Source of the DNA: Rebecca billardiae RCC1528
Lineage: Eukaryota; Protista; Haptophyta
Length of the DNA stretch: 64,000 nucleotides
Direction: 5' to 3'
Assembly: GCA_965240325.2 (NCBI GenBank)
Contig: OZ251235.1
Coordinates: forward strand, 1,860,001-1,924,000
Positions within the stretch are counted from its first letter, which is position 1. Each line of letters opens with the position of its first letter. The notes under the pieces were generated by a model, which was not told where the DNA came from, searched no databases, and was given only the letters and a program-made list of their open reading frames with translations. This document shows positions 1 through 64,000 of this stretch, piece by piece. The position numbers and the translations under genes are program-made.

Positions 1-618
1 CCTGCGGGCCCGCCGCCGCCCTTCCCGCCGCCGATGTCAGCCGTCCCGCCGCCGGGCTGGCCAACCGGCGCGCCGCCGGCGCCGGCAACTCTGCCGCCGG
101 CGCCACCCATGCCGCCATCCATGCCGCCGTCGGCGCCTCAGCACGTGGCCGAACCGCCGCCGCCGCCGCCACCCGACGCCGATGAGCCGCCGCCGCCGCC
201 GCCCGACGAGGAGGAGCCGCCGCCGCCGCCGCCGGATGACGAGCCGCCGCCGCCGCCGCCGGAGCCGCCGGGTGGCCTGCGCGCGGCGCCGCCGCCTGGG
301 TACGGCTACGGCTACCAGCCGCCGCAGCAGTACGCTCCTGCGCACCAGTACGCGCCGCCGCAGTATGGGTACACCGCGCCGCAGCAGTACGGTGGCTACC
401 CAGGCTACACGCCCGCACAGCCGGCGCAGCCGTACGGATGGCGGCCGGGCATGCCCGCGGCGCCGCCCCAGCCCTACGCGTCGGCGCCGCCGCCGCAGCA
501 GCACGGCGGCGTGTACTCGGCGCCACACGCGGGGCAATACAACGCCATGCCCCCGCCGCAGCCGTCGCAGCCGCCGCCAGCCGCGTGGGGCGCCCAGCCT
601 GCCGCGCCTGCCCGCTGA
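1..618 (+). CDS. 3' end of a proline/tyrosine/glutamine-rich low-complexity protein (5' part probably outside the window)
   Basis: ORF 34..618 is open back to the window edge. It has poly-Pro tracts and PPQQY/GYG repeats and is followed by a lower-GC 3' region. Confidence 0.6.
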   Translation, partial: PAGPPPPFPPPMSAVPPPGWPTGAPPAPATLPPAPPMPPSMPPSAPQHVAEPPPPPPPDADEPPPPPPDEEEPPPPPPDDEPPPPPPEPPGGLRAAPPPGYGYGYQPPQQYAPAHQYAPPQYGYTAPQQYGGYPGYTPAQPAQPYGWRPGMPAAPPQPYASAPPPQQHGGVYSAPHAGQYNAMPPPQPSQPPPAAWGAQPAAPAR

Positions 619-917
619 GTCAGTCAGAGCATTGAGCCTGAGGCCCTGAGGCCAGGCGCGGAGTGAGGCGCGTGCACCACAATCCATGAGTGCTGACTGA
701 GTCATGATGCCAGACCGTTGAGTCCGCGCATCGTCAAGCCACGCCGTCGTCACAAATACACAATGTCGTCAATGTACGTCGACCAGCAGGTTAAAAAAAG
801 GCGGCGCCGAAAACAATTAATCGGCTCAGGCGCAAGGACTCCCCCAGCCCGGCCGGTCGCTCGTCGTTGCAAAGCTGCGACTGAGTACCGCCCTTGACCC
901 GCGCCCACCTCGTGGCC

Positions 918-2657
918 ATGCCCGGCGCCGACGCCGATGCGGTGGCGCGCCTGCGCGAGCGAGTGGACGCGGGCGATGTGGACGCCTGCTTCGAGCTGGG
1001 GGTACACCACGTCGATGCGGTCGCTGAGCCCGCGGACCTCGCCCAGGGCGCGGTCCTCCTGCGCGCGGCCGCGGAGAACGGGCATGTGGGCGCGCAGGTG
1101 CGGCTCGGCGAGTGCCTCGAGCTCGGCCGGGGCGTGAACCAGGATTGCGAGGAGGCGGCGCGCTGGTACCTGCGCGCCGCGAAGCACGGCCACGCGCCGG
1201 CGCAGCACGCCGTCGGACTCCTCTTCCAGGCGGGGAAAGGCGTCGAGCCGTCGGCGGCCAAGGCCGCGCGCTATTTCCGCGCGGCCGCGGACAAAGGGCA
1301 CTCCGACGCGTGCTGCCGGCTGGCGCGGCTGTACGAGCTGGGCCTCGGGGTCGAGCGGGATCTGAGCGAATCGCTCTACTGGGACCGCCGCGCGGCCGGC
1401 GAGCCTGGCCTCGGGCCGCCGCGCAAGCCAGCACCGCTCAGCCCGGCTTCGAGCGGTCTCTCGCGCCGCGGCTCGGCGCAATCGCCGAGCGGTCTGTCGC
1501 GCGGCGGCTCGGCGCACGATGGCGCGCCCAGACCCGCTGCCGCCGCGGCGGGCGGCGCCAAGCCCGTGCCGCGCCGCCCCTTGTCCGAGCCGCGCAGCCC
1601 AAACGCCCCGCCCGAGCCGCGCAGCCCCAACTCGCTGCGCGCCGCAGCAGAGGCGGGCGATGCTGACGCCATGTTCGCTCTGGGGACGATGCTGCAGGAG
1701 GGCGCGCCGCTGCCGGCGGACGAGCGCGCCGCCGCGGAGCTGTACACGCGCGCGGCGGCGCTCGGCCACGCGCGCGCCCTGTACAACCTCGGCGTGCTGC
1801 ACAACACGGGCGCGGGCGTCGAGGCGTCGCACGCCAAGGCCGTCCGGTGCTTCCGCGGCGCGGCGGAGGCCGGGCTGGCGGAGGCGCAGCACGCGCTCGC
1901 GCTGTGCTACGACGTGGGGCGCGGGGTGGAGCAGGACGACGCGGAGACGGTGCGCTGGCTCCTCGCGGCCGCGCAGCAGGGGCTGCCCCTCGCCGAGCTG
2001 GCGATGGGCGTGTGCTACGACTCCGGCCGGCGAGTCTCCCAGGACCATTCGGAGGCGGTGCGCTGGTTCCGCCGCGCGGCAGCGCAGGGCATACCGCAGG
2101 CGCAGCTCGCGCTCGGCATGCACCTGAGCGACGGCTCGGGCGTGCGGCGGGACCGCGCGGAGGCGATGCGCTGCTTCGAGGCCGCCGCGGCGCAGGGCCT
2201 CGCGGAGGCCCACTGCGCGCTCGGCTTGCACTACGCGTCGGGCGCGGCCACAGGGCGGCCGGAGCACGCACGCGCTCTGCGCCACTATCGGCTGGCCGCG
2301 CAAGAGGGTCAGCGGATGGCGCAGTACAACCTAGGCGCGCTGCTGCTCGATGGCGTGGGCGTGCCGCGCGACGCGTCGGCCGCGGCGTGGTGGCTCGGCG
2401 AGGCGGCAAAGCAGGGCGACGCGGACGCGCTCACCACCCTCGCTCAGTGCGCGTCCGATCGAGCCGTCGTGTCCGCGTGCTGCATCGGCTGCGGCGCGAC
2501 CTCCGAGCTGGAGCCGTGCTCCCGGTGCGGCGTCGCGCGCTTCTGCTCAGGCGAGTGCCGCCAGCGCATGCGCGCCGTGCACAGAGACAGCTGCCTCGCG
2601 TGGAGCGGGGGGCAGCGCCGGCGCTCGTCGTCGTCGCCGTCGGCAACATTGATGTGA
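918..2657 (+). CDS. Sel1-like repeat protein with C-terminal MYND-type zinc finger (~579 aa)
   Basis: Many SLR motifs (AQVRLGECLELGRGVNQDCEEAARWYLRAA, ALYNLGVLHNTGAGV, AQYNLGALLLDGVGVPRD) and a terminal CIGC..CSRC...FCSGEC...HRDSC. ATG at 918. Confidence 0.9.
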   Translation: MPGADADAVARLRERVDAGDVDACFELGVHHVDAVAEPADLAQGAVLLRAAAENGHVGAQVRLGECLELGRGVNQDCEEAARWYLRAAKHGHAPAQHAVGLLFQAGKGVEPSAAKAARYFRAAADKGHSDACCRLARLYELGLGVERDLSESLYWDRRAAGEPGLGPPRKPAPLSPASSGLSRRGSAQSPSGLSRGGSAHDGAPRPAAAAAGGAKPVPRRPLSEPRSPNAPPEPRSPNSLRAAAEAGDADAMFALGTMLQEGAPLPADERAAAELYTRAAALGHARALYNLGVLHNTGAGVEASHAKAVRCFRGAAEAGLAEAQHALALCYDVGRGVEQDDAETVRWLLAAAQQGLPLAELAMGVCYDSGRRVSQDHSEAVRWFRRAAAQGIPQAQLALGMHLSDGSGVRRDRAEAMRCFEAAAAQGLAEAHCALGLHYASGAATGRPEHARALRHYRLAAQEGQRMAQYNLGALLLDGVGVPRDASAAAWWLGEAAKQGDADALTTLAQCASDRAVVSACCIGCGATSELEPCSRCGVARFCSGECRQRMRAVHRDSCLAWSGGQRRRSSSSPSATLM

Positions 2658-2849
2658 GCAGATATGAGCAGCTGAGTGAATCGTAATCAGACTCATCAGA
2701 CTGCCCGGGCAACGCGTCGCAGCACTACCTGATCGGCGGCCGACGCGAACGGCCAGCAACGGGCCGCCCGGCCTGCCCCGGGCCCTGCCGAAGCTGAGTG
2801 CTGATGCCCGGGGGCGCGCCGCGCCCAATAATTTGAATAATTTATTTAA

Positions 2850-4528
2850 TTATGGCCCGCGGTGCAAGGGCGGAGCGCGCAGCGTGGAGCCCGCACCAGC
2901 GGGCCCGAACAACGTTTCAAAAAGATCTTTGATCAAGAAAAATAAGGGACGGGGGACGATTTTCATGGCTGGAGGAGACCGAGTTTCGAATTTTGAGACC
3001 CTCTCTAACATGCATCAAGGCCGAAAAAGGTCGCGCCCACGGCAAGTTCATAGTAAAGCGTGGAGTGACGCCCGTCCAAAAAACTTCACGCCCTTTAGGA
3101 TCCCTAACGTAACGAACCGTTACAAGCGATTTTTCCGGCCAATGAGATTGCAGCAAGGTCCAAGGAGCGATGACGTATCTAGATAGATTGCCGCGAACCG
3201 ATGTGACCATGTACGTCCCTTGAATCAGTTGAATCAACTATTCAATCGCGCCGTGTCTGTATCAGGAGCCGACGAGGCAAGGGTCAGTAGCCGATGGGCC
3301 AACCTCGGCGAATCTCAATACTATCTGACGCGAACGGACTTGGTTGGGCGCGCGCGTGGCCCCGGGCGGCGGCCCACCAGAGGCGGCCCGCGTTTGGAGG
3401 CGAGCCACGGGCACGAGGCTCACGAGCGACCGACGGTGAGGACGGCGATGGGCAGGTGCGCGCGGCGAATGGCGCCTGGAGCGCGCGGCTGCGGCGGGTC
3501 CCGACTGCCGTCGACATCGCGTTCGTCGTGCCCCCGCTCACTCCGCGCGCCCCCGCCGCCCCTGCCGCCCTGTCGATGCCTCGGCGCGGCCTTGCGCGGC
3601 CCCGGCGTGTCCGCGCGAGCCGGCGCCGCAGCCGCCGCCCTGTGTTCGGGCTCTCGCAAGCTCGGGGGCAGCGGCGCCTGATGCCGGACTGATCGATCTC
3701 TGAGCCTTCGACTTCACCACGCGCCGCCCTTGCCATGCCTTTCCGGGGTCTCGTCCCAGAACTCTTCTTGATTGAGAGAGAGCAGGCGCGCCGACGATCC
3801 GAGTCCATCGTCGGTCGACTCTGAGCGAGGGCTACGCCTCGGAACTGAACGGTACTCTACGAGGAGGACGAGCTGCGCGGGCGACGGTGGTGCGTGACGT
3901 CCCCAGAGCTGGCCGTGCCTCTGCAACGCGTGCCGAGCCTGATCGAGGTGTGTCAGCTGCCCGTGCACGCGCGGCGAGTGCGCGAACCGGATCACCGGTG
4001 CCCTCGCACCTCGGCACCGTGCTCCCTCGGGCTGTCAGCTCCGCGTGGCCTGGCGTGCACGTAGAGTTGCGCTCATGCGTCGATCACGCCTCGCGCCCGC
4101 CTGTCGGCCGTCGCGCAGGCGCTGGTCGAACCCTACTCGGACCCTACTCCTCCAGCCCTACTCCCGGGCGCTGCCGGCGCGGGGGGCCGACCCCGCGGGG
4201 ACAGCGGTCAGCAGCAGCGGCCCGAACGAATCCGCGGCCCCGCACCGTGCTCCCTGGCTGTCAGCTCCGCGTGGCCTGGTGTGCACGTGGAGTCGCGCTC
4301 ATGCGTCGATCACGCCTCGTCGCATCCGCCTGTACACAATCGGCGCCGCGCCGGCGGCTGCAATGGGCCCGCCCGGCGCGGCGGGCGGCGGCGCGCCGCT
4401 GATGGAGTCTAGTTGTACGGGCATGTGCAACTGGTCTGTCAATAGACGACTGCGACGGAGGGTGCACCGCCACCGCGGGCCCTGAACTACGTTCGTTCTA
4501 CGGAAAAAGGACCGCGGAACGCGGTCAT
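2850..4528 (+). mobile_element. Non-autonomous Helentron/Helitron2-like element, copy E1
   Basis: Starts TTATGGCCCGCGGTG. 3' subterminal inverted copy CACCGCGGGCC at 4471-4481, then a ~28-nt spacer and the hairpin GACCGCG-GAA-CGCGGTC (4510-4526). The first ~300 bp and last ~60 bp match E2 in reverse complement. AT-rich flanks. Confidence 0.7.
4013..4323. repeat. ~80-bp direct duplication inside E1
   Basis: GCACCGTGCTCCCT..GGCTGTCAGCTCCGCGTGGCCTGG..TGCACGT.GAGT.GCGCTCATGCGTCGATCACGCCTCG occurs at ~4014 and ~4242. Confidence 0.75.
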
Positions 4529-4694
4529 TAATAATTATATATAATAATTAGCAGCAAGATCGAGCGGCAATGGCGCATCATCGTCATCGCGTCATTACTA
4601 CATCACGGATATATTAACGCGACGTGCAGTCAGTGCAACGGGCAGGCGTCAGAGTCAGCAAGCTGTAGCAGACTAGTAGTCTGACTAGCGCCAG

Positions 4695-4830
4695 CAGATC
4701 GAGCAGCACAGAGACAAACGCCAGGATCAGCGCTCCTCGCCGTCGTCCCCCCCCCCCTGGCAGATCGAGCAGCAGCAGAGACAAACACCAGGATCAGCGC
4801 TCCTCGCCGTCGTCCCCCCCCCACCCCCCC
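4695..4830. repeat. Two-copy ~66-bp tandem repeat ending in poly-C
   Basis: CAGATCGAGCAGCA.AGAGACAAAC.CCAGGATCAGCGCTCCTCGCCGTCGTCCCCCCC occurs twice. Confidence 0.75.
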
Positions 4831-4913
4831 CTTGGCTCCGGCTCCGCCGGTCCACCCCCCCAGCTCCGTTACTACGCCTTGGCCCCGAGCCGAAGTCAAC
4901 CAAGCGGACCATA

Positions 4914-5312
4914 AAGACTGGCCGATGTGGCGACACTCCCATAGCTTTTCCTGACGGCCCGAGGTACGAGTGGTCGTTGCCCGCAAAACTGCACGAAAAT
5001 AAACATTTTGCCACGTTTGCGGAAATGGCGGGGCTCCCGGCCGCTCTGCCGCTGACTTCGCCCGCTGGCAGGCGCAGTGGGAGCCGACCACTCGTACCTT
5101 CGGCCGTCAGACAGGAGGTCGTGTACCGCCCGCGCGCCGCGGCCTCGCACGGCGCGGAGAGGCCGCTCCAGGGGGCGGCATCCGCTTGGGCGCGGTCCAT
5201 CTTGACGCCCTCGAGGGGCGCACAGCGCCTAACGCCCCTGCACGCTTCACCTCGCCGTGCGGGAGCGCGTTCAAAACGGCCTCCATCCTGAGGTCCATCA
5301 GCGGCCAGTCTT
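4914..5312. mobile_element. ~400-bp MITE with TA target-site duplication
   Basis: TA|AAGACTGGCCG...CGGCCAGTCTT|TA, with an internal ~25-bp inverted repeat (~4952-4976 vs ~5085-5109). Joining the flanks gives a sequence homologous to the uninterrupted 26131-26192. Confidence 0.7.
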
Positions 5313-5479
5313 TATGCAGCAGAGTCGCGTCCGACCCCCGATTGATGACTTGAAGGAGTGGCGCAGCCGCAGCGGAAGGGAAGCCATGGCGGGCGTGAAT
5401 GCCCGTCCCACCGCGATCCAAGGCGCGAGTGCAACGTCCGGGACAGGGGGGCGTTGCACTCGCCGGTCGGCGTCGCCGT

Positions 5480-5940
5480 ACGAGCGCGTGTGCGTGAGTG
5501 ATGGCTTCCCTTCCGACTTTTCGACCACTCTCACGTCCACGTCCCCGCCCCCGTACAACCGGCGCGCCGGCCAGTGAGGTTGCGCATGGGAAGGATGGCC
5601 GGGCAGGTAGCGGCCAGGATCACCGTTCTGACGGTCATACTGCCCTCCGGGGCATGCATTGCGACGGTGCATGCCTGGCGATGGTCGATCTGGCCCTACA
5701 AGCCGTGGATCTGACGAGCAAGGTTGGCTGCGCGGCCAGTCGTGCGAATACGTTTGGGCTTTGGCTGATGCGTGTGCGCAGCGCCTGTCAACGGCAGGGT
5801 GATCAACGACCGGCATGGCTAGCAAGCTGATCAGGACTAGTAACAACCTTGTCTAGGACCACGCCACGCCATTTGGCGACCTCGCCACCGCTCAATGCCC
5901 GTCCAGAGGCACGGCCGTGCCGCACTACCTGGCCAGCCCG
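5480..5940. repeat. Degenerate dispersed repeat, direct copy A (partner ~9070-9475)
   Basis: Collinear shared blocks with 9070-9475, e.g. GCTTCCCTTCC.ACTTTTCGACCAC.CTCACGTCC, GGATCAC..TTCTGACGGTCAT and CCTCGCCACCGCTC.ATGCCCGTCCAGAGGCAC..CGTGCCGCACTACCTGGCCAGCCC. Confidence 0.75.
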
Positions 5941-6030
5941 TCCGCCAAACGGTGCCGGGAGGCCCTGACCATGACCATCTGGACCGCCCCCTTAGAGTTA
6001 GAAATAGCTCTGAGATCGAGGGCGAACGAT

Positions 6031-8575
6031 TCATTTTTGGCCTTGGGATGATGAGAACGTCGGCGATGGTGTGGCGCGCGCGTCCCCATCACGCAGCGCA
6101 GCTGGGCGCGAGCACATGAACGGCAGCTCGCGCTTGCACGGCCACCACGTGGCCCAGCCTCCCGACATGAGCATGCCGCACTCGTACCCGTCGATGCCGC
6201 GGGGCTGCGCCGGCAGCCATCGACTTGCGGCCGCCGGGTCGGACACGCCGCCCCCCGGCGCCGCCACGCCATCCGCCCAGGACCACGCCTGCTCATCGGA
6301 AGGGTGCCCGTCATGCACCGCGGTGTGGAGCGACAAGCCGATCCAGCCGATGGGCGCGGCGTGGCCCAGCAGGCAGTTTGCGACGCGCCATGCCTCTGGC
6401 TCGCGCACGACGGCGAGCGTCGCGCCCTCGGCCGCGCACGCGCGCTGCGCATCGGCGAAGCTCCCGATGCACGCGGGCATGGCGAGCTCCAGCCCGCCTG
6501 CGCGCACCCACGTGCCCGCGGCCGGGCGTCCGCCGGGCGCAAAGCACTGCGCGCACGCCTCCCGCGCCGGCCGACCGCCCACGCGGATCAGCGCAAGCGC
6601 GGGCACGACTGCGCACGCGGCCACGAGCAGCCACGGCAGCAGCCATCGGCACGTGTGGGCGAGCCCGCCGCGACCGGGTGCTTCGAGCTCGCCGGTCAAG
6701 ACGGAGAACCGGCGCGCGTAGTTGCCCGAGGGGCGCCTGCGCCCACCGCTGCCTGCCCGCGACGCGGGCTTGCGCGCGCCCAGAGGCTTGGGCGCACGCG
6801 CGGTGCCCGGCGCACCCTCGCTCGGCGCGGGCACGGGCGGCAGCAGCTGCAGCACCAGCCTGTTGAAGCTCTCGGTCTCGCCGAAGCTTGCCTCGATCAC
6901 CGCCATCAGCCGGTCGTAGTCGCTCTGCTCCGTCGCGGTGCAGTCCGTCACGTCGAAGCAGCTGATCGCGTCGTGCACTTGGCTCTCAAACCCCGGGAGC
7001 ACGCGCAGCTGAGGGTGGCGCGTGCCCATCTGCGAGTGCGTGAAGATCTCGAAGACGCACCACAGCCGGCTGAGCAGCGTCGGCCCGCAGAGCACGACCA
7101 TCTCGTTCGAGCCCGCGATCACGACCGGCAGGATCGCCAGGTCGGCCGCGATGTTGCTCTGGTCGATGCACGCCCGGTCGATCCACAGCAGCGGCTTGCG
7201 GTGGTGCCGCCGTTGGAACTCGGCGCACCAGCGCCGCAGCTCCCGCCACTTGGCCATCGCGTCGTCGTGCCACTGCGGCGCCCGCGGCCGCGCGCGCGGG
7301 CGTGGCAGGTCGCGGGGCCGGAGGTGGTGAGCGGGCATCGCGCGCCGCGCCAAGGCCAGCGGCACGTTGCGCTGCCACGCGTCCGGCGGGCGCGCGCCGC
7401 GCGCGCACCGAGTGCGAGACGAATGCGTCGATGGCGTAAAGTGGCGCGGGCTCGGACAGCCGGTACCAGCGGTCGTCGTCCGCCTTGCTGTCCGCGGCCG
7501 CGGCTTCCTCGTCGGCGGCGCCGCTGTGCGCGACCGTGGGGGTGGGGCGGATGAATATGTCCGCCGTGAGCAACTCGGAGCGGACGGCGCGGAGCCGGGA
7601 GACCGCCGTTGCGATGAGCTCGTCAGGGCTGCCCGCCTCAGCGACGAGCGACGCTATGCCAGCTGCTGCGCTCACGCCCTCGCCGCGAGCGCCGAGCCAT
7701 CCCTGCACGCGCCGCTGCAGCGGCGCGTCCCAGCACACGTATGCGGCGCCGCTCGACTCGAAGAAGAACGCGATGGTCGACAGCGCGTCGAACGAGCGCA
7801 GGTACCCCGGCAGCACCGCCGCCTGCACGAGCACGTACCACAGCAGGCTGAGTGCCAGCACCAAGTTGGAGATGCACAGGTCGAGCCAGAGCCGGCGCAG
7901 CATGTACCGGCCGTGCAGCGCGCGGTGCGCGCGCCACATGCTCCACCGCTCGGACGCGAGCGCCGCGCCGACGCGCAGCGAGTAGAGCGCCACCGCGAAC
8001 GCGCACTGCAGGTAGAACGGCACCATCACGTCGAGCGTATACGCCGAGTTGCACGTCGCCGCGTCAGGAGCGGTCGCCGTGAGGTAGAGCTCGATGGCCG
8101 TGCCGGCAAACTCGAGGGCCATGAAGGCGTAGCCAACGACCATGGCGACGCCGGTACCGAGGAGCAGGGAACGGTCCGTCGGGAGCAGCACGAGCAGCCA
8201 GAAGGGCGCGAACAAGAACATGAGGTAGCCGCCCACAAGGAAGGGCCGAGTGTCCGGCGGATAGAGCGTGAGAAGCACGACGGTGGACGTGAGCATCACG
8301 ACCGCGACGATCCCTGGCGGGCCCGAGATGGCGAGCCGGCGCATGCGGCCGGCACGGCGCGAGCTGGCGAGGCTCGAGGCGATGTCGCTCGGCACCGCCG
8401 CGCTCGCAACGCTCGAGCTCGAGGTATCGCTTGCGTGCGATTGCAGCGGCTCGTCGACCTCTCCTTTGCTCTCGAGCGCAGACAGGACGTGCTGATGGAA
8501 GGGCGCGCCGCCCGCGTCGCGCATGCGATGGGATGGAGCCCGCCGCCGCCCACCGCAGATGAACGCGCGCAGCAT
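6031..8575 (-). CDS. Multi-pass membrane protein: ~6 TM + TIR/HET-like domain + TM + C-type lectin domain; exons 8575-7409 and 7272-6031 (~802 aa)
   Basis: Splicing the GT-AG intron 7408-7273 joins DAFVSHS|WHDD. It is followed by LWIDRACIDQ and GPTLLSRLWCVFE. The C-terminus has CTLD motifs SFADAQRAC..GATLAVV..WIGL..WSWADG..W...QP..EC..W...C...PFMC. Start codon uncertain. Confidence 0.82.
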
Positions 8576-9069
8576 AGCGTGATGCGCACCCGCGAAGACA
8601 CACCGCACGTGTGGAGAGGAAAGGGGGCCCCGGCTGGATTCTGGAAGCAGCAATCTTGATGGTTGGTGAGGACTGACGACGACGCTGACAAAGGCGAGTG
8701 AGATCACAAGATCGCCCACGCGCACTTTATAAATCGTGCGGGTACAAGTGGTATGCACAGCTGTACCGTGATGCAGATCACAATTCTGACGCTCCATTTT
8801 CAGCCTGTAGCCTGCGGGTACTGATTGATCACCAGCGAGAATCCCGATGGGATGATGAGACACATAAACCAATATACTGATCCAATGCAATTACGAGAAT
8901 GCTATGATCTCGGCGTTCATCTGGTTAAGTGACGGTACGTGCGGGTAGGCTTTAGCCCCCCGGCCACCGCCACCCTGTGGCGGGGTACTCTCGTCCCCAC
9001 CGCGGGTCCAAGGCCCCATCGCCACGGCCGGGTCACAAGGGGGTGGCATAGGCAGGTTGGCGCGGTCGT

Positions 9070-9475
9070 ACGAGCGCGTGAGCGTGAGCGACAGCTTCCC
9101 TTCCTACTTTTCGACCACCCTCACGTCCGCGTCCACGTCCTCGTGCGACCGGCGCCGCGGCGCGGCGCCGCGCGCGCGGCGCGCTGGGCTGCGCATGGAC
9201 GAAAGGATGGGCAGGTAGGTAGGGGGTCAGGATCACTCTTCTGACGGTCATGCCGACCTCTTTGGCATGCCTTGCGACGGTGCAGGCAGCAGGCCTATCA
9301 ATGCTCCGTCTGCCCCCCCACACGCCTTGAGTCTGATGATCAATGTTGGCTGTGCGGTAGTCGTACGTGCCTGTCAATCAAAAGGATGACCGCTCGCCAC
9401 GCGGTTTGGTGCCCTCGCCACCGCTCGATGCCCGTCCAGAGGCACAGACGTGCCGCACTACCTGGCCAGCCACTG
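9070..9475. repeat. Degenerate dispersed repeat, direct copy B (partner ~5480-5940)
   Basis: See copy A. The two copies flank the lectin-TIR-like gene. Confidence 0.75.
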
Positions 9476-9797
9476 CCAAGGTGGGCACCGCCATCTGGCC
9501 GTACTTTCGTTCGTAGGCGAGCTGCTCAGTGTCGCTGTACGCTGCATGCGGCCGGCGCGCCCTGGTGGCTGGTGCGCAGACAAACAGTGTGGACATGGCG
9601 CTCATGCGCACACGCACCCTCGCGCACTCGGCGCCCCTGCGCCCCTGCGACTCAGACGATGACTCAGATCACAAGTCGAGGTCGATCACATCCACGGGAT
9701 TTGCGCGACTCCCAACTCCGGCGCCAGCGGATGCGCCGCCAGCGCGGTCACCGGCCCACTGCGCACGGCGCGCGTACAGACTACAACAGCGTCATCG

Positions 9798-10195
9798 CCG
9801 GCTGACGGCGCAGGAGGGCCAGCGGATGGCGCAGTACAGCCTAGCGCGCTGCTGCTCGACGGCGTGGGCGTGCCGTGCGTCGCGTCGGCCGCGGTGTGGT
9901 GGTTCGGCGAGGCGGCAAAGCAGGGCGACGCGGACACGCTCGCCGCTCGCCACCCTCGCACAGTGCGCGTCCGATCGAGCCGTCGTGTCCGCGTGCTGCA
10001 TCGGCTGCGGCGCGACCTCCGAGCGAGCTGGAGCAGTGCTCCCGGTGCGGCGTCGCGCGCTTCTGCTCAGGCGAGTGCCGCCAGCGCATGCGCGCCGTGC
10101 ACAGAGACAGCTGCCTCGCGTGGAGCGGGGGGGCATCGCCGGCGCTTGTCGTCGTCGTCGGCAGCTGGCAGCATTGATGAGCACGGCTGAGAGTA
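9798..10195 (+). pseudogene. Frameshifted duplicate of the 3' end of the Sel1-MYND gene (copy of ~2288-2685)
   Basis: Near-identical DNA to ~2290-2650 (AQEGQRMAQY..., AVVSACCIGCGATSE, CSRCGVARFCSGECRQRMRAVHRDSCLAW) but split across frames by indels. Confidence 0.88.
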
Positions 10196-10199
10196 ATAA

Positions 10200-12119
10200 A
10201 TGACCGCGTTCCGCGGTCCTTTTTCGTAGAACCAACGCAGTTGGGGGCCCGCGGCGCAGTGGTTGAGAATGAGACCGTGACGTCGTCAATCCGCACGGTC
10301 TGGCGTCTGCCTGGCAGTCAGACAGGCCGAGCCGCACCGTCTCGGAGAGTGAGTGAGAGTCAGACCCGTCCGTCGGACTCGCGGCGCGTGAATGGGCGCG
10401 CCGACGGCCAAGGGTGGCACGGGACACCAGCGGACGGGCCGCGCGGGGAAGCGGGGCGGCGCGCGCGCAGGGCGAGAGGCGCGGACGGGCCGCGCGGGGA
10501 AGCGGGGCGGCGCGCGTGCAGGGCGAGAGGCGCCGCGCGGCGCGGGCCGGCGCGTGCGCGCGCGCGCGCGCACCTGCTTGAGGTGCTCGCGCTGCGCCAT
10601 GCGCTCGACGAAGGGCCGCTGGTCGCTCAGCCGGCGCGCCTCGGGCCGGCATAGCGAGAGCGCGCGCCACTGCTGCCCGCCCACGCTGCGCAGCCACGCG
10701 CAGACCGAGCGGAGCTCGGGGTGGGACGAAGAGAGTGGCGTGTCGCGCCCGCCGCCAGGCGCACGCGTGCCCTGCTCCGCACCGCGCCGCCGTGCTCGCC
10801 CGCCGCCTGCTCCGCCGCGTCGGCCTCGAGGATGGCGGCGGCCAGCGGCAGGCTGAGCGGCGCGCGCTCGCCCACCGTCGCTTCGAGGGCCGTCCACACC
10901 TGCTCGAGCTGCTGCAGGGCGTGGACAAGGGCAGCGCGCGCGCCCAGCGCATCCGTGCCGCGTGACGCAGCGCGTCGAGCTCGGCGCCTCGCTTCGCCAG
11001 CTCGGCGCCCAGCGCCTTCACGCGCACGTGCTCGTGTATCTGCGCGCGCACGGCCTGCGCGCCGCCGCCCATCTGCGCGCGCAGACTCGGACTCGTCGCG
11101 GCTGGCTGCTAGGGAGTGCTAGGGTGCGCGCCGCGTAGTCGATGGCCAAGGCCTGCAGCCAGCGCGCCTGCACCGAGAAAAGAAGGCGCGGCACGCGCGC
11201 TATAACCCAGTCCACGCAGACACGCGAGCGCGTGCTCGAGCGGCGCGCCGGGGCAACCGTCCACGTCGGCCGCGCGGGAGCCGCAGGTACTCTCGCGTGC
11301 CTGCGCGACGCAGCGCGCACGCACAGCGAAACGGGCGCGGGGTAGAATTCAGGAGAGCGCCGCCGCCCGCGCACCACCCCACCGAGAGTGCGCACATGCG
11401 CACGCCACGACATGGCACGACATGGCGCACGAGTCGGACGCAACGCCCGACAGACAGAAGCCTTCGACAATCCGCGCGCGCCCGCAAACGCGGCCGCGCG
11501 CGCGGGCGGGCGCGCGGGCGTGCGTGCGCCACCCGCGCGGGAGGCGCCCGCGGCCGCGCGGGCGGCGCGCGCGCGGCGCGCGCTCCGCGCGGTCGTCCAC
11601 ACCGATGGCGGTCGATCGAGGGCGACGAGGGCTCGCCCCGTTTTTGGAGCGAGCGCGTGCCGCGCGCCCCCTGGCCCCCAACTGGGTATGATAATACCCA
11701 CAATTACCCAAAATGACCTTATGCCCCCATTACCGTTAGCGAGCCAATGTACTGATATGATAGACTGAACGAGAGTACCCACAATTCAAGTTTCCCGATC
11801 CCTTGCCTTGCCGTTTTTATCGGTTGGCGGTTGGCGGCAATCTCATACTTAAAATCGCGCTCGAAACGAACCGTTACACTAATGTCACGTCCAGCTGACG
11901 TCCAGATCGCACTTTACTTAAGGGAATCAGCTGGGCGCGCTTTTTTTCGGCCTAATAGACCTCTCTATGCGATCTCAAAAACTCGAAACTCGGTCTCCGC
12001 CAGCCCTAAAAATCGCCCCCCGTCCCTTTTTTCTTGATCAAAGATCTTTTTGAAACGTGGTTCGGGCCCGCTGGTGCGGGCTCCACGCTGCGCGCTCCGC
12101 CCTGCACCGCGGGCCATAA
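10200..12119 (-). mobile_element. Non-autonomous Helentron/Helitron2-like element, copy E2 (same family as E1, inverted)
   Basis: Minus strand reads TTATGGCCCGCGGTGCAG...CTGCGCCGCGGGCC-CCCAACTGCGTTGGTTCTACGAAAAAG-GACCGCG-GAA-CGCGGTC-AT. It interrupts the duplicated Sel1 downstream sequence with no evident TSD. Confidence 0.75.
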
Positions 12120-12120
12120 C

Positions 12121-12240
12121 ACTCAGACTGCCCGGGCAACGCGTCGCAGCACTGCCAATCCGCAATCGGCGGCCGACGCGAACGGGCCGAACGGCCAGCA
12201 ACAGGCCGCCCGGCCTCGGCCCCGGGGCTGCAAGCTGCGG
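12121..12240 (+). repeat. Continuation of the Sel1-locus duplication (copy of ~2695-2800) beyond E2
   Basis: TCAGACTGCCCGGGCAACGCGTCGCAGCACT...ATCGGCGGCCGACGCGAACGG..CCAGCAAC.GGCCGCCCGGCCT matches 2696-2775. Confidence 0.85.
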
Positions 12241-12559
12241 CGCTAATCACTAGACGAGCGCATATCAGCATTCATCACGCGGATTAATTATGATATTGAT
12301 GACTTTGATGACGAGTGCGGGTTTATGTACCCTGGACGACCAGTACGCGGTACCGCTAGCGTCGTACTCGTAGCCTGCCTGCCTGGCGGTGTCATCGACA
12401 TCGGCACGCCCGAGTCCTCCACTGCTACGGGTACTGCTACTAGCAGCAGTAAAGAGTTCTACTAACTAGCACTGCTGATATTGCGGAGAATGGCGCGGAG
12501 AGTCGTCGCAGGATGACATAAGGTCGGAGTATATATTTTAAAATATAACTATATATATG

Positions 12560-14431
12560 TTATGGCGCACGCCCCCCCCCGAAAGGTCTGAGCGTGAGCG
12601 AAAGCCGGGGGGGGGGGGGGGGGGGGCGGCGCACGTGCTCCGCAAAATCAAAAAAGAGGATGCGCGCAGGATTTGGGGGATTTTTGTAGGTGGATTTAGG
12701 TGTGAAACCGCAGCATTTGAGTCCATTTCGCTGCTCATGATTGCGTTTGTACTGCTCCTTAATCCTTGGATAGTAAGTAATAGAAGAATTCGGAATCAAA
12801 TAGGACGAAGTCATCTAGCTACCATTCTGATAGTCAAGATTCGTGTGTTGAACTGACCATAAAAAAGGTGAGATATCGAACGAATTATCTGGATAGACTC
12901 TGCTCACTCCTCAGATTCATCAAAGCGACGCGATATGGTATTGCGCGGGTAGCTTGAATCGACGTTCCCGCGCGCCCTGGTATCATACGGTTAGCAAGCT
13001 ACTGTTGTTGACGATATGCTTTTGGTCATCTGTTGATACGACGTCAATGCGGGTGGCAATCCATTCTTGAGCCTGAAATCTCATGAGCATAAGAATTTCT
13101 ACCGCTTCACGCACGACCCTTGATTCTCTCCCATTTAATACCGGCGCGTCCAGGAGAGCTTGACGAATATGAACGATAAACTGTTTCCCGCGCGCGATTC
13201 ATAACCGTATCCTTTCTGATGATGATAGTTATCTCCCGTTGATTAATACTGCTCGTCATCACACGGCTTCGCGCGATGATACAAAAGCTGGCCACCCGCG
13301 GAGCCTCTGATCAAGAGGCGGGCAATGCGTACTCTGGGTGCGAAGCGCGTGGCGCGTGGGGGCGAGGCGCGTTTCTCGCTGTATTTCCAGCTGACCATGC
13401 GCGCGCCCGCGCGCGCCACGCCGCACGCCCGCGCAGCTGAACTCTCGGCATGTTCGCGGGAAGTCGCTCGCCCAAGCCCTCACGCTCGCGCCGTCCATGA
13501 CCATGGCCGCGCTGTGATGGCTCCGCGTGCGGAGTGCTGACCGTGAGCCTCTCTCTCTCTGGCTGCGCATGACGGCGCGGCAAGCAGCGCGCGCAGATCT
13601 GCGGGCGACGAGGCTGGGCGCCAGTCCTCGCAGCACGAGGCCGAGCGCGGACATCTGTTTTGCTCGCGACGAGGCTGGGCTTAGATCTGCGAGCGGCGAG
13701 TCCGCGACGATGGCGAGGTGGCATATGCTACGGGCGACGCCGTGCTCCTCTCTCGCCCGTGCTCGCAGTCGCCCTCGCGCTCCAGGCCGTCGGCCGACAG
13801 CACCCGCGGCGGCGCCGACGCGCACAGCGGCCCTCGCACTGCATCGATCGACGCGGCGGCGAGGCTGACAGACAAAGGTCGCAATCCAGGGTGTCACGTG
13901 CCGTGGGGAGCTCATTGTGCCCGCATTCGAGGGGAAGACGCCGAGGGCGTGCAAGGAGCGGCTGCTGCGGCTGCGGGAGGTCGGAGACAGGCTCGAGCCG
14001 CGGCTGCTCGCGACGCTTTTTCCCGCCGCCGACCGGCCGACGAGCTGCGAGCTCAGAGCTGCGAGCTCATTCATCCGACGCTGCGCCGATCCCGCCGAGC
14101 GCGCAAGGCTGTGCGAGGCTGAGCCTGAGACGGGCGAGCTGCCGAGCGCGATCTCTGCGCTGCGCGCGGCCCCAGCAGGGCTGCCCGAAGCGCACCGGGC
14201 GGAGGCGCTGCGGCTGCTGCGCCGTTGAGTTCGACACGGCGCAGCCCCCCGACGGGCCGTCGATCGCGTCGATTACTCGCGCCCGCGCCGGCCGCGCCTC
14301 CTGAGGTCAGCCTCCTGCACGGCGACGTGCCGGGCGCGCGCATCGTGATTCGGTGAAGAACGCGACAATTACCAGGGCCGTGCGCCCTCAACTTCGTTGT
14401 TTACTACCCGAAGATCGGCGTAGCCGATCAT
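12560..14431 (+). mobile_element. Non-autonomous Helentron/Helitron2-like element E3 (second subfamily), in (TA)n-rich DNA
   Basis: Starts TTATGGCGCACG. 3' inverted copy CGTGCGCC at 14379-14386, spacer CTCAACTTCGTTGTTTACTACCCGAA resembling the E1/E2 spacer, then the hairpin GATCGGC-GTA-GCCGATC (14413-14429). TA-microsatellite on both flanks. Confidence 0.65.
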
Positions 14432-14558
14432 ATATATATATAGTATATATATATATATATGATATACGGCGCATTAATCAGCACGGTCCGTCATGTGCAG
14501 CGCTTGCCGCAAGGGAACGAGTTGAGAGCGGCGGCGCCGCCGCTTGCGGCGGCAGCGC

Positions 14559-15812
14559 TCAGCTCCCGCCGCCGCCGCCGCACAGCTCGAAGAAGTCGTC
14601 CGGGTGCGCCAGGATCCACGTGTGCGCGCTCGGCCCCTCCGGCTGCGACGCGTCTGGCTCGGCGCCGTCTGTGGCGGCCGGGGCCGCCGGGGCGGCGGGA
14701 GGGATGGCGCAGGCGCTGAGCGCGAGATTGCCCTGCGCGCTCGGCAGGTCGACCGAGTAGACCGGGTACCCCGCCTGCTGCACGCCCAGCCCGATCTCCT
14801 CGATCGACTTGCCCTCCGCCTGCAGCCGCTCCGCGACGGCCAGCGGGCCGTGTGCCAGGCTGCACGTCTGCGCGACGTAGTCACCAGCGTCGCGCACGCC
14901 CGAGCACCAGCCGTGCTTGGTGAACTCGTGCGCGGCGAGGTGTGAGTCGGGGTAGCACCACGACCACGCGCGCGGCAGCCCGTCCCACGCCATGTCCTCC
15001 GGCTGCTCGCACACCGCGTCGCCGTACACGCCCACCTGCGGCCAGAGCCCATGCACGCGCGGCGGCGCTCCCAGCGAGATGGTGAGGACGCCGCAGAGCG
15101 CGGCGCCTCGGCAGGACATGCGCTTCGGCGGCGTGCTCGACGGGACGTGCGGGACGGGGGGCGCCAGTGCGCCCGGCCCGCACAGCAGCGAGAAGTCCAC
15201 CTCGCGCGCCAGCATCCACACGTACCCCGAGTCTGTCGTCTTGGCGGCGCAGGCGGACAGCGTGAGCCATGGCTGCGCTCGGGCGAGGCCGAGCACAGGC
15301 GCGCCCGAGCTGGCGACCGCGCGGGTGGCGGCGATCGGATCGCCGCCGCGCTCGCGGATGAGCTTGGCGACGCGCATCGGCCCGTGCGCAAGGCCGCACA
15401 GCTGCTCGCTGAACGCCCGGTGGGTGGCCGTCCCAGCGCATTCGCCATCTGCTTGCCAGAGCTCCGCAGCGCGCGCCTGCGGCATGCACGTGGGCTGATA
15501 GTCGGGCTCGGGCGTCGGGTCGAGCGGGCCGATGCATGAGCCTTCCGCGTTGAGCGCCAGGCCGATCAGCTCCGGGGCCGACGTCGTCAGGTCGATCGTG
15601 AGCCTGCCGCAGAGCGGCGCATCGCCGCAGTCCAGCCGCAAGTGGTTGGCGTCCTCGGAGGCGCGCAGGAGCATCCAGCCGCCGAAGCTGAGCGCGTGCA
15701 CGCATGCGCTGATAAGCATGGCGGCCGCGAGGCCGCCGAGCACGGCGCGCCACGGCAGCGCCGCCCGCTTCGCTCGCGCGAGCTGCACGCGCGCGTCGCC
15801 GTAGCTGATCAT
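14559..15812 (-). CDS. Ribonuclease T2-family protein with N-terminal TM anchor and tandem (degenerate + intact) domains
   Basis: CAS-I VHGLWP and CAS-II HEFTKHGWC lie in the second domain. Internal repeat LCGRLTI...QLCGLAHGPM..LTLSACA vs LCGVLTI...QTCSLAHGPL..LALSACA. Start could be further upstream (ORF open to 16037). Confidence 0.82.
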   Translation of the reverse strand: MISYGDARVQLARAKRAALPWRAVLGGLAAAMLISACVHALSFGGWMLLRASEDANHLRLDCGDAPLCGRLTIDLTTSAPELIGLALNAEGSCIGPLDPTPEPDYQPTCMPQARAAELWQADGECAGTATHRAFSEQLCGLAHGPMRVAKLIRERGGDPIAATRAVASSGAPVLGLARAQPWLTLSACAAKTTDSGYVWMLAREVDFSLLCGPGALAPPVPHVPSSTPPKRMSCRGAALCGVLTISLGAPPRVHGLWPQVGVYGDAVCEQPEDMAWDGLPRAWSWCYPDSHLAAHEFTKHGWCSGVRDAGDYVAQTCSLAHGPLAVAERLQAEGKSIEEIGLGVQQAGYPVYSVDLPSAQGNLALSACAIPPAAPAAPAATDGAEPDASQPEGPSAHTWILAHPDDFFELCGGGGGS

Positions 15813-16424
15813 TGCCAGCTTTGATGCAGGACGTGCGCCGTCCAGCGCGACTGCCGATGATTGGCCGGCAGCTCGGTGGTCGTTCCACCGTTCCACGGCG
15901 TCTTTCACGACACCCAAACTGACGAGACCCAAACTTCGTCGTCGAAAACTCGAAGGGTCATCGTTCTTCGCTCTTGACGTCAGCCATGGCCGGGGCCGTG
16001 CCTTCCACGTCATCTGTCGTCGTACTCGTAGTCTCATCAGAGATCAGTCTGCAGGGTCGGTCAGCAGCCCTAGCGGCTCGGGTCGTCAGGCACGCAGGCG
16101 GACGCCTCACTGCCTCTGCGGATATACACATTACGCGGTGGCTCGGAGCCAATCTGTCCGATGGAGGCGGCCCACGCCCGCCAGCGGTCAGGCCACTTGA
16201 CTTAGTCGGGCCGGCCGAGCCGCGAGACTCGCCGACTTGCGACCTTGCGGTCCGGCCGCGCGCCAGAGGCCCAGAATGCCAACGGTGAGTGAGAGGCTCA
16301 GGCTCAGCGGCCGAGGCGCGACCCGTCGCACTCGTCGCAGCCGACTCGGCATGAGTGCATTGATTGCGACAGCGTGCCTGGCGCGTGACCTGATCCGGCT
16401 GATCACATGCGGCATGCGGGCTGC

Positions 16425-19400
16425 TCACAGCGCGTGGCCGGTCGAGGTGCGGCCTCCGAGGCGCCGCGAGCGACGCGGTGTGGCCTTGTCCGCGGCAGCA
16501 GCAGCCTCCTCGGCGAGCTGAGCGTCGATCACGGCCATCCCACCCGCCGCGGCCGCAAGGCTCTCGAGCTCGCGCTTGCGCGCGGCCGCCGAGCCGGCCG
16601 TCGCGACGCTGCTCTTGCGCCGAGCGGCGCGCGTCGCCGTGCCGCCGCGGGAGGACGACGGCGTCGCGCCCAGCTCGGACGGAGCCGCGCGGACGACCGT
16701 CCGCCCAGTCGACGGCGGCGTGGGCAGGCTGGTCGTGGGCTGCGGGGCCGGGCGCGCCGTCGAGCTGCCGCCGAGCGCGGACGGGTGCGGGCTCTTGGCC
16801 GCCACCGGCTGCGGAGGGGAAGCAGGGGGAGCGGGGGACGCAGCGGAATCCGTGGGGCGGGCAGCGTGAGTGGGGTCGGTCAGCCGAAGAAGCCTCGGTG
16901 CTGCCAGGCGATCCCCAGCGCGCGCGGAGGCAGGCGGAGGAGGCGTGGCCGGACGCACCTTGGCGGCGCGCGGCGGCTCGGCTGGCGACGCGGAGCCTGC
17001 ACAGCGGACAGGCGGCTCGGCGGCCGCGAGCGGAGCTGCCAAAGGCGATGCTGCGTTGGCCGGCGCAAGCGGCTGGCGCGGCTGGCGCGGCTGCTCGGCG
17101 CGCGCACGCGGCGAGGCGTCTGACAGCCCTGCGGCCGCGTGCCCAGCCTGGATGGAACCAGGACGCACACGCGCACGGGTGTCGGCGGGGCGGACACGCG
17201 TCGCGTCGCAGGGGCGCCGAGTGCGCGTGAGCGCAGTGGCCGCGGTGGGGGCACCGAGGCGCTCCGGCCGCACGCAGCGCTCCGCGCCGCTCGTTCCGCG
17301 GCGCACGGCGCGCGCGCTCGCGCCGGGCAGCTCACCTGCTCCGGCTGCGGCTGATCCGACGGCGCTGGCCCGGCGTCCTGCGGGCCCAGAGCCTCTGGCA
17401 AGGCGAGAGCCAACTCGGCGATCGGCAGCGAGCGTGCCGCGCGCGGCGCGGGCGCGCGCCACGCGCTGAATGAGGAGGTGGCCACCGCGTCCGCTCCGGC
17501 GCGGCAGAGGTCCACCACGCGCGTGCGCGCCGCGACGGCGGAGGCGGTGAGCACTGCAGCGGCGGTGGGCTGCGCGGCGCCGGCCGCTGCCTGCTGCGGG
17601 CTGAGCGCGCGGCTCGCCGCCGCGGCCGCCGGGGTGAACGGCCCGACCGCACGCACGGGCACCGGCCGCAGCACCGGAGCTGCGAACGGCTCGGGCGGCG
17701 AAGCGGCCGCTGGCGAGGGCGCGTCCGCGCCCGCGCGCGGGTGGAGGGGCGAGGGCGGCCGCTCGGCGCTGGGCGGCGGCTCGATGGCGGCGGGGCGCGG
17801 CAGCGCGGCGGCGGCAGCTGCGATGAGCGCGGGCGGCTGGCGGAGTGCCACTGGCGTGTGCTGCAGCGACTGCTGCTGCCGCAGCCGGCGCGCGGCGCGC
17901 AGCCGCCGGCGCGCGGCGCGCGCGGCACGCGCGCCGACGGCCACGCTGCCAAGCAGTAGGGCAAGCAGCTTGCACGCGCGCGCGCTCCGCACGGCCCACG
18001 CCCACGCGAGCGCGCGGCCGCGGCCGAGCAGAGTGCCGCGGCTGCGCGCGCTCGTCGCCTGTGCGCGCGCCGCCGCGGCCGAGGCAGCCGCCGCGAGACC
18101 ATTTTGGAGCGACGCCGCGGCGGTGCGCGCGTCCGCGAGCGCGTCCGCAAAGCCGAGCTCGGCCGCGACGCACGTGCCGCGGTGCGCGTGCGCGGCCGCG
18201 CCGCCGAGCGCCGCGCACTGGTCGGCGCGCACGTGCCCGCGGGGCACCCACGCGCTCAGCGCGCGCGCGCGCGCCGCGTCGGCAAGCTCTGCGCCGGCGT
18301 CGCATCGGCCGCCGCGGCGCATGCCCGCGTGCTCGTCAAGTGAACACGCGCGCGCGCTCTGCCTCAGCTCGAGGGAGAGGAGCGACACTGGCGCGGGCCG
18401 CGCGCAGCGCTGCGCGGCGAGCGCGCGCTCGGCGTCGGCCGCGCGAGCCTCGGCCGCGCCGTCGAGCGCGCACTCGCGCGCGCCGCCCGGCGCGCGCGCC
18501 ACCAGCCACCCCGCGGGCGCCCGCCCCTGCGCCGTGTACCAGACAGCCCAAGTACGCGGCGGCTCGGCCGCGCGCGCGCACGCGCGCGCGTCGAGCGCGC
18601 TCTGGCGCTCGAGCAGCAGCGCGAGCTCCGGCGCGGAGGGCGTGGGCTTGGCGTGCGTGGGCTCCGCCCCGACGCTGCGGCCGCCGAGCAGCGCGGGCGC
18701 GGGCGCGCCGCGGCCGCCGAATGCCGCGGCCACAAGCGCGAGCGCGCAAGCGATGACAGTGCATGCTGCCATGGCCGGCGCGCGGCGTGGCGCGCCGATC
18801 GCGCGCGCGCGCGCAGCCCGCGCCACGCCGGGCGCGGTGCCGCGCGGTGCGGCGTGCGTGGGCTCACGCGCCACCGTCGGCGTCGCGCGGAGCAGCGGCG
18901 GCGTGCTGCGCAGCCCGCCGCCGGCCGAGCTTTGCGCCGCCGCGGAGCCGGAGCCGTGAGGAGTGACCAGACCCGCCGGGCTTGGGCGCGCGCTCGGCGT
19001 GGCCGGCTGCGCCGCGGCGAGCGGCGAGCTCGTCGCCGGGGCGGAGAGGCCGACGGTGGGCGGGTAGCGCGCGCACACGCCGCGCAGCTCCGAGCTCTGC
19101 GCGGAGAACGGGTTCGCGTGCTGAGCCGCAAGCTGCAGCGCGGCCGGCGCGGCCGGCGCGGCGCGCGGCGCCGCGAGCGCGCGGCCGTAGAGCGCGGCCA
19201 CGGCACTCGGGTCTCGGAGGGCGGCGGCAGCTCCGGGGCGCTCGCCGACGCGCGGCGCGAAGGCGGACGGCACGGGCGGCGCGTCCTCGCGCGCGCCCAC
19301 GAGCGCGCCGCCGAGACCGCCCCACGGCGAGCCGCCGTCCGCGGCGGCGGGCGGCGGCTCAATGCTCGTCGCTCGGATGAGCCCGCGCGGTGAGACACCG

Positions 19401-20140
19401 GTCCGTGGCGCGCCCGCGGGCTGGGGCGGCGCCGCCGGCCACACGGCGGGCGAGAAGGTGCGCAGCGGCGGCGCGTCGTCAAAGCTGTTGAAGGAGCTCG
19501 TCGGAGGCGGGCTCGACAGCTCGGCGGCGGCAGCCGCCGCCGCCGCCGCGGCGCTAAGTGCTGTCACCGTCAAAGCGGCGGCGGGCTCGGAGCTGTAGCC
19601 GTTGGCGGCATCGAGCGAGCCGCCGGCCGCGAGCGCGGGCGGGTCGAGGAAGGTGCGCAGCGAGGGCGACATGCTGACGTGGTCTTGAAGCGCGCCGGCG
19701 ACGCGGCGCACGCCGATCTGCCGCGCGTCGAAGGGCACGGCCGCGGGGCGCGAGCTCGCCGCAGGCGTGGACGACGAGGGAGCTTCGGACGGCGCGCGCG
19801 CCGCCGGCGACGAGAGCGGCGTGAGGTGCTTGGAGGCGGTGTGGAGCACGAGGGGCGTGAACGGCGACGGCACGTCCGACGACCAGCGCGCGCTCTCCCC
19901 TGCCTGCGAGCCGGGCGTGTCGCGGAGCGTGAGCCGCGCCATCCGGCTGCGCAGCCCGTGCAGCGAACGGCCCGTGCCGGGCGTGGCGGACGGCGGGGCG
20001 AGCGGCTCGCTCTCGGCCTTGGTGGCGGTGCCGACGGAGGAGGGTCCCGACGAGAGGCGGTTGTTCGCGTCGGGCGCGCTCAGCACGCGCAGCCCGGTGC
20101 GCGGCGAGGAGGCGATCGGCGACGCGGCGGCGATGGACAT
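16425..20140 (-). CDS. Large low-complexity hypothetical membrane protein; exons ~20140-17336 and 17147-16425
   Basis: Long ORF with two hydrophobic segments (ACTVIACALALVAAAFGG; LLALLLGSVAVGA) around a Cys-containing region. CAG|GTGAG donor at 17335 and CCAG acceptor at 17148 join in phase. Confidence 0.55.
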
Positions 20141-20352
20141 GGGCGCGAGGGACGCGGACACGCGGCGACCAATTTGAAGACGGCCCGTGCGTTTCACGGC
20201 TTTCCCGCCCACGGACGGTTCTTCAGGACTTACTCAGCCGCCCGGCCGGACACCGTCGTCGTCGGCGAAAACCGTGAGTGAGAGCCCGTCGCTGGTTTTG
20301 TGTTTGTGAGACCGCCCTGTGCTCGCTCGCCTGCTCGGCGAGCAATCTCGCG

Positions 20353-21429
20353 ATGGCTGATGTCAACCCCGCCCTGAGGACCTATGAGGACTACCCGCCC
20401 ACGCCGGGCGGGGAGGCGATCGCCGTCATGATCCTTGGCGCCATCACCGCGGCCGTCTCCCTCCACGACGTGATCTGGCTCAAGAGGAATCTGCGCTTCG
20501 CCTTTGCGACGCGGGACCTGTACGTGGGCCTCAACGCCGCCTTTGGCATCTCGGCGGGCGCCAGCGCGCTCCGCGTGGCGCTGCCCTACTCCAACATCTT
20601 CCTGCAGGACATCATGCAGATCGCGCGGTGCGTCTGGCTCTACTACTTTGCGCGCCTCGCGATCACCCTCTTCGTGGGCATCAACACGTACGGCGGGCGC
20701 GCAGAGGGTCTCGAGATGGCGGGCAATCTGCTTGACGAGGCGGACATCCCGCCGCTCGTCGCCAAAGGGCCGCCGCCCATGTGGCTCTGCTCGGGGCGCA
20801 AGTTCAAGCCGTCCAAGGCCTTCATCGCGGGGTGCATCTTCCGCGTGGAGCTCTACATCGGCGGCTTTGTCGCGTTGCTCGTGGCGAGGCAGCTCGCGTT
20901 CGATGGCGGCGTGCTCGCGGCAGCGGACATCTATCTCCGCGTCGTCACCGCCGCGCTCACCTTCCTCGGCCTGTCGGGCGTGCTGCCCATCGTCCAGATC
21001 GCGCAGCCCCTCCTGCTCCCCGCCCACCGCGGCGTGTGGGTGGCGCGCGTGCAGCTGCTCTATTTCATCGTCCTGTGGATGGGCGTGGTGCAGGAGGTCC
21101 TGATCGCGCTGATCGCGGGGGCGGCGCAGTGGCCGTGGTGGGCAGAGCACTACGCCACGATCCTCGCAGTGGAGCTGCTCGCGGTGCAGGCCGTGTGCCA
21201 CAAGCTCTTCCTCCCGCCGCGCTTCACGTGGCGCTTCCCAGCCCCCGAGGTGCCAGACGAGATGAAGGCCAGCCGCGAGTCCGTGCTGAGGGCAGTGGCC
21301 ACGCTGCGCACGTCGCTGCCCCCGGAGGAGTGGAGGGCGGCTTTCGACAAGGATCACTCGAAGCACAAGGCCACGGAGCACGCGGCGGTTGCCCTCGACG
21401 GCGGCGCTCAGCCCGCGCAGGGGGCATAG
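20353..21429 (+). CDS. Organic solute transporter alpha / TMEM184-like multi-pass membrane protein
   Basis: About 7 hydrophobic helices with spacing like Solute_trans_a (VSLHDVIWL...YSNIFLQDIMQIARCVWLYYFARL...PPPMWLC...FIAGCIFRVELY). Confidence 0.6.
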   Translation: MADVNPALRTYEDYPPTPGGEAIAVMILGAITAAVSLHDVIWLKRNLRFAFATRDLYVGLNAAFGISAGASALRVALPYSNIFLQDIMQIARCVWLYYFARLAITLFVGINTYGGRAEGLEMAGNLLDEADIPPLVAKGPPPMWLCSGRKFKPSKAFIAGCIFRVELYIGGFVALLVARQLAFDGGVLAAADIYLRVVTAALTFLGLSGVLPIVQIAQPLLLPAHRGVWVARVQLLYFIVLWMGVVQEVLIALIAGAAQWPWWAEHYATILAVELLAVQAVCHKLFLPPRFTWRFPAPEVPDEMKASRESVLRAVATLRTSLPPEEWRAAFDKDHSKHKATEHAAVALDGGAQPAQGA

Positions 21430-21799
21430 CGCCGCAGGTGAGGGAGGTCGTCGACTGGAGGTGTGGGCGCGTTATATTACCAGCAGCGCGCAGCGCATCA
21501 TCAGGCTTCGACTTCGTCTCGTAACCGACTACTACCCGTCACTCCGAGTCCGGGGCGGGCACGTCGTCAGACTTGTCAGTCGCCAGTGCCCAGTCGGCCG
21601 TCGTCGTCCGCCGCGTGGTCACTCAGTCGTAGTCAGAGAGACAGCAGTCTGACGAGTCATCTGAGTGGCCCGGGCCCCGGCCCGTCGATAGTCAGTAGCT
21701 ACGCTCAGTGTCACAGTGACAGTCGTCGTATATAGGATTCGATGGCGCACGGGCGGCCGCCCCGCGGCCCCGCCCGCTCGCGCGCCTTCCCCGCCCTCA

Positions 21800-24799
21800 T
21801 CAGCCACCCCGGTGCGCGCTCTCCTCGTCGTCGGCGTACCGCAGCCCGTACCCAGCTGGGTACAGGACGCCATCCGACGGCAGCGGCCCGCGCGGCCACG
21901 GCACACTCAGCGAGCCAGTCGGGCCAACCGGACCCATCGGCGCGCCGGCGGCGGTTGCGGCGCGCGGCCGGGCGCTCGGCGGCGCGCCCCGATGCGGATC
22001 GTCGGCGGCAGGCTCGTCTTCCGCCACGCCGCCCTTCTCGCCCCAGCCGAACAGCAGCTGCGCCGCCGCGCCGCCCGCCTCGCTCCCCGGCAGCCACAAC
22101 ACGAGCAGCGCGTCGATCAGCTCAAGCACGTCCGGCGGCACGTGCAGCGGCCGCCCCGTCAGCAGCACGACGACGAGCGGGCGCGCGCGCGCCGCCGCGC
22201 GGTACTTGCGCACCTCCGCCTGGTCGGTGCGCGCGAGCTCGAGCGAGGTCACGTCTCCGTGCCACTCTGCATACGGTCGCTCGCCCAGCACTAGGACGGC
22301 CACGTCACCCCACGCAAGCTCGGACGAGTCCGCGCCGAGGTGCGCGCCGCCCACGCCGGCCGGCGCGGGCGGCGCGTGCAGCGACGATTGGTCGAGGAGC
22401 GCGCAGTGCGCCGCCGCCGCGCTCGCAACCGTCACGCCGCTCGCCTGCCGCGAGGGCGGCGGCGCGGCGAGGCTAGGCGGCGCGCCGTCCGCCGCGCGCA
22501 CGCCGTGCGCGTCCAAGTGCGCGACGATGCCTTGCCAGATGGTACGCCCCGCGCCGCCGCCGCCGAGGTGGCGGCTGCCGAGCTGGCCCTGCCACGAGGT
22601 GCCGCTCCACCCGCCGCACTGCATGCCGAGGTCGTGCGCGCCGCGCCCGCCGACGAGCAGCCGCAGCCCGCCATGCCTCGCGTCGCGCGCGCGTAGCGGC
22701 AGCACCGGCGCGCGCGCACCTGCGCCGCGCACGCGCCCGTTCTTAAGTAGCACGGCGCTGCGTCGCACCGCGTGCCGCGCGAGCGCGCGGTGCGCGGCGC
22801 AGCCGACGATGCGCGGCTTCGGCAGCGGGCTTGCGCTCGCCGACGCGCCACCCTCGACCGAGGGAGACGCACCCGCCGCCGCCGCCGCCGGTGCGCCCGC
22901 GCCCAGCCCCGCCGCCGCCGTCGCCGCCGCGGCACTGCCGCGCGGCGCGTACTCAGGTGGCAGCGGTAGGAGCAAGGCGCTGAGCTTGGCGTACAACACG
23001 CGGCGCGCGGCGTCACGGAGCCGACTCGTGGGCAGCAGGCCGCTGTCGACCGCACGGCGGATCTCGGCGAGCTGCGCACTCAGGCGCGCCGCGCCGCGCG
23101 GCGGTGGCGGTGGCGGTGCGCCGTCCACGCCGCCGCCTGTGGCCGCCGCGCCGCGCGCTGGCGGCGGCTCGGCGCCTCCGGCGGAAGTCAGGATCAGGTC
23201 CACACCTGCGCACAGCGCGCGCGCCACCGCCGCGCCGTAGGCGCCGGGCTCGAGCTCGTCGCACCCGTCCAGGTCGGAGAGCACGCAGCCGTCGAAGCCG
23301 AGCCCCTCGAGATCTGCGACCTCCGCCTCCTCGCCGCCGCCTCGGCCCGCGCCGCCGCCGCCGGCGGGTAAAGACGCAGCCGCTGCGCCCGCGGCCGCCG
23401 CCGCGCCCACGCCTGCGGCCGCCGCCGCGCCCACGCCTGCGGCCGTCGGCGCGCCCACGCCTACGGTCGTCGGCGCGGCCGCTCCGCCCAGCGCGCTGGC
23501 AGCAGACGGCGGCATGACGGCGGCCGGCTGCGGCGCGGCGGCCGGCTGCGGCGCGGCGGCCGGCTGCGGCGCGGCGTGCGGTGGCGGCGCGGCGTGTGGC
23601 GCCGGCGCGGCGTGTGGTCTCGCCCTGAGGACGTTCATCACCCAGCGCGTGTTGGCGTGCATCGGCGTGCCGCACACCGACGAGTACGAGACCATCACGC
23701 CGAGCACGCCCGCGCGCACGCACGCCGCGTACGGCCGCAGGTGCACGCCGCGCAGCTGCGCCTCTGCCAGTGGCGCGTCTCCGCGGTCCAGGCGAGCGCT
23801 CACACCAGTGCCCATCGCGCAGGCGCCGTCCGCAAGGTAGTGCTTTGCACACGCGAGCAGCGGCGCGCCGAGCGACGCGGCGCCGGCGTGCAGCCCGGCG
23901 ACCGCCGCCGCGCCGAGCGCGCTCACGCGCGCCCCGTCCGCGCCGAACGACTCGTACGTGCGGCCCCACCGCGCGTCGGCCACAACGGCCACGCAGGGGG
24001 CGAACACCAGATTCACCCCGCACGCGCACGCCTCGCGCGCGGCCGCGCGGTAGACGGCGCGCACGAGCGGCTCGGCGTCGAGCGCGCAGCCGAGGCCGAT
24101 GTGGTGCGGGAAGAGGGTCGCGCCGCGCACGCTGTGGTGCCCGTGCACCACGTCGCTCCCGACCAGCAGCGGCACGCGCACGCCCGAGCCACTGCTACCT
24201 CGTCGGCTGCTGCCGTTGCCACCGCCGTTGCCGCCGGCGCGGCCGTGCGCCGCGCCGGCCGCGTGGCCGACGAGCGGCGCAGCGCGCTGCAGACGGTGCA
24301 CAAAGTCGAGCCACTGCGCCGTGACGTTGGGCCGCGGCGCGCCGTCGCCGGCGACGAGCACGCCGCTCAGGCAGAGCCGCGACGCGAGTGCGCACGCCCC
24401 GCGCGACGGCGGGCCGTCCGCGCACAGCGCGCGCGCGCGCGCCGCGAGCGAGTCGAGCATGGCGAGCGCCGCGTCGGGCAGGGCGCGGCGCAGCGCGCGG
24501 CGTGTAGCAAGCGCGCTGAGTGCGTGCGCGCACGCCGTGCCGACGCACGCGCCCGCGGGCTCGGCGAGCTCGCGCTCGAGCGCGCGCCACTCGACGAGCA
24601 CGCACTGCCCCAGCAGCTCGTCCAGCGACATGGCGGCGCTGAGCGCGTCGGCCGCGGCCGCGCACGCGCGTGCGTGGTCGGCGTGGGCGTCCACGCCGGC
24701 GGGGTCGCTCGGCTCGCCACCCTCGCGCTCCTCGGAGCGGAGCTCGCCTGATAGGATGAGCGGCGCGTCGGCGCGGCCGCCATCGTCGCGCGCCGCCAT
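21800..24799 (-). CDS. Glycoside hydrolase family 3 (beta-glucosidase / exo-beta-glucanase)
   Basis: Motifs DVVHGH..ATLFPHHIGLG, RWGRTYESFG, CAKHYLADG, VMVSYSS, GFDGCVLSD (nucleophile), AVLLKN, QCGGW and GERPYAEWHGD. Confidence 0.92.
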   Translation of the reverse strand: MAARDDGGRADAPLILSGELRSEEREGGEPSDPAGVDAHADHARACAAAADALSAAMSLDELLGQCVLVEWRALERELAEPAGACVGTACAHALSALATRRALRRALPDAALAMLDSLAARARALCADGPPSRGACALASRLCLSGVLVAGDGAPRPNVTAQWLDFVHRLQRAAPLVGHAAGAAHGRAGGNGGGNGSSRRGSSGSGVRVPLLVGSDVVHGHHSVRGATLFPHHIGLGCALDAEPLVRAVYRAAAREACACGVNLVFAPCVAVVADARWGRTYESFGADGARVSALGAAAVAGLHAGAASLGAPLLACAKHYLADGACAMGTGVSARLDRGDAPLAEAQLRGVHLRPYAACVRAGVLGVMVSYSSVCGTPMHANTRWVMNVLRARPHAAPAPHAAPPPHAAPQPAAAPQPAAAPQPAAVMPPSAASALGGAAAPTTVGVGAPTAAGVGAAAAAGVGAAAAAGAAAASLPAGGGGAGRGGGEEAEVADLEGLGFDGCVLSDLDGCDELEPGAYGAAVARALCAGVDLILTSAGGAEPPPARGAAATGGGVDGAPPPPPPRGAARLSAQLAEIRRAVDSGLLPTSRLRDAARRVLYAKLSALLLPLPPEYAPRGSAAAATAAAGLGAGAPAAAAAGASPSVEGGASASASPLPKPRIVGCAAHRALARHAVRRSAVLLKNGRVRGAGARAPVLPLRARDARHGGLRLLVGGRGAHDLGMQCGGWSGTSWQGQLGSRHLGGGGAGRTIWQGIVAHLDAHGVRAADGAPPSLAAPPPSRQASGVTVASAAAAHCALLDQSSLHAPPAPAGVGGAHLGADSSELAWGDVAVLVLGERPYAEWHGDVTSLELARTDQAEVRKYRAAARARPLVVVLLTGRPLHVPPDVLELIDALLVLWLPGSEAGGAAAQLLFGWGEKGGVAEDEPAADDPHRGAPPSARPRAATAAGAPMGPVGPTGSLSVPWPRGPLPSDGVLYPAGYGLRYADDEESAHRGG

Positions 24800-24924
24800 C
24801 GTCTCGATCGTCCGGCGGGAGCAGTTTGAAGTTTTTGGGCGCGCCATTTGCTCCGATTTTCGAGCCATATATAATGCGTCCGGCGCGCCGAGCGCGTGTC
24901 GAGACACAACACGCGGCGGACACG

Positions 24925-25983
24925 ATGGCGAGCTCGGCGTGGAGCCAGCCCGCGTGGCACGCACTGCTGCGCCGCCGCGCCGTGGTGCGCGTGCGCGGCG
25001 CGGACGCGAGTGAGTACCTGCAGGGCCTCGTGACCAACGACATGAAGGCGCTCAGCCCCGCCGTGCCCGCGCACCTCGCCTTCCTCGAGCGCACCGGCCG
25101 CGTGCTGCTCGAGGCGCATGTGCGCGTCGACGAGGCGGCGCCCGGCGGCTTCGTGCTCGACTGCGACGCGCGCGTGTCGGGCGCGCTGCAGCGCCACCTG
25201 CGCAAGTTCGCGCTCCGCAAGGACGTCGAGGTCGAGGACGCGAGCGAAGAGCTCGCCGTGCTCGCGGGGAGCGGGCCGGCAGTCGCAAACGCTGCGGACG
25301 TGCGCATCGCCGGCGCGCCCGACGCGCGCGCGCTGCGTGACCCGCGGTGCGCCGAGCTGGGCTGGCGCGCCATCGTGCCGCTCGGCGCGGTGGCGGACGA
25401 GGCGCGCGTCGAGGGCTCCGCGCAGGTGCCCGAGCCGCTGTACGACGTGTGCCGCACGCTGCTCGGCGTGGCGGAGGGACCGGAGGACCTGCCGAGCGCC
25501 GAGGCGCTTCCGCTGGAATCAAACCTGGACCGCCACGCCGCCATCTCGTTCAACAAGGGGTGCTACCTGGGGCAGGAGCTCACGGCGCGCACGCACTTCA
25601 CCGGCGTCGTGCGCAAGCGCCTCGTGCCCCTCGTGCGCGCCGGCGCCGACGCCACGCCCGCCGAGTGGCCCGCCGCGGCCAGCCACCTGCCCGCGTGGTG
25701 CCGGCAGCCGACGGTCGCGCGCGCGCTGCAGCAGGCGCAGCTCGACGGCGACGCGCCGCCCCTCGGCGAGCCGGGCGCGGACGTGACGCTCGCCGACGGC
25801 TCGGCCGCGTCGGTGGGCAAGCTGCGCTCGAGCGCGGGCGCGACCGTCGCCCTCGCGCTGCTCCGGCTGGAGAAGGCGGCCGCGCCCGGCACCGAGCTGC
25901 GCCTTGGCGGCGACGCCGCGCCGGGCGTCGCGCTCGCGCCTGTGCCGGCGCCGTGGCTCACGGCCGCACTTTCCGACAAGTAG
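24925..25983 (+). CDS. IBA57: IBA57/YgfZ folate-binding Fe-S cluster assembly factor
   Basis: VRGADASEYLQGLVTND, ALPLESNLD and the signature SFNKGCYLGQELTARTHFTGVVRKRL. Confidence 0.93.
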   Translation: MASSAWSQPAWHALLRRRAVVRVRGADASEYLQGLVTNDMKALSPAVPAHLAFLERTGRVLLEAHVRVDEAAPGGFVLDCDARVSGALQRHLRKFALRKDVEVEDASEELAVLAGSGPAVANAADVRIAGAPDARALRDPRCAELGWRAIVPLGAVADEARVEGSAQVPEPLYDVCRTLLGVAEGPEDLPSAEALPLESNLDRHAAISFNKGCYLGQELTARTHFTGVVRKRLVPLVRAGADATPAEWPAAASHLPAWCRQPTVARALQQAQLDGDAPPLGEPGADVTLADGSAASVGKLRSSAGATVALALLRLEKAAAPGTELRLGGDAAPGVALAPVPAPWLTAALSDK

Positions 25984-26077
25984 TAGGCCGCCTCGGTTGT
26001 GTACGTCGAGAACCACAGCGCGCAATAATAATCTGCTGAGCTGCTAAGCTACTGCTAATGTATATACGCACTACGAA

Positions 26078-27312
26078 GGCTCCGGATTCGGTTGACCCCT
26101 GCCAGTGGCGGGCATTCTGAGAGTGAGAACCGAGTCGAAGTCACTCGAGCGGACCATATAGCCGGGTCCCTCCCGACCCCCGATTGATGACTGCCAAGCG
26201 ACATTGAGCATACACCCACCTCCCAATAGGATTCAGACTCATTTTTATAAGTGACACATACAAAAATGCGACCGAAATCCGAAACATGGGTAACTGTATA
26301 TTAACATGGGTATCTCTGACGGAACTTGTATTCAGACAGTGATGTCACAGCTCACCGCCCCGCACTCGCGAGCGCGCTCTGGTTGGTCAGCTGCGCGCGG
26401 AGAGCATTGTGCCGCTCCTCGCTCAGCTGGTACACCGCTGGGCGCGGCCGCTCCGCCGCCGCTGCCGCGTGCCTCCGCCTCGTGCCGCGTGCTGGGGCGC
26501 CGCTGAAAGCCGGCGTGATCGGTTGCACGGGCGTGAGCTCGACAACGCCGCGGATGTTGCTGGAGTTGACGATGAAGCGCGTGTCGCCGTCGTTCCCAGC
26601 GGCAACTGCGTCCCATTCGGCAAACGAGAGCCCGCTCGCGTCGTCCGGGATGCGGTCCCACCACTTGATGGCCACCGCGGCCTCGTTGGCTGCAAACGAC
26701 ACGTTGTCAAGGGAGCCGGCCACCTGGAACTTCTTGACAATGCACGAGCCGTCGCCTGCGTCCACGGTGCGCGCGATCCAGTAGCCCTGGCGGAGCCACT
26801 GGTCCTCGACGTCGCCCGCGCGCCGCCTCCCGAACCGACGCTGCGGCTTCACCTCGATGGCGATCCACAACTCCGGCACGAGCGAGTCGAGCAGATTGGC
26901 TGCAGCTGTGGCGGCGCCGCTGCGCAGGCGGCGGTCGGTGGTGGTGTCCACCGTGTGCACGATCGCGAGGTCACGCGCGACCGCCAGGAGGTGCTCGGCA
27001 TCGCGTTCGCCAAGAGTAGCTCGCAGCTGTTCGTCCGAGACGTCGGCGTCGAACACGCTGCGCACGTCGCGCCCGCACCACCATGGCAGTGGGCAAAAGT
27101 ACCCGGACTCCCAGTAGAAATGGTGAAATTCGGGCTCTGACGCCGTGTAAAAACAAGCGATCGCGGCAAACGGTGCGGATTCGCGCTCAGCACGCCAGCC
27201 CGAGTCCAGCAAGCCTTCGACCGCCTCCGTGCGACCTCGCGAAGGTCGTTTTCATTTTCGGTACGCCCGGTTTCTATGACCGGACTGGCAGGGGTCAACC
27301 GAAGCCGGAGCC
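26078..27312. mobile_element. 1,235-bp TIR DNA transposon (internally deleted), 29-bp TIRs, 4-bp TSD CGAA
   Basis: CGAA|GGCTCCGGATTCGGTTGACCCCTGCCAGT ... ACTGGCAGGGGTCAACCGAAGCCGGAGCC|CGAA, with one mismatch between the TIRs. Confidence 0.85.
26352..27212 (-). pseudogene. ORF inside the TIR element; probably the 3' part of a transposon-encoded protein
   Basis: 286-codon complex-sequence ORF (EFHHFYW..., GYWIARTV..., IKWWDR..., FIVNSSNIR) starting at a non-ATG codon ~100 bp from the TIR. No complete DDE triad recognised. Confidence 0.5.
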
Positions 27313-27418
27313 CGAATATACTATGACGATAGTCGTCTGCTGCTACTACTATGCTACTCATCATCATATCTTATAGCCGATGATCATCACATATCATTGA
27401 TAATCAAATATTTGATAT

Positions 27419-29044
27419 TCACACCCATGGCGACCAGCCGATCCACATGCGGCCGAGCACGTTGGGGTCGGTGGCCTGCTCGATGAGCACGGCCACCTGC
27501 TGCTCGACGCTCAGCCCGCTCTCGGGGAGCGCGCGCCGCTCCGCGCCCTCCGGCCCGAGCACGATGTCCTCGAGCGCCGCCAGCACCGCCTCCTTGCCCG
27601 GCGCGAGCACCTCCTTGCGCACGTGTGCGTGCGAGTTGTCGCGCGCGTCCTCGAGCGTTAGGTGCGACGGGTGCGCGCCGCTCAGCTTGCGCTGCACGAT
27701 GCTCACGCGCTTGCGCGCGAAGCTGCGCCGCCGGCCAGCGCGGCGGGCAGGCGGGGCACGCAGGCACGTGCGCGCGCGGCGCGCGGCGCGCGGCGCTCAG
27801 CGCAGCGCGGTCGGGAGCAGGTGCGCGCGCGCGCGCAGCCGACCCCCTCCCTCGCGCCGTGGCGACGGCGCGGCGCGTCGGCGCGGCGCGCGCACACCTG
27901 CTCTCGGCTGGCGGCGCGGCGCCGCCGTGTGCGTCGGCGGCATCCGGCTCGTCCGCCTCGCCCGGTCCGTGCTCCTGCTTCTGCTCGCCCTTCACCCACT
28001 CCGCCAGCGGCTCCTGCAGGAACACGTCCAGCGTGCGCAGCAGCTGCGCGCGGCGCGCCACGAGCGCGCGCAGCGTGTGCACCATGTGCCCGCCCAGCAG
28101 CTCCCGAGTGGCGAGCGGCGCGAGCGCGGCAAGGAGCTGCGGCGAGAGGCGGAAGGGGACGAGCTCGGGCACGGGGAGGAGCATGGTCGCCGAGCCGAAC
28201 GCGTGGCCGAAGTCGATGCCGATCAGCTCGCCCGAGCCCGCGTGCACGAGGAAGTTGTCGAGGTGGCGGTCGCCGACGCCGAGCGCCCACGAACACACGG
28301 ACAGCGCGCCGAGCGAGCGACCAAACGCGGAGCGGCACGCGAGGAAGGCCTCGGCGGAGGGCGCGCGCGCGAGCAGCGCGGCGCGCACGAGCGTGCGCGG
28401 CCCGACGGCCTGCACGCACGCCTCGAACCTCGGCGCGAGCTTCTCGCGGCCCAGCTTCGCGTACTGTTGCACGTACGCACCCGGGCCTTTGTAGAGCTCA
28501 GAATAAAGACCAGTGGCGGGGTGCCGCGGGTCGGTGGGCGGGTGCGCGCCGCCGTTGGCGGCGGCGGCGGCGGCGCGGCCGGCGGTGCTCGCGGCGGTGG
28601 CGCTCTCGTGCGCGCCCGCCAGCATCGCCTTGAGCGGCAGCGTGCCCGCCACCCACTCGATCACGCCCACCTGCGGCGAGAGCGGCAGGACTGCGTAAGT
28701 CCGCACGCGCAGCGCGCGCGCGCTCGCGCCCGCGTCGGCGCGCAGCGCTCGGTTCATTTGCCGAAACAGTTGCTCGATGCGCTGGTCGAGGCGGAGGTCC
28801 TCGCCGCCCTTGACGAGGAGGCGCCGCTCCTGCTGGTCCGAGCAGCGCACCGACACCGCCTTCGGCAGCCGGATCGACGCCATCGTGCGGATCCGCCGCT
28901 CGAAGGACTCAGCCCAGACCACCGCGTCTGCGCGGCGCGCGAGCGGGTCGGATTCGCCGAGATAGTCATCTCCCGGGATCTCGAGCGCGCTCAGGCCCGC
29001 GTAGCCGGGGAGCGCGGCGAAGGGCGCGGCGGCGGCGGGCACGC

Positions 29045-29097
<53 letters not shown>

Positions 29098-30067
29098 CCG
29101 GGCGCGTTGCTGCCGCCGCGCCGCGAGATCGCATCTCGGCGCGGCGAGATCGCATCTCGGCCTCGCCGCGAGATCGCATCTCGGCGCTCGTAATTGGCGA
29201 GCGCTGCGGAGAAGGCGGCAAGATCCTGGTTGGACCGAAGCACCGCGCCGCCGCGCGCGCCGGTGGCGTCGTCCGCCTTGGGCTGGAGCTTGGGCGCGAG
29301 GTCCGCCGTGAACTTGCGCAGGCTCGCGGCGAACCCCGGCGCGCCCATCTTCTCGCCCTGCGCGCCGAACAGCCTGCAGAAGCCCTTGCGGTTCTGCGAG
29401 GCAAACGCTGCTACGTAGCTGCCGACGCCGGCGCGGCGGTCGTCGAGCACACGCTCGGCGAAGGCGCGCCACAGGGCTTGCGCGCCGGGCACGTCGGCCG
29501 CGCCGAGCTTCACGCCCACCTCGCGCAAGAAGTCCTTCGTCCGCAGCTCCGGGTGCGTCAGGTCGGCGAGGCACTCGACGAGCTCGCTGAGCGCGGGCGC
29601 GCGCAGCAGCGCGCGCAGCGGCTCGGCGCGCGCCGCGGCCGCGGCGCTCAGCTCCGGGGCGGCGAGGGCGAACTGGAAGCACAGGGCCTGGGGGTAGCGC
29701 GCGCCGAGCGCGAGCAGCGGCGGGAGCACGAGCTCGGAGCGCGCGGGGTCGCCGAGCGCGCCCACGAGCTGCGGCGCCCAGCGGAGCAGCGGCCAGACGG
29801 AGCGCAGCCCGGCAAGCCCGGCGCGCAACGCCTCGCGCGCCTTCGCCTGCGCGGCGGCGCTCACGAGCGGCTCGGTGGCGGCGGCGGGCGGCGCGGTGCA
29901 CAGCCGCAGCAGCGCCGGCACGCAGTCGGCGCCGCGCGCGTCCGCGGCCTGCAGCAGCGCGAGCGCGCTCGCCACGCCCTCGTGTAGCAAGCCCTCGCGC
30001 CACGCGCGACGCTCGTCGGCGCCCGCCACCGCCGCCGGCAGGTGCCGCCGCGCCGGGGCGGCCGCGG

Positions 30068-30099
<32 letters not shown>

Positions 30100-32579
30100 T
30101 CCTCCGCCTGCTGAAGAGTGCGCGCGCAGAAGTCGGCGAGGGCGAGCTGCGCGCGCAGGCGTGCGCGGAGCGCGCGCGCGCCTGCCGCCCACGCGCTGCC
30201 CTCGCCCTCCGTCGCCGCCTCGGCCTCCTCTTCCTCCTCCTCCTCCTCCTCCTCCTCAGAAGCGCCACCGCCGTCGCCACCGCCACCGCCACCGCCGCCG
30301 CCTTCGCCGCCGCCGTCGCCGCCGCCGTCGCCGCCGCCGTCGGCCTGGGCCGCGCGGCGCAGCTCCGCGTGCGCCGCGCGCTCGAGCGCATCAATCTCAG
30401 CCCACGACTCGGCCGACGCCGCCCCGGCGTCGCGGCGCGCGCGCGCGAGCTCCGCCGTGGCGTCACCAAGAGCAACGGCGATGGCGCGGCGCGCGGCCGC
30501 CGCGCGCCGCGCGCCGCCCAGATCGGATGCGCGGCGCCGCGCGTCCGCCTCCGCCTCCGCGTCGGCCGCCAGATCGCACAGCTTTCCCCGCACGGTGCCC
30601 AGCATCGTCGCGTGCTCCGCGGGCGTGCCGCCTCGCGCGGGCGACTTGCGCCGCAGCATCAGCCGACTCACGGCGAGCGAGACCGGAACCGAATCGGCGA
30701 GCGGCGGCGCTTGGAGCCCTGCCGCGGCCGCGCGCGATTGTAGCGCGCTGTTCCATTCGCCGAGCGCCGCCTTGGCGGCGAAGTGCTCGCCGCGCGCGCT
30801 CGCCGCGCGCGCCGCGCGCCGGAGCAGCCACACGCGCGAGCCCGCAAGCGCGCCGCTCAGCTGCGCATCCAACGTGCCGCGCGTGCGCGCGTCCGAGTCC
30901 GCGTGGAGCGCCGCGACGCGCGCGCGCAGCGCGGCACCGGCCGCGTCGCGCGCGCGCAGCAGCTCGCGCCACGCGCGCGCATCGTCCGCGGCGGCGGAGG
31001 GCGCGGCGCTGCGCCAGCGCTCGGCCACCTCGCGCAGCGCGGCGCGCGCGCACGCGCCGCCCTCCGGCAGCCCGATGATCCGCAGCGCACGGCCCAGCTC
31101 AGTCACGCGCTGCAGCGGCCGTAGCAGCGCGCCGCGCGCCTCGCGCGCGAGCGGGTGCGTTGCCGCCCACGCGTCTACGAACGCACGCTCGCAGCGGGGC
31201 AGCGCGCCGCGCGCGCAGTCGAGACTGGAGGGGTCGATCGCGCCGCCGCCGGCCGCGCCGCCGGCCGCCAGCGCGAGCGGCGCCAGAGCCCGGCCGGCAA
31301 CACCACCGCCGCCTGCGCCGCCGCCGCCGCCGTTGGCCGCGCCCGCCGGTGCCGCGCCCGCCGCGGCCGCGAGCGCGCTCACAGCGAGCACCGGAGAGAT
31401 CTCGAGCTCGAGATCGGGGCGAGCGCGCAGCGCGGCGAGCGTCGCCTCCGCATCGCCGACCCACGCGTCGTACAGCGCGCGCGCGCGCTCGGCCGCGTCG
31501 GCCGCGTGCGCGCGCGCCTCCGCCGAGTCCGCCGCCACCTTGAGAGCCGGCCAGTCGCCAAGTCGCTCAGCGGCGCCGAGCCGGCCGTGTGCCCACGCGC
31601 CGCGCTCCCACGCGGCGAGCGCGGCGAGCGCGGCGGCGTCGGCCGGCGGCCCGGCGGGCTCGTCGCCCTCGCGACCACCGCCGCCAGCCAGCCACGCGTG
31701 CGCCTTCGTGTAAGCGTCGAGCTCCGCTTGCGCGTCGTTGCGCGCCGCCGCCGCGAGCGCGGCGCGCGTGTGCGCGTGCCCGCCGAGTCGCGAGAACTCG
31801 GCGGCGGCGACGTCCTCTTCGCCAAGCGAGCGGTACAGGCGCGCGAGCAGCGCGCGCGCCTCCGCCTCCGCCTCCGCCTCCGCCGCGTCGCAGCCGTCGC
31901 CCTCGGCGGCGCACGCGCTCGCGCCCGCGGCGGGGCGCGCCCGCTTGGCTGGCCGGACGCCGTCGGCCGCGCCTTCGCCGCCGCGCGCCGTCGGCGTGCA
32001 CAGCAGCTGCTGCTCGAGGACGCAGAGCGCCGTCTGCACGTTCGCCGACTGCAGGCCGCTGGCGGAGAGCAGCGCCGGCGGCAGCCATCGCGGGTCCGGG
32101 TCCGCGAGCGCGAGCTCGTGGATCGCCCGGACCAGCGGCGCCGAGTGCGCCGCGCGGCCGAGCAGCGCGCTTGCGCCCGCGCGCAGCCGGCGGACGTTGA
32201 GCTGAGGCGGTGTGGCGGCGCGCAGTGCGGAGAGCACGGCGCACAGCGCGGCGGAGGCGGTCGGCGCGTCGGCGAGACAGAGCACGCTCAGCGGCCCGAG
32301 CACATCGCGCGCGCTGATCTGAATGTCCGGCAATTCACCCCGACGGTACCGGCGCAGTGGAGTCACCACGTTGCGCGCCGCGACCGCGCGCTGCGCGTCA
32401 AGCTGCGCGCGCGCGCGCCGCTTCGCCGCGAGCTCGAGCCGCTCGGAGCTGGAGAGACGGCTCGGGTCCGAGCCGCCCGCGCCCGGCGCGCCTGCCGGCT
32501 GCTGCGCCACGCCGCCGCCGCCGCCGCCGCCGAGGCGCAGGCGAGGCAAGGACCCTGGCCGCGCCGCGCCGCCGCCGCC

Positions 32580-32610
<31 letters not shown>

Positions 32611-35169
32611 CCAGTGCCGCCGCCGCCGTATGCGCCGCCGCCGGCCGCGTCGGCGCCGCCGAGCAGGCCGCGCCCCGCGCCGGGGCCACCCGCGCCCGCG
32701 CCGCGCTCGGCGGGCGCGGCGCTGTCCAGCAGCAGCTGCCCGTCCTGCGTGAGCGTCCATGCGAATTGGGCCGATTGCGTCGCGCGCACCATGCCGACTG
32801 CCGTGGCCGCCCCGGCGGCGCTGTCCGAGTGCGCGCGCTGCGAGGCGGCGGGCGGCTGCGGCAGCTGCGAGCCGCCGAGCCCGAGCGTCGCGGCGAGCGC
32901 GGCGCCGTGCTCGAGAGTAAACAGCGGCTGCAGCGGCTGCGACGCCGCCAGGACTCCCGGACTCAGTCCGGTGTCGAGCTGGCACGGGAGCTGCGCGCAG
33001 CCGTCGAGCGGGGCGCCGAACAGCGGCGCGTCGCAGCGCGGCTCGTCGCTCGCCGCGCGCAGCAGCAGGTGCGCGCACGCCGGCAGCCATGCCTCCTCCG
33101 CGCCCGGCGCATGCAGCGTCCGAAACGAAGCGCACAGCCGCTCGCCGAGCCCGCTCGGCAGCGCGGCGCGCCCGCCGGCCGCGTGCAGGAACGAGAGCGT
33201 TTCGTCGCGGACAGTGCGCTCGCCGTCGCAGAGAGAGAGCAGGACTGCAGTGCGCACGGCCTCGCGCGGCGCGGGCTCGGACGACGGCGGCTCAGCGCCC
33301 TCTTCGCCAGCCGACGACGCGCCGGCGCGCGCCGCACCGCCGCCATCGCTCCCGGCGGCCGCGCCCGACTCCGCGCCGCCTCCGTCGCGCTCGCACGCCG
33401 CGCGCCACGCAGCCTGCAGCGTGCGCTGGTACCGCGCGCGCACGGCGGCGTCGTGGTGCAGGGCGGGGCCGCGCGCGAGCGCGGGCAGCAGCGGCGCCAG
33501 CCACTCGAGAGCCCCGCCGACTCCGCCGCCGCCGCCGCCGCCGCCGTCGACCGCCATGGGCTCGGGATCGGCCGGCGCGCGGCCGGGCTCGGCGGCGCGC
33601 GCCGCGCCGCTCTGCTCCTGCTCCGCCGCGGCGCGCGCCTTGGCCTCGGCCTCGGCCGCGGCGTGCGCGCTGAGCACCTCCATGAGCTCCAGGGCAAGAA
33701 GCAGCGCGTCGGCGCGGTGCGCGCCGCACAGCTCGGTCAAGAGAGCATAGTTCGTCGAGCGCGGGCTGAACGGGCCGAGCAAGCCGGGCTGCAGCCTCGC
33801 GGCGCGCAGCACGCAGCGCAGCGCGCACGCGCGCGCGTCGCCGTGCGAGCTGTGCGCATGCGGCATGAGCGACGGCGTGAGGCTGTCGCACATGGCGAGC
33901 GCGGCGGGGAAGTGGGCGCAGACGGCATCCAGCGTCTCGAGGCAGCGCGGCTGCTTCGCCGCCGGGCCGGAGTGCAGCCGCATGACGTGCGCGAGCAGCT
34001 TCTCCTTGCACCAGCGCCGGAGCCATGCGCCCTCCGCATCGGCCGCCGCCGCCTCCGCCGCCGCCGCGCCGCCCGCCCCGCCGCTCTGATTCAGCAGCCC
34101 AGCCGCGCCCGAGCCTGCGCGCGCGCCGCCGCCGCGCGCCGCGCGCGCCCCGAGCAACTGCCCCGCCACCTCCGCCGCGGGGCGGTGCACCGTGCGGGAC
34201 GCGTGCTGCACGCAGCCCAGCAGCGCCGCGCACACGCGCTCCGCGCTCGCCGCGCCGTGAGCGCCGCCGGACGCCGGGGGCCGAGCGGCGGGTGAACCAT
34301 CCGCGCCGCCCGCCGCCGCCGCCGCGTCGCACCACGGCAGGCCGCTGCTCAGCAGCGCGCTCAGCAGGCTCAGACCGACCTGGCGCGTGCGCGCCTCCTC
34401 GCGCGGCGGAAGCTTCTCCCCGCGCGCGCCCAACCCCTCCAGCTGTGTCGCGATCAGAGCGGGCGGACAGCGCACGCGCGCCGCGCCGCCGCCGCCGCCG
34501 CCGCCTTCGCCGCCGCCGCCGCCTTCGTCGCCATCCAGCGCCACCAGCCTCTCGAGGAGAGCGCGCAGCACGGCGAGGTTGTGCCGCCGCACTGCCTCGT
34601 GCTCGTGCCCCGCGCTGCACACGAGCCGCGCGAGCAGCGCGTTCGCGCGCTGCAGGAACAGGGGCCGCGCGGCCGCGGGCACGCACGCGCGCGCCGCCTC
34701 GGCCGCGCTGAGTGCGCGCGGCGCGGCCGGCTCGGCCGCGCTGCCGCCGGCGCCGTCGCCGCCGCCGCCGTCATTCAGCAAGTCGTCGAGCTCGTTCTGA
34801 GCGCCGCCCGGCCCCGCTTCGCCTGCGCCCGCGCCCGCGTCCGCGCCGCTGTCGCACGCGAGCCACGCGCACAGCGTGCACAGAATCTCGCGCACGAGAT
34901 AGTTGAACGGAACGGCCGGCAGCGGCGTCCCATCGGTCGGGTCCAGCGCTGCGGGCAGCCCGCTCGCCTCGAGCGCCACGCGCAGCAGGAAGGGCGACCA
35001 CTGCGCGCGGTGCGGCTCGAACGGGTGCGTCCAGTTGAGCACCAGCCGCGCGATCACGCACCGCACGTGCACGCCCACCGCCGCCGACGCGCCGCCCGCG
35101 CCGAGCGCGTCGGCTTCGGCACCGCTCAGCTTGTGCAGCTCAGACATCCAAGCCGGCATGGCCGCCGCC

Positions 35170-35201
<32 letters not shown>

Positions 35202-38200
35202 CGCCGCGGCGGCGTCGATGGCGTGCAGGGCGCGCGTGGCGTGCAGCAGCGGCAGCATGGCGGGCAGGCCGTTGATCGGGTCCTGCTCCAGCTCGATGGC
35301 CTCGGCGCCGCCGGACTCCGGGCCGGACTCTGGGCGCGGCGCGGTGGCCGAGTCGGCGGCCGCCGCGCCCGCGGCCGGCGGCTGGCTCGGCCTGTGAGCG
35401 GAGGCGGCCTGCGAGGGGATGGAGGGCGGCGCCTCCGCCGCGCCCACGCCCTCGCGCGCGAGCGAGCCCGCGGCCGAGGCCGAGGCGGAGGGCAGTAGCG
35501 CGCGCGCCGCCGCATCCTGTGAGAGCGACGAGCCCATCAGCAGCTGCGTCCCGAGGTACACACCCCGGAGCGCGCCCGCGCCGCGCGCGCCGCCGCCGCC
35601 GCCGCCGGCTGTGAGCAAGCCGAGCGCGTCCGCGCGCGCCGCGCCCGCCGCGTCCGCGCTGCGCGCGAAGCTCGTCTGCAACGGCAGGCACAGCGCACCC
35701 CGCGCCTCGCCCACGCAGCCCGCCCAGAAGCCCTGATTATTCCCCAGCGAGATGATGTACTTGGCGCGAACGCTGGCCTGCTTGTCCGAGGCCTGCGTGC
35801 GCGCGATCACCGCCGCCATCGCGCCGAACGCCGCGGCGTGGCACTCGCGCGCCAGGCCAGGCAGCTCGTCGGCGCACGCGCCCGCCGCGCCGCCACGCAG
35901 CTGCTCCGCTAGGGGCGCCTGCTTCAGCGCGCACGCCGCATACACCGCGTCCACCTTGAGAGACGCGCGCGCGCTCTTGGCTGGCGGCGCGGGCACGTTA
36001 CCCACGTACGATGAGTACGCGCGCTGCACAGGGCCCTCCGCGCCGTCCTTGTCGCTCAGCGCCGCGGCGGGCAGCGAGTCGAAGATCGCGCCGACGAGTA
36101 GCAGCGCCTTCGTGCGCGCGCACAGCTCGGCGGCGCACGCCGCAGGGTCGTGCGCCGGGAGCGGGGGCAGCGCGGCCAAGCGCTTTCGCTCCGAATTCGT
36201 AGGGTCTCCCTTGGACGCCGCCTCCGCCGCGGCGCGCAGCCGGTCGCGCAGCGCCGCGGCGAGCGCAGGCACCGCCTCCGCCGCGAGGCTCGCGCCGACG
36301 TCCGGCGGCGCGAGCCTTAGCAGCGGGATTGCAATCTCGTGCACGACGGCCAATCGCTCGCGCGCGCTCAGCGCCGGCGCGGCCGCGCTCAGCGCCGCGC
36401 TCGGCGCGTTGCCGCCCGCCGCCGACGCCGCGGCGGCGGGCGCGGGGTCGGCCGACGACTCGCTCGCCTCGTGGCAGAGCCTCCAGAGCGCGTGCGCGGG
36501 CGTGCGCTCGGCGCGCGCGCCCGCGCCCGCGCCCGCGCCCGCGCCGCCGTGCGCCGGCGTCGCGCACGCGCGGAGCGCCGCGCGCAGCGGCGCGCGCAGC
36601 TGAGCATCCGCCTCGCTCCCGAGAAGTGCGACCGGCCGCGCCAGCAGCTCCCGGACAAAGCGCAGCTCTAGCAGAAGGGCGAGTACCGCGGGCTCGCGGC
36701 TGAGCTCGAGCGCGCGCAGCAGGTGGCGCAGCGCGCCGAGCAGCTCGGCGCGCGTGCGCACGCCGGACGCCACCGCGCTCGCGCCCGCGGGCGCGCACTG
36801 CTCCAGGGACAGCGGCAGCCAGCGCAGCGAGCGCCGCACCGCGCAGAGCAGAGCGTCGCGCGCGCCGTCGTCCGCGTCGCCGGCGCGCGCGTGCACGAGC
36901 AGCGTGGGAAGCAGCTCGAGAGCGCCTAGCCCCAGCCCCTCTGCCGCCGGCGCGCCGCCATCGCCGCCGCCGCCGCCGCGCGCGGGCTCGGCCGGCGGGC
37001 ACAGCAGCGCGCACGCGCACTCGCGCAGGTTGGCTTTCGACAGCAGCTCAGCGTCGGCGAGTTGCGGCGGCGGCGGCGGCATGGAGCCTTCCAGCTCTGA
37101 CGGCGGCGCGGGCGCGCCGCCCGGCGGCGGCGGCGGCCCTGGCGGGTGCAGCAGCAGCAGTGAGCGCAGCAGAGCGCGCGCCGCGCCCTGCAGCTCCGCG
37201 CTCGCGCTCGCGCAGCCGGGGAGCCACGGCGCGACGAGCGCGCGCGCGCGCGGCAGCACGGCCGCGACGACGCGCCGAGCATACGCGGGCTCGGCGCCGC
37301 GCGCGCACGCGCCGTCCAGAGTCGCCTGCAGCAGCGCGCGCCCGGTGCGCGCGCGCGCGGCCAGCTCGATCACACCCGGCAGCAGCGTGCCCGCGTGCTG
37401 CGCGCACAGGCTCGTGAGCACGGGCTCGAAGCGCATGCCGAAGAGCTCACCGACCGTGACGCCCGCCGCGCCGCCGTCGGCCGCCAGCTCCTCGGTGTCT
37501 GCCAGCACATCAATCAGCTCCGCCCGGCGCACGCCGATCTCGAGCGCGAGCTCAACGGCCGCGCTGCCGACGCGCACGGCCTCGGGCGGCGCGGAGGGCA
37601 GGAGGCGCGCGGCGGCGCGCAGCAGCGCCGCCGGCAGCTGCGCCGCGTCCGCGCCGAGCGCCGCCGACAGCACCTGCCGCTGCAGGCACCGGCAGCCATT
37701 GTACAGCGCCACAGCGTCACGCGCCGAGGCCGGGCCGTGCGCCGCCGCCGCGGGGCCACGGAGCGCGCCGCCGCCGCCGCCGCTGTCGCTGAGGGCGCCG
37801 AGCAGGCTGCAGCGCGGCTGCGCGAGCGTCTCGCGCAGCGCGCTCACCCAGCCGTCGCGCACGGCCGGAGCCGCCGCGGCGCCGAGCGCCGCGCACGCCG
37901 CCGGCAAGCGCGCAGAGAGCCGAGCTGCCTGCAGCGGCTCGCGCGGCGCCACACACACGCTCGAGGGCTCGAGCAGAGCGCGCGCGAGCGTGCGCAGCGC
38001 GCGCGGGCCGAGCAGTGGCGGCGAGGCGCGGGCATCGTCGTCGTCCGCCGCGCCCGCGCCGGGCTCCGCCCGCCCGGACGCGGCGGACGGCAGCAGCAGC
38101 GGGATCAGATCCAGGGCGGCGCTGAGAGCCCACCACCACGCGCGCTGCGCGCCGAGCGCGCGCGGCGGCGCGAGCCGCGCCGCGCCGAGTGCCGTCGCCG

Positions 38201-39780
38201 CCGAGCCCGCCGAGCCCGCCGGCTCGGCCCCGGCCTCCTCGTCCGCGTCCACGTCCATCGGAACGGGCGCGTCCTCGGCGGCGCCGCCGCCATCGCCGTC
38301 GCCGCGCCGCGCGCCGTCGCCGCGCCGCGCGCCGTCGCCGCGCCGCGCGCCCTCATAGCCCGCCGCCTCCGTGTGTCCCATGGCGCCGAGGACGGCGTCG
38401 AGCACGCGCGGCGCGCTCACGCCCGCGCGCGCGCACGCGGCGCACGCGCGCGGGCTCACGCCGAGCGCGCGCATCGACCACAGCGCCACGTCCAGTACGG
38501 CGTGGCACGCGCACAGCCAGGCCTCGACAGCGGCCTGCGGCGCGCCCGCGGCCGGCGGCGCGGCGCACGCCGCGGCGTGCGCGCGCAGCGCGAGCTCGAG
38601 CGCGCGCAGCGGCGCGCGCGCGCGCGCCGCCGCGGCGTCGGCGCCGTCGTCGGCACCGTCGGCGCGGAGCCACGCAAGCACGGCCGGCGCCGCGGGCGCC
38701 GTGCCGCCGCCGTCGGCTTCGTCGCCGCGCTCGGCGCCCGCGCCGCCGCCGCGCCCGCCGCCCGTGCCGACGTCGTCGTCTGAGCCGTCGTCGTCCGCGA
38801 CGGCGGCGCACAGGCTCTGCAGCAGCGTCAGGCAGCGGCCGCGCGCGAGCGGCTGCGCGCACGCCGTGCCCGTCGCCAGCAGCCAGCGCTGCAGCTCGCA
38901 CACGCCGCCCGCGAACGCGCCGCGCGCGGGGTTGCGCCGAGTAAGCGCTGAGCCGAGAGCGCCTCCGCCGCCGCCCGCGCGCGCCGCGTGCAGGTGGCGC
39001 GTCAGCACCGTCTCGAGGCGGTGCAGCGACGCGAGCGCCGCCTCGGCCGTGCCGAGCGCCGGCGGGTCCGCGTGCGCGTTGCGCAGGCACAGCAGCAGCT
39101 GCTGCGCCGCCTCGAGCGCGAACAGGTCGAGCGAGGCTTCGTCGTCTCGAGTCTCGCGCAGAACGGCTCGCACGCACGCGCACATGCCGAGCCGCCGGTA
39201 GGATGATGGGTGTGTTGACAGCGCGAAGAGCCGGCGGAGGGCGGACTTGAGGTTGCTGGCTGCTGCGGACGAGGGCTGCTGCGCACTCGCCGCGCCGCGG
39301 CCGCCGTGCGCGCCGCCGCCGCCGCCCTGCTTCAGCGCGTACCGCACGTACTCGGCGAGCGCGCGCGCGGCCAGCTCGCGCAGCGCGCCGCTCCGCGCGT
39401 CGCCGAGCGCCGCCGTCGCAGCGTCCAGCACCGCCATCCCCTCGGCGTGCTCGCGGTCGCGCGCGCTCGCGAGCCAGCGCATCGTCTGCATGCACAGCGG
39501 GTCGAAGAGCTGCCGGCTCACGGGCTCGGCGTCGGTCGCGAGCCGGAGCAGCGCGGGGTACAGCCGCTCGAGCAGGCGCGACGCGTCGCAGCCGCCCGGA
39601 CCGGTCCCGCCAACGCCGCGCCGGTGAGCGTTTGGGCTTGCGCTCAGCCCCAGCGCCAGTTTCGTCAGCGCATCGAGCAGCTCGCACGCCGCCACCTTCA
39701 CGTGCCGATCGGCCGCGCCGAGCGCGAGCGCGCACGCGCGCGGGAGGAGCGCGGACACGTCGACGCGGAGGAGGGCGGGC

Positions 39781-39811
<31 letters not shown>

Positions 39812-42800
39812 AGGCGGAGGCGGAGGCGGAGGCGCCCGGCGCGCACGGCAGCTCAAGCATCAGGGGGTCAAGCGCGCCCCAGCTCTCGAGGCCACTGCTG
39901 CCGCCGTCCGAGGCGGCGGCGGGCGCGTCGGCGCCGTCTGCGCTCGCGAGCAGCGCGCGCGCGCGCCAGCCCACGCCGCCGAGCAGCCGCACGATGCGGC
40001 GCTGCAGCCGCGCCGATTCCTCGCCGCCCAGCGCCGCCGTCGCCGCCGCCTGCCGCGCCGCGCGCGCGCCGCCGCGCGCGCCGCCGCGCCCGCCATCGCG
40101 CCCGCTGCCACCGCCGCCGAGCGCGGCCGCCGCGCGGTCGGCGGCGCCGCCGTCGCCCGAGAGCAGCAGGTACGCATTCAGTCCGGGGAACAAGTCCGGG
40201 AGGTGCGGGCTGAGCGCGGCGGGCATCTCGCGCAGCCAGCCCTCGAGCGCGTCAAGCGCCGAGCGCGCCAGCTCTGGCGACGACAGCCCGCCTTCGAGCG
40301 CCAGCCGCGCCAGCTGCGCGAACCGGCGCAGCCGCGGCCGCACGTGCGCCGCGGGCGCGGCGAGCAGCAGCACGATCGCGGCGGTCAGCAGCTCGTCCTT
40401 GAGCGCGCGCACGCGCACGCTGAGCTCGGGCAAAAAGTCGTCCAGCTCGAGCAGCAGCGCGCGCGCCTCATGCGGCGCGCGCCCGCGCCCGCGCCCGCCG
40501 CCGCCGCTCTCCTGCGACCGCGGCGCGGCCGCCGCCGCCGCCTCGGCCGCGCGCGGCGGCGCGTCGGCCGCCGCGGCCGCCGCCGAGTCCGCGCCGCCGA
40601 CCGGGCGCTCGGCGCCGAGGCCGTCGAAGTAGCCCTCGGACGCGCAGCGCACGAGCAGCGCGCGCAGCAGCCAATAGAACCCGGAGGCGTGCGGCGCGCC
40701 GCGCGCCAGCTCGATGAGCGCGCCGCCGAGGGCACGGGCCTCGCGCAGCAGCAGCGGCGCCGGCACGCCGCGAAGCAACTCGACGCCGAAGTCGCGCAGC
40801 CGCAGGAGCACGGCCCAGTCTGAGTGGTTCGACGCGGTGGCGGCCTCGTCCGCCGCCAGCTGCAGCAGAAGCGCCGCGTTTGTCGTCGTCGTCGTCCTCG
40901 TCGCCGCGCCCGCGCCGCCCTCCGCCTCCTCCACCGTCGCGCTCAGGTCGAGCTGCCCGAGCGCGCGCAGCAACGCGCGGAGCAGAGCGCCGAGCAGCGC
41001 TGCGCACGCGCGCTCGCGCGCGCCCGCCTCCTCCGCCGGCTCCTCGCCCTCTCGGATCGCGCTCCAGAGCTCGCCAGGCCCAGCGCTCGCGGCCGGCCGC
41101 ACCGCAGGGGCCTCATGCGCCTCCGCCTGGGCGCCGGCGCCCGCGCCGCCAGCCTCCGCGCCGCCGGCGCGGCCGGCGCGGCCGGCGCGCGCCGCGCCGC
41201 CCGAGCGCGCCGCCGCGCCCAGCGTCGGCGTCAGCAGCGGCAGCCACACCTTGCGCACATACGCGGCGGGCAGCGTGGTGGAGACCCGGGAGCCTGAGAC
41301 GCTGACCGTGCCCGCGATGGAGATGAGCAGCCCGCCCATCGCCAGCCCGCGCGCCACGCTCTCGAGCGCCGCCGCGCCGTGCGCGCCGAGCGCGAAGAGC
41401 AGCTTCCTCGAGGACAGCGCGCACAGCCACTGCTGCGACGCCGACATGCGCGCGAGCCGCCGCACCGCGACCGTGAGAAGGTGCTCGGAAAGTTCCAGGG
41501 TCGGAGTATCTAGCGCGGCGCTCGGCACGATGCGGATCATCGCGCCGAACGCGTCGATCACGCCCGCCAGCTGCCACGTCGACTCGTCCGCCGACGAGCC
41601 CTCCGCATACCCGCCGCCGCCGCCGCCGCCACCGCCGCCGCCACCGTCCACGCCCGCTCCGCCGCCGCCGCCGCCGTCGTCGAGCGCGTCGAGCGCCGAC
41701 GCGTGCGGGAAGAGAGTGCGCACGTACACGCACAGGTGGCGCAGCTGCGACGCCTCCTCGCCCGGCGCGAGCCTCGCCATCGGGCCCGCCAGCTCGCCGA
41801 TCAGCTGCACGACCAGCAGCACGCTCTCCTCCGAGTCCGAGCCGAAGCGCCGCGCGCCGCCACCGCCGCCCGAGTCGAGCGCCGAGCCGCGCGCGCCGTC
41901 CAGCAGCGAAGCCGTCTGCTTCGAGAGGAAGTTGTACGTGGGTACGGCGGCGTCGGGCGGCGTGGCGGGGTCGGTGAGGTGCGCGCTCACCGCGCGGAGC
42001 AGCGCAGTCAGCGCCGCGCGGCCGTGCCGCCTCAGCTCGGCGTTGTGGTGGCGGCAGAGCGCCAGCAGGGTCGGCCACTGCTGCGGCACGCGCGCCACCG
42101 CGGGCGGAGCGAGCAGCGTGCGCATGTGGCGCACGTACAGGCGCAACGCGGCGAAGTGCGCGGCGTAGCGCTTGACGTCTTCGAGCGGCACGAGGAGCAC
42201 CGCCCACACCGCGGCGAACACCTCGCCGAGCCGCGCCTTGTCCTCGCGCAGCTTCTTGCGCACCTCGAGCATAGTGAGCAGCCCGTTCAGACTGTCTAGG
42301 ACGCCCTCGTCCCGGGTTGCTTGCTTGGTCCGCGTCTGGAGGACCGTCAGCAGCCGGTGCAAGAGCGAGTCGCGGGCCACGCCGCCGTAGAACCGCCCCT
42401 TGTTCACCTCGAGGGCGGAGGGCGGGAAGCACTCGGGCAGCGCGCCCAGCAGCCTGTAGAGAGAGCCTTCCAGCGTGTCCGATATTTTCTTCTTGTTGGG
42501 GTCGTTGACGGCGTCCCAGCACACGCTGTACAGCTCGTGGACGCCGACGGTCTCGGAGAAGAGCAGGCGCGAGGCGATCGGTAGCAGCCGCACGATCACG
42601 TCGACCGCCGCCACCTTGACGAAGAACCCGCCCGAGCCCTCCGTGCTCGGCTCCTTGCCAAACGCGTACACGCATGCGTCCTTTATCCGGATCACGTGGT
42701 CGGCGATGCGGTCGCCGGCGAGCGCGACGTAGTGGTCGAGGAAGGCGAGGAGGCGGCGGCGCAAGTCGACGCACTCGCGGTACCGCTTGGCGCTCCCACC

Positions 42801-43022
42801 GTACGCGCTGAGCACGTCCGCGCCCGGCGGCGGCCCGATGAAGCGCAGCACACCCGCGTCTGCGCTCGTGAGGCGCGACTGCACGAGGGCGAGCTCGTCG
42901 GGCGAGCGCGCGTCGCAGAACATCTGCAGGTGCTGCACGATCTCCTGCACGTCCTCGCCGCCCTCCGTCGCCGCGCGCGCCACCGTGCGCAGCAGCGCCT
43001 CGAGGTCGCGCGCGTAGTCCAT
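27419..43022 (-). CDS. PRKDC: DNA-dependent protein kinase catalytic subunit; exons 43022-27898 and 27722-27419 (~5,142 aa)
   Basis: YRRGELPDIQI, LLVKGGEDLRLDQRIEQLF, LGVGDRHLDNFLV and GIDFGHAFGSAT.LLPVPELVPFRL. The GT-AG intron 27897-27723 restores the frame into the FATC [20 protein letters not shown]. Confidence 0.95.
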
Positions 43023-43272
43023 GCTGCTGCCTACCAGTGGCCAGCACAGGGCCACTCGCGCTCAGCCCTCGCTTGGCGTCCGGAGAAGCGCGGGAAAAGG
43101 CGGCCTTGTCAGGAGTCTGAGCGCGGGAACTCGGGAAGGCTGCCGTCGTCCGTGGGCAGCCGAGGCAGCGGAGCGGCGCGAGCAAGCGCGGCGCCCGGAC
43201 CGGGCGGACCAGGTCACGCCCGATCTCATCAGGCCGGTGAGCCGTTTGGCGCTGCCGCTGGACAGGTGCAGC

Positions 43273-44298
43273 ATGGCGTTGCAGCCGACGGTGAAGGCGC
43301 GGGCGCTCGCGCACAACCTCGACGTCGCCGACGAGCCGAAGCGGACGGCGGTCGAGCCGCACGAGATCGACGGGCGGTACACGCGCGCCGCGTGGAATCG
43401 GCCGCACGAGCTCCACCAGTCGCGCTGGACGCACGGCACGCGCGAGGAGTACGTCCGGCGCGCGCGTGCGGCCGGGCCACCCGCCGGCACGGACTACGCG
43501 AGCGGCGTGGCTGCGTGCCTGACGCACGAGCTCGGCACGCCACTCATCCACCGCCATGTCGAAGGCCTCGTACCCGGCTACGGCTGCGTCTTCGGCCTGC
43601 GCCCACCGCGCGACCCGGCGCCGCCCGACACGCTTGACGGCGGCGCGTTCCATCGGCGGCCGCAGCTGTGCCAGAAGCGGCCGCACACCGTCGGCGACGC
43701 GGGCGTGGTGCGCGACCGCGCGCTGTGGACGGCCGCTGGCCTCGCGACCAACCGCACCACGCCCGCGCGCCCGCGGCAGCTCAGCGGCGCCGTGCTCGCC
43801 TTCGACGTCGCGTTTGACCACCAGCCGATCGACCAGCCGCGCGCGCTGCGCATCGGCGCGGTCCTGCTGTACTACCTCGACGACGACTCGGTGCAGATCA
43901 ACCTGCCGCTCGACCCGTTCGCGGACGCGGCGCCGAACGAGTACGGCGAGCGGCGGGGCCGCGTCTTCCTGCGCCGCGCGCCGCTGCTGCGCGCCGACGG
44001 CTCGCCCGCGCTGCGGCTCGCCGAGCTGAACGTGGGCGCGAATGTGACGGTGCACGGCCGCGCGCTCGACATCGTCGGCTGCGACCCGTTCACGCGCAGC
44101 TTCCTCGAGGACTTCTACGGGGGCGCCGAGCGCGTGCCGGCCGACGGGCCGCTGCCGCTCGCCGCCAAGGCCGGGCGCGCGCGGACGGGCAACGAGGCGC
44201 GGCGCGGCGTCGGCGCCGAGCTGGCGCGAGCGGACGAAGTCGGACCGTTTGGCTGGCATGCCTCGCGGCTGCTGCGCACCGGCGGCGCCGCTTGGTAA
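43273..44298 (+). CDS. DM10-domain protein (EFHC/Rib72-like ciliary protein)
   Basis: VLAFDVAF...LLYYLDDDSVQI...GRVFLRR...LNVGANVTVHGRALDIVGCDPFTRSFL matches the DM10 consensus. Only one domain seen. Confidence 0.75.
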   Translation: MALQPTVKARALAHNLDVADEPKRTAVEPHEIDGRYTRAAWNRPHELHQSRWTHGTREEYVRRARAAGPPAGTDYASGVAACLTHELGTPLIHRHVEGLVPGYGCVFGLRPPRDPAPPDTLDGGAFHRRPQLCQKRPHTVGDAGVVRDRALWTAAGLATNRTTPARPRQLSGAVLAFDVAFDHQPIDQPRALRIGAVLLYYLDDDSVQINLPLDPFADAAPNEYGERRGRVFLRRAPLLRADGSPALRLAELNVGANVTVHGRALDIVGCDPFTRSFLEDFYGGAERVPADGPLPLAAKAGRARTGNEARRGVGAELARADEVGPFGWHASRLLRTGGAAW

Positions 44299-45003
44299 CG
44301 GCCGGCGGGCCTCACGGGGTGTCGGCCAGGCTTTCTGTCGGGCCGCGTATTTCCGCATGGCGCGCGGAGCGTGCGACCGCGCCGCCAGAAGCGTGAACCG
44401 CCGTGAACTGCCAGTCTCCGGCTCAGTGGGCGTCACTGTGCCTCTCACTTCTCAGAGAAAAAATTCAAAGTATGGACAGCACACGGCTTGAACTTGGTCG
44501 CAAGAGAATCGGTGAACACCTACAATTGTGAGACCCGCGCGGGTCGGTTCACTCGGTTGTTGACTTGGACCGGTTTCAGCGCGCTATTATTTAGATACTG
44601 AAGTTTGGCTGTTGGCACGCTCAGTCGCTCACAAACAAACCAATCATAGCCGGCCGGGGGCCCACCCCGTCAATTGAAGCGGTTTACGACGTACCCACCT
44701 TTACTACATGAGTCGTGATGGCTCGATTCTGAGCCTTGGAGTGCAGTGATGATCGTCCATATTTGTTTGGCGTGATGGCTTTTGGGTCATTTTTCCGGTT
44801 TCGAATCCATCTGTAGGCTCATGCAAATTTGCGAGAACGTTGGCCCGCGCGTTGGACGAAACTTAAGCCAGCACCCGAGGGCGGTTCGTCAGCTATGGAG
44901 GTACGGATGCGTCAAGTCCGTCAACCCCCGCCCAACCCGCCTGAACAACCGAGCCAAAGCCCCCTTTCGTCCCCCTCGCAGCAGGCCCACCGAGTGCTCG
45001 AGT

Positions 45004-47493
45004 ATGGCGGCAGTGCGCGTGGACACGCCGCGGCCAAACTTCTCGGACCCCGCCGGCGCACTCAGAGACGACCTCTCCGCGCTCGAGCCCGCGCGCTTCG
45101 ACGCCAGCCCGCAGCCGATGTTTGTGACGCACCCGGTCGAGCCGTTTGAGATTGCGCGCGTGAACGCCGCGTGGGAGGAGGCCACGCTGTACTCGTCGGC
45201 GGAGCTGGTGGGCAAGACGTGCTCGATCCTCGACGGCCAGCTCACCGACGCGCGCGCGCTCGCCACGCTGTACGAGGCCTACGCCACGCGCAAGCCCGCC
45301 ACGGTCGAGCTCGTGCACTACCGCAAGGACGGCACGCCCTTTCTGAACGAGCTGAGCGTCAGGCCGCTGCGCTCGCCCACGGGCGCGATCAGCTACATGC
45401 TCGGCAGCTCGATCATCCGCGACGCCACCGCTGCCTCGCCCTCGCGCGCGCGCCGCTCGCCGCTGATGGTGCAGCGGAGCGGGCTCGGGCGCAAGTCGAG
45501 CGCGCGCACGTCGTTCGATGCCAGCGGCTCTGAGGAGCCGGGGGCGCGGAGCCCGTCCTCCGACGACACGAGCACGCCTCCGCCGCTCGAGTCGGCCGAG
45601 CCGCGCCTGCGCAAGAAGGCGGCCTCCGCGCCGATGCCCGTGCGCTTCGCCGACGAGCACGGCAGCGCGGTCCGCGGCGAGAGCCGCCGCTCCAGCGTGC
45701 GAACGGACGGCGCGCACGGCGCGCACGGCGCGCACGGCGCGCACGGCGCGCACGGCGCGGCGCAGCACGTCGGCTTCTCGTCGCGGCTGGCGAGCGTGCT
45801 CGAGTACGACTCGCGCGCGCCGGGGCTCATCCCGAAGCGCGCGCACGAGCTCGTCGTGCGGCCGGGCCGGCACGACACGGTGCTCAAGCCGCTCGCCCTT
45901 GAGGAGCTGCATCTCGTGGGGCGAGATCAGGCGGTGGCGATGCAGGCGGCCGCGCTCGAGCGGCGCGTGTCGGCCGCGCTGCCGCCGGGCCTCGCCGCGC
46001 GCCGCGTGAGCGCGGGCTCGGCGGGCTCCGCGGCGGAGGGCAGCGCCGACCGCGCCGACGCGGGCCCCGCCGAGCCGCCGCCGCGCGACGACGGCGACGG
46101 CGGCCTGCGGCACGCGGCGCCCCAGCGAGGGGAGTCGCCCCATGTCCACGGCGCACGCAGGAGCAGCTTGAAGCGTGTGGACGAGCAGCAGCCTGCACCG
46201 CGCGGGCAGGAGCACGAGCACGGCCACGGCCACGGCCACGGCCACGGCCACGGCCACGGCCACCACCACCACGGCCGCCATCACCACGCGCACGGCCACC
46301 ACCACCACCACCACCACGAACACGCGGCGCCAGCCGGCGGCGGCGAGTGGGCGGACCAGACGGCCGCGGGCGCGCGCCGCTTCGCCGCGCTCGCGCTCGC
46401 CGCGGCGCAGCTGGGCGAAGCGGATCGACTCTGCCTGCGGCTGGCGGCGACGGCGTGCCGCGACGCGTGCCCCGGCCCGACGCGCGCGTCCCGCTCGGCG
46501 ATGCTCGGCCCGAGGCACCGCGCGCACTGGGCGCGGCGCGAGCTCGGCGTCGACCCGCGCGATGCGCCAGGCGCGTGCACGCTCGCCGCGGCGCGCGATG
46601 ACGTGGAATTGCTTCGGTGGCTGCGCAAGCACGGCGCGCCGTGCGACGTGGCCGCGTGCGCCGAGGCGGCGGCGGAGCATGGGCACATGGACGCGCTGCG
46701 CTGGCTGCTGCGCAAGGAGGGCGGCGAGGCGACGCCCGACGAGCGCGCGTGCGACGCGGCCGCGCGCGGCGGCCACCTCGCCGCGCTGCAGCTACTCCGA
46801 GCGCACGGCTGGCCGTGGTCCGCGAGCGCGTGCGCGGCCGCGGCGGGCGCGGGGCAGCTGCACGCGCTCGTCTGGGCGCACGGCGCGGGCTGCGCGCTCG
46901 ACGAGGAGTCCTGCCACGCCGCCGCGCTCGGCGGGCACGTCCCCGTCCTCGCGTGGCTGCGCCAGGCCGGCTGCGCTTGGTCGGAGATGAGTGCCGCGTT
47001 TGCCGCGAGCGCCGGCCAGCTGGACGCGCTGCGCTATCTGGTGCTGCACGGCTGCCCGCTCGACGCGCAGGCGGCGGCCGAGGCGGCGCGCGGCGGGCAC
47101 AGGCGCGTGCTCGAGTGGCTGCTCGCGGACCGCTGCCCCGTCGACGAGGACACGTGCATGGGCCTGGCGAGCTGCGGCGCGCTCGACGCGCTGCGGTGGG
47201 CGCGGAGCATGGGCGTGCCCTGGGCCGACACGACCGCCACCGCCGCCGCCGCCAACGGCCACCTCGCGACGCTGCAGTGGGCGCTCGACAACGGCTGCGA
47301 GCCGGGCGGGCTCACCGTGCGCGCGGCCGCCGCGCGCGAGGACGAGTGCGGCGCGCTCATGCTCGAGCTCATCGCCAGCCACCCCGCGGCGCCGTCGGAC
47401 GTGCGCGCGCGCGCCGAGGCCGAGCTGTGTCGCACGCGCGCGCCCGGCCTTGTTGCCGCCCCCAGCCTTCGGCGCGGCGGCGCCGGTAGCTGA
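45004..47493 (+). CDS. LOV-like PAS domain + His-rich tract + ankyrin-type repeat protein
   Basis: VNAAWEEATLYSSAELVGKTCSILDG..TD...VHYRKDGTPFLN; (HG)n/poly-His at ~46212-46323; repeats of the C..AA.GGHL..L.WL...GCPW type. Confidence 0.85.
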   Translation: MAAVRVDTPRPNFSDPAGALRDDLSALEPARFDASPQPMFVTHPVEPFEIARVNAAWEEATLYSSAELVGKTCSILDGQLTDARALATLYEAYATRKPATVELVHYRKDGTPFLNELSVRPLRSPTGAISYMLGSSIIRDATAASPSRARRSPLMVQRSGLGRKSSARTSFDASGSEEPGARSPSSDDTSTPPPLESAEPRLRKKAASAPMPVRFADEHGSAVRGESRRSSVRTDGAHGAHGAHGAHGAHGAAQHVGFSSRLASVLEYDSRAPGLIPKRAHELVVRPGRHDTVLKPLALEELHLVGRDQAVAMQAAALERRVSAALPPGLAARRVSAGSAGSAAEGSADRADAGPAEPPPRDDGDGGLRHAAPQRGESPHVHGARRSSLKRVDEQQPAPRGQEHEHGHGHGHGHGHGHGHHHHGRHHHAHGHHHHHHHEHAAPAGGGEWADQTAAGARRFAALALAAAQLGEADRLCLRLAATACRDACPGPTRASRSAMLGPRHRAHWARRELGVDPRDAPGACTLAAARDDVELLRWLRKHGAPCDVAACAEAAAEHGHMDALRWLLRKEGGEATPDERACDAAARGGHLAALQLLRAHGWPWSASACAAAAGAGQLHALVWAHGAGCALDEESCHAAALGGHVPVLAWLRQAGCAWSEMSAAFAASAGQLDALRYLVLHGCPLDAQAAAEAARGGHRRVLEWLLADRCPVDEDTCMGLASCGALDALRWARSMGVPWADTTATAAAANGHLATLQWALDNGCEPGGLTVRAAAAREDECGALMLELIASHPAAPSDVRARAEAELCRTRAPGLVAAPSLRRGGAGS

Positions 47494-48487
47494 TGACTAA
47501 CCAGCAGTAGTCAGTACTACGACGACGTACGCTTGTATAGTTACTCCGTAGCACGTCGTGCTCGTGGCGGGCTCTGAGGCCGGGCGGTACTACTTTATTA
47601 TTCGGAAATAATCGTCCCGGCAGTCCCGGCGCCGCCTCGTCGAGTCGTAGTCGACGTCTGAGGTCGCGCGCTATGTGCGAATCAAGGCCTATATGGCCGG
47701 CCATGACCGATGATATTGGCCGCTAGGCGGCCATGGCCGATGGTTAGCGGTCGACCATCCATCTCTGGCCGATGGGTATTGGCCGATGGCCGTCCGGCGG
47801 CCGGACCGCCGTACTCGTAGGCCGCGCCGGACGGCACGGCCACGGCGCCGGCGCGTGATGGCCGCGTGAGCACGCCGCGCTGGCTGCAGCACTGTCCGAC
47901 TCTGCACGGTCGTAGTTCGAGAGGGCGGCCCCGGGGCTCGGCCGACCCAACTGGTGGACTTGTTGAGCCCCAGTGGCGGTCTCGACCGAGCTTGGCAGGT
48001 GTGTGTGTGTGCCTGTGTGTGTTAATCTGATATACTATATCAGTTACAGGCGACTATGTCTATATAGCGATGTATTTGCCGATTCTGCGCGCCGGCCCGG
48101 CGAGTGAAGGACGCGAGGTGCAGCAGGCGGCGAGCCCGTCGAGACTCCGAGGGCGAGTCAGCGGCCGCACCCGCGCCCGCGACCGCGCCCACGCCCGCGC
48201 CCACGACCCCTACTTCACGGCTCGCGCTTGCACTGCCAGCAGCGCTGCGGCATCGTCTCACGCAGACCACGTCTGCCGACGCGGCGACTGCGGCAGCCTC
48301 GCGGCGAGCGGACGAGCGGTGGCTGCCGCAGCACAGTAGTCGGTTGCAAGCAGCTTCTGCGACGAGATCATGCCCAGACACTAGACAGTCAAGCCGACCT
48401 CGTTGGGGTACCATACGTTCTGCCCGAGTGGTGAATAATCTTTTGCCGAAAAAGAAAAAGGGGTGACGAATGAATATATATATGATG

Positions 48488-49094
48488 TGTTGAGCTGACG
48501 CGGCCTGGGGCGCGCATCTCAGCAGATGGCGTCGCCGCTGGGACGTCAGGGCCGGCGCCGCACCAGGCGGGCCGGCGTCATCAGCTACGGAGCAGTGGCT
48601 GGCTGGCGGCGCGCGCGCGCGGCGCGCGCGGCGGCAGGAGCGCGAGCGCAGCAGCGCTGGCGCGGATCGACGTGGACGCGGAGCGCGGACGCGGCAGCGC
48701 GGACGCGGAGCGACACGGACGTGGCGCGTGCGCGGGCGGTACGGCCCGGCGCAGCGCGACACGGTGACGTCGCACGGGCATGGCCCGGACGCCATCGTGG
48801 GAGTCCATCCGGATTTCCACTTTCGGAAAAGTGGGAATCCGGCTGAGGGTGGACGGACGAGGACGTCCGGGAGTTACGTCGGGACGGGCGGTTTTCGGGA
48901 AGGTAACGCATTCCCCGGAGCCGGCCGCGACGTGGTCACCCCGCGACCAAAAGGTCGGCGGGAGGTTAGCTTGTCCTCGTCAGAGGAGCGAGGGTCGAGA
49001 TTGCCTTCGTGGGCGTCACCGACGACGCGCCCGAGGACGTGCCGGTGAGCTCTTAGCAGGGCTCGAGACGCTCGGAGCTCGCGTTTACCCAATA
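48488..49094 (+). repeat. 5' LTR (TGTTG...CAATA)
   Basis: Direct repeat of 55054-55660. Confidence 0.95.
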
Positions 49095-49150
49095 TGCATG
49101 CAGCGATCGGGAGGGATCGTACGCGCGGCGCTTTCTCATCGATCGCGCCG

Positions 49151-51715
49151 ATGAGCACGAGCGGCCGGTACTACGGCTCGGTCGACGTTGGGAGCCTCAA
49201 CGACAAAGGTAATCAGCAGCGTTGGCTCGCGCAATCGGCGAGCAAGCTGGCGGCGCTTCCGGCGGGGCAAGGTGCTACGATGTCCGCACTGAACGGCATC
49301 ATCGTGACGCACGGCCCGAACGCGGAGCACCGCATCAACACGCTCGAGGAGTACAACTCGACGTGGGAGACATTCAACCCATCCGCGGCGAAGATGATCA
49401 AGGTCAGTGCCGAGCGGATGGACCTGGCGCGTGAGAACTACGCGCTGCAGCAGCGGCTGCTCGACCATCGCCACGAGCACGAGCGCCGCGAGCACGCCGA
49501 GCGCCGGGCCGCGGCGGAACGCGCGGCGGCGGCGGCGGCGGGGGCGAGGCAGGCGCCAAGCTACGCGCAGGCTGCCTCGGCGGGCGCGGGGAGTGGTTTA
49601 GCCACTCCGGGCGGCCCGACGGCGACCGGACCGGGTTCAGGTCCGGCGGCGGGCGGCGGATCCGGAATTTCTCCGGGTCCGGCGGCCGGCACACCCAGTC
49701 CGGGTGTGGGCACAGGCGGCGCTGCAGGTGCGCCGGCTGGGACTGACGGCGCGACGCCTATGGGCGGTGCCGGCGTCGGCGCGGCGCCTACGGGCGGCGC
49801 CGGCGGGATGGGTGGCGCGGCGCCCGCGGGCGGCGCTGCCGTGACGCTCGATCCGCGCGCGCGTGAGCTCTACCGCCGCGAGCGCGAGACCGAGGATCAG
49901 ATGCATGAGCGGCAGGCGAGCGAGCACGCCATGCTGGACATCAAACTCCGACAGAGCGTGTTGGAGGCAGCGCCGGACGGCGACGAGGCGGACCCCGCCA
50001 AGTACGCCGGGGCGCAGTACGAGAAAGGGACGGCTTTCTTACGCACCGAGCTGCGGTCGTGGGTGACGGAGGCTGCGTGGCAGCACATCAACCGCCTCAT
50101 GGAGACGCAGCCGGAGGTGCAGGAGGAGCGCGCGCGCCGGGGCGCACTTACGCCGGGGCGCGAGTTTCTGTACCTGTGGAAGACGATCCTGCGCATGCGC
50201 AAGCCCGACGACATGCGGAAGTACATGTCGGTGCGGGCACGCTGGCATCGGACGGTCCTGCCGGACTGCGGCAAGGACGGCGTCGGCGCCCTCGAGCTCT
50301 TCCAGGTGCTACAGCACAACCACGTGCTGCTGCAGGAGCTGAGTGACGCAGCGCCAGCGGCGGAGATGCTTGCGCGGCTCATCGAGTTCATTCCGTCGGT
50401 GGGCGCGGGCATCGAGATGCGGACGCGGTACGAGTCGAAGGACTACAGGACCGTGACGAACTTCGACGTGCAGGAGCTCGTGCACGAGCTCAACGGCAAG
50501 TTCGAGGACTGGGACTTCTCCAAGGGCAAGCGGGTTGACCGCGGCGGCCCTGGGCGCCCAGGGGCGGGTGGCCGCACGCCAGGAGGCGGCGGCGCTACCC
50601 GCGCGCACCCAATCGACGGGCTCCGCCTGGCGCAGGCGGCGGCGGCGTCGGCGGGTGGCGGCGGCGGCGACACGAAGTCGCCGGCTGGCCGTGGTGGCGG
50701 CGGCGGAGGTCGTGGCGGTGGCGGCGGCGGCACTGGCCGCGGCGCCGGCCGCGGAGGCCAGGACGACTCCGACGACGCGCACGGGCCGCGCTGCTACAAG
50801 TGCGGCGCCGTGGGGCATATCAAGCGTTACTGCCCGCAGGTGACGCAGGCTGATCGCGACTCGAACGCTGGCGATGACGCGGCGTCGACGCGGTCGGATC
50901 GCAGCCGTGGCTCACATCGGAGCGGCGGTGGCGGTGGCGGCGGCGGTGGCGGGGGCAGCACCCGCGCCGTGGTCGGTAATGGCAACGGCGGCGGCACGGT
51001 CCGCACGCAGGTCGCGTTCGCTCCCGAGCAGGGGGACGAGCCAGACGGCGCCGTTGGTGGCGACGGTGACGCTGACGCCGGAGACGGCGGCGGCGCCGGC
51101 GCCAGACTCGGCTTGGCGCCTATTGGCGCGGCTATCGGCGGCAGGGCGCAGCGCGACGAGGACATCGAGATCGTCGCGGCGCGGGCGGCCGAGGCACGCG
51201 GGGCGCCGCCGGAGGACAACACGCGGGCGTTGGTGTTTGACACTGGCGCACGGAAGAACATCGCCATGGCCGAGGATTTGACGAATCTTACCCCGGTGGA
51301 CGGCGCATGTCAGATCGAGTGGGGGAACGGTGCGCGGGAGCGGGTCACTCACCGCGGGACCCTGGTGGTCAAGCTTGCGGCGGACGACGACAGCGACAAG
51401 GTCCTCACGCTCGAGATCGAGGCGTGGGCGTCGCGGCGCGTCACGGCGCCGCTGCTGTCGGTCGAGCACTGCGCAGACGCAGGCATCGAGTTCCACTACT
51501 CGCAGCGCGGCAACACTGCGGACTTTACGGCGCTGGGAGGCGGCGTCGTGCAGCTGCCGCGCGATTCCACGCTGCGCGCCGAGATCGTACGGCGCCAGGT
51601 GGGGCCGGACGTCGGCGATGCGCCGGCGGAGGCGCGCGCACGGCGCAGGGCGCCAGTGCGGCGCGTGGGCGCGGGGCGGGGGCGCGTTGGCGCTGCGCCG
51701 CCCCCAAACGCCTAA
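49151..51715 (+). CDS. gag: Copia Gag + aspartic protease (ORF1)
   Basis: Zinc knuckle CYKCGAVGHIKRYC and protease LVFDTGARKNI...PLLSV. Stop TAA at 51713-51715. Confidence 0.9.
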   Translation: MSTSGRYYGSVDVGSLNDKGNQQRWLAQSASKLAALPAGQGATMSALNGIIVTHGPNAEHRINTLEEYNSTWETFNPSAAKMIKVSAERMDLARENYALQQRLLDHRHEHERREHAERRAAAERAAAAAAGARQAPSYAQAASAGAGSGLATPGGPTATGPGSGPAAGGGSGISPGPAAGTPSPGVGTGGAAGAPAGTDGATPMGGAGVGAAPTGGAGGMGGAAPAGGAAVTLDPRARELYRRERETEDQMHERQASEHAMLDIKLRQSVLEAAPDGDEADPAKYAGAQYEKGTAFLRTELRSWVTEAAWQHINRLMETQPEVQEERARRGALTPGREFLYLWKTILRMRKPDDMRKYMSVRARWHRTVLPDCGKDGVGALELFQVLQHNHVLLQELSDAAPAAEMLARLIEFIPSVGAGIEMRTRYESKDYRTVTNFDVQELVHELNGKFEDWDFSKGKRVDRGGPGRPGAGGRTPGGGGATRAHPIDGLRLAQAAAASAGGGGGDTKSPAGRGGGGGGRGGGGGGTGRGAGRGGQDDSDDAHGPRCYKCGAVGHIKRYCPQVTQADRDSNAGDDAASTRSDRSRGSHRSGGGGGGGGGGGSTRAVVGNGNGGGTVRTQVAFAPEQGDEPDGAVGGDGDADAGDGGGAGARLGLAPIGAAIGGRAQRDEDIEIVAARAAEARGAPPEDNTRALVFDTGARKNIAMAEDLTNLTPVDGACQIEWGNGARERVTHRGTLVVKLAADDDSDKVLTLEIEAWASRRVTAPLLSVEHCADAGIEFHYSQRGNTADFTALGGGVVQLPRDSTLRAEIVRRQVGPDVGDAPAEARARRRAPVRRVGAGRGRVGAAPPPNA

Positions 51716-54700
51716 GCCCGGAACCCGCGCAGGTGCGAGCCACAAACACAACCACTACGGTATCTGATACCACTACTACTACGGAGGCGGCGCGAGGCGC
51801 TGATCCGGCGTGGTTACGCACTTGGTCGGTTCGAACGGGCACCAATGACCAACGTCTACTCGAGCGCACGCGACGCGTGGCCGAGGGGATGGAGGGGGCG
51901 AACGCGCGGCGTGAGCCGCTTGACGAGCAGTCGGCGGCGGGCATGACGCGGCGGTCGTTCGCGGACGCGATGCCGACGGCGCACTACCCTGGGCAGGTGA
52001 CGCACGTCGACATCTTCTCTATGGCGCGGATCGACTTACCAGTTGGGGCCGATGGCGCACGTGGAGGGTATCCTCATGGGATCATATTCATCGATGGGCA
52101 TTCACGTCGATGGCAAGTGTACGCGCTACGCAGCTTGGATGACGCCGAGGTTGGTCGGGCATTCCGCTGGTACGCGCAGTTGCTTGGAACAGGGGCCATG
52201 CACATGTCGCATTGGGTCCTGGCGTCGGGGTGTACTATGGCGCGACGCCATATTCACACCGACGGTGGCTCGACGTTGCTGAGTACGTACGTCGAGGGTG
52301 AGCTGGCGAAGCTTGGGTTCTCGTCGACGGTCACGTCGGCTCCCGACTCGCCGAGCTCGAATGGCGTGGCGGAACGCGCTATCCGCACGCTGAAGTCGAG
52401 ACTGCGCGCCACGGTCGTTGCGCGTGGAGTCTCGAGGGTCGATTGGCACTACGCGGCGTGGCACGCATGCGCGTCGCGCAATCGACTGGCGTCACGTGGT
52501 ATTATTCGTGACGATGGAGACATTGAGTGGCTCACGCCGGATGAGCTGTTCTTTGGCAAACGCCCGACGTGGAAGCATCACGTGGCGTTTGGAGCGCGCT
52601 GCCGCGTGCTGATGCTGGGCGCACGGCGCAATGCATTGGGGCAGCTGAGGCAGCGCGCACTACCCGGACGTGTCTATCTCTGGGGTGGGCACGGCGTGCA
52701 GTGGCGCGGTACATGGCGCTACGTACTCGGGTACGTATGTCGTTTAGACGACGGACGTCTCGTTCACTCACGTGACGTACGCATCGACGAGACCGACCTG
52801 GTCGAGGGGGGGCACTCGTCGCTGGGCGCACCTGACGGTGGCGCGTACGTGGGTGATGGTGACGGCGCCGCGGTAAGCGGCGGACTTCGTCCGGTCGGTG
52901 GTGACGCCGACTGTGAGGACGAGGACGGCGACGGCGGCGAGACGCCAGCCGACGCCGGGAATGACGACGCGACAGAGTTCGACGTCGGGTACGACGACGA
53001 CGCAGATGCGTCAACGTCGGGGCGCGGGCGCAGCAGCGTGGACGCGGGACATCGCGGGTGCAGCAGCGCTGGCGCAGAGCCGTCGACGCCGACGCCGCAG
53101 GGCGGGCGTGACGGGGCAGGCGCGTCGATGACGCAGCCGGGTCGGCAGGATCAGATACCGCCGACGGAATCACGGCGCGGGGCCGCAGCAGATGCTGGCG
53201 GGCCGCCGCGCGGCGCAGACGGTGACGACGGCGTGATCGAGGACGCGCCGCCGCCCGGTCTGGATATGGGACACGATCCGCTTCGCAGGGATCGGACGTC
53301 GCGCCGACGGCCGCAGCTGCTTACTGCCGTCGTCAGCGCCGCGTCGGTGTTCCAGAAGATCAACGTGAAGGTGCCGACGAACTATCGCGAGGCGATGCGG
53401 TCGGCGGAGGCGCCCCAGTGGCAGGGCGCCATGCTCGAGCACTTGGAAGGTCACAAGTTGCTCGGCACCTCGGAAGAGGTGGTGGTTCCGGAGGGCACGC
53501 GGGTGTTGCCGAGCCAATGGGTCTTTGACGTCAAGTCGAACCCGGAGGGCGAGGTGACGCGCTTCAAGGCGCGGTCGGTGCTACTGGGGAACCTACAGCG
53601 GCCGGGGATCGACTTTCAGGAGGTCTTTGCTCCGACGATCCGGCCGGAACAAGTGCGACTACTCGTTGCGATCGCCGCTCAGCAGGCGGGCGCGAGGGTC
53701 GACTTGGGAGCAGCGTCGGTTGCGGCGCTGGGCATACTGTCGAAGGGCGACGTCAAGGACGCGTACCTCAACTCGGAGTTGAAGCCGGATGAGCGGCCTC
53801 TCTTCTCATTCCCGCCGGGCTACGTGCCGAGCACGCAGGCGCCGCCGGGGTACAAAGTCGTGGGCCGGAGCCTCAAGGCGTATCCGGGTCTACGCCAGTC
53901 TGGGCGCGCGTGGCATCGCACGCACCGCACCCAGCTGCTCGCGCGCGGCTTCTCGGAGTGTCCGAGTGCGCCGTGCATCTACGTCAAGGAGTCGGCGCCG
54001 GGCGAGTTCATCATCGCGGGCGGCTTTGTCGACGACTTGCTGTTTCTCAACCTGACGCGCGACGCGCGCGCGGTGGAGAAGCTGGCGGCTGACCTGAAGG
54101 AGCATTACGAGATCAAGCTGAGTGAGCGGCTCGATAAGTTCCTGGGCGCCGTGTTTGAAGTTCATGACGACGGCATCCTGATGCATCTGGGGCCGTACGT
54201 CGAGAGCGTGCTTCAGCGGTTCGGTTTGAACGCGAGCACGCCGGCGCGCACGCCGGAGCCGGCGGCGCGGGCGCAGCTGAGCGACGACGATGAGGCGTTG
54301 CTGCAGCGCGCGGAGATTGAGAACTACCAGGCGATGGTGGGATGTCTCATGTTTGCGATGGTCACGGCGCGGCCGGACATCGCGCACGCGGTGAACATGC
54401 TGACGCGACGCATGTCACGTCCGCGGGCGGTGGATCTGGTAAGTGCGAAGCGCGTGCTGCGCTACTTACGTGGATGCCCGCGATTGGGAATCTTGTTCAA
54501 GTTTGCGACAGATTCCGAGCACCCCGACCTACTTGCTTTCGCTGACTCCGATTGGGCAAGCAATCCGGTGGAGACCAAGGGCAGGTCGACGGGTGGATAC
54601 ATTGTGTTCTACAATGGTGCGCCGGTGTCGTGGCACAGCGGGCTGCAAGGTACAGTCTCGCTGAGCTCGACGGAGGCGGAGTACGTCGCGCTGAGCGATT

Positions 54701-55017
54701 GCTGCCGCGAGGTGAGCTACTTGCGGAGCATACTCGAGTCCATGCGGCAGCCGCCGCGGGGCGCGACGGAGGTGCGAGAGGACAACAAGGGGGCAATCGA
54801 CCTCGTGGAGAATCCTGTGCACCACAAGCGCTCGAAGCACATCGAGATCAAGCATCACTATGTGCGTGACGCGCAGGAGAGTGGCAAGGTGAAGGTGGTC
54901 AAGGTACACACCTCACTCAACCACTCTGACATCATGACGAAGGCGACGGACGGTGCGACGTTCAAGCGGCACGTCGACGCCATCATGGTGGACCGACACC
55001 CGACGCGCGCGCGGTAA
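51703..55017 (+). CDS. pol: Copia Pol (integrase-RT-RNase H) in the -1 frame relative to ORF1
   Basis: IN: HVDIF..IFIDGHSR..HTDGG..NGVAERAIRTL. RT: WVFDVK..RFKAR..GIDFQEVFAP..DVKDAYL..GLRQSGRAW..FVDDLL. RH: ADSDWA..STEAEY..EDNKGAI..RSKHIEIKHH. Confidence 0.93.
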   Translation, partial: PKRLSPEPAQVRATNTTTTVSDTTTTTEAARGADPAWLRTWSVRTGTNDQRLLERTRRVAEGMEGANARREPLDEQSAAGMTRRSFADAMPTAHYPGQVTHVDIFSMARIDLPVGADGARGGYPHGIIFIDGHSRRWQVYALRSLDDAEVGRAFRWYAQLLGTGAMHMSHWVLASGCTMARRHIHTDGGSTLLSTYVEGELAKLGFSSTVTSAPDSPSSNGVAERAIRTLKSRLRATVVARGVSRVDWHYAAWHACASRNRLASRGIIRDDGDIEWLTPDELFFGKRPTWKHHVAFGARCRVLMLGARRNALGQLRQRALPGRVYLWGGHGVQWRGTWRYVLGYVCRLDDGRLVHSRDVRIDETDLVEGGHSSLGAPDGGAYVGDGDGAAVSGGLRPVGGDADCEDEDGDGGETPADAGNDDATEFDVGYDDDADASTSGRGRSSVDAGHRGCSSAGAEPSTPTPQGGRDGAGASMTQPGRQDQIPPTESRRGAAADAGGPPRGADGDDGVIEDAPPPGLDMGHDPLRRDRTSRRRPQLLTAVVSAASVFQKINVKVPTNYREAMRSAEAPQWQGAMLEHLEGHKLLGTSEEVVVPEGTRVLPSQWVFDVKSNPEGEVTRFKARSVLLGNLQRPGIDFQEVFAPTIRPEQVRLLVAIAAQQAGARVDLGAASVAALGILSKGDVKDAYLNSELKPDERPLFSFPPGYVPSTQAPPGYKVVGRSLKAYPGLRQSGRAWHRTHRTQLLARGFSECPSAPCIYVKESAPGEFIIAGGFVDDLLFLNLTRDARAVEKLAADLKEHYEIKLSERLDKFLGAVFEVHDDGILMHLGPYVESVLQRFGLNASTPARTPEPAARAQLSDDDEALLQRAEIENYQAMVGCLMFAMVTARPDIAHAVNMLTRRMSRPRAVDLVSAKRVLRYLRGCPRLGILFKFATDSEHPDLLAFADSDWASNPVETKGRSTGGYIVFYNGAPVSWHSGLQGTVSLSSTEAEYVALSDCCREVSYLRSILESMRQPPRGATEVREDNKGAIDLVENPVHHKRSKHIEIKHHYVRDAQESGKVKVVKVHTSLNHSDIMTKATDGATFKRHVDAIMVDRHPTRAR

Positions 55018-55053
55018 GCGGCGCAGCTCGCGGCTATGGCTGTCGAGGGGGGG

Positions 55054-55660
55054 TGTTGAGCTGACGCGGCCTGGGGCGCGCATCTCAGCAGATGGCGTCG
55101 CCGCTGGGACGTCAGGGCCGGCGCCGCACCAGGCGGGCCGGCGTCATCAGCTACGGAGCAGTGGCTGGCTGGCGGCGCGCGCGCGCGGCGCGCGCGGCGG
55201 CAGGAGCGCGAGCGCAGCAGCGCTGGCGCGGATCGACGTGGACGCGGAGCGCGGACGCGGCAGCGCGGACGCGGAGCGACACGGACGCGGCGCGTGCGCG
55301 GGCGGTACGGCCCGGCGCAGCGCGACACGGTGACGTCGCACGGGCATGGCCCGGACGCCATCGTGGGAGTCCATCCGGATTTCCACTTTCGGAAAAGTGG
55401 GAATCCGGCTGAGGGTGGACGGACGAGGACGTCCGGGAGTTACGTCGGGACGGGCGGTTTTCGGGAAGGTAACGCATTCCCCGGAGCCGGCCGCGACGTG
55501 GTCACCCCGCGACCAAAAGGTCGGCGGGAGGTTAGCTTGTCCTCGTCAGAGGAGCGAGGGTCGAGATTGCCTTCGTGGGCGTCACCGACGACGCGCCCGA
55601 GGACGTGCCGGTGAGCTCTTAGCAGGGCTCGAGACGCTCGGAGCTCGCGTTTACCCAATA
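55054..55660 (+). repeat. 3' LTR
   Basis: Direct repeat of 48488-49094, preceded by the polypurine tract GAGGGGGGG. Confidence 0.95.
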
Positions 55661-56147
55661 TGATGTATTCATTTATTCATTTATTCGTCGTAGTCGGCCA
55701 CTGGCCGATGAACGGGCAAAAGTGGGCATCCTGTGGCCGACGGGTTGGCCGACGCCCGTCGAGGCTTGATTCGCACACAGGTCGCGCGCGGTCTGTGACA
55801 GTCCGAGGCTGAGCACTTTCAGTCGTCCAGCTAGAGTTCCAGGGGCGACGAGTATTCGTCAGCCGCATCCGCCGCATCGCGTACTACGTCTACGCTGCTA
55901 TACTCGATATATCGTCGCGCGAATTATAATTTATTAATCGCGACACTATTATAATATATAGTATAATCATGCATTACTACTGATCAGCCCTTATCAGGGG
56001 CGGCTCTGCCTGGCGGGCTGGCTCATAGGCCCGTGCTCGTCCGTGTAGCGGCTTCTGGCGGTTCAGCCGTCAAATACTTATATATGAACTTTAACAATCA
56101 ACGCAGATTCACGTCATGCAAGTTTGATGACATACATGCATGCATCC

Positions 56148-57846
56148 TCACGGCTCGCCGCCGCCGCGGCCAGCTTGCGACGGCGCGTCGTCTTCGCCAG
56201 CGTCGTCCGCGTCGTCAGGTTCGTCAGCCTCCGCAGCCTCCGCAGCCTCCGCATCAGTGCTGGCAGCCTCCGCATCAGCCCCCGCAGCCTCCGCATCGAT
56301 CACTCCGTACCCGTCGCCCGCGGCCGCCGATCCGATCCTGGTGCCACCCGCGCGGCCAGCCTCGTCCGCGCCGGGCACGACTGCTGCGCTGCCGCGCACC
56401 AGCGGCGCATGCTTGTGGTGAGCTCCAGCAGACTGCGCGGGCTCCGCGCCCTCCGCCTCATCGTGCGCGCCCGCGCCCGCCTCCTCGTCACCGCCGGCGC
56501 CCAGGCCGCCGCCGCCGAGGCGCGGGCTTCGCGCACACGCGCCGTGCGTGAGTGACGGCAGTGCGTCCGCGTCCGTCGACGCGGAGACCCAATCCCGCGA
56601 GATCGCAATCTCGCCCCACGCGGTGGGCGGCTGCGCGAGCTGCGCGGCCGAGCCGTCCGCCGAGTGTAATCTCACCGCCTGCAGCGTCGCCGCCGCCGCG
56701 GCGCGCCCGTCGCATTCGGGCCTCCCCAGCATGTCCGCCGCGCCCGGTGGCCCGTGCATCTCGACGACTGGACAGCGGTACAGCGGGGCGTATGCGTCGG
56801 CGCGCACCTGCCGCCGGCCCAGCTTGAGGAAGTTGTCCTGCGGCGCGGGGAAGGAGGGGCGGCGGCGCACGCGGGGCGCGTGCGTGTGCCCGCGCGGCGC
56901 GTCGGCACACGCTTGGCGCGCCTTCGCTCTCGCCCTGCCTCCGCGCCGCCCCTCGCGCACGCGCACACGCCCAGCCGTGCGCAGACCCGCCATCGCAGCC
57001 GGGCGCGCACGCGCGCCCTCCGCCTGGCCCCGTCCCCGGCGCGGCAGCCCGGGCGCGCGGCAGCGGAGCCTGGCACCGTCCCCGCCGCGGCAGCCCGGGC
57101 GCGCGGCAGCGGCGCCTGGCACCGTCCCCGCCGCGGCAGCCCGGGCGCGCGGCGGCTGCGCGTACCTGAATCCAGAGCTGTGCAATGTTGAGAAGGAGCG
57201 GCGCGGCGAGCATGACGACGACGAGCTCGACGTGCGGGAAGGGCTTGAGCGGCGCGAGCAGCACCCTCCCAGCCGCCATCAGCGGCGCGGCGCGCAGCGT
57301 CACCAGCGCGCACAGCACCTTGGACGCGAAGACCACAGACACCCACAAGAACAGCTGGTGCGCCCAGCGGCCGAGCGCGGGCGGGCTGCCGTAGTACCCC
57401 GTGTTGGCGCAGTTGCGCAGCGTGTGCGGGCAGCAGCACGACTCGGCCGCGCAGACGAGCCCGCGCTCGCACGCGCGCAGCAGCGAGTACGACACCGCCG
57501 TGCCCACCGCGACATCGAACATGAGATTCACGACGTAAATGACACACGGGTCTGAGCCCTCGTCTGCCGGCGGCAGGCGCCCGCGCGGCGCACCGCCTGA
57601 TGCGACAGGCGGCGCGGGCGAGGAGGGCGGGGCGGCCTGCTCGTCACCGACCACCTCGGCGAGCGCCATGTTCATCACGTGGATCAGCCCCGCAGATAGC
57701 GCCTGCTTGCTCGTGTCGAAGAGCCAGATGCGAAGCTTGCGTTGCGGCCGCTCGCGCGCGCGCTTGTACAGCAGCGACGTGAAGGAGCCCAGGCCGAGGA
57801 AGGCCTGAACGGAGAGGGAGAAGCCGTCGAGTAGCTGGCACGGCAT
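56148..57846 (-). CDS. STIMATE/TMEM110-family (YPL162C-like) membrane protein; exons 57846-57166 and 56837-56148
   Basis: CQLLDGFSLSVQAFLG...LLYKRARERPQRKLRIWLFDTSKQ...DPCVIY..N...D...YGSPP. Splicing the GT-AG intron gives QLWIQ|DNFLK. Confidence 0.85.
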
Positions 57847-58409
57847 CGTCCGGGCGGCGGCACACGCGAGCCCGCGCCCGCGTCCACGGCCACCCCTGCG
57901 AACGCAGCCCACCGCAGCACGATGCAGGCTGAGCAGACCACTCGCCGGGTTGGCGCACTGGTGCTGACGAGATCGAGAGCAAAAAGCAGCCGGACGACGA
58001 GTTTTGGGGTTTTTTGGGTTCTCGCGCGCCCGACGATCTTCGTGGCGGGCGCTGCCCCGCCGTGACGTCTGGTGCGCCCCCCGAGTTTTGCCAGAATCAG
58101 GGGTGTCCAGGAAGCCTCCCCCACCACGCTCTAGAGGCACCTAGAGCGGGGGCACCTTAGATTCCTGGCTGAGCGGTCTTTTACCCATCTGTAGGGACAC
58201 TTCCGGAAGGTACCTGGAGCGGTGGTTGTGACCTATGCGCAATGATGCGTGCCGACTCGTATAGATATCCATACGCAACGACAGCGATCCGTCCAGTACG
58301 ACGAGAGTGGATCTGATACCGCCAGAAGACAGGAGTAGACAGGCGCCGCGTGGCTGCGGCGCAGCCGCCGCGCGCCAGTCGTGCGGCGGCCAGCGGCGCG
58401 GCCGGGAGG

Positions 58410-61400
58410 AGCCCCCCCCGTGTCAGTGATACAGGCAGATACAGTGATACAGTGATACACGGGTGGCCTGTAGTTCGGGTGCCGGCAGTCCGGGCGCGGA
58501 CCGGGCGGCGCGCGCGGCGGCGGCTTGGCAAGGAGGGCCCCCCGTATCAGTGATACAGGCAGATACAGTAATACAGTGATACACGGGCCTGGCCTGTAGT
58601 CCGGATGGCGGCAGTCCGGAAGCGGACGGCGGCGCGCGCGACGCGGCAGCTGGCAAGGAGGCCCCCCGTATCAGTGATACAGGCAGATACAGTGATACTG
58701 ATACAGTGATACACGGGCCTGGCCTGTAGTCCGGATGGCGGCAGTCCGGAAGCGGACGGCGGCGCGCGCGGCGCGGCAGCTGGCAAGGAGGCCCCCCCGT
58801 ATCAGTGATACAGGCAGATACAGTGATACAGTGATACAGGAGGCCTGCTTTAGTCCGGATGGCGGTAGTCCGGGAGCGGACGGCGGCGCGCGCGGCGCGG
58901 CAGCTGGCAAGGAGGCCCCCCGTATCAGTGATACAGGCAGATACAGTGATACAGTGATACACGGGCCTGGCCTGTAGTCCGGATGGCGGCAGTCCGGGAG
59001 CGGACGGCGGCGCGCGCGGTGGCGGCTTGGCAAGGAGGCCCCCCCGTATCAGTGATACAGGCAGATACAGTGATACAGTGATACACGGGCCTGGCCTGTA
59101 GTCCGGATGGCGACAGTCCGGGAGCGGACGGCGGCGCGCGCGGCGGCGGCTTGGCAAGGAGGGCCCCCCGTATCAGTGATACAGGCAGATACAGTGATAC
59201 AGTGATACACGGGGTGGCCTGTAGTCCGGGTGCCGGCAGTCCGGGCGCGGACGGCGGCGCGCGCGGTGGCGGCTTGGCAAGGAGGCCCCCCGTATCAGTG
59301 ATACAGGCAGATACAGTGATACAGTGATACAGGAGGCCTGCTTTAGTCCGCGGATGGCGGTAGTCCGGGAGCGGACGGCGGCGCGCGCGGTGGCGGCTTG
59401 GCAAGGAGGCCCCCCGTATCAGTGATACAGGCAGATACAGTGATACAGTGATACAGGAGGGCCTGCTTTAGTCCGGATGGCGGTAGTCCGGGAGCGGACG
59501 GCGGCGCGCGCGGTGGCGGCTTGGCAAGGTCAGGCAAGGAGGCCCCCCGTATCAGTGATACAGGCAGATACAGTGATACAGTGATACACGGGCCTGGCCT
59601 GTGGTCCGGATGGCGGCAGTCCGGGAGCGGACGGCGGCGCGCGCGGCGCGGCAGCTGGCAAGGAGGCCCCCCGTATCAGTGATACAGGCAGATACAGTGA
59701 TACAGTGATACAGGAGTGAGGCCTGCTGTGGTCCGGGTGGCGGCAGTCCGGGAGCGGACGGCGGCGCGCGCGGCGGCGGCTTGGCAAGGAGGCCCCCCGT
59801 ATCAGTGATACAGGCAGATACAGTGATACAGTGATACAGCAGGTGGCCTGGTAGTCCGGGTGGCGACAGTCCGGGAGCGGACGGCGGCGCGCGCGGCGGC
59901 GGCTTGGCAAGGAGGCCCCCCGTATCAGTGATACAGGCAGATACAGTGATACAGTGATACAGCAGGTGGCCTGGTAGTCCGGGTGGCGACAGTCCGGGAG
60001 CGGACGGCGGCGCGCGCGGAGGCGGCTAGTGGCAAGGAGGCCCCCCGTATCAGTGATACAGGCAGATACAGTGATACAGTGATACACGGGCCTGGCCTGT
60101 AGTCCGGATGGCGGCAGTCCGCGAGCGGACGGCGGCGCGCGCGGCGGCGGCTTGGCAAGGAGGCCCCCCCGTATCAGTGATACAGGCAGATACAGTGATA
60201 CAGTGATACAGGAGGCCTGCTTTAGTCCGGATGGCGGTAGTCCGGGAGCGGACGGCGGCGCGCGCGGTGGCGGCTTGGCAAGGAGGCCCCCCGTATCAGT
60301 GATACAGGCAGATACAGTGATACAGTGATACAGGAGGCCTGCTTTAGTCCGGATGGCGGTAGTCCGGGAGCGGACGGCGGCGCGCGCGGTGGCGGCTTGG
60401 CAAGGAGGCCCCCCGTATCAGTGATACAGGCAGATACAGTGATACAGTGATACAGGAGGCCTGCTTTAGTCCGGATGGCGGTAGTCCGGGAGCGGACGGC
60501 GGCGCGCGCGGCGCGGCAGCTGGCAAGGAGGCCCCCCGTATCAGTGATACAGGCAGATACAGTGATACAGTGATACACGGGCCTGGCCTGTAGTCCGGAT
60601 GGCGGCAGTCCGGGAGCGGACGGCGGCGCGCGCGGCGGCGGCTTGGCAAGGAGGGCCCCCCGTATCAGTGATACAGGCAGATACAGTGATACAGTGATAC
60701 ACGGGTGGCCTGTACGGTCCGGCTGCCGGCAGTCCGGGCGCGGACGGCGGCGCGCGCGGAGGCGGCTTGGCAAGGAGGCCCCCCGTATCAGTGATACAGG
60801 CAGATACAGTGATACAGTGATACAGGAGGCCTGCTTTAGTCCGGATGGCGGTAGTCCGGGAGCGGACGGCGTCGCGCGCGGTGGCGGCTTGGCAAGGTCA
60901 GGCAAGGAGGCCCCCCGTATCAGTGATACAGGCAGATACAGTGATACAGTGATACACGGGCCTGGCCTGTAGTCCGGATGGCGGCAGTCCGGGAGCGGAC
61001 GGCGGCGCGCGCGGAGGCGGCTTGGCAAGGAGGCCCCCCGTATCAGTGATACAGGCAGATACAGTGATACAGTGATACACGGGCCTGGCCTGTAGTCCGG
61101 ATGGCGACAGTCCGGGAGCGGACGGCGGCGATAGCGGCGGCGGCTTGGCAAGGAGGGCCCCCCGTATCAGTGATACAGGCAGATACAGTGATACAGTGAT
61201 ACACGGGCCTGGCCTGTAGTCCGGATGGCGACAGTCCGGGAGCGGACGGCGGCGCGCGCGGCGGCGGCTTGGCAAGGAGGGCCCCCCGTATCAGTGATAC
61301 AGGCAGATACAGTGATACAGTGATACAGGAGGCCTGCTTTAGTCCGGATGGCGGTAGTCCGGGAGCGGACGGCGGCGCGCGCGGTGGCGGCTTGGCAAGG

Positions 61401-61860
61401 AGGCCCCCCGTATCAGTGATACAGGCAGATACAGTGATACAGTGATACAGGAGGCCTGCTTTAGTCCGCGGATGGCGGTAGTCCGGGAGCGGACGGCGGC
61501 GCGCGCGGTGGCGGCTTGGCAAGGAGGCCCCCCGTATCAGTGATACAGGCAGATACAGTGATACAGTGATACAGGAGGCCTGCTTTAGTCCGGATGGCGG
61601 TAGTCCGGGAGCGGACGGCGGCGCGCGCGGTGGCGGCTTGGCAAGGTCAGGCAAGGAGGCCCCCCGTATCAGTGATACAGGCAGATACAGTGATACAGTG
61701 ATACACGGGCCTGGCCTGTGGTCCGGATGGCGGCAGTCCGGGAGCGGACGGCGGCGCGCGCGGCGCGGCAGCTGGCAAGGAGGCCCCCCGTATCAGTGAT
61801 ACAGGCAGATACAGTGATACAGTGATACAGCAGGTGGCCTGGTAGTCCGGGTGGTGGCAG
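58410..61860 (+). repeat. Satellite block 1: ~28 tandem units of ~123 bp
   Basis: The core CCCCCGTATCAGTGATACAGGCAGATACAGTGATACAGTGATACA recurs every ~122-133 bp, separated by related GC-rich variant segments. Confidence 0.95.
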
Positions 61861-62504
61861 TCTGGAGTCTGGGCGTGTGCCGGCGAGTGCCGGCGGCAGC
61901 AGAGTTGAGCAGTCCGGGCGCGGACAGGGACGATTGCGGCGGCCTGAACAGGGAGTTCCCGGCCCCGACGGTTGTAAAGTTGGCTCGCCTGCGTGCCGCG
62001 GATGATCAGTCAACGGTGAGCAAGACGGGGGGGGCGGGGCGGGGGGCGACACGGCACGAGGCCCTGACGGCCGAGCTGGCTGGCGAGCCGTTGTGCGCCG
62101 CAGCATACGCAGCGCCGCACGCGCGCTGCCGGCGAGGGCACGGGCGGTGATCAGACACGGCGGCGGCCAGCAGGCACGGTGCCGGCTCTCGCCTGCGCGC
62201 TCGGCCCGCAGGGCGCGTGCCAGTCAGTCATTGGCGCGGCAGCCGGCGGCGGCTGCGACGTGCCGTCAGCGGCCGCCGCGAGCGTGCGTGGCGACAACTG
62301 CAGCGATGCCTGGCTGTCGCGGTGCGGCTCGCAGAACAGCGCACGGGCGCCACGTCTCCATCACGCCACGGCTCCAGCGCGCCCTGACGCGGCCCGGCAC
62401 TCACGCCCACACGAGCTGCGAAGACGCGCGCCTTGCCATCGCGCGAGAGTGGGGGTCGTCGGGCCCGGCCGCGAATCGCCGGCCGTTTTGAAACCCGCTG
62501 CCGC

Positions 62505-63135
62505 TGTATCACTGTATCACTGTATCTGCCTGTATCACTGCCGCCGCGCCGCGCCGCCGTCCACCCGGACTGCCGCCACCCGGACTACAGGCCACCTGTA
62601 TCACTGTATCACTGTATCTGCCTGTATCACTGATACGGGGGGGCTCCTCCCGGCCGCGCCGCCGCGCCGCGCCGCCGTCCACCCGGACTGCCGCCACCCG
62701 GACTACAGGCCACCTGTATCACTGTATCACTGTATCTGCCTGTATCACTGATACGGGGGGGCTCCTCCCGGCCGCGCCGCCGCGCCGCGCCGCCGTCCAC
62801 CCGGACTGCCGCCACCCGGACTACACTCTACAGGCCACCTGTATCACTGTATCACTGTATCTGCCTGTATCACTGATACGGGGGGGGCTCCTCCCGGCCG
62901 CGCCGCCGCGCCGGGCCGCCGTCCACCCGGACTGCCGCCACCCGGACTACAGGCCACCTGTATCACTGTATCACTGTATCTGCCTGTATCACTGATACGG
63001 GGGCGGGCTCCTCCGCCGGCCGCGCCGCCGCGCCGCGCCGCCGTCCACCCGGACTGCCGCCACCCGGACTACAGGCCACCTGTATCACTGTATCACTGTA
63101 TCTGCCTGTATCACTGATACGGCGGGGGGCTCCCG
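62505..63135 (-). repeat. Satellite block 2: ~6 units in inverted orientation
   Basis: TGTATCACTGTATCACTGTATCTGCCTGTATCACTG(ATACGGGGG) repeats with a ~118-125 bp period. Confidence 0.93.
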
Positions 63136-63329
63136 TCCCGGCCACCGCGCCGGCTCCGCACGCCCGCCGCCGGCCCCGGACTCAGGCGCGGACTTCCGTC
63201 GCCCGGACTCTGAAATCCGGTGCCAAGCCCGGGGGCGGGTGGCGGCGGCAGTCCGGGCATCCGGCGCGGCGGGCGGACGGCGCGCCCAGTGGGCGACGCT
63301 GCGCGGCCCGACGGTCGTCAGCCGGCCGA

Positions 63330-63680
63330 GGAGCCCCCCTGTATCAGTGATACAGGCCGAGATACAGTGATACAGTGATACAGGTGGCCTGTAGTCCGGG
63401 TGGCGGCAGTCCGGGTGGACGGCGGCGCGGCGCGGCGGCGCCGGGCCGGGAGGAGCCCCCCCCGTATCAGTGATACAGGCAGATACAGTGATACAGTGAT
63501 ACGGGTGGCCTGTAGTCCGGGTGGCGGCAGTCCGGGCGGGCGGCTGCCGGCGCGTGCTGCGCGGCGGCGTGGCCGGGACGGGAGCCCCCCGTATCGTCAG
63601 TGATACAGGCGAATACAGTGATGATACAGTGATACAGGTGGCCTGTAGTCCGGATTAGGCGGTAGTCCGGGCGGCGGGCG
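63330..63680 (+). repeat. Satellite block 3: 3 degenerate units in forward orientation
   Basis: Cores at ~63341, ~63464 and ~63591 with small indels. Confidence 0.9.
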
Positions 63681-64000
63681 GCGCGCTGACGTATGGACAC
63701 GGTGCCGCGGCGGCTGGGGCTGTGCAGCCTGTCGTAGGTGGGTCCCTCCCAACTGGGGCGATGTTCTGGCGCACTCAGAATGGCGTCCTAGATTTCGTCT
63801 CTCACCCAGAATCGACGCTGTAAATGCGTCCCATCGGGGCGGAGCAAAAGTTTCGACCTCAAAACCTACTCCGCGTGCCGTCGCGCGGCCGAGCGCGCGC
63901 GCGCCGCGCCACTAGTGTCACATAGAGATTTTGCGAAGCGTTACTTGATGGTTATGGTGGCTAGATGGCGACATGCGATCGGAATGACTTATTGGCAACC

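What the first reader, a model, noticed from the sequence alone, without database searches (positions are those of the whole stretch)
6031..8575. Receptor-like fusion: 6TM + cytosolic TIR/HET-like domain + TM + extracellular C-type lectin
Seen: after splicing one 136-nt intron the protein has ~6 hydrophobic helices, a domain with FVSHSWHDD / LWIDRACIDQ / SRLWCVFE motifs, a seventh helix (WLLPWLLVAACAVVPALALI) and a complete C-type lectin domain. Known: FxSHxW...WxD..CI.Q...RxWCxxE is the TIR/HET-like pattern, whose Glu is the catalytic residue of TIR NADases, and CTLDs bind glycans. Inference: the helix count puts the TIR-like domain inside the cell and the lectin outside. That would be a single-chain glycan-sensing receptor with reversed (effector-before-sensor) topology relative to Toll-like receptors, and a candidate algal innate-immunity or prey/virus-recognition system. 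I do not know of this architecture being characterised.
Basis: partly seen in the sequence, partly recalled or inferred. Interest (0 to 1): 0.8.

Follow-up and report, generated by a model that had tools for sequence, protein, structure and literature searches.

The report
Algal membrane TIR/HET protein with lectin
This is an intact two-exon gene of a very GC-rich, haptophyte-type alga that joins six membrane helices, an internal immune/cell-death-type (TIR/HET) domain, a seventh helix and an external C-type lectin fold, so it looks like a surface receptor of a large, barely studied algal family, but its lectin lacks the usual sugar-binding residues and no activity, ligand or transcript has been shown.

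Summary
On the minus strand, exon 1 (8575-7409) and exon 2 (7272-6034, stop 6033-6031) are split by a 136-nt GT..AG intron. Uninterrupted homologues read SHSWHDD across the junction.

Six membrane helices are conserved across 72 relatives and appear in an AlphaFold model. The middle domain belongs to a family of at least 1,960 cluster representatives. A 48%-identical relative folds at pLDDT 93.9, and its best solved-structure matches are all TIR domains. The Glu of WCVFE is 99% conserved and aligns with the catalytic Glu of a plant TIR.

Pfam Lectin_C passes its cutoff. However, the calcium/sugar motifs EPN and WND read QPR and WAT, so glycan sensing is not supported.

Charge distribution, conserved lectin cysteines and relatives with N-terminal LRR or lectin ectodomains all put the TIR/HET domain inside and the lectin outside.

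The same architecture occurs in other haptophyte proteins. This scan already found it on at least five other pieces of this genome. A 2025 paper reports virus-responsive multi-helix TIR genes in Gephyrocapsa huxleyi, and a fungal HET-plus-lectin-fold protein is characterised.

No RNA run was listed. The joined protein was never searched or folded.

Verdict: a real gene and an uncharacterised variant of TIR/HET receptors, with its function only inferred.

The parts
7409..8575 (-). Exon 1 (389 codons): disordered basic/Ser-rich N-terminus, six membrane helices, conserved juxtamembrane linker, and the first strand of the TIR/HET-like domain
   Evidence: Translation. GC3 rises at about 8575. It aligns over nearly its full length to P0142 (E 7e-16) and P0008 (E 3e-12).
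7730..8326 (-). Six-helix membrane module. Helices lie at about residues 84-105, 111-131, 136-160, 186-212, 229-252 and 263-282 of exon 1.
   Evidence: Six hydropathy peaks averaged over 72 relatives. AlphaFold helices 61-104, 110-129, 135-168, 181-219, 222-254 and 262-282. No convincing solved-structure match: Foldseek E >= 0.2, best VIA Z 7.6. Only haptophyte clusters match in the ESM Atlas.
7445..7729 (-). Cytosolic juxtamembrane linker with the family-conserved AAAGIA and RFR-type motifs. It carries a lineage-specific acidic insert at about residues 351-368.
   Evidence: Nearly invariant A304, A308 and A324 in alignment A2. Alignment occupancy falls to 0.02-0.15 at residues 351-370.
7273..7408 (-). 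Intron, 136 nt, GT..AG. It splits the SHS|WHDD motif.
   Evidence: Sequence. The codon-position GC pattern is lost here. Uninterrupted homologues span the junction.
6823..7444 (-). TIR/HET-like domain. The first strand, PLYAIDAFVSHS, is in exon 1; the rest is exon-2 residues 1-150. The range includes the intron.
   Evidence: 1,960 representative hits, almost all to exon-2 residues 1-145. It keeps 31 of 36 exon-2 positions conserved at >=85%, and the five conserved first-strand positions are readable in exon 1. The relative's model has pLDDT 93.9 and all its top matches are TIR domains.
7048..7050 (-). GAG codon for the Glu of WCVFE (exon-2 residue 75), the candidate catalytic Glu
   Evidence: Glu in 99% of 137 family domains. 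The family profile aligns RLWCvlEl to WCLNEL of the SNC1 TIR domain (E 0.15). W-x3-E spacing is read directly.
6646..6822 (-). Low-complexity Ala/Pro/Arg/Gly-rich cytosolic linker (exon-2 residues 151-209)
   Evidence: Translation. GC3 0.86. It is rich in Arg/Lys ahead of helix 7, in this protein and in P0142, P0008 and P0002.
6586..6645 (-). Seventh membrane helix (exon-2 residues 210-229)
   Evidence: Hydropathy peak of 2.49. Coordinates. Equivalent helices occur in P0142, P0008 and P0002.
6088..6561 (-). C-type lectin-like domain (exon-2 residues 238-395). It has a CxxC lead-in, WIGLS, WSWADG and the canonical cysteines. QPR (6207-6199) stands in place of EPN/QPD, and WAT in place of WND.
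   Evidence: Pfam Lectin_C 29 bits, above 22.6. DC-SIGN alignment. Conserved cysteines and motifs in alignment A3. Coordinates.
6031..6087 (-). Short C-terminal tail (18 residues) and TGA stop (6033-6031)

Best explanation
This is an intact nuclear gene for a seven-helix membrane protein of about 802 residues (389 + 413). It belongs to a large, mainly haptophyte family whose conserved core is a six-helix membrane module followed by a cytosolic HET-type member of the TIR fold.

This copy adds a seventh helix and an extracytosolic C-type-lectin-like domain.

Shown:
- the gene model;
- the family and the recurrence of this architecture;
- the TIR fold, on a 48%-identical relative;
- conservation of the TIR-type Glu;
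- six conserved helices;
- a bona fide lectin fold that lacks the canonical calcium/sugar site.

Inferred:
- Both ends of the six-helix core face the cytosol, so the TIR/HET domain is inside and the lectin is outside the cell or in a lumen.
- Binding of a still unknown ligand, not necessarily a glycan, to the lectin fold changes the packing or clustering of the receptor.
- That switches on the TIR/HET domain, either as an NAD+-cleaving signal-producing enzyme using the WCxxE Glu or as a self-associating cell-death/defence domain.

In effect it would be an effector-before-sensor counterpart of a Toll-like receptor.
For: Gene model:
-.
- The junction is corroborated by uninterrupted homologues.

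Family size:
- 1,960 representatives at E <= 1e-3 and 1,252 at E <= 1e-10.

Same architecture elsewhere:
- P0142 is a single 722-aa ORF on an 8.9-kb contig; P0008 and P0002 share the architecture.
- One ESM Atlas haptophyte cluster of 116 members carries Lectin_C in 22% of members.

TIR/HET nature:
- Per-member Pfam hits at E <= 0.01 are TIR_2 51/137, HET 21/137 and TIR 3/137.
- The profile's best PDB matches are the SNC1, SIGIRR and TLR TIR domains, at the WCxxE helix.
- The model has pLDDT 93.9.
- The Foldseek top 50 are all TIR domains.
- The top 12 matches in the VIA-align wide PDB search are all TIR domains, Z 8.9-7.4.
- Glu is 99% conserved, and this copy keeps 31 of 36 conserved positions.

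Topology:
- Six conserved hydropathy peaks, with Lys/Arg enrichment before helix 1, in the 4-5 loop and after helix 6.
- The AlphaFold model agrees.
- P0123 (signal peptide + LRR) and P0043 (N-terminal lectin-like) carry one extra helix before the six-helix core.
- The lectin cysteines are conserved.

Precedents:
- The Podospora BH protein has a HET domain plus a lectin fold that sets recognition specificity (PMC10890737).
- Virus-responsive multi-helix TIR genes occur in G. huxleyi (PMC12489294).
Against: - No transcript evidence: no RNA run was listed.
- The window's own domain passes neither the Pfam TIR nor the HET threshold (HET 15.2 bits against 22.5).
- The fold test was made on a relative, not on the joined window protein.
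- Foldseek E-values are weak (about 5e-3) and Z values of about 8-9 are only just above the tool's stated background.
- The Glu alignment to SNC1 has E 0.15.
- No enzymatic activity had been established for any HET domain as of the 2023 review (PMC10197012).
- The lectin lacks the canonical sugar site.
- Arg residues directly after helix 7 weaken the positive-inside argument for this copy taken alone.
- The membrane in which the protein sits is unknown.
- Most family members have no ectodomain at all, so the core may act without any external sensor.
Confidence: 0.6

Rival explanations
1. The architecture is the same, but the TIR/HET domain is not an enzyme. It acts as a homotypic interaction or cell-death scaffold, as proposed for fungal HET domains and as in animal Toll-like receptor TIR domains. 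It would recruit other HET/TIR proteins of the same large family.
For: - The WIDxxCIxQ block is a HET hallmark rather than a TIR hallmark.
- HET activity was still unestablished in 2023 (PMC10197012).
- Dyrka et al. proposed adaptor-type action (PMC4986451).
- The best structural match is the MyD88 TIR domain, an adaptor.
Against: - The 99% conserved Glu, with an invariant Trp four residues earlier, matches the W-x3-E arrangement of TIR NADases. The NADase comparison rests on my own knowledge of SARM1, RUN1 and AbTir.
- An adaptor role would not by itself explain that conservation.
Confidence: 0.22
2. It is not a non-self sensor. The lectin-like domain would anchor the protein to the alga's own surface material or to a partner cell, for adhesion, scale or cell-covering assembly, or mating or self-recognition. 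Alternatively the protein sits in an internal membrane with the lectin in the lumen. The six-helix core would then do the main job, for example as a channel or membrane effector.
For: - The canonical sugar site is lost.
- Most family members have the six-helix-plus-TIR/HET core without any ectodomain.
- The six-helix fold is unknown.
- Fungal HET proteins act in self/non-self recognition between conspecifics (PMC10890737).
Against: - Relatives swap in LRR and lectin ectodomains at either end while keeping the parity of helices. That is the pattern expected of a diversifying receptor repertoire.
- Multi-helix TIR genes of G. huxleyi respond early to virus (PMC12489294).
Confidence: 0.13
3. It is a silent or decaying copy. 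The locus would be one paralogue carried or duplicated by the repeat-bounded segment around it, and not expressed.
For: - About 540-nt direct repeats flank the gene (5410-5945 and 8999-9471).
- Near-identical repeats and inverted repeats bound a roughly 9.4-kb segment.
- Another reader called this region Helitron-like (s1-371977).
- No RNA run was listed.
- The domain has a long terminal branch in the family tree.
Against: - Both exons are open, with a strong coding GC3 signal throughout.
- The splice sites are canonical.
- 31 of 36 conserved domain positions, the Glu, and all canonical lectin cysteines are kept.
Confidence: 0.05

Closest known systems
Podospora anserina BH (het-B): HET domain plus C-terminal lectin-fold domain (PMC10890737)
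   Same: A HET/TIR-like cell-death domain comes first and a lectin-fold recognition domain comes last. There the lectin fold determines specificity and recognises a protein, which fits a lectin fold without a sugar site.
   Different: BH is described there with only those two domains, HET and lectin fold, and its partner is a PII-like protein. Here the protein has a six-helix membrane module and a seventh helix that puts a C-type lectin fold on the other side of the membrane. Sequence similarity to Pfam HET is below threshold.
Gephyrocapsa huxleyi TIR-domain genes with N-terminal multiple membrane helices or an extracellular region (PMC12489294)
   Same: Haptophyte membrane proteins with a predicted intracellular TIR domain and a conserved Glu. 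They are proposed there as receptor-like and are expressed early after virus addition.
   Different: That paper defines them by Pfam TIR families and does not describe a C-terminal helix plus C-type lectin. I could not check whether any of its 15 genes belongs to this family, because no supplement is held.
TIR-domain NAD+-cleaving enzymes (plant SNC1, RUN1 and RPP1; SARM1; bacterial ThsB, AbTir and SPARTA)
   Same: The fold matches. The Glu is aligned to the plant TIR catalytic Glu, with a Trp four residues earlier.
   Different: Sequence identity is 10-20%. Pfam TIR thresholds are not met. The WIDxxCIxQ block is HET-like. No activity is known.
Toll-like receptors
   Same: An external recognition domain is coupled across the membrane to a cytosolic TIR-fold domain. 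The relative P0123 even has an N-terminal LRR ectodomain.
   Different: Seven helices instead of one, the effector before the sensor, and a lectin fold instead of LRR. The TIR domain is of the HET type.
Animal C-type lectin-like receptors (DC-SIGN; CD69-type NK receptors)
   Same: The Lectin_C fold with WIGL, WxWxDG and the canonical cysteines. DC-SIGN and CD69 are the best PDB sequence matches.
   Different: The EPN/WND calcium and sugar ligands of DC-SIGN are replaced. In this respect it resembles the non-sugar-binding lectin-like receptors (my own knowledge). The cytosolic part is unrelated.
[quoted passage not shown] 2019, cited in PMC12489294)
   Same: TIR plus lectin in one chain, with a defence role.
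   Different: Known to me only from that paper's title. It has a different lectin type, as I recall, and I did not examine it here.

Membership tests
C-type lectin domain (Pfam PF00059 Lectin_C) | Profile score above the curated cutoff | tested here: met
   29.0 bits against 22.6, over exon-2 residues 271-388
C-type lectin domain (Pfam PF00059 Lectin_C) | WIGL motif, WxWxDG motif and the four canonical cysteines | tested here: met
   WIGLS, WSWADG and conserved cysteines in alignment A3 with P0142, P0008, P0002 and P0043
Calcium-dependent carbohydrate-binding C-type lectins | EPN or QPD motif plus WND motif and the Glu before the second cysteine (five calcium-site ligands) | tested here: not met
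   Aligned to DC-SIGN, EPN reads QPR, the Glu reads Tyr and WND reads WAT. The alignment itself is weak (17.8 bits), but the landmarks agree with direct reading.
TIR domain (Pfam PF13676 TIR_2 / PF01582 TIR) | Profile score above the curated cutoff | tested here: not met
   No TIR hit for exon 2, which lacks the first strand. The score for P0003, the closest full-domain relative scanned, is 26.9 bits against 28. 51 of 137 members hit TIR_2 at E <= 0.01.
TIR domain (fold level) | Flavodoxin-like TIR fold | tested here: met
   Tested on P0003:300-486, which is 45-48% identical to the window's domain. pLDDT 93.9. The Foldseek top 50 are all TIR domains, E from 4.6e-3. The VIA top 12 are all TIR domains, Z 8.9-7.4. 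The window's own joined domain was not folded.
TIR NAD+-cleaving enzymes | Catalytic Glu in the helix after the third strand | tested here: inconclusive
   Glu is present and 99% conserved. It aligns with the Glu of WCLNEL in SNC1, but only at E 0.15. No residue-level structural superposition was available.
TIR NAD+-cleaving enzymes | NAD+ hydrolase or cyclase activity | not testable with these tools
   Needs a biochemical assay
HET domain (Pfam PF06985) | Profile score above the curated cutoff | tested here: not met
   15.2 bits against 22.5, covering only the WIDxxCIDQ block. 21 of 137 relatives hit at E <= 0.01.
HET domain (Pfam PF06985) | Three conserved blocks (xxSHxW-type, WIDxxCIxQ, RxWxxxE) | tested here: met
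   Read directly and in the family consensus. The block definition is from Dyrka et al. (PMC4986451), which also lists haptophyte HET homologues.
Toll-like receptor | N-terminal LRR ectodomain, single helix, C-terminal TIR | tested here: not met
   No LRR; seven helices; the lectin is C-terminal

The most novel reading that the evidence does not exclude
The six-helix-plus-TIR/HET unit is the core of a modular pattern-recognition receptor repertoire of haptophyte algae. Ectodomains are plugged onto either end through one extra helix: a C-type lectin fold at the C-terminus, or LRR or lectin at the N-terminus. Ligand binding, for example of giant-virus or bacterial surface molecules, switches on a membrane-tethered TIR-type NAD+-consuming enzyme. 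The enzyme then signals defence or cell death, possibly through the six-helix module itself acting as a channel. That would be an independent invention of Toll-like signalling in a major phytoplankton lineage.
Probability: 0.25. Interest if true: 0.85.

Novelty: new variant of a known kind. Interest (0 to 1): 0.55.

Why it matters
Haptophytes drive ocean carbon and sulphur cycles, and their blooms are ended by giant viruses. How these cells sense viruses, bacteria or grazers is largely unknown.

This family is large. It tethers a TIR/HET-type domain with a conserved catalytic-type Glu to the membrane and couples it to swappable ectodomains. That makes it a concrete, testable candidate for algal surface immunity or regulated cell death.

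It would also extend the link between TIR domains and fungal HET domains to a third eukaryotic lineage.

This locus adds one intact paralogue with a clean gene model. It also adds a caution: its lectin fold probably does not bind sugars in the classical way.

Tried and rejected
- Word-index protein search with exon 2 found nothing. With residues 1-150 it found one hit. The index was probably swamped by low-complexity words, because the exhaustive HMMER search found 1,960.
- NCBIfam gave nothing meaningful.
- The sequencing-run search listed no RNA run, so read laying could not be used and the intron has no read support.
- No supplement of PMC12489294 is held.
- The bacterial promoter/terminator scan is irrelevant to a eukaryote.
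- The six-helix module has no convincing solved-structure relative. Foldseek's best hits are class-B GPCRs at E 0.2 and TM 0.2. The best VIA Z is 7.6, including cytochrome b561-type six-helix proteins at 7.4-7.5. That is within the tool's stated background for helical bundles, so I reject these as leads.
- The family tree of the TIR/HET domain was a quick search only; the careful search did not finish. It leaves the window's copy on a long branch and unresolved. The copy does not fall with the P0142/P0008/P0002 lectin-bearing group. Whether the lectin was fused once or several times therefore stays open.
- Ten further long relatives carry no Pfam domain.
- Two separate genes instead of one spliced gene: rejected, because 72 relatives carry the membrane module and the domain in one ORF and exon 2 lacks the first strand.
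- An upstream in-frame ATG at 8797: rejected as the start, because GC3 there is about 0.5.
- No second copy of the gene lies in this window.
Full report
**Observation**

The gene lies on the minus strand. The ATG is at 8575. Exon 1 runs 8575-7409 (389 codons) and ends ...AIDAFVSHS. A 136-nt intron (7408-7273) begins GTGCGC and ends CCGCAG. Exon 2 runs 7272-6034 (413 codons), begins WHDD..., and is followed by TGA at 6033-6031.

GC at the third codon position is about 0.5 upstream of 8620. It rises to 0.8-1.0 from about 8575 onward. It is 0.96 in the TIR-like part, 0.86 in the linker and 0.85 in the lectin part. The intron loses the pattern, and the value falls to 0.51 after the stop. Both exons, including the linker and the lectin, therefore carry the coding signature of this genome. 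The 8575 start is preferred over an upstream in-frame ATG at 8797.

No second copy of the gene lies in the window.

**Rule followed**

Every search and fold used exon 1 or exon 2 by reference, or used natural uninterrupted relatives. The joined step is left out and listed under referred steps.

**Splice junction and single-gene status**

No RNA run was listed for this stretch, so there is no read evidence. The support comes from homology.

- An exhaustive HMMER search with exon 2 found 1,960 cluster representatives at E <= 1e-3 and 1,252 at E <= 1e-10.
- Relatives encoded without interruption read DAFVSHSWHDDG (P0043), DAFVCHSWHDPP (P0008) and DAFLSHSWHDNP (P0002) exactly across the junction.
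- Exon 1 aligns over nearly its whole length to the N-terminal parts of P0142 (E 7e-16) and P0008 (E 3e-12), ending at their xDAFxCHS.
- P0142 (722 aa), P0008 (854 aa) and the N-terminally truncated P0002 all continue into a helix and a Pfam Lectin_C domain.
- P0142 is one uninterrupted ORF on an 8.9-kb metagenome contig.
- P0008 and P0002 come from one JGI sample, on contigs of 2-3 kb that each hold only the one called gene. This would fit transcript assemblies, but I could not verify it.

The whole architecture therefore exists on single ORFs elsewhere.

**The middle domain**

I aligned 137 domain sequences (A1). The consensus is ...CDAFxSHSWHDD...WxDKxCIDQ...GPTYLSRLWCIxELF... W54, D56, L72, G87, R93, W95 and C96 are invariant, and E99 is present in 99%. 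The window's copy keeps 31 of the 36 exon-2 positions conserved at >=85%. The five conserved first-strand positions are readable at the end of exon 1.

Pfam does not formally claim the domain:

- Exon 2 gives only HET at 15.2 bits, against a cutoff of 22.5.
- Among the 137 members scanned singly, 51 hit TIR_2, 21 hit HET and 3 hit TIR at E <= 0.01. P0003, the closest full-domain relative, scores 26.9 bits against a cutoff of 28.

The family profile's best solved-structure sequence matches are all TIR domains (SNC1, SIGIRR, TLR15/2) at E 0.15-0.4. The profile segment lvvlaGptylsRLWCvlEl is laid on IVIFSKNYASSTWCLNEL of SNC1. From my own knowledge, that Glu is the catalytic Glu of plant TIR enzymes, and the Trp four residues before it is also shared with SARM1 and AbTir.

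An AlphaFold model of the closest full-domain relative (P0003:300-486, 45-48% identical to the window) has pLDDT 93.9 and pTM 0.88.

- In Foldseek against the PDB, all 50 best matches are TIR domains. They include SNC1, RPP1, SPARTA, AbTir, TLR15, ThsB, RUN1, L6, Roq1, SARM1 and MyD88. The E-values are modest, from 4.6e-3.
- In the Foldseek-independent VIA search of 48,161 chains, the top 12 are all TIR domains: MyD88 Z 8.9, SpbK 8.5, IL-1RAcPb 8.5, SARM1 8.4, ThsB 8.3 and RPP1 8.2. They are followed by the related nucleoside deoxyribosyltransferase-type folds.

Each line of evidence is weak to moderate, but all point the same way. The domain is a HET-type branch of the TIR fold.

This matches Dyrka et al. 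2014. They related HET to TIR and noted HET homologues in Haptophyceae, including an Emiliania sequence (PMC4986451). ESM Atlas neighbours of the window's domain are all haptophyte-dominated clusters. One is automatically named 'Heterokaryon incompatibility domain-containing protein'.

**Membrane module and topology**

Hydropathy averaged over 72 relatives and mapped on exon 1 shows six peaks, at about residues 86-103, 114-130, 140-158, 195-212, 232-250 and 266-282. Lys/Arg is enriched before helix 1, in the 4-5 loop and after helix 6. The AlphaFold model of exon 1 (pLDDT 76.8, above 90 for most helices) has six long helices at the same places. It also has a further conserved juxtamembrane helix carrying the AAAGIA motif.

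Both ends of the core are therefore predicted to face the cytosol, which places the TIR/HET domain inside. Helix 7 (exon-2 residues 210-229) then takes the lectin to the other side.

Three further points agree:

- The linker before helix 7 is Arg/Lys-rich here and in P0142, P0008 and P0002.
- The lectin has a full set of conserved cysteines, expected to be disulphide-bonded in an oxidising compartment.
- P0123 has a signal-peptide-like start and Pfam LRR repeats. P0043 has a sub-threshold N-terminal Lectin_C. Both carry one extra helix before the six-helix core, so in these too the ectodomain and the TIR/HET domain fall on opposite sides.

One weak point is that three Arg residues follow helix 7 in this copy. 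Which membrane the protein occupies is not known.

The six-helix fold has no convincing solved relative. In the ESM Atlas it matches only haptophyte clusters. One of these has 116 members, of which 22% carry Lectin_C.

**The lectin**

Pfam Lectin_C passes its cutoff. WIGLS, WSWADG and the canonical cysteines are conserved with the relatives.

In the alignment to DC-SIGN, however, EPN reads QPR, the Glu two residues before the cysteine reads Tyr, and WND reads WAT (landmarks checked). Four of the five classical calcium/sugar ligands are thus missing. P0142 and P0008 also lack them, and P0002 keeps EPN only.

'Glycan-sensing' is therefore not supported for this copy. It is a C-type-lectin-like fold whose ligand could be a protein or something else. 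The same is true of the lectin fold of Podospora BH, which recognises a PII-like protein (PMC10890737).

**How it most likely works (inferred)**

A ligand binds the external lectin-like domain. This changes receptor packing or clustering. The cytosolic TIR/HET domains then associate and either cleave NAD+ to make a signal or deplete it, or nucleate a death or defence complex.

No enzymatic activity had been established for any HET domain as of a 2023 review (PMC10197012), so the enzymatic step is a hypothesis. Most family members have no ectodomain, so the six-helix-plus-TIR/HET core must be able to work alone. The ectodomain is an add-on.

**What is known**

I found no paper on this architecture. 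The nearest are:

- a 2025 study of Gephyrocapsa huxleyi reporting virus-responsive TIR genes with multiple N-terminal helices or an extracellular region (PMC12489294);
- the fungal HET-plus-lectin-fold protein BH.

This scan has already reported the same architecture on at least five other pieces of this genome (s1-371892, s1-363212, s1-357897, s1-371939, s1-360747). My tests on this locus agree with those follow-ups.

**Surroundings**

Two copies of a roughly 540-nt element flank the gene as direct repeats (5410-5945 and 8999-9471, 71-91% identical). There are no further copies in the window. Near-identical repeats at 2504-2612/10024-10132, 2696-2774/12123-12216 and 2867-2994/11978-12103 (inverted) bound a larger rearranged segment. 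Another reader called that segment Helitron-like. I did not resolve this. It may bear on how the family multiplies.

**Verdict**

The receptor-like topology and the TIR/HET fold are supported. The glycan claim is not supported, and the function is unproven. It is an uncharacterised variant of TIR/HET-domain receptors and one of several paralogues in this genome.

Noticed in passing
window 5410-5945 and 8999-9471: Two copies of a roughly 540-nt element flank the gene as direct repeats, 71-91% identical. One lies about 90 nt past the stop and the other about 420 nt upstream of the ATG. There are no other copies in the 64-kb window.
   Followed up: partly
window 2504-2612 / 10024-10132; 2696-2774 / 12123-12216; 2867-2994 / 11978-12103: Near-identical (97-99%) direct and inverted repeats bound a roughly 9.4-kb segment that contains the gene. 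This suggests a recent duplication or rearrangement, or a mobile element. Another reader called the region Helitron-like.
   Followed up: no
window 885-2654 (+) and 9875-10177 (+): A Sel1-repeat protein with a C-terminal MYND zinc finger (Sel1 E 2.7e-75). A 99%-identical 109-nt copy of its MYND-coding end sits at 10024-10132, apparently as a detached fragment.
   Followed up: partly
window 14562-16043 (-): A high-GC3 open frame of 494 codons with a weak, sub-threshold Ribonuclease T2 match (19.9 bits against 26).
   Followed up: no
P0001 (1110 aa, ENA contig): A relative holds two complete six-helix-plus-TIR/HET units in tandem in one protein.
   Followed up: no
P0123 (954 aa) and P0043 (873 aa): Relatives with the ectodomain at the N-terminus: LRR repeats with a signal-peptide-like start, or a sub-threshold C-type lectin. 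One extra helix precedes the six-helix core.
   Followed up: partly
window 8795-8797 (-): An upstream in-frame ATG with no intervening stop would add 74 residues. GC3 of about 0.5 argues that it is untranslated leader.
   Followed up: yes
ESM Atlas neighbour of exon-2 residues 1-160: The nearest cluster with a Pfam family is a haptophyte heme-NO-binding (H-NOX) protein of 774 aa, at a low score of 0.76. This echoes the H-NOX-TIR/HET fusion reported elsewhere in this genome by the scan.
   Followed up: no
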